Assembly (NCBI GenBank): GCA_943704425.1
Contig: CALSCP010001142.1
Location: 1-33,551, forward strand
Direction: 5' to 3'
DNA length: 33,551 bases
From: Ministeria vibrans ATCC 50519
Lineage: Eukaryota > Protista > Filasterea
Both the position numbers and the translations under genes were made by a program. Positions 1-33,551 of the stretch are shown piece after piece; the first letter of the stretch is position 1, and the number at the start of each line of letters is the position of its first letter. The notes under the pieces were generated by a model. That model made no database searches and had not been told where the DNA came from. It saw nothing but the letters and a program-made list of their open reading frames with translations.

Positions 1-27
1 CCCTAACCCTAACCCTAACCCTAACCG
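1..27. repeat. Telomeric repeat (CCCTAA)4, left chromosome end
   Basis: Window begins ccctaaccctaaccctaaccctaacc, the C-strand of a TTAGGG-type telomere. Confidence 0.93.
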
Positions 28-587
28 AGACATGAACTTTACGATTGTATTCAGACGTTTAACACATACTCAAGCAGCTTATGGGGCCCACTCGGAATAC
101 ATCGCGATCCTCAACACACACATCAAACACAAAAACACACAAGAGGATACTACAAGCAACACCAAAGAACAAAATATATGCCAAAACAACACACAATATC
201 AAAACAAACAATCACGAACACTAAGAAAACAACACAGTCACACACAAAAGTAATAAAAAGCGCCACACTAACAAACACAACGTGCTCAGCAGGCACTCAA
301 AGCCACAAAGACTCATGTCAAAGCTCAAATGACTGAACCGCACCATCCAAGCTCAAACTTCATCGATTGCAACCAAGAACACCCAACCAAACGCCACCAC
401 CACCACCTTGGCCAGCCAACACTGCCACTACCATGCCAGCATCCACCGCCACAGTCCCACCGTCCGACATCAGCAACAAACTCAGACTCTATCTGCCGCA
501 ACAGAAAATCTTCGTTTGGCCCACATCTCATACCACGTCACCATGTCTTTCACAACATTCGACGCCATCTTTTTCAGACGAACACAA

Positions 588-604
588 CCCTAACCCTAAC
601 CCTA
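588..604. repeat. Internal short telomeric repeat tract
   Basis: ccctaaccctaacccta immediately upstream of ORF 612..1337. Confidence 0.85.
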
Positions 605-611
605 TTCTGAA

Positions 612-1337
612 ATGGACGACTCGTCGCGTGAACGCCCTCGTGCCTCCTCCGCCGATGCCGAGCCCGTCGCCACTACCCCCGCTGTGATATTCAAGCCTCT
701 ATTTGAGCAACTGACCAGCTTCGCCGCTGCTGTGCGAAAGCAAGCCATTACTGCGGTGCGCGACATTGCCAAGACCAAGAAGACGCTGGGAAAGCTTGCT
801 GAGCTCAACGCAACGCAGACTATTCCCAAATCCTTGCGTATTACGGTTTCCCTTGAGCTCTCTTCCCGCAACGGCCTTGAGGAGACCGCCACGCAAACAA
901 CCAACGCCGCTCTCGCCGCAAAATCAGAATGCGAACGCACCATGCTCCGACTTATTTGCGCGTTCCGTCAAAAGGAGCTTTCTTCTGCACAGCAGTCACT
1001 AGACGAGTGGCCGAACACCCTCCGTGCTCGGTTCCAAGAGTACACCGACACCTTCAAGCGCTACCTTACCCAAACCTTCGAGTCAACGAGCACCGTCAGC
1101 GCCCTCGAAGGCATGGGTAGTGCTGTCGATACGCTTCTTGCGCAGCAAACCGACGCGATTCTCCTGGCTGTCTTTCAAGAGACGCACAAACTTTTCGACG
1201 ACGACATTGCCCGGCTAGAGGATGTGATGGTGGAGGAGGAGGAGAAGCAGATGGCGCGAGTCGCTCGCTGGCAACATCGGCTGTTCGTGGACACCATCGA
1301 GTCGTCCGGCGACTACGAGTTTTCCCGTGCGCTTTAG
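612..1337 (+). CDS. Subtelomeric hypothetical helical/coiled-coil protein (241 aa), possibly ORF1 of a telomere-associated retroelement
   Basis: Intronless GC-rich ORF rich in A/E/L/K/R, bracketed by internal CCCTAA tracts. No recognisable catalytic motif. Confidence 0.45.
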   Translation: MDDSSRERPRASSADAEPVATTPAVIFKPLFEQLTSFAAAVRKQAITAVRDIAKTKKTLGKLAELNATQTIPKSLRITVSLELSSRNGLEETATQTTNAALAAKSECERTMLRLICAFRQKELSSAQQSLDEWPNTLRARFQEYTDTFKRYLTQTFESTSTVSALEGMGSAVDTLLAQQTDAILLAVFQETHKLFDDDIARLEDVMVEEEEKQMARVARWQHRLFVDTIESSGDYEFSRAL

Positions 1338-1597
1338 GAGCGTATGCCCGAGCTGCCTTGCTGCAGGCTGTAGGGTGAAGTGGGAGGGTGATTGTTGAAA
1401 TTCCAGTCTCTGGGCATTTTCCTTTTCGACTTTGTTACTTTTTCTGTCAAAAGAATTTTCCATTCCACTCTTCCACTTGCGTGTTACAAATGCAGCACGC
1501 TCGACCGTTTTTTGCGCGAGTTACGACAAGGACCTCAACGAGCAAGGTCAAGTGTTCTCGAACATCACAGGCAGCAAAAAATTGTGCTGATGGCGTA

Positions 1598-1611
1598 CCT
1601 AACCCTAACCC
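1598..1611. repeat. Internal short telomeric repeat tract
   Basis: cctaaccctaaccc directly abutting the 148-bp tandem repeat. Confidence 0.8.
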
Positions 1612-1615
1612 ATGA

Positions 1616-1912
1616 AACCATAATTAGTTTTGTCCCTCATCAGGCTTCATGATTCAATGACTGGCCAGTGGCCACTGAGGCTCTATGATTTCTAATAGCC
1701 GGTCGTGACGATGAGCAAGTCAGCTTTTCTTCGCAACAACTCGTCGTCTCGTAACCTTTAAGGAACCATAATTGGTTTTGTCCCTCATCAGGCTTCATGA
1801 TTCCATGACTGGCCAGTGGCCACTGAGGCTCTATGATCTCTGATAGCCGGTCGTGACGATGAGCAAGTCAGCTTTTCTTCGCAACAACTCGTCGTCTCGT
1901 AACCTTTAAGGA
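1616..1912. repeat. Two-copy 148-bp tandem repeat with predicted RNA hairpins and a minus-strand CUGAUGA motif
   Basis: 1616-1763 and 1764-1911 are near identical. Internal hairpin GACGATGAG/CTCGTCGTC. Confidence 0.9.
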
Positions 1913-2130
1913 GTTATAAGTAAGTTATAAGTCAAACTTTTTTTTCCTTTTCCTCGTCTCATATCATTCAATCTGCTATTTGAGTTTCTGACATGGCTGA
2001 GCCCAGTAAACGTCCTGCGTCCCCTTGAGTCAAGTGTAAAATTTCCACTAATTTTTCAGTTCAAACGAGACATTGTGAGTGCATTTCATCAACCTATAAT
2101 TATTGCACTTTACAAAATTAATACTTATAT

Positions 2131-3156
2131 TTACCAAAACATATACCAAGGGCGACGGCTTTTGACAATAACGATGCGTTGGATAACCTGTGGCTTGGGC
2201 GGGTTCCGTTTGAGCTCCTCGAGCTGCTCGTTGAGTCGCTGTATCTCCTCCTCGGACTCCTTGTGGGCCAATTGCGCCTGCGCCGTATCACGCATGTCCT
2301 TTTGCTTTATCTCTTCGGTTTCGCGCAAGGCCTGCCGACGCATCTCGATGGTTTTTTCGATGTCGGCTTGAAGCGTGCGGTGGCGCGCATCCGCCTCGCG
2401 TTGAGCTTCCTCCATTTTTTGCGCGTACATTTCCTCCATGAGCTTCTCGTCTTTCGCCATTTGCGACATTTTCGTCGCGTACTCGCGCAGAATGGTGTTG
2501 AATGAGCGTGTGTCGATATCATCAACCTTATCCACCGCAAGCGTGGAGAAGGGAACAGTGTTGAGGAACTCTCGCACGTTCTCCGTCATGTGGTCTGGAG
2601 GAAGAACGTTGGACTTGCCAAAAAGGGACTGTTCCTTTGGAAGAAGCAGGAAATGCTCCGTCGAACGCGTCGTGCAGCCCAGCAGGTAGGTGATGAGCGT
2701 CTTCTCGAGAACATCGTCGCACTGCTGCACAATTCTTTCATACAGCTTCAAACCGACGGAGTTGATGATGATTGCGAACGGGATTTGCTGATCGTTGCGC
2801 TTGACTGCTTCAAGAATGACTCGAATAGTGGTCGCATCCTGAGGTGACACTCGACCTTGCTTCAGGCTCACCACAAAGACGATGCGATAGCGGCCGCCCC
2901 TTTTCAGTGCCTCGGTAATGACTCGACCGGCCTCCTCTCGTTGCTCAGGGTTGTCCAAGCCCGGCGTATCGCCCAAGACCTCAGTAGGGCTCACATGATG
3001 AAGCTGCAGCGAGCGAGTCAAGCCGGTAAGGTATGCATCCTTCTTGGCGCCACTGTCGAAAATCACCCGCCCAGCCATTGCATTGACAAGTGCAGTTTTT
3101 CCGACACCGGGACTTCCCGCAAAAATAGTCGTGCAAACGTCGTCGGTAGCAACCAT
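2131..3156 (-). CDS. AIG1/GIMAP-like TRAFAC GTPase with C-terminal coiled coil
   Basis: G1 GSPGVGKT, G2 GLT, G3 DTPG, charged coiled-coil tail, C-terminal RRPWYMFW. Intronless. Confidence 0.8.
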   Translation of the reverse strand: MVATDDVCTTIFAGSPGVGKTALVNAMAGRVIFDSGAKKDAYLTGLTRSLQLHHVSPTEVLGDTPGLDNPEQREEAGRVITEALKRGGRYRIVFVVSLKQGRVSPQDATTIRVILEAVKRNDQQIPFAIIINSVGLKLYERIVQQCDDVLEKTLITYLLGCTTRSTEHFLLLPKEQSLFGKSNVLPPDHMTENVREFLNTVPFSTLAVDKVDDIDTRSFNTILREYATKMSQMAKDEKLMEEMYAQKMEEAQREADARHRTLQADIEKTIEMRRQALRETEEIKQKDMRDTAQAQLAHKESEEEIQRLNEQLEELKRNPPKPQVIQRIVIVKSRRPWYMFW

Positions 3157-3575
3157 CTTTAGTACCGGTATAAAATTATGGGAATTAGTATCAAAATAAA
3201 ACTGAAATCAAAATAATACTAGTACACCATAATAAATGAAAGAAAAAATCGGCAAAAAAATGACTTTTCGACAAAGATAACAATAATAATTAAAATATTT
3301 CCGTCCTTGTTGACGAAAAAACTCTCTCGACCTCTCTCTCGACCTCTCTCTCTTGGCGTTCTCTGCCCAATGAGACCTAACTCGCTCACCCACTGTAGCC
3401 GATAGACAATAATTAAGAGTCTCAGAAGCAAACAGCTCTTTTCTCTCTCGTAGTTCTCTCTCGCGACAAGACAGTGAATTTTTCAAAAAAATACATTCAA
3501 TGATTGATCGCAATCGAACATAACTCACTTTTTTTCACACCTTTCTGATTTCTTTCAGCTTAAACTCGTCGATCA

Positions 3576-4550
3576 ATGACAGTCATCGATAATCAAAACA
3601 CCGCGGTCGTCGGCCCCGCTGGGGCGGGCAAGAGCTTGGTGTTGAACAACCTGGTGAAGAAGACGGTGTTTGAAAGCGGAGGCTCCGTCGGCACGGGACG
3701 AACTACCAAGTGCCAAGTACACACGCAGGCCAACGGGAATTCTTGGGTTGACGCGCCGGGTCTCAACGACATTGCTATGCGCAAAGAGTGTGCCGTGGAG
3801 ATAAAAAAGGCGCTCTCTCGCGGTGGTCTCTACCGCCTCATTGTGGTGATCTCACTGGCAACTGGTCGCTTGACCGGCGAAACAGTGGAGACGGTGCAGC
3901 GCGTCTGGGATGCCATGCCGGCCGGATTCCCAGTGGGCGTCATTGTGAACCAAGTTGTTGGCAACATGGACGATGTGCCCTATGACTCGATTGTGAAGCA
4001 GCTGTTCGTCGACCGCGACGTCGCTCACGTCCATTGGTGTGCAATTCCATACACGGAGGCGTGGGAAGAGGAAGAAAACGTGATGGGCGATGAGGAGCTG
4101 CAGCGCACCCTTGAAAACTTCGTCAATACGATTCCTTTTACTCGTCTTGACGCTGACGACGTTGGTCCAATCAATGACAAGACTGTTGAGGAATTGGAAG
4201 AGGAAGCTGCCAAAGCCGTGGCAGCTAAGGCGGCGAAGATGGAGAAGAAGGATCGCGAGCTGGAGGAGGCAGCACGCCGGGAAAAGGCGGAACAAGACCG
4301 CAGGGAGGCGGCAGATCTGGAGAAGAAACGCAAGGAGGAAAAAGCAACGGAGCAAGAGCGTCAAACCAAGACGCAGGCGGAAAAAGCCGCGACTGCTAAC
4401 GCCCAACAACATCTCGCCTCTACAAACGCGCAGACGGCAAAGAAGGCGCAGTTGAACACGGATATTGAAGAGGCGGCCAAATCTCCCCCACCAATCGTCG
4501 AGGTTATATATCAGCGCAAAAAACGCCGTTGGTATGAATTTTTATTATAG
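3576..4550 (+). CDS. AIG1/GIMAP-like TRAFAC GTPase with C-terminal coiled coil (paralog of 2131..3156)
   Basis: G1 GPAGAGKS, G2 GRT, G3 DAPG. ALSRGGLYR matches ALKRGGRYR in the paralog. C-terminal KKRRWYEFLL. Intronless. Confidence 0.8.
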   Translation: MTVIDNQNTAVVGPAGAGKSLVLNNLVKKTVFESGGSVGTGRTTKCQVHTQANGNSWVDAPGLNDIAMRKECAVEIKKALSRGGLYRLIVVISLATGRLTGETVETVQRVWDAMPAGFPVGVIVNQVVGNMDDVPYDSIVKQLFVDRDVAHVHWCAIPYTEAWEEEENVMGDEELQRTLENFVNTIPFTRLDADDVGPINDKTVEELEEEAAKAVAAKAAKMEKKDRELEEAARREKAEQDRREAADLEKKRKEEKATEQERQTKTQAEKAATANAQQHLASTNAQTAKKAQLNTDIEEAAKSPPPIVEVIYQRKKRRWYEFLL

Positions 4551-5007
4551 GTTAATGCAATGCACTTATACAATGATCTGTTTGAACTGGAAATTGGAAA
4601 ATCAATCAGTGGAAATTGGAAAACATTTTTCAGCAGCGCTGGCTCGGAAACGAATCACATTCTTTCGACGTCTAGGAGTGACTAACTCCAGAGTCTAATT
4701 TGTCTAAACCTTTAAAGTCATCATGATTCATGGGATATATAAGAAGAATGGCGAGGTTACGTGACAGAGTGTTTGGAAAAATACGACTAGAGTTGTTTTA
4801 CAGTTTTACCTCTTAAACTTGCCTTGTATACACTATCCCTTTAACTGTGCTACATTTATCAAATGCATGAGAATTATCTAGACAGTGATAAAGCATATGT
4901 TTGGTATCTATGGGAAAAATACCAAAATAGTATAATATAGCACAATATAGCAGTTTTTTTGCGTCGCATGATTTCTCAGTCGACCCAAATTGGAAAAGAC
5001 CAAATTT

Positions 5008-5113
5008 GACGGAGTGGCCGAGCGGTTAAGGCGCGTGACTGCTATCTACTTGCAAAAGTAGGGAGAGTTATCACGTATCATTTGATGCGAGGGTTCGAAT
5101 CCCTTCTCCGTCG
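5008..5113 (+). tRNA. tRNA-Ser(GCU) with canonical 37/38 intron (5045..5069, 25 nt)
   Basis: Acceptor GACGGAG/CTCCGTC, A box TGGCCGAGCGG, anticodon stem CGTGA/TCACG with GCT at 5041-5043, long variable arm, B box GGTTCGAATCC, downstream T-run terminator. Confidence 0.93.
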
Positions 5114-5321
5114 TTTTTTTTTGGATTCTACTGTTTTAATTCTGTTGCCCTCATCTTTTTGACTTTACTTTTCTTTTTTGCTTTTAACATCTTCTTTTTT
5201 ACTTTTATCTATAAATGGGTTGTGTATTCTTCTTCTTATAAATAATACTAGCTAAAATATTGGTTTTTATACCTTTTTTTTCTTCCATTTTAGAAAAAAA
5301 AACAAAAAAAAATTGTTTTGC

Positions 5322-5353
5322 AATAATAATAATAATAATAAAAATAATAATAA

Positions 5354-5384
<31 letters not shown>

Positions 5385-5455
5385 AAGAAGAAGAAGAAGA
5401 ATACAACGATTACAACCCATATAATAATAAGAAGAAGAAGAATACAACCCATTTA
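5322..5455. repeat. (TAA)n/(AAG)n microsatellites with AATACAACCC(ATT) retroelement-like tails
   Basis: (AAG)~15 followed by aatacaac, then a second (AAG)4-aatacaacccattt. An inverted copy lies at 5212-5240. Confidence 0.75.
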
Positions 5456-6429
5456 GTAAAAACCTGAAAAATAAATTTTGGATTTTGGGCGAGTCGAGTG
5501 TGTACTTGTTTAATAAAATGACAAGACGTATTGGCAATCACCGTCACCAGCGCCCGATCGATCCTCTCTTCTTGTCAGGAAAGATATCTGCTCATAGACC
5601 TCTCGGATACTGGGGATCGTCGACGACAACGGGGTCTGGGGTACGGGTACTACTGGCCCGTCATGGTGTGCACGGGGATGTGGGATCACACGATTCATAA
5701 CTATGCCAGCGTGCGCATTTCCCGCGAACATCCAATTCATTTTCTTGGGGTTGAGTTTTCATGTTAGTCTACCGGCCTGCACACGCTGTGTATGTTACAT
5801 GGGGTCAACGATGTCGATTGTTAGCTAAGTAGCACACGTTTCAAATTTGCTATTCAGTAATGTATTTTTTTGTTTCCATTATTTCAATGCTAAAGTGTAT
5901 TGCTAAAGTGTATTCAGGAACAACATCAATTCGGTATACACTCTAATTTGCCTTCGGGTAAACATTCATTTTCTTTTCACCTACACAAGGAGAAAATAAT
6001 AAAAATCAGTCCATCGAAAAAACAAACAATGAAAAGAAAACAAATTCTGAACGGAAAAAGATCAGATAGCCATTGATGACATTGCACATGGACCAGACAG
6101 AGCGGCGGAAACTCGGTGGCAAGCCAAATGAATGGTGTGCCAGAGAGAACACTTGAAAGTGGAGAGCAAAACGCAAACACACTCCCCCCACTCTGTCCGC
6201 TCACGTCCATGTTTCCAACTCGTCTTATTGCTTCATCCCATCTTCACTCCTTGGCCACACAAATCCAAAACACCCAGTTCCTACCTGTGTTTTTCGGCGA
6301 ACGGCTGATCTCGAGCGAACCAATACTTCTTCTACACGAACATACATTCATTTAAAAAAGACAAGGACAAAAACACATGACACAAACACAGAAAATAAAA
6401 TGCAAACACACACAAAACAAAACATGGTT

Positions 6430-6526
6430 GTGTATCAGAAGAGTAATTCCACTCATCGCATTTGCCTGCATAGAAGCATAGAAAACGGTTGATCTCTTGT
6501 TGGGATTATTCATTCATCAGGTACAC
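6430..6526 (-). ncRNA. Intronic box C/D snoRNA (target uncertain)
   Basis: Terminal stem GTGTA/TACAC, C box CTGATGA, C' GCGATGA, D box CTGA. Partial complementarity to SSU GUAAUUCCA and LSU GGAUUGUUCA. Confidence 0.75.
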
Positions 6527-6717
6527 ATGGTATTTTAAAAAAAATTATTAAGGTTGCTATTACACAACGACACTTACACATGACGACGCGATTGCCTGTG
6601 CCTGCTCCCGTTTCGCTACTGCGCGTAGTTTAGACCCATTGTAGAACTGTAACAAATCAAATTTTCAGTCATAGTAAAACAACAAAACGCAAAAACACAA
6701 AGAAGATGGGATGTAAT

Positions 6718-6786
6718 TCATCAGGAAAACATTTTTTCACATGACTAACTTCGACATGAGCTGAGTTATTAGGTTTCGTCACTTGA
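6718..6786 (-). ncRNA. Intronic box C/D snoRNA, U29/snR71-like
   Basis: Stem TCA/TGA, C box GTGACGA, D' TCGA, C' GTGAAAA, D CTGA. Guide AACTCAGCTCATG pairs with conserved LSU CGUGAGCUGGGUU (13 bp, 2 G-U). The +5 rule gives the A of GAGC (yeast Am2946 equivalent). Confidence 0.8.
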
Positions 6787-7186
6787 TACAAAAATACTAT
6801 TCGATAATAACTCTCAAACGTTCGTACCAGCCATTCACCGCTTTTTTGTTGCGCGAATCACACGGGAAGTGCGTCCTGGAGAGTAACTTGTGCCCAAGAT
6901 ACATACAGCTCCAGCTGCCGCAAACTTAACACGCTACAGATCGAGAGAGAAAAAATACTAATTTAATATGGGTTTGAGCCCTGGACAACTATACAAAGTC
7001 GAATCGTGAAAACAAACTTCGATAATACAATTGATAATTATAAAATCTGTTGGAGAAAATCTTACGTGTTCTGACGCGTAAGTGCTCAATTCGATATGGA
7101 AATAATGTCTGATTTGCCGATGTCTATGGACGTGAAAAAATCAAAACGAGGCACACGTAGCAAATGATAATGAACCGACAAAGATT

Positions 7187-7284
7187 TGAAAGAATCAGCA
7201 ATAGAAGAATAAGTGTGTTATGTCTCATTGAGCCGAAGCTCTCTGAAGTAGCAAATATATTATGTTAAACATCATTTTCTTTCA
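7187..7284 (-). ncRNA. Intronic box C/D snoRNA, U24/snR24 (U76-site)-like
   Basis: 8-bp terminal stem TGAAAGAA/TTCTTTCA, C ATGATGT, D' CAGA, GAGC-UUCG-GCUC hairpin, C' ATGAGA, D CTGA. Guide ATATTTGCTACT is complementary to LSU AGUAGCAAAUAU. The +5 rule gives the yeast Am1449 equivalent. Confidence 0.88.
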
Positions 7285-7592
7285 GACACACATTTACACA
7301 CACTCAAGACCACACTCAACGAGCATACCAGCAAAATGTGTCGTCTACTCGCGCTACAACACAGTTTCTACACAAACGTCTTGGGTGAATACACAAAACA
7401 AAGACGAAAATAATACGAAAATCACATCAGGAAAGTCACAGCAACATACACAAAACAATCCTTACCTGTATTCGTGTTCAAATATCGATTTGATGGCATT
7501 CCACACCGCATTTTGTAGTCCTACAAAAAGTTGGAAAATGTGAGAAAATAAAAAGAACGAAAAGGAAAGTAAAAACAAAATGCAAATAAAAG

Positions 7593-7695
7593 TGCCATCA
7601 GAGACAAAGTTCGTTCATAACATGTATTTCAATGTTCAAACAAGAGGTGTCAGATTAAAGGTAGAGAACTTCTGTTCTCATTTCATCATTTGGCA
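7593..7695 (-). ncRNA. Intronic box C/D snoRNA (target not identified)
   Basis: Terminal stem TGCCA/TGGCA, perfect C box ATGATGA, D' CTGA, C'-like GTTATGA, D CTGA. About 72 nt upstream of the 3' splice site at 7521. Confidence 0.82.
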
Positions 7696-7820
7696 AAGAA
7701 AAAAATCAAATGAGAGAGAAGAAAAGACGTGGTGCTTACAAGAGGAACGGAGAGCACGCAGAAGATGGCGATGCGTGGTCAACTTGTACTCGATGGAAAG
7801 CGCCGCTGCGAGCGGGAAGG

Positions 7821-7870
<50 letters not shown>

Positions 7871-8698
7871 CCTCATCGGCCGCTCGTGTGCAAAGTTCCC
7901 AAACGGATCGCTTCATTCCGTGTCCACCATCAAGACACAAGTCCCGTTGTGAATGGTCCCACGCAAACGGCAGGTCGTAGAAACGAGGAGAAAGTGTCGC
8001 GTGGACGGGGCAAGAAAACATTGCGAATGCGCATCACCGATTCACTGCCCGTGCACCATACAGAGTCGAACTAGGGCGAGGCATACTTCACCAAAAGTTG
8101 CACGAAGGAGCAACCGTAGAGGCAAACGAAGAGGCTGAAATATTCTGATTTTTTGATTTTTCTGAAAAGTGAAAAGTGAATTCGTAGTGAAAAAATTTGA
8201 AGCAGATCATCTTTTGACTTTTTAATATTCAAATTTACTCATTAAACGCGCTTGGTCACCCTAGTCCTTACGCTTCCTGCCTAGTGCCTACTGTCACCAC
8301 AATATAACCAATGCTTACTCAAGGTAAACACGCACCCCTACTTCATTCTCGTCTTCTCCCCACTGTCTCTCTCGCTCTGTCTCTCCCTTTCTCGCTACCC
8401 CCCTCCCACTTTCCCTCCACCATTCCAATGTCGAGATGTGTTGTCTCTCACTATCTCTCTCTATTTCTCTCAAGCCCTCTCACTTCCTCTCTTTCTATCG
8501 CCATTCCTTTTTTTTTCTTTTTCTTTTTTTTTGTCGGCGTTTTCCTTTTCGCAAACCGTCTTTGCTTTCCCCAACAGTTCATGGCTGTTCGCGCGTCGTT
8601 GATATGTTCAGTGTGGTGTTGGGATGCAATTGTCTGGGCTTGAGAAGGGCTACTCTTGGCAGTTGCCAAACAAATGTGAAGGGCAAACTTTCGTTTGC

Positions 8699-9636
8699 AT
8701 GACAAACGCGCTTCAAACACCCACCCTGCAGTCTCCGCCGGTGTCTCTCGATTCAATCGCGGGTGGTGTACCACTACTCGTGGATAGCGACGACGACAAA
8801 GCTGCTAAGTTGCTTCTCCCTTTTTTTTGCTTGTGCAGACACCAAGACCGCCGTCAGCTTGCTGCACGATCTCAAGGCCAAGGCGGGCGCTGACTCTGCT
8901 AAATTCGAGGCTCTTGCCTCGGTGCTCGAGAGCGAGACCTTTACAGCTGTTGCCAAAACGTACGAGTCCTTTGAGAAGGTTCCCGGTAAGTGCACAAACG
9001 GACAACGCAACTCTACCTGCAACGTGCTGACTGGACGGGTTTTGTTGTGCAGAGAACGCCACAGAGGAGCAAAAGGCGGACGCAGTGGAGGCAGCAACGA
9101 CCGCTTCAGTGGAAGTATTCCAGGCGGCCGCTGCTTCACAGAAGGCGGAGCGAGTCGTACAGGTACAATACTCGCTTTAAGGTCGCTGTCGCTCGCTGAC
9201 TCTTCTTTTATGCAATCTCCAATCTCGTGTAGCTTCCTAAGGGCAAGGCTGGTCTCGGCTTCAACGTGATGGGTGGCTCCGAACAAATGTCCCCCATCTT
9301 CATCTCGCGCATCATCGAAGACGGTGTCGCAGCACAGCAAGGCGGTATGCCCCAACCTCTTCTTAGTTTCTCCACCCTAATTAATCACTGAATTTTCTCT
9401 CGACGATGTCGTCTCTCAGATCTGCAGCGAGGCGACATGATGCTCGCTGTGAACGGCGTATCAGTTGTCAACCAGACCCACGATTTTGCTGTGGGTCTGC
9501 TCAAGAGTGCTGTTGGCACCGTCGACTTGACTGTGCGCTCAGACATCGAAGGTAGTCCTTCCCACACGCTTCCATACACCACTTACTCAGCATTTCTTTG
9601 TCCTTTGTCTTTTCTTTTTTTTTTGTGTCTTTCACT

Positions 9637-9704
<68 letters not shown>

Positions 9705-9818
9705 TTTGTTCTTTTGCCCTCCTCTCTCTCTCTCTCTATCACTTTGTCTCTTTCTCTTAACTTCTATTTTGGTGTCACAGCTCTTGAGGAACTTGAGAGG
9801 AAGTTTGCAGAGAAGTAA
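8699..9818 (+). CDS. LIN7: LIN-7/Veli/MALS homolog (L27 + PDZ), 6 exons
   Basis: Spliced [40 protein letters not shown]|[16 protein letters not shown]...[17 protein letters not shown] and C-terminal ALEELERKF match LIN-7. N-terminal helical L27-like exon. GT-AG introns. Confidence 0.9.
9641..9701. repeat. (CT)n(AT)n microsatellite in last LIN-7 intron
   Basis: Directly visible. Confidence 0.9.
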
Positions 9819-10209
9819 GTGACTGGATTGACGTTGAAACGTGCAACTGATCCACGGATGTGTAGACGTGCGAGCCAGCGAGCCAGCGCAAAGAAGGACA
9901 AGCACAGTGTGGCCCCAACCGAGTAAACTCACTCGCAGCCTGTGCCACTTTCTTTTTTTTTTTTTTCATACACAACCTGTTATCTTTTACGTCACATCTA
10001 CATACATACAAAAGAGTAGAAAAATATAATAATATTAATAATAAAATTATTATTATTATATTACAAAGCGCACTTGGCCCAATGGCTTGTCAGCATAAGC
10101 TGTTACTCAAAGACCAAGTTGGTGATCGAGATCTCTTATTCTTTTCTTTATAGCCCTTACAATAATTTTCATCATAAAATTTTACAATTAAAGTACAATG
10201 GTGATCAAC

Positions 10210-11746
10210 TCAGTGGGGCGCGGACCAGACGGGACGCCAAGAGATAACGATTGATTTGGCTTCCACAAAAGAGAACAACAGATCGGGTGAGACGACAGGA
10301 CAGTCTGAGGCGGAGGCGGACACGGGCGAACTTGAGGGATGGCTGTCGGCGAGAGAGGCAGCCGCAGCACCCTGAGCAGTGGGTGCACGCAGAGTGGGCA
10401 GCGGCGACAATGAGATGTTGCCAAAGTCGCCATCAGGATGATGCATCACGGGCGAGGTTGATGAGGTGTGATACAGATAATCAAGAAGAAGAACGCACAG
10501 GAACAATGCTACGAACACACAGGCCGCAAGAATCAGTGTATGCCGCAGAGGGCGCTGTTGCGACCAGCTTGCCCGTGCGCGGTTGTGTGCTACCACCGCA
10601 CGAAGCGTCTCCAGAGCAAATGGACAAGCCTTCCAGTAGTTGGAAAATACTCGAGTGTACGCAAACGCCTCAGACTCACTCCTGTACGACATTAATAAAC
10701 GTAATCATCATAATAATTAGAAGAAGAAGAAGAAAATAATTAGAAAAAAAATGAAATAAAAGAAATGTTTGTGTGCGTACCGGTGGCGAAGGATGAGAGA
10801 GGTGCCAGGGGAGGGACACGATGACGACGATAACGACAATGATGATGACGATGACATGTTCAAGAGTAACGGGGCAACATGAGGATGAGTTGCAACAGCA
10901 CAGTGGAGCAGACGACAGCCCATAACAAAGGCGTTCTTTTTCGCAACCGTTCGACTTGAGCTCTCTTTGCAGCCTGTCGGCAGTGCCGATGACTGGATGA
11001 GAAGCATGGAACGCGTGAATAGGTACACGGCTGATGGTTGGAGCGTTGTAGGGTACTCCTGAAGAACACGGGCAAGTCGGACAAAATCGCGCAAGTGCAG
11101 CAACACCTCAAGAAGTTGGGGTAGCGCTACCGACATCGTCGCCGGGTGGAGTCGTGCCGGCGCGAGCAGAGTCAGCGCCTCGCGAGGCCTATCACCAGCC
11201 CGCATATACCGCGCCAAGTGGCACTTTGCGTACGAAAGGAGTGCTGAAGAGCGCGACGTTTCGCAGGGTGGCAGTCGGAGACGCCAGCGAGCACACAGGC
11301 GCTCTAGAGCTTGCTCACTGCCATTGGCTCCCGAGTCGTACAGAAGAAGTAAGAGTTCCGCGGCGGCAGTCTCAGTCGACCCACGGTCGTGAACAAGACG
11401 GCGAAGATGAGTCACCATGGAGCTGTGGTCGAACATGTCAGGCCAGGCGTCTGAGAAGGAAGGGAGCAGAGAGAGAGAGAGAGAGCAACAATGAAGAGAG
11501 TAAAAAAAACACTCTCTACGACTGAATTATCGAAGGTCGCGTACCTTTCAGCGAACGTTTAGTGTAAGAAGTGGAAAGGGGGTCATCACGTCGACAAATA
11601 AGTCGCAGTTGGAGGAGAAGTAGGCGTTGCTGGTCAATAAACGAAGTTTTTGCGGTTTCCATCGGCAACAAAAGAAAAGGGTTCTCATGGAGAATTTTGC
11701 CCGTCTTGCCGTCGCCCGAGTTGGTCGGTGATGGAGTACCTGACAT
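10210..11746 (-). CDS. ST7: ST7 (suppression of tumorigenicity 7)-like protein, 3 exons, with C-terminal TM helix
   Basis: YAKCHLARYMRAGDRPREAL..LLEVLLHL..AVATHPHVAPLLLNM..|SESEAFAY..YWK..AL parallels ST7 KRRLAMC..REAV..LLEALLEL..AVEFNPHVPKYLLEM..DSEAIAY..HWK..AL. Confidence 0.7.
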
Positions 11747-12032
11747 TTTAAATCGTAGACCAAAATGCAAAAAAAAAACTTGACTCACTCTCTTGAGAGT
11801 TGAGAAAATGTCAAAATGAGATGACTAAACAGATGTTGGTCTTCTTCCTCTGACCTTTCATCTGTGTAAAAACTGTAAATAAGCTTATTCAGCGTATTAA
11901 TTATTAAATTATAAAAGCGTGTTGAGTCACTGATGGCTGATGCCTGATGGCAGTTGTAATAATCTTCGTCTCTCCCAAAAGGATAATATAAATTAATTTT
12001 TCAATATTATTTTATAAAAAATAAATAATTCG

Positions 12033-14255
12033 ATGAACAGGATTGTTATCCTGGCTGCAGCCATAGTAGGCTGCTTGGGTGCAAGCAGCACGCCCAACAT
12101 CATTGTCTTTCTCGCGGACGACGTTGGCTATGGCGACTGGCCGAACCATCCCACCATGCTCACGCCAAACCTCGACAAGCTCGCCAACAGTGGCATGCGC
12201 TTCACGCAGTTCTACACCGCCTACTCTATTTGCACTCCGTCACGCAGGTACGCTCAGTTTACCTCAAATCACATTTCATATTCTCTCTCGCTTTTTTGTC
12301 TTCTCCCGTCTCAGCGGAATGTTGACTGGACGTCTTCCGGTTCGCTCAGGTGTCTACAGCAAACACGATCCTCCTGTCCTCGACAACGTCTTTCGCGTAC
12401 GATGCAAGAATACAAACGCAATCCTCACTATTACTTCTTCAACAACCCAAATTTTCAATACCTTTCTAGGTATTCACTCCAAACTCGTATGGTTCTTTGC
12501 CTGCGACCGAGATTACGCTTGGGAACCTGCTGCGCAAAGCTGGCTACTCTACTGGTCTGGTTGGCAAGGTTTGCAAAGAGACGAGTTGAGGCTGAGTCAG
12601 CTAATTTGTTGCCTTCTGCGCTCTTGCAGTGGCACCTCGGCACATACAACAATTCGCTTCCGCTCCACCGTGGCTTTGATTATTATTACGGCATTCCCTA
12701 TGCGCAAGACGAAGGGTGCCCTCCCGAGCCTTGCCACAGCGTAAAGAACTTTTAAAAATGTGTGTCACAAGGTGTTTGACGCACTATATTGTTCCGCAGT
12801 GGCAGCATTTGTTTCCGGGCGTTCCTCTGATCGAAGGCGATACCATCATTGAGCAGCCAGTCGACTTGAACACCTTGACGCCGCGCTACAACGACAAGGC
12901 GACGGCGTTTGTCGACCGCGCTCTCGACAAGAAGCAACCCTTCTTCCTCTACTTTGCCTACGACGAGGCGCACATCCCACTCTTTGCCTCCAACAAGTTT
13001 ATGAACACCTCTCGACGTGGACTCTATGGCGATGCCGTTGCAGGTACTCTCTATCTTTTATATTTATCATTATTAGACAGCTTTTGTACAATTATGAAAT
13101 GTATTGGAAACGCCATTGCCACTTCCCTTTCCCGTTTTTTTTCTTTTTTTTCTTTTCAATTTGCCCGTTCAATTTTTCGCGGAAACCCCCCCACAAAGAT
13201 TCGACACCATATTGATCAAGTGTTGGTCATGTGGTGTGAGTGGATTTATTGTCTTTTTTGTTGTCTGATCTGAAAAGCGCAATAAATCTTAATAATAATA
13301 ATAGTTCTCACTGCGATCCAGCATGCGACGTACCTGTGGCGACACACGCGCGCGACAATAATCCAATAATCCCATCCTCCTTTTTTCTCAGAAATGGACG
13401 ACAGCATTGGGCGAATGATGGAGCACCTGAAAGCACGCGGAGAGCTGAACAATACGCTGGTGGTATTTAGCAGCGACAACGGCGCATGGACGGGCCAGGG
13501 GCTGTCGGGAGGCAGCAACGGACTGTTCCGCGGGGGCAAAGGCTCGACATGGGAGGGTGGCTACCGCATGCCCTGCGTCTTCTCCTGGGCCGACCACATT
13601 CCTGCGGGCACCGTGAACCAGAAACAGGCTAGTCTTATGGACCTCTTCGCGACTTTTGCTGAGGTCGCAGACGTGCCTGTGCCCACCGACCGTGTTCTCG
13701 ACTCTGTCTCCCTCCTTCCCATCCTCCTCGACGCTCATTCCGTAACGCTAGTTCACAAAAAATAATCATGTTTCGTCTTATTTTACGACTATTTTAGCTA
13801 TTATTATTGTTGTTATTATGTGGTATCTTTTCTCCCTCTCTCTCTTACCCGCTGATTTTTTTTATATATAGTCTTCAGTTCCGCGCGACTCGTACATATT
13901 TTATCGACAGCATACCGTGTATGCCATTCGCACAGGTGCGTACAAGGCACACTTCCTGACGCGCCCCGGTTTTGGCGACGATCACATGCCCGAGCACCAC
14001 GACCCTCCGCTACTCTTCAACCTGGAGCACGACCCTGCCGAGGCACTGCCCCTCAATGCCACTCAGTACCCTGATGTGCTCGCTCGCGTCAACGACATCC
14101 TTAAACAGCACGAGAGCACCCTCGTCAAGGGCGAGCCCCAACTCGATCACTGGGACTGGACCTTTAGCATTTGTCCCTGCTGCAACAAAACCACAAAGTG
14201 CCACTGCAACAACGAGTTCAACCCGTACGTTACCGTCGACCTCGACCTGCACTAG
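12033..14255 (+). CDS. Arylsulfatase (ARSA-like, FGly-dependent sulfatase), 7 exons, signal peptide
   Basis: NIIVFLADDVGYGD, CTPSR-SGMLTGR, GK|WHLG, SSDNG, GGKGSTWEGGYR, PPLLFNLEHDPAE, assembled across GT-AG introns. Confidence 0.92.
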
Positions 14256-14290
14256 CAAACATTTGCACACCACTCTAGTAGACATGTGTG

Positions 14291-14560
14291 AACATAAACA
14301 TATGAAGAAGAAGACATTTCCAATTTATTATCAATTAAGAAGAAGAAGAATACAACCCATTACAAACGAGAAGCGTCAACGCAAACAGCTCAGAACCACT
14401 TTATAAGCTACAGAAGCGTCGAGAAGAAACAAAGATAGGTTGGCTGTTGGCAAAAAAAACACAAACACAACATAAACATATGACATTTCCAATTTATTAT
14501 CAATTACAAACGAAAAGCGTCAACGCAAACAGCTCAGAACCACGTCTTTCTAAGCTACAA
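14291..14560. repeat. Local direct duplication (14291-14399 / 14469-14543) differing by (AAG)n-tail insertions
   Basis: acataaacatatg...acatttccaatttattatcaatt...gcgtcaacgcaaacagctcagaaccac is present twice. Confidence 0.85.
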
Positions 14561-14621
14561 AAAAAACTTTAAACGGAAAGAATTGCTTAACACCAACCGA
14601 AGAAAGAAAAAGAAAGCGAAA

Positions 14622-14715
14622 CAATAATAATAATAATAATAATAACAATCACAATAACAATAATTATTATAATAATAATAATAATAATAACATTAACAAT
14701 CACAATAACAATAAT

Positions 14716-14760
<45 letters not shown>

Positions 14761-14860
14761 CATAGTAATAATAATAATCAGTAGTAGTAATAAAATAAAA
14801 AAATAATAGTAATAATAATAATTAATAGTAATAATAATATTATTATTAATTTTATTATAT
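14622..14860. repeat. Imperfect (TAA)n microsatellite
   Basis: Directly visible. Confidence 0.9.
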
Positions 14861-14901
14861 TGATGGTCAATTGAAAAGCAAAAAAAAAATGCAGGGAATA
14901 T

Positions 14902-15017
14902 AGGTCCAACGCGGATTCGAACCGCGGTCTTACGGTTCAAAGCCATACGTGCTAATTGGCGCAAGTTAAAATCCATGGGGAGATTTTTGCATCGCGAAAC
15001 CACTACACCATAGGACC
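14902..15017 (-). tRNA. tRNA-Gln(UUG) with a non-canonical 44-nt D-loop intron (14954..14997)
   Basis: Minus strand reads GGTCCTATGGTGTAGTGGTT[44 nt]AGCACGTATGGCTTTGAACCGTAAGACCGCGGTTCGAATCCGCGTTGGACCT. Removing the insert gives a 72-nt cloverleaf with intact A and B boxes. T-run terminator at 14880-14889. Confidence 0.88.
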
Positions 15018-15226
15018 GTGCTGATTCCAAATTTTTCCTTAAAATGATATATAATATCATTTTTGATTTAGTTGTAATTTTTGCTCTTCCTTGCCCGCTT
15101 CGTACTCTTTAATTCAACTTACAGACACTGTTGCGTCCTACTAATTCTTTCTGTGCTTACTATAATCAAAGTTAGTCGCTTTTTTTTATATTCACATTTT
15201 TATTCTATTCGTCTTTGGGCACTATC

Positions 15227-15888
15227 ATGTCCACTCACACAGCTCAACGTCGTATTGACGATGCCTTTGTACCGGCGGCACGACGCAACGAAGTCAAGGG
15301 CAAGCAGGCGAAGTTGCTGAAAACTTCGAGTGATGCGCGCTCCACTCCCGACAGGGAGTCTTCAATTGCCACCGAGAAGAGTGCCTCGTCGTTAATAGGT
15401 AAAGCTCGACCTCTCATTTGCTGCAGTGAGTAGAACGGGAAAATTGAATGAGGAGAAGGAAAAAAAAAAGCAAAGTTTGCCGGTTGGCCCAAATGGGTTG
15501 ATGTAGCATTTGTTGTCCTTTGCTCTTGTTACAAGTGGGATGCTAGTCACTTGTGTATGTACATTTGCGCTTAATCCGACGCCATTTGCCGCTTTGTAGA
15601 GTCCAGTGAACTTTTGTTGCGAGCCTTTGACCTTGACTCGGCGTACGGTCCTTGCATGGGAATGACGCGTTTAGAAAGGTGTGTTTGCAACCTTGGAACC
15701 ACTACCAAGACCCAACAACTCTGCTCGTCTGACCAGTGTTGGCCTTCTCTTACAACTTTAGGTGGGAACGAGCAAAGCGCAACGGTCTTTCGCCGCCTCA
15801 AGAGGTCCACGCGATTCTTATGGGCTTTCCCTCCAACCACACCTCACACGGACACCTTTGGGCTGGCACAATCGTTGATCGCATGTAA
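15227..15888 (+). CDS. POLD4: DNA polymerase delta subunit 4 (p12/Cdm1), 3 exons
   Basis: PIP-like QRRIDDAF. LRAFDLDSAYGPCMGMTRLER|WERAKRNGLSPPQEV..HLW. Confidence 0.9.
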
Positions 15889-16163
15889 CATTGATAATAA
15901 AAAGATTTTTTTGCTGTTCACTCGTTCTCTCTCTCTCACACACCCAACCACAAGAAATACATCCTTCTCACTCGAAAGGCAACTTAGCTCACAAAAGAGG
16001 ATTGGCAGTCGCAGCAGGCAATAAAGCCGCGCGACAAAATGCCTTCATCTCCAAGCGAACCCGCTTCACGTCCCTCTCTCTCTTGACTCCTCAACCTGCC
16101 CCTCTGACTCCACCGACCTGTCCCTATCTCTCTCGCTTCGCACACTCACTACTCACTCGCCAC

Positions 16164-21012
<4,849 letters not shown>

Positions 21013-21203
21013 CGTGATCCAACAGTGTTATACAAATAATTGTGTGAACTGTGAAATCGGAAATTTAATAGAATCACTTGCACTGACTACTCGCGCGTGC
21101 CTTCGATCACCACGACGCCGTTCGTTAAAGGCTTCCCCTTGTCTACACTAGCGCTAAATCAATCGTTCACGCACCTCAACTTTCGAAGAATTTCATTATT
21201 GCA

Positions 21204-22967
21204 CTATACATTGCGCGACCGTTTCGCCCTGGACCCTTCGTCATTGTCGTCGTCGCGGCGACGACTTCGGACCGCACTGGCATTCGCACCACTGGCACTC
21301 GCACCACCTCCTGCCGCACTGCGGTGACGTGCGACCTCACCCTGGAACCACGGGCTCTGCTGACCTCGCGACGTGTCCTGGTCCAACAGGTGTGTGTACT
21401 TTGTGCGCCCGGCCCGGCCAAAATTCTTCACCTGCATCACCTTGGGCAACGCCGTTTTGTCCACCTTGTCTTCGAGCGTCGGTTCGTTCACGTTGCGCTT
21501 AAGCACCTCGGCATCCTCATCCAGATAGTATGCGCCTCGATGATACCACTTCTGCATGTATGACATGGCGCCCTTCTCCGCCTCGTTTGTCACCACTCGC
21601 CCTCGCTCCTCGTCGTCCCGCGCCAGCTCTTCTGCCGTCATCCCTCGTCGTCGCTCAATGTCTTCCGCCTCCCGCTCAAACGCTTCCCGCTCTTCGCGCT
21701 CCCGTTTAATTCGTGTCAACTCACGAACCTACAAGACAAGAATAATTAATGTAAAAATAAAATTAATTAGTAATGTACAAATAAAAATTAATAATAATAA
21801 TAATAATAATATTATTTAAAAAAAACTACTCTCGAGATAGTCAACAATTGAACAAGTGTAAAATAAATGCATTACCTTCCAGGCTTCAAAGGCAAGCTCC
21901 TCGTCCGCGTCGTCTGTATCATCAATCACGTTGGGAGCCGTCGCATCCTTCTCCTCATCCTCTCGTCGCAACACTGTTTCCACCAACGCCCGCGACTCCT
22001 CTTTCCGCTCCACCAATTTCTCCACCAACGCCTCCTCCCGTTCCAACGCTTGTTTCTCCTCTTCTTCCGCCTCGCGAATCGTCACGCGTTGGTCCTTCCG
22101 GATAAACACGGGCTTCAAGCGAATTTCCTCCTCTTCCTCACTGCTACTCTCGCTCTCGTCGCTGTCATCCTCATCACTCTCGTCGTCGTCGTCTTCCTCC
22201 TCATCATCACCACCATCACCATTCTCGTTTCCTCCATCCTTCTCATTGTCGTTGCCTCCCCCACGTCTCTTGTGCCTCCCTACCATCGCAAACAGCTCCT
22301 TCTCCTCTTCATCCTTACACTCGGCCGCGAGTTGTCGTGCTCGCGCACGTCTTCGTGCCAACGCCAACTCATCGTCCTCTTCATCGTCCTCGTCCAAAGT
22401 GTCGGGTGCAACCGCAGCCGTCGCGCCGGCGACCCCATCGTCGTTCGCACGTCGCCGAATCACCACGGCCGCATCACTACTCTCTTCTTGTCCTCGTAAG
22501 CGCGACCGAACTACCACAGCGGCGCCGCCATCGTGCTCCCTCCCCTCCTCCTCCTCCTCCCCTCCTCGCAATCGGCCGTGGCGGTGGGGGGGGGCGTCGT
22601 CGGCGCTGTCGTCGTCGTCGTCGGCGGCGTGTCGCTGTCGATGGCGAGCATGGCGATCACTCCACGATTCGCCCGTCTCCTGCGCTCCCATCAGCCTCCG
22701 TAGCCGTCTATCGTTCACCTCGCCACGTGAAACTACCATGCTCGCAGCTTCAGCATCTGCTGCAGCGTCTTCACGACGACTCAAAGAGCCCTTCCCGTCT
22801 CCATTTCCCGCCAACGCTTTCGTCGTCTTCTCAAACGCGATGTCCTCTTCACCGTCGCTCTCGCTCTCACTTCCCCGCATCCCCGACTCTGTTGCAAAGT
22901 CGGGCACCTTCCCCGCCTGGTATCGACGCACTTTGGCGCGACCGCCACTCGGCAGAGCTGAAGACAT
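21204..22967 (-). CDS. MFAP1: MFAP1/Spp381 spliceosomal B-complex protein, 2 exons
   Basis: KVRRYQAGKVPDFA, RLKPVFIRKDQRVT, FEAWK|VRELTRIKRERE, YMQKWYHRGAYY, LPKVMQVKNFGRAGRTKYTHLLDQDT. Confidence 0.95.
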
Positions 22968-23398
22968 TGGTTTTGTGTATATTCGTCAAAAAAATTAATA
23001 ATTTTTATACGAATAGAGGAGTCAAAAAAAAACTCAAGTCTCAAAGCGCATTCGATTGATAAAAATAAAATGTTTCTGTGCCTCCGTACATTCTTTTCAT
23101 GGGTGTATCAGTGGGTCTATGGGCGTCTTTAAACTTGAAGTCTACGGCGAAAGTATTGTGCTGCTCTTTGGTATATACTTTTGTTTTGATCAAGTACAGC
23201 TCTTGATTATTATTTTTATTTACTTTTTGATAATAAATTGGAATGTATCTTTTTCGTCTTCTTCAGTTCTTTCTCATTATCAATAATTGGAAAAGTCTTC
23301 TTTTTCTTCAGTAAAATAATTTCTTTGTCATATATAATTGAAAAGGTTAGGCAGTTTGTTTTGTTTCAAAGAATAATCAGAGTTGGTAAGGGCGCTCA

Positions 23399-25088
23399 TC
23401 ACGATCCGAGGTGGCACGAGAGCGCATCTATTGAAAGAGTTATTAGTACTCGGTGTTCGCTGGTTCGTTGCGATACCTTTCGAAAGGAGGCAGGCTGAGA
23501 GGGTTCGGGAGGTGTCACAAGAGTGGCCGCGGCGGACGTAATGTCCGGGACCTTCTCACTCGACGGTGGACTACGTAGACACACACATGTATATGTATGC
23601 ATATATGTCAGCAAGAAGAAGGTCAAAAGACAAACAGATACAAATTTCACCTTCTCAACATTTCCTGATTGGCCGCAGCAAGGGTTCGCTCGAGCGATGA
23701 TGGCGAGGAAGACGACCCAGACATGGAGGTGGGCGCGTTGACCGTGGCAGCGGTAATGATACTGGACGCTGCCGACATGGAGGCCGCCGTGGGTACAGCC
23801 GCCTCTTCGGATGGGTCCTCCTCGGGTGTCGCCGAGTTGCCAAACAACTTGGCCGACCACAATACCGACAACTTCCGTCTGGGCACCGGTCCTTTGTTGT
23901 CGCGCAAAATACCCGGCCATCGTCGCGGCTGAACGCCTCCCGTACCCGACACGGAGAAGCACACACGTCGTACAGGTGTCTGAAAGGCAGCCTGTGCGAG
24001 TTTGAACGGCGTAGGTGTATTCGGTGAACTCTATTAAAAACAGCGGTGTGTGAGGCACTGAACAAATCATAAACAAAAGGTCTAAAACTATTACGGGTTT
24101 TTTCTTAACGGGCGTTGACAAAGTTGCCATGGCAAGGGCTGCTTCGGCTTCATCGGATTTGGTAGGCGACGACGCTCGCACAGCGCCAAAGAGCACGCTC
24201 GGTGTCGTCTCGTCGTCGAGTCGCTGCCGTTTGGCACGCCGACGCGCATTAGCTCGACGCCCGTGATCGTCCTGATCCCCTTCGTCGTCGTTGTCGTTGT
24301 TGCTCTGATGGTGGCGGTGATAATCATCGCTGTCGTCGGCACATGCAATGGCCATGGCGGCTGCCGTGCTTGCCAGGGAGGCCGCAGAACGCTTGACGGG
24401 GGTGCGGAAGAACGCTGAAGGAGACAGAGCAGGGTTGCTGTCTTCGTTGTGTGCTGTCGTCGTTGATGAAGTCGGAGCTGCTGCTGCTGCTGCTGCTGTA
24501 GTGGTACGTGGTGGAGAGCCAACAGCGGCGCCTTTCGAGGAACGACTTCGTAAAATGTGTGGTGTGTGGTAGCGGCCGCGGCGATAGGGCCCATGCGAGA
24601 AGAAGTTGCCATTTGCAGCAGGACCACCATTGCCAGGTGACAGTGGAGTTCGGAGTGCATCGTTGACCCAGCTAGGCAGCGGTACGTCATCCGCGCCGTC
24701 GGGTGCGTCGTCGTCACACACATTCACAAAGATGTTGTCGTCCATCGGTGGGTGGCTGGAGCGCGGCGCGGTAGTCTCGCTCGCCAAAGCGGCAGCGCTC
24801 GCAGTGGATCGTTTCGCGCGCGTCGAAGTCGTCCTTGAAGCACTCTTGGTGGTTGTGACAGTGTGTCGTAGGGGCGAGCTCAATAATAGCTCGCTGAGGT
24901 CGTCGGTGTTCAAGTCGACAACCGCCTGGTTCACGTCCGACTCGCCAAAGTTGAGACGCAGGGGCATTATATCAAATGACGGAATGAACGAGTCGTTGTC
25001 GACCGACGAGTGAATCTCGGGCGACAGACTCAGTGGGAACAGGCCCGGGGTCGCTCCGGAAGGCTTGTCGCTCGCAGCGTGTGCCGCA

Positions 25089-25126
<38 letters not shown>

Positions 25127-26375
25127 AGTGGCAGTGGCAGCAGCAGCAGCGTTGGTGGTCGATGACGCTGCTGGCTCAAGAGGTGGCGAGCGAAGCATCT
25201 CAGCGAGGTTCTTGGTGCCGGCAGTCATGGCCATGGCCTTGGCCGACGCCTTACGAGAGCGAGCACTTCGCGATGAGTGTGACAGTGGTGGTGGAGAGAC
25301 TGCAGTTGCTGAGGGCTGGCGACGATAGGGGTGATGCTGGTGATGTCGGTAGGCCGACGAGGAGGTGCTCGTCGAGGAAGGAGGTGTGTGTGGTGAAAGA
25401 GCTGTGGTCGTCGTCGTGGTGGTGGTGCTGGCGGTAGTGGGTCGCTGTGCGGTCCCAGGCACGGCAGCGACATCATCATCAAACGCGTCCGGCATCGACA
25501 ACATCACAGCGGAACGCACGCGTCCCGTTCCCAGCGGTGTCAGAGGCTCAAAGCTTGCTCGCTCCGCCGCTATGGCACGCGCCCTCTTACTGCTGCTGCC
25601 GCTGCTGCTGCTCCCGCCGCTGCGCCTCGATCCACCACTCGATCCCACGTGACTGCCCGTGGGAGACTCGGACACCTTCTTTTTCATGGTCGAGTTCCAA
25701 TGGTTCTTGATGGCATTGTCCGTGCGCCCAGGCAGTCGTCGTGCAATCTCGGCCCATCGATTTCCCAGTTCCGAGTGTGCCTGTAATATCTTAGCATCCT
25801 CCTCCTCGGTCCAGGGTCCCTTACGAATGCCTGGGTTCAAGTGGTTGTGCCACCTAAGTGAGAAAAATACAATATGAATGATAATTAGAAAAACTCCAAA
25901 AGAAAAAAAAACCTTGTACGAACCTTTCTCGACATTGTTTCCCGATGCGACCTTGCAAGTGGTGCGCGATTTGCGACCACTTCTTGGGGCCAAGCTCGCC
26001 AACAAGGCGAATCACAAGGTTGTCTTCCTCCTCGGTCCACGAGCCTTTCACCAGGTCCGGGTTGAGCACCTTTTGCCAGCGACTCAAGACTTGCGCTTCA
26101 TTTTTGTCACCCACCGCCGCCGCCACAGCCTCCCAGTCCACGTCGGCCGGCGAGGGAAAGCGTGCAACTGCACTCTTCAAGGCCTCGTCCTGACACTTGG
26201 TCCAGCGACTGCGGCTTCCGCGGTGGTGCCGTCGTCGAAGCGATTGACTCAAGCTGCTCCCTCCGCTTGCGCTCACACGGCTGCTCATCGGCGACTCGTC
26301 CGTCACCGACGGATCCGAGTCCTCGCCATCCGAGTACTCGTCACTGTAGTATAAGTCCTCTGCGATTCGCGACAT
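23399..26375 (-). CDS. Three-repeat (R1R2R3) Myb transcription factor, B-Myb-like; 3' end approximate
   Basis: R1 [20 protein letters not shown]2 [20 protein letters not shown]|WHNHLNP, R3 [22 protein letters not shown]. Downstream TPHILR and TPTPFK motifs. Confidence 0.92.
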
Positions 26376-27719
26376 GCTACAAGTCGCGAGAGCGAAACAA
26401 GACAAAAGTGCAAAAAACCGTTTTGAGTTGCGCGCTCTTTTTGCAAAACCAAACACAATCTCATTTTCAAACGCCCATGGGCCCACACGCCTTTCCCCCG
26501 ACGCATTCCCAGCCACGCCCACTCCACAGATACCCCTTCGCATATCGACAGGGCGTCATATTGGACCGGTGTGTCTTGCAAGACACAACAAGACACAACA
26601 AGAAAAAGGAAATAAAAAACAACCGCTTTCCGGTCACCCCAACACCGATGGGTAGACCAGAGCAATATATCGATGGTGAGAGAGGCGGGCTTATACCTTT
26701 TGATGCCACTTTTGAGAGCACGCAGCAAAAAGAAAAAAAGTTGATTATCATTAATTTTATATTTTGAGCAAACTCGCAGGGTCCCGATTCTCAAATCCCA
26801 AATGTGATTCTGTCATTTAGACTGATTGAATCAGCTCTGATCTCTCAACTCAGTAGCTTAGTCGGCGTTGGTATCGTCTTTTCTCCATCGTCTTTTGTTC
26901 CGAAGTAGGTGAGACGTTTCATTTCATTCCATTATTATTATGAATATGGAACACGCAAAAATCACAACTCAACTCACCCAAGGGGGGTAGAGTTGAAGGT
27001 GCCTCGTGCGGTGGCTCATTGACCAATGACCATTGTGCCCATTGCCCGCCCTCGTACCGTCTGGCGTCTGTCACTCACATTATAGTGGAAAAGATACAAG
27101 CGCGGGAGCTCGGCGGAGGCAACACACATATCCCCCACGTGACGCATGTGCTTGTACCTGCAGGGCCCAACGACACGCGCGTAAAGTTGTGGTCCGTGGA
27201 GCTGCCATGGAACTTATGCCGGTGGCATTTCGGAAACGGTATTCAAACGGTACCAACAAAGTGAGCTCTAGGGCGGAATGTAGTTGGTGACCACAGGGGA
27301 GGGTAAGATCGGTCGTCAGCACTAGAGCACGCTTGCTTATAAGAACGCTCCAGGCGGGTCTGTTCCAGCGCTTGGTGATTATATGAAGATTTATGGAGCC
27401 ACTCTCGCGGCGGTGTCACTCGCGACTGCGTCACTGGTACTGTTTATTTGCAAATTAAGCACAGCTGACAACCGCAGGTACGTACAACAAGGCGCTTCCA
27501 TAACCTGCAATTTTATTATTATTATTATTATGACATAGATTGTCTGATCAACACGCACGGGACGCTCTATTTGACGCCAGCCGGGGAGTCCTAGTGAGAT
27601 GGTTGCTGCTCTACCTCTATCAAGTTAAGCCGGTCAAGGCGGCGGAGTAATTAAGGCGGCCAACAAAGCATTGTTGGTGAGCTCGCCTACATGTACAGAA
27701 GACACACAGACACACACAT

Positions 27720-28620
27720 GCAGACACGTCTTTTCTCAGGGCCCATAATTGGCGAGTCGCCACTCACGAACAAAATGTACGTCAACCCGTTGATCATGGG
27801 CACGTACCTCATATTGAACAATAATATTCCAAAGTACCAAGTAGATGTCACAAGTGCTGCGCATAGACACCTATGCATGATGCTGCTCCGCTGCAACGCT
27901 CTCGTCACGAGCATCACGTACCTGTGGATTAATTGAAATCGACCCAGCGCACACGACATATCCTGTCCCTTGACCTCACCCTCTCCCCTTTGCCAGCTAG
28001 AGGCGACACCCCTCGGCTGAACCAGCTCCTCGAGATTGTCCAAGAAGCGCACCATGCCGGATGGCGAGCACACGTGCCCTCTGATGCCCTCACTCGCCCA
28101 AATCCCATACGCCGGCCGGCGCGCTTTGACCCGTCCCGCCCTCTCCGCTGCACCAAAGTCCTAGGGCACCGTGCCGCGCGCTTGGTCTCCCGCACCCGAA
28201 GTAGGCCTCCGCAACCAACTGATGACTGCTGATCACGCGCGCCACATCAATATATCTTCCAACCAGGAGCTGCTCCAAACGCGATGACAGCTGTGCCGGC
28301 CGTCTGTGACAGCTGTGCATGCATGCCGTCTGCTCGACACGCGGCAGTAAGCCCCGAACACTTTGTCACCCATTTTACTCACCCCTCTCTAGCTCGTCTG
28401 CGCATGCGTCCGATGCTCCTCGCCCACACCACGCTCAATACGATTGCTCTCTCCCGCCAACCGGAAGACGCTCGCCGAGCTCGTCCCCATGTACACCCTA
28501 ACCCTTCCGCCGTGCCAGACCCGCCCCGACGTACCGTCCCCCGGACGCTCGAAGCCTACTCTTGACTCACGAATTTCACACTTTTACGAGCCGATCGCGA
28601 GTGCGGTGTTGCAATATCGC
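27720..28620 (+). mobile_element. Possible degenerate Penelope-like reverse transcriptase fragment
   Basis: Frameshifted pieces resemble the PLE RT C-terminal half (YLILNNN; ILSLDLTL vs FLDLTI; HQYI; HFVTHF..LAR). No intact YxDD motif seen. Confidence 0.35.
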
Positions 28621-29080
28621 AGCCACAACAGCAACATTAACAAACAATAATAGCCGCTAGACCAACTGCAAACGTTTACCATAATTATAATTATAATAAT
28701 TATTATTATCATAATAATAATTTATACGGCTCATGAGGACTCGCTGCTCCAATGTGCTCACGTAGCGCTTGCAGTGCGTACGGACACCAGNNNNNNNNCA
28801 TAATTATAATTATAATAATTATTATTATCATAATAATAATTTATACGGCTCATGAGGACTCGCTGCTCCAATGTGCTCACGTAGCGCTTGCAGTGCGTAC
28901 GGACACCAACCCGACTCAGATTACATCTGGTGCATGGTTGGTAAGTCTCTTGCCGCGACACTGCACATGCGTGAGTCCAACGTACTTGGCCACTTCGTAC
29001 GAAGTACGGAGTACGAAGTACTTCGTAATGTCTATCTAGTATCTGCTATCAATAAATAAATCCCGCCTATCATAAATAAT

Positions 29081-29222
29081 TAAGAAGAAGAAGAATACAA
29101 CCCATTTATTCATGATATACAGTCACCAGATCTACAACAAAAGCACAAGTGCAATCGCTATCCAGTGAGGTAATCGCAATGGTACGCCATACCCCCAGTG
29201 GGGGCTTAGGGCTCTGACAAGC
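29081..29222 (-). mobile_element. 5'-truncated non-LTR/SINE-like 3' end with stem-loop, AATAAA and (TTC)n tail
   Basis: Shares tccagtgagg..aatggtacgccatacccc..gggggctta..gct..gaca with 31190-31246. Ends AATAAATGGGTTGTATTCTTCTTCTT on the minus strand. Confidence 0.6.
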
Positions 29223-29819
29223 TGTAACAGCTGTCTAGCGAGTAAAACTCGGGGCGAATCGGTGAGGAGACGCGGAAATAGAAAATAATTAAATTATTTA
29301 AATATCTTCTTCTTCTTCTTCTACTTCTTCTACCATTGTTTCAGCTCACGCGAAGACAGTAAGTGTATGTGTGGGGGTTTATCGCATGACTCTATGATTT
29401 TGTTCTGTCGCAGCGGCTGCAATTGGAGGCGCAGTTGGTGAGCAAACTGCGGTGGACCTCTGACCATCTGCTATCCATCCCCTGCAACTTGGGGATGTGC
29501 TTTATGAGCACATGCGTGATGCGTTGATTGGGGTGTATCTAGTGTGCTGGCCAAACATCCATGATGGTGGAGGGCGCTGATTATGAGAGCCGTTAGAGCG
29601 ACGTTCACGTTTTTTTGCGCAATCCTTTCTCGCTCTCTGTCGGTGAAAGGGGTGTGTTAGTGTGTTACTATTCCAGCTCCAGTAGCCTGCGCTCCCATTT
29701 GAGTGCGCATTTTTCTTTCTCTCAAGGTATTCGCTTATTCTCTTTTTTTTTTTATTTTTTTTTTTTTTTTGTACAGGATCGCTTTCTTCTTCTGCTTGGG
29801 TTTCTCGACAGACGACGCG

Positions 29820-30941
29820 ATGGACGCGACGGCCCCTGATTCCACACTCAGCGTTTCGAAATCTGAAGGTTTTATATTTCAGATGAGGCGTATAATGTTG
29901 CTTTTCGCTACTCCCGCGTCGTATTTGTTGGTTCTCTTTTTGTATGACAAATTGTTCCATTGGGGCAATCAGATCCAAACATTCATTATATCGCTGGTGC
30001 TCGGCTTTGTCGTGTTTTCACTGTTTATTATTGGATTATGGCTCAACGCTACAAAGCCGTCTTCGAAGTTCGCCTTTTTCAGCGATACTGTTCATCTGTT
30101 CCAATGGATCGGAATAGCTCACATGCTTCAAATTTTCGTCGACGTCGACTTCTCCACTTGTTTTTCTACATCGTCCCATGAGCATAAACAGCTGGTGGGA
30201 TTCATACTTGCAACAGGACTTGTTCTGATGTCCATCGACGCCGTACATATTTGGAAGTCCCCGAGGCCTTGGCGAGTGAACGATTTTACATTCAAGATCA
30301 GCAAAATTATCCGTGAACAAGTACGGCTTTCGAGGTGGCGTGTAAATATGGGTCTTATACAGTCTGATCATGCCTTGGAAGGTCAATCAGTACCATCCAC
30401 GGATCATGATCACTCGTCGTTTGATCTTCGAAATATTTGGATACCACTCATTAACTTGCCTTCCTTGGGGTGTGTTGCTGACTTCAAGCCCGTATTGATC
30501 CTTTTTTTTGCTATTTTATCTCCTATTGCACCACACCTCCACGATCAACTCAACAGCAACCTGTCTCAGAGAGGCTGCAAAACGGGAGGGACACTACTTC
30601 GAATTCTCCTTGGGATAGTGGTTTTCGCACTGACGTATTTTGGCTCGCTTGTCATCTTCTTCAACTTGGTCGCATCTGTTCTCACCAACACAGGTTATCA
30701 CATGGTCGATAAATATCTCTCGGAGAGGCGTCTTATCGTGATCCGAAATGTAGCTGCAGTCTTGACAACAATTCTACTCCTGCTTCTCCGCTTCCATCTC
30801 TCTCAGTATATGGAACACTGGTGGCTATTCTGCTTGGACTTCTTATCCTTTTGTATGAGTATCAACCTTCAAGCTGACTCTGCGCTGCTGCAGCGCAAAA
30901 AAAAACGAGTTCTAATCACTGTGGCCGGGAACGACTTTTAA
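29820..30941 (+). CDS. Hypothetical multi-pass membrane protein (~373 aa, ~7-8 TM segments), no intron in CDS
   Basis: Long ORF with two clusters of hydrophobic helices separated by a polar loop. First ATG at 29820, preceded by a polypyrimidine/CAG acceptor at 29776. Confidence 0.7.
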   Translation: MDATAPDSTLSVSKSEGFIFQMRRIMLLFATPASYLLVLFLYDKLFHWGNQIQTFIISLVLGFVVFSLFIIGLWLNATKPSSKFAFFSDTVHLFQWIGIAHMLQIFVDVDFSTCFSTSSHEHKQLVGFILATGLVLMSIDAVHIWKSPRPWRVNDFTFKISKIIREQVRLSRWRVNMGLIQSDHALEGQSVPSTDHDHSSFDLRNIWIPLINLPSLGCVADFKPVLILFFAILSPIAPHLHDQLNSNLSQRGCKTGGTLLRILLGIVVFALTYFGSLVIFFNLVASVLTNTGYHMVDKYLSERRLIVIRNVAAVLTTILLLLLRFHLSQYMEHWWLFCLDFLSFCMSINLQADSALLQRKKKRVLITVAGNDF

Positions 30942-31047
30942 TAAGAACAATTATTTCCGGACCAAATTCTGCAGTCGCTTTGGTTGGTTAAGCCTTGACG
31001 TGTGCACCCTGTAACATGCTTATGGTGTATTCGTACGAGGACATAAT

Positions 31048-31392
31048 GAAAGAAGAAGAATACACTAGAATACAACACATTTATTATGATACAGTCACCA
31101 CAGCAGAACATACACAGACCGCTTCGCAGCTCAAACTGAAACTCAAGAGATACCAAGGGAGAGCAGTGGCAGGTCAGGTGCAGTCGTTGTCCAGTGAGGA
31201 ATCACAATGGTACGCCATACCCCCATGGGGGCTTATGGCTCCGACACCGTAAGGTGTCTGTCGGCAAGGAATGTGAAGTCGAAGTCGCTGTTGAAAGCGA
31301 TCGGGTCGGTGGTCAGCGGCAGCAGGTCCAGGTGGCTGCGGTGCGCTCCTGTGATGCACGGGAGGGGCAGATCGGTTGCGAGGCGGTACACA
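31048..31392 (-). mobile_element. Longer copy of the (TTC)n-tailed retroelement 3' end
   Basis: Homologous to 29081-29222. The GC-rich extension encodes an ORF end (...DFDFTFLADRHLTVSEP*) and joins abruptly to AT-rich polB sequence. Confidence 0.55.
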
Positions 31393-31997
31393 CAGATTAT
31401 CTAGTCGAACAGATAGATATGTGCAGTCTTAATAAGATCAATGCATTCGTTCATCCAACAAGTGGTCAAGTGGTCGTAGTAGGCCATGATTTTGACCGTA
31501 GACAAGCATTATGTAAGAGCCTATTTGAGCTCTACCAAGTTGACTGTTTCCGCTTTGTTAACCAGTCTATTACGCAGATAGGTAAGGACCTATTTAAGAT
31601 TGTTGGAGCACCGTTCAGGTCCAGCACGTACACAGAGGAAGCAAGAGTAATTTTAGATGATAACAAGCCTAATGCTTTGATTCAAGCAATCGAGCAAGGT
31701 GATATGATGAAAATGGAGATTCACGGGTTAGACATTAAGGGTGCATACAGTAGTGTGTTACTCAATAACGATGTTGATATGCCTGTGTTTTCCATTAACA
31801 ATACTGTAGAAAAATATGACGGCGAAGACATAGTGTGTGGACTCTATTACATAGGAAAAACACTGCTGAAAAAATACACTAATAAGGGACAGGCCTTGAC
31901 ATTAAAACCTGCATTCTACTCCTGGAATTTAGTGCAGTATTTACTGGCTAATAAGCACATAACCAAGGAGTCTATTAAGTTCTGCATCAAGGCCTAG
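31393..31997 (+). pseudogene. Truncated family B (protein-primed type) DNA polymerase
   Basis: Motif A-like GLDIKGAYSSVL..MPVF followed by GLYYI. Motifs B and C absent. Confidence 0.7.
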
Positions 31998-32041
31998 ATG
32001 AGAAGAGTATCATATTTAAGCATATTGCAGAAACTGCATCT

Positions 32042-32410
32042 AAGTGCACTATTAGCAAGATAGCTAAGTGTCCCAGTAAAGATCACCGAGAGCTTATGAA
32101 CTATGAAAGTTATTATATCCAATTATACGAAAAGGAGCATGGGCGTAGACTCCTTAATAAGAAGCAATTACGCAAGAGAGAGATGGTGAAAGTGGACATC
32201 GTCTCGATATCTATTAAGACATCTATTAGTGACGAACGATACAAGATAGTACACGATGAGAAGAACAGAGAATTAAGAATGCAATACAGAGACGAAAATG
32301 GTAAAAACAAGCAATTACGAAAGCGTTACAAACCTGGTTTGTTTGATGATGCAATGACACATATGAAGGAGAAAAGAGAGGGTATATTGATTGATATTGC
32401 CGGACTGTAA
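32042..32410 (+). pseudogene. C-terminal part of a GIY-YIG-like endonuclease with a basic DNA-binding tail
   Basis: The in-frame upstream extension KCTISKIAKCPSKDHRELMNYESYYIQ resembles the GIY-YIG helix EL..E..YI. The GIY/YIG motifs themselves are missing. Confidence 0.45.
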
Positions 32411-32463
32411 ATGATCTATTAGGGCTATTTAGTGAGACTTATTATGTACCATAATGGTATATA

Positions 32464-32903
32464 ATGAGTAACGTAGAGAAGTTAAAACAAATTTGGAGAG
32501 TCAGCAACTTTCCTAATAAGTTGAATCTTTACCGTTTGCAGAAGGAGGCTGACCTAGGGTTTACACAGAAGCAGATAGGGGAATGGTTAGAGAAACAAGA
32601 GTCGCATCAGACAACTACTGCTCCAAAAAAAACAGAAGGTATTTAGCAGCGTAATAGCGCCTAAAGTAGGTAGTAACCTTATGCTCGATCTAATTGTGTA
32701 CGACCGGTTCAAGAGTCATGGGTATCAGTATATTCTTAACGGTATTGATATCAAGTCTCGTAAGGCGTTTGGTATCCCTCTAAAAGACCGAAAGGAACAG
32801 ACCTTAATAGATGCTATGAAGAAGATGTTTAAGCATTACAAACATGTGTTCCCTGAGCTGCAAATGGATAATGAAGGGGCGTTCACAGGTAAGAAATTCC
32901 AGG
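32464..32903 (+). pseudogene. rve-family (DDE) integrase, frameshifted and 3'-truncated
   Basis: MLDLI..YQYILNGIDIKSRKAFGIPLKDR..LQMDNEGAF. Removing one A from the A8 run at 32625-32632 fuses 32464..32646 with 32681.. in frame. Confidence 0.82.
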
Positions 32904-33297
32904 ATGAACCCGTCGTCGAGGAACGCTGCGGACGTCGTCAATGTGTTGTGTGAGAGGGGGGTTAGTCAGTCTGGGCAGTGTCGCTGCGATCGGGGTACTG
33001 GGCGCGACGTTGTGGCGCATATCTGTGCACGGTCGAAAATTCAATTTTTGATAAATAAACTTCAATAAACCTTTGCGTTGCTCTCTCGGTAAAATGGGTT
33101 AAAATACGCTGCGCTCACTGCGTGACATATACATTGATGTGACAAGGGTGTTGTTTTCGGGGAAGACAGGCTAGAGTAGTGCAGGTGTGCAGAGAAGCGA
33201 GAGAAACGCGCGTGAGAGCTCTGTGTCGAAGACCAAAGGACCCCACAGAGATACCTCGACTGTAACGCCTCTCGATGAGTGAAGTAAAATGATGTAT

Positions 33298-33551
33298 TTA
33301 TTCGTCGTTATCATCCAGGGCTGCGAAAGGGGAGTTGAGCTCCCCGTAGTCGAGCTTACGAGCAGTTTTTCGCTTCGGTCGTGTGAATTGTTTCGCAGCA
33401 GAAGAGCGCGTCGGCCGGGTCGCGGGCCCTGGCGCGTCCGAGTCGCTGTCGTCGTCCAACTCCATCACTGCCTCGTCACTGTCGTCACTCTCTTCCTCGT
33501 CGTCGTCTTCGTCGGGCGATGCGGGTCGCTTGCGGCCGCGCAGCGGCGGCT
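33298..33551 (-). CDS. 3' end of a protein-coding gene running off the window (acidic tract, basic NLS-like motifs, RKL motif)
   Basis: Open frame PPLRGRKRPASPDEDDDEEESDD...KRKTARKLDYGELNSPFAALDDNDE*. Confidence 0.6.
   Translation of the reverse strand, partial: PPLRGRKRPASPDEDDDEEESDDSDEAVMELDDDSDSDAPGPATRPTRSSAAKQFTRPKRKTARKLDYGELNSPFAALDDNDE

What the first reader, a model, noticed from the sequence alone, without database searches (positions are those of the whole stretch)
14902..15017. tRNA-Gln(UUG) split by an archaeal-style D-loop intron with a bulge-helix-bulge-like motif
Seen: a 44-nt insert (TCGCGATGCAAAAATCTCCCCATGGATTTTAACTTGCGCCAATT) lies in the D-loop, not at 37/38. It folds as an extended hairpin (CGCGA/TTGCG, AAAATC/GATTTT). 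Its 3' CCA pairs with the D-loop TGG, leaving 3-nt unpaired segments UUU and UUA on opposite strands. Cutting after the second base of each (UU^U, UU^A), as tRNA splicing endonucleases do at BHB motifs, regenerates the canonical AGUGGUUAGCAC and a 72-nt cloverleaf. A box, B box and terminator are intact. The central helix is imperfect (one G-A opposition), so the motif is a relaxed BHB/BHL. Known: non-canonical BHB introns occur in Thermoproteales archaea and in algae such as Cyanidioschyzon merolae, while opisthokont introns are essentially all at 37/38. Inference: this holozoan-like organism may have a structure-directed, broad-specificity TSEN and further hidden disrupted tRNAs.
Basis: partly seen in the sequence, partly recalled or inferred. 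Interest (0 to 1): 0.88.

Follow-up and report, generated by a model that had tools for sequence, protein, structure and literature searches.

The report
D-loop intron in glutamine tRNA gene
What looks like the only gene for the UUG glutamine tRNA in this non-photosynthetic, animal-like protist genome is split in its D-loop by a 44-base insert that folds like the introns cut by the tRNA-splicing enzyme, a layout so far described only in a few algae and archaea; the splicing itself is inferred, not observed.

Summary
On the minus strand (15017-14902) a tRNA-Gln(UUG) gene is interrupted after nucleotide 20 by a 44-nt insert (14997-14954). The 20-nt 5' part is identical to that of 14 distinct environmental eukaryotic tRNA-Gln genes. 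In all 14 it runs straight into AGCAC or ATCAC, so the 44-mer is an insertion.

The insert is unique in the 29.7-Mb assembly. Its ends fold with the 5' exon into a relaxed bulge-helix-bulge: a clean 3-nt 5' bulge, a 3-bp helix plus one G·A, and the 3' site in an asymmetric loop.

Four whole-genome searches found no uninterrupted Gln gene. The only other Gln gene (CUG, another contig) carries a 29-nt D-stem insert. CAA codons are common.

Promoter element, A and B boxes and T10 terminator are intact. Sen2, Sen34, Sen54, Sen15 and RtcB are encoded.

RNA-run contigs contain the insert and stop at the 5' splice site. No spliced junction was seen, and contigs could not show one.

My reading is a functional ectopic intron of the Cyanidioschyzon type (about 0.7); a pseudogene is the main rival.

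The scan noted the same phenomenon earlier on other DNA of this genome, including Gln(CUG), permuted tRNAs and T-arm introns.

The parts
15041..15050 (-). Upstream element ATATCATTTT, 24-33 nt before nucleotide 1. It is a variant of the ATA(G/T)CAC(A/T)TTT motif found upstream of the dispersed nuclear tRNA genes of this genome.
   Evidence: the same motif lies 28-67 nt upstream of Thr, Ala, Met, Ser and Leu genes; Gly(GCC), Trp and Val(CAC) carry looser variants read by eye from the same printout; permuted Gly(CCC)
14998..15017 (-). Exon 1: tRNA nucleotides 1-20 (acceptor 5' strand, U8, G9, D-stem 5' strand GUGU, D-loop AGUGGUU). Contains the A box (15010-15000).
   Evidence: The identical 20-mer starts 14 distinct environmental tRNA-Gln genes.
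14954..14997 (-). 44-nt intervening sequence in the D-loop (between nt 20 and 21). The outer helix h' pairs 14996-14992 with 14964-14960, and there is an inner hairpin.
   Evidence: Its 30-nt core is unique in the genome at up to 3 mismatches.
15000..15003 (-). 5' strand of the central helix H (G15 U16 G17 G18), pairing with intron CCAA 14959-14956: three Watson-Crick pairs plus G15.A62.
14997..14999 (-). 5' splice-site bulge UU^U (3 nt, well formed). Predicted cut between 14998 and 14997.
   Evidence: RNA-run contigs end at 14997, 14998 and 14990.
14953..14955 (-). 3' splice-site UU^A. Predicted cut between 14954 and 14953. It lies in an asymmetric internal loop (AUUA opposite AG), not in a clean bulge.
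14902..14953 (-). Exon 2: nt 21-73 (A21, D-stem 3' strand GCAC, anticodon arm with UUG at 14940-14938, 4-nt variable loop, T arm with B box 14923-14913, acceptor 3' strand with the private T67, discriminator U).
   Evidence: (74.3 bits to model R1)
14880..14889 (-). T10 run, the Pol III terminator, starting 12 nt after the discriminator.
   Evidence: Comparable T runs follow the other dispersed tRNA genes. Its length varies in the RNA-run contigs.

Best explanation
This is a working, single-copy nuclear gene for tRNA-Gln(UUG) that carries an ectopic protein-spliced intron in the D-loop.

Proposed mechanism:
1. Pol III transcribes it from the genome's usual upstream element plus the A and B boxes, and stops at the T10 run.
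2. In the precursor, the last six exon-1 nucleotides and the two ends of the 44-nt insert form a relaxed bulge-helix-bulge (HBh' type).
3. The tRNA-splicing endonuclease cuts in the UUU bulge (Sen2-type site) and in the AUUA loop (Sen34-type site).
4. RtcB joins GGUU to AGCAC, giving a 72-nt cloverleaf.

Shown here:
- the anatomy of the gene;
- that the 44-mer is an insertion relative to other eukaryotic Gln genes;
- the fold;
- the insert's uniqueness in the genome;
- the lack of any uninterrupted Gln gene;
- a second Gln gene of the same design;
- genes for the splicing machinery;
- RNA that contains the insert.

Inferred: the two cleavages, the ligation, and aminoacylation of the product.
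For: 1. Identity and insertion. The exon-1 20-mer occurs in 37 metagenome contigs, representing 14 distinct tRNA-Gln genes (11 UUG, 3 CUG). In every one it is followed directly by AGCAC (9 genes) or ATCAC (5 genes).

2. Structure. The MFE fold and the cloverleaf-constrained fold give the same intron and exon pairing. The BHB register has H = 3 of 4 and h' = 5 bp, p about 0.0015 against shuffled inserts.

3. It is not a repeat. The insert core, exon 1 and the whole gene are each unique in the 29.7-Mb assembly.

4. No back-up gene was found.
- A covariance model of exon 2 scored all 74 candidates: this gene 74.3 bits, Gln(CUG) 67.4, everything else at most 39.9.
- An anticodon-to-T-loop pattern finds only these two tRNA-like hits.
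- An uninterrupted Gln-type D-arm pattern finds only the permuted Val gene.
- ARAGORN finds no Gln among 68 distinct tRNAs in the fetched loci.
- CAA is used as often as CAG (143 against 126 codons), so a UUG tRNA is needed.

5. The sister gene. Gln(CUG) (L072:1492-1593) has a 29-nt insert at 22/23 with H = 4 of 4 and h' = 3, p about 0.003. The two genes differ by several double-sided stem changes that keep pairing (27-43, 28-42, 50-64, 51-63, 1-72, 3-70, 5-68).

6. Genome context. Leu(CAA) has a D-loop insert with the same G.A-closed helix. Permuted Gly(CCC) and Val(AAC) have anticodon-loop and leader helices of 4 of 4 and 3 of 4 pairs.

7. Expression signals. The upstream motif is shared with other nuclear tRNA genes, and there is a T10 terminator.

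8. Machinery. Sen2 and Sen34 keep the catalytic Tyr and His (the Lys is seen only in Sen2; the Sen34 alignment ends before it). Sen54, Sen15 and RtcB are also encoded.

9. RNA. Three RNA-like runs each hold a low-depth contig with exon 2 plus the whole insert, ending at 14997, 14998 and 14990. The flank 15015-15224 has zero depth in those runs.
Against: - No spliced junction was seen. Only contigs of older runs were available; they drop short, rare or modified RNAs, so this is weak evidence either way.
- The 3' site is not a clean 3-nt bulge, and the pair that corresponds to the anticodon-intron pair is G.A.
- The acceptor stem has a private U6.U67 mismatch, where 14 of 14 relatives have U-A.
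- The genome's endonuclease is the four-subunit type. A 2023 review states that this type can only remove introns at 37/38 (PMC10485636).
- The RNA contigs run past the T10 terminator. They may be a Pol II by-product, or a read-through precursor whose last 20-30 nt are simply uncovered, so their end at the splice site may be coincidence.
- The assembly is fragmented (2860 contigs, with masked stretches).
- Four tandem model hits on contig C491 (39.9 bits) could not be read.
Confidence: 0.7

Rival explanations
1. Insertion pseudogene. A once-normal tRNA-Gln(UUG) gene was inactivated by a 44-nt hairpin insertion, and the cell relies on a Gln(UUG) gene that is missing from, or unrecognised in, this fragmented assembly.
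For: - Private U6.U67 mismatch in the acceptor stem.
- Imperfect 3' splice-site geometry with a G.A closing opposition.
- A four-subunit TSEN, thought to be restricted to 37/38.
- No spliced read.
- The assembly has 2860 contigs and masked N stretches, and the C491 hits were not inspected.
Against: - No other Gln(UUG) candidate appears in four independent whole-genome searches, although CAA codons are abundant.
- The insert is not a dispersed repeat.
- Every other stem pair, the promoter element, the A and B boxes and the terminator are intact.
- The only other Gln gene is also D-arm-interrupted, which two independent inactivations would not explain.
- The insert ends have BHB-register pairing beyond chance.
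Confidence: 0.18
2. The insert is not removed. The mature molecule is a 116-nt tRNA with an extra arm growing out of the D-loop. Alternatively, it is a 61-nt D-armless tRNA-like RNA that uses the insert's GCGCCAA as a substitute acceptor strand.
For: - Rfam's tRNA model aligns 14962-14902 alone at 25.2 bits. In that alignment the insert's 3' end pairs with the acceptor 3' strand (CCAA with UUGG).
- RNA contigs contain the insert joined to exon 2.
- Ala(AGC) genes of this genome have a 9-nt longer D-loop that cannot form a BHB.
Against: - 25.2 bits is below the family's cut-off of 29, and two of the seven acceptor pairs fail.
- Exon 1 is letter-for-letter the 5' part of many eukaryotic Gln tRNAs, so it belongs to the gene.
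- In the precursor fold the conserved GG of the D-loop is sequestered by the insert. These bases must be free to contact the T-loop in a working tRNA (established tRNA structure, my knowledge).
Confidence: 0.05
3. The RNA seen in the public runs has nothing to do with tRNA processing. It would be a Pol II transcript: either an upstream antisense RNA of the strongly expressed plus-strand gene that starts at about 15234, or a long 3' UTR of the sulfatase gene that ends at 14255. This rival concerns only the RNA evidence, not the identity of the gene.
For: - The contigs run through the T10 terminator into the AAT repeat.
- Depth is only 3.7-5.4x.
- An antisense start about 236 nt upstream of a strong promoter is ordinary (my knowledge).
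Against: - Three samples end within 8 nt of each other, two of them within 1 nt of the predicted 5' cut.
- There is no poly(A) or adaptor tail at that end.
Confidence: 0.4

Closest known systems
[quoted passage not shown] 2013, PMC3728597)
   Same: - Nuclear, protein-spliced type of intron outside position 37/38.
- The D-loop is the commonest ectopic site there (14 D-loop and 5 D-stem introns of 42).
- Lengths are 11-69 nt, and both strict and relaxed BHB motifs occur.
- Such introns co-occur with permuted tRNA genes and were found because essential tRNAs seemed to be missing.
- Here: 44 nt at 20/21, a relaxed motif, permuted genes in the same genome, and Gln apparently 'missing' to ARAGORN and Rfam.
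   Different: - The host here has no light-harvesting-complex gene and has an animal-like Sen2.
- It encodes Sen15 and Sen54 as well as Sen2 and Sen34.
- Splicing was shown by Northern blot and RT-PCR in C. merolae, and is not shown here.
Archaeal non-canonical BHB introns (Thermoproteales and others), cut by (alpha-beta)2 or epsilon2 EndA
   Same: - The intron is defined by local structure: two bulges around a 4-bp helix, with cuts after the second bulge nucleotide.
- It can sit anywhere in the cloverleaf.
- Relaxed HBh' forms exist (PMC5829648, PMC3239211).
   Different: - This is a eukaryotic gene with Pol III signals, a eukaryotic four-subunit endonuclease and an animal-like gene neighbourhood.
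- The central helix has only 3 standard pairs.
- The 3' site is an internal loop.
[quoted passage not shown]
   Same: - The same enzyme families are encoded here.
- The same genome has many canonical introns whose anticodon loop pairs with the intron. One example is Asp(GUC), with a 4 of 4 helix CUGU/ACAG, read.
- Another canonical-intron gene, Ser(GCU), lies in this window at 5008-5113.
   Different: - The position is 20/21, so a ruler that measures from the mature body cannot apply.
- The D-arm, which is the Sen54 contact, is itself disrupted in the precursor.
- The pair equivalent to the A-I pair is G.A.
Ectopic tRNA introns of the Guillardia theta nucleomorph (Kawach 2005, as cited in PMC3728597 and PMC13578239)
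   Same: Eukaryotic tRNA genes with introns in the D and T regions.
   Different: - Most of those introns cannot form a BHB, whereas this one can.
- Those sit in a reduced algal endosymbiont genome; this one sits in a free-living-type nuclear genome.

Membership tests
tRNA-Gln(UUG) gene (eukaryotic cytosolic type) | Removing the insert leaves a cloverleaf with a UUG anticodon in a 7-nt loop, the conserved D-loop GG, the T-loop, and a Gln-type 4-nt variable loop. | tested here: met
   - Base-pair accounting: 20 of 21 stem pairs are standard, and only U6.U67 fails.
- Exon 1 is identical to 14 environmental Gln genes, and exon 2 has the same architecture as theirs.
tRNA-Gln(UUG) gene (eukaryotic cytosolic type) | Pol III signals: A box, B box, downstream T run, and the genome's own upstream element. 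| tested here: met
Protein-spliced (BHB) tRNA intron at a non-canonical position | Two 3-nt bulges on opposite strands separated by a 4-bp helix, with the cuts after the second bulge nucleotide giving the correct junction. | tested here: inconclusive
   - The 5' bulge UUU and h' (5 bp) are clean.
- H has 3 standard pairs plus G.A.
- The 3' site lies in a 2x4 internal loop.
- This fits the relaxed HBh' class but not the strict hBHBh' class.
Protein-spliced (BHB) tRNA intron at a non-canonical position | A mature RNA lacking the insert exists. | tested here: inconclusive
   Read laying on 4 runs found no joint, but all four runs are held as contigs, which cannot show a 72-nt modified RNA. RNA containing the insert is present.
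Protein-spliced (BHB) tRNA intron at a non-canonical position | The host encodes the splicing endonuclease and a ligase. | tested here: met
   Sen2 and Sen34, Sen54, Sen15, RtcB.
Protein-spliced (BHB) tRNA intron at a non-canonical position | The host has other disrupted tRNA genes that need the same activity. | tested here: met
   Gln(CUG) D-stem insert, Leu(CAA) D-loop insert, and permuted Gly(CCC) and Val(AAC).
Insertion pseudogene or dispersed-repeat insertion | The insert is a member of a repeat family, or an intact paralogue exists elsewhere. | tested here: not met
   - The insert core is unique at up to 3 mismatches.
- No intact Gln gene was found.
- Caveats: the assembly is fragmented and the C491 hits are unread.
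Self-splicing (group I or II) tRNA intron | A catalytic RNA core of hundreds of nucleotides. | tested here: not met
   The insert is 44 nt, and there is no Rfam intron family hit in the window.

The most novel reading that the evidence does not exclude
A non-photosynthetic, animal-related protist with the standard four-subunit TSEN (Sen2, Sen34, Sen54, Sen15) and RtcB routinely splices introns out of the D-arm and re-joins permuted tRNAs. Both glutamine isoacceptors would depend on it absolutely. That would be the first case outside algae, nucleomorphs and archaea. It would show that the alpha-beta-gamma-delta endonuclease is not confined in vivo to position 37/38.
Probability: 0.55. Interest if true: 0.8.

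Novelty: new member of a known kind. Interest (0 to 1): 0.64.

Why it matters
Current reviews hold that the four-subunit endonuclease of animals, fungi and amoebozoans recognises the whole tRNA body and can only remove introns at 37/38 (PMC10485636). On that view, non-canonical introns belong to archaea and a few algae with simpler or uncharacterised enzymes.

This genome has animal-like Sen2 and all four TSEN subunit families. Yet its only recognisable genes for both glutamine tRNAs are interrupted in the D-arm, the very region that Sen54 is thought to hold.

If these genes are spliced, three things follow:
- The enzyme's structure-only (BHB) mode is used in vivo in a relative of animals.
- Standard annotation tools (tRNAscan-type settings, ARAGORN, Rfam) silently miss essential tRNAs in such genomes.
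- The origin of disrupted tRNA genes (ancient retention or repeated gain) can be tested in a second, non-algal eukaryotic lineage.

Glutamine makes a clean genetic argument, because there is one gene per anticodon and no back-up.

Tried and rejected
- ARAGORN finds no tRNA in the window with default settings. With intron settings it miscalls this gene as Trp(CCA) with an intron at 32, and miscalls Gln(CUG) as Gly(UCC). These calls were rejected because exon 1 is identical to the 5' part of true Gln genes.
- Rfam scores only exon 2 plus the insert tail, below its threshold.
- Common descent of the two Gln inserts was tested. They share words such as ATG.AAAA.ATCT, but the local alignment score is not significant (p about 0.05), so I make no claim of homology.
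- Spliced reads: read laying found no joint. With contigs this is no evidence against splicing.
- Relatives of the organism: none are available to the genome search. The metagenome hits are other eukaryotes, not close kin, so covariation across orthologues could not be tested.
- Taxon: the look-up of encoding contigs was blank, the protein atlas was uninformative, and the Myb search gave only generic animal-type Myb hits. I rely on the absence of LHC and on Sen2 being closest to animal Sen2.
- The four tandem model hits on C491, and those on C2433, C519 and C1345, could not be inspected. C2263 proved to be Glu(CUC). C491 matches neither the Gln pattern nor the Glu pattern.
- Under the operators' rule, the spliced model was searched exon by exon only: the exon 1 pattern, and exon 2 by reference. 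The joined exon1+exon2 sequence was never searched or folded.

Full report
**What is there**

The finding lies on the minus strand.
- Nucleotides 15017-14998 are the first 20 nt of a tRNA: acceptor strand GGUCCUA, U8, G9, D-stem GUGU and D-loop AGUGGUU.
- 14997-14954 is a 44-nt insert.
- 14953-14902 continues with A21, the D-stem 3' strand GCAC, an anticodon arm with loop CUUUGAA (UUG at 14940-14938), a 4-nt variable loop, a T arm with a perfect B box (14923-14913), the acceptor 3' strand and the discriminator.
- A T10 run follows after 12 nt (14889-14880).

ARAGORN and Rfam do not recognise the gene. ARAGORN reports nothing at default settings, and Rfam gives 25.2 bits against a cut-off of 29 for exon 2 plus the insert tail. 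This is the usual fate of such genes.

**Is the 44-mer an insertion?**

I scanned the metagenome collection with exon 1 alone. The 20-mer occurs in 37 contigs, representing 14 distinct genes.
- All 14 are tRNA-Gln genes (11 UUG, 3 CUG).
- In all 14 the 20-mer is followed at once by AGCAC (9 genes) or ATCAC (5 genes).
- All 14 end in TAGGACC.

The same comparison shows one private change in the window's gene: T67 gives a U6.U67 mismatch in the acceptor stem.

A 276x DNA contig from an independent run label (X19) is colinear with the window over 14860-15300. The insert is therefore real DNA, though that run may be the sample the window was assembled from.

**Structure**

The unconstrained MFE fold (z = -3.1) and a fold with the four cloverleaf stems enforced give the same arrangement around the insert.
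- D-loop U16 G17 G18 pairs with the insert's CCA.
- UUU forms a 3-nt bulge that holds the 5' junction.
- CGCGA/UUGCG stacks directly on it, and an inner hairpin follows.

- central helix H = G.A, U-A, G-C, G-C (exon positions -6 to -3 paired with the four insert nucleotides before the last two);
- outer intron helix h' = 5 bp;
- B1 = UUU and B2 = UUA.

The two other registers that would give the same product have no such pairing. With shuffled inserts the joint condition occurs at p about 0.0015, or about 0.005 after correcting for three registers.

The unpaired stretch is AUUA opposite AG, the closing 'pair' is G.A, and the D-stem starts one nucleotide out of register. This is the relaxed HBh' class, not a strict motif.

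**Is it a repeat or a dead copy?**

- The whole gene, exon 1 (up to 3 mismatches) and the 30-nt insert core (up to 3 mismatches) each occur once in the 29.7-Mb assembly.
- I built a covariance model from exon 2 of this gene and of the one similar gene I had found. Searching the whole genome scored all 74 candidates: this gene 74.3 bits, the second gene 67.4, and nothing else above 39.9. One of the lower hits, C2263, is Glu(CUC).
- A pattern linking a YUG anticodon loop to a T-loop finds only these two tRNA-like sites.
- A degenerate pattern for an uninterrupted Gln-type D-arm finds only a permuted Val gene.
- ARAGORN on all fetched loci finds 68 distinct tRNAs and no Gln.
- CAA is as common as CAG in the window's reading frames (143 against 126). 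A CUG anticodon cannot read CAA (established decoding rules), so the cell needs a Gln(UUG) tRNA, and this is the only candidate gene.

**The sister gene**

A census of B-box matches gave 41 hits against 2 in the control. It turned up tRNA-Gln(CUG) on contig C1507 (L072:1492-1593).
- It has a 29-nt insert between G22 and C23, in the D-stem 3' strand, and is followed by a T9 run.
- Its boundaries also satisfy the BHB register: H = 4 of 4 (three G.U pairs), h' = 3 bp continued by a 5-bp hairpin, B1 = AGA, B2 = CCC, p about 0.003.
- The two genes differ by many double-sided stem changes that preserve pairing, so both have been kept as tRNAs.
- The two inserts are not significantly alike (p about 0.05), so I do not claim a common origin.

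Other first readers had flagged this gene independently.

**Genome context**

The same census and a D-arm pattern show further disrupted genes.
- Leu(CAA) has a roughly 21-nt D-loop insert, H = 3 of 4 and again closed by G.A, plus a canonical intron.
- Three Ala(AGC) copies have a 9-nt longer D-loop.
- There are many canonical introns whose anticodon loop pairs 4 of 4 with the intron, for example Asp(GUC).
- Two genes are circularly permuted. In Gly(CCC) the anticodon loop UUCC pairs with GGAA of the leader. Val(AAC) is present in two copies.

The dispersed nuclear tRNA genes share an upstream element ATA(G/T)CAC(A/T)TTT, 28-67 nt before the gene, and a T run after it. The Gln(UUG) gene has ATATCATTTT at position -33 and its T10 run.

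**Host and machinery**

- No chlorophyll a/b-binding (LHC) gene is found.
- The genome encodes two catalytic endonuclease subunits. They align with human TSEN2 and TSEN34 and keep the catalytic Tyr and His; the Lys is seen only in the TSEN2 alignment, because the TSEN34 alignment ends before it.
- The Sen2 homologue is closest to animal Sen2, at 43-49% identity.
- Sen54 (38.9 bits), Sen15 (33.1 bits) and RtcB are present.

This is the animal and fungal type of enzyme set. A 2023 review states that this type can only remove introns at 37/38 (PMC10485636).

In the library I searched, ectopic introns and permuted tRNA genes in eukaryotes are reported only for red algae, prasinophytes and nucleomorphs. 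I could not name the organism.

**RNA**

Runs X1-X3 behave as RNA-seq. They have no depth at 15015-15224 and 200-300x depth from 15234-15238 onward, with an adaptor at the start.

Each of these runs holds one low-depth contig (3.7-5.4x).
- It covers exon 2, the entire insert and the 3' flank beyond the T10 run.
- It ends at 14997, 14990 or 14998, which is at the predicted 5' cut.

Three readings are open:
- a 5'-cleaved splicing intermediate on a read-through transcript;
- an unspliced precursor whose last 20-30 nt are simply uncovered at this depth;
- a Pol II antisense transcript.

No joint was reported, but contigs cannot show a short modified tRNA.

**Verdict**

The best explanation (about 0.7) is a functional gene with an ectopic, endonuclease-spliced D-loop intron of the kind described in Cyanidioschyzon merolae. 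There, the D-loop is the commonest ectopic site and lengths are 11-69 nt (PMC3728597).

The main rival (about 0.18) is an insertion pseudogene with the true gene hidden in assembly gaps. The private U.U mismatch, the imperfect 3' site and the enzyme type speak for it. The lack of any other Gln gene, the intact signals and the identically built sister gene speak against it.

As a kind of element it is known. Its interest lies in the host lineage and enzyme type, and in glutamine decoding apparently depending on it entirely.

The scan had already noted this class of tRNA gene many times on other DNA of the same genome.

Noticed in passing
L072:1492-1593 (G000:C1507, about 8077-8178, + strand): tRNA-Gln(CUG) gene with a 29-nt insert between G22 and C23 (D-stem 3' strand), BHB-register pairing (H 4 of 4, h' 3 bp plus a 5-bp hairpin), and a T9 terminator. 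ARAGORN miscalls it as Gly(UCC).
   Followed up: yes
window 5008-5113 (+): tRNA-Ser(GCU) gene with a canonical anticodon-loop intron of about 25-27 nt. It is the only tRNA that Rfam finds in the window (50.1 bits).
   Followed up: partly
L052:1393-1522 (G000:C1255): tRNA-Leu(CAA) with two interruptions: a roughly 21-nt D-loop insert (H 3 of 4, closed by G.A as in Gln(UUG)) and a canonical intron. ARAGORN miscalls it as Thr.
   Followed up: partly
L099:140-240 (G000:C2647) and L100:270-390 (G000:C40, two copies): Circularly permuted tRNA genes, with the 3' half upstream of the 5' half: Gly(CCC) and Val(AAC). In Gly(CCC), the anticodon loop UUCC pairs 4 of 4 with GGAA of the leader. Gly(CCC) also has a U6.U67 mismatch, like Gln(UUG).
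   Followed up: partly
L034, L041, L042 (G000:C123, C434): Three tRNA-Ala(AGC) copies with a 17-nt D-loop (9 extra nt, ACGCUUCUU) that cannot form a BHB. It is either a giant D-loop or a mini-intron.
   Followed up: no
L102:190-270 minus strand (G000:C1653): An odd tRNA-like gene with a long acceptor stem interrupted by a bulge and a UCA-containing loop. It is possibly the intron-containing tRNA-Sec noted by another reader.
   Followed up: no
upstream of dispersed tRNA genes, e.g. window 15050-15041, L053, L054, L084, L090: A shared upstream element ATA(G/T)CAC(A/T)TTT lies 28-67 nt before the mature 5' end, and T runs are often followed by GCATTTTT. It is probably the Pol III upstream promoter of this organism, and it implies long leaders.
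   Followed up: partly
G000:C585 (35.5-37.4 kb), C2083 (6.8-8.4 and 37.9-38.8 kb), C2093: Dense tRNA clusters with genes 70-200 nt apart. In the C585 and C2093 clusters GTT-repeat spacers are seen. The clusters lack the upstream element and T-run terminators, and use G34 anticodons such as Arg(GCG), Val(GAC) and Ser(GGA). They may be a different transcription mode or DNA of different origin.
   Followed up: no
G000:C1523 (55,949 bp): An AT-rich contig with more than 25 tRNA genes on both strands. It is probably the mitochondrial genome.
   Followed up: no
L104 and L126 (metagenome contigs JAABUO010031190.1 and JAABUZ0100032800.1): A tRNA-Gln(UUG) gene of another environmental eukaryote carries a canonical intron plus an insert of about 46 nt at the variable-loop/T-stem border. 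Ectopic tRNA introns therefore occur in further uncharacterised eukaryotes.
   Followed up: no
window 15234-15300 (+): A strongly expressed transcript (200-300x in RNA runs) starts at 15234-15238. The first ATG (15227) lies upstream of that start, and the reading frame from it is only 68 codons, so the product is unclear.
   Followed up: no
G000:C491:11963-12501: Four tandem 52-nt hits (163-nt spacing, 39.6-39.9 bits) to the Gln exon-2 model. They match neither the Gln nor the Glu anticodon pattern.
   Followed up: no
window 14956-14962 with 14903-14909 (minus strand): The insert's 3' end (GCGCCAA) can also pair with the acceptor 3' strand (UUGGACC, using the private U67). This competes with the BHB fold, and it is how Rfam aligns the region.
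   Followed up: partly
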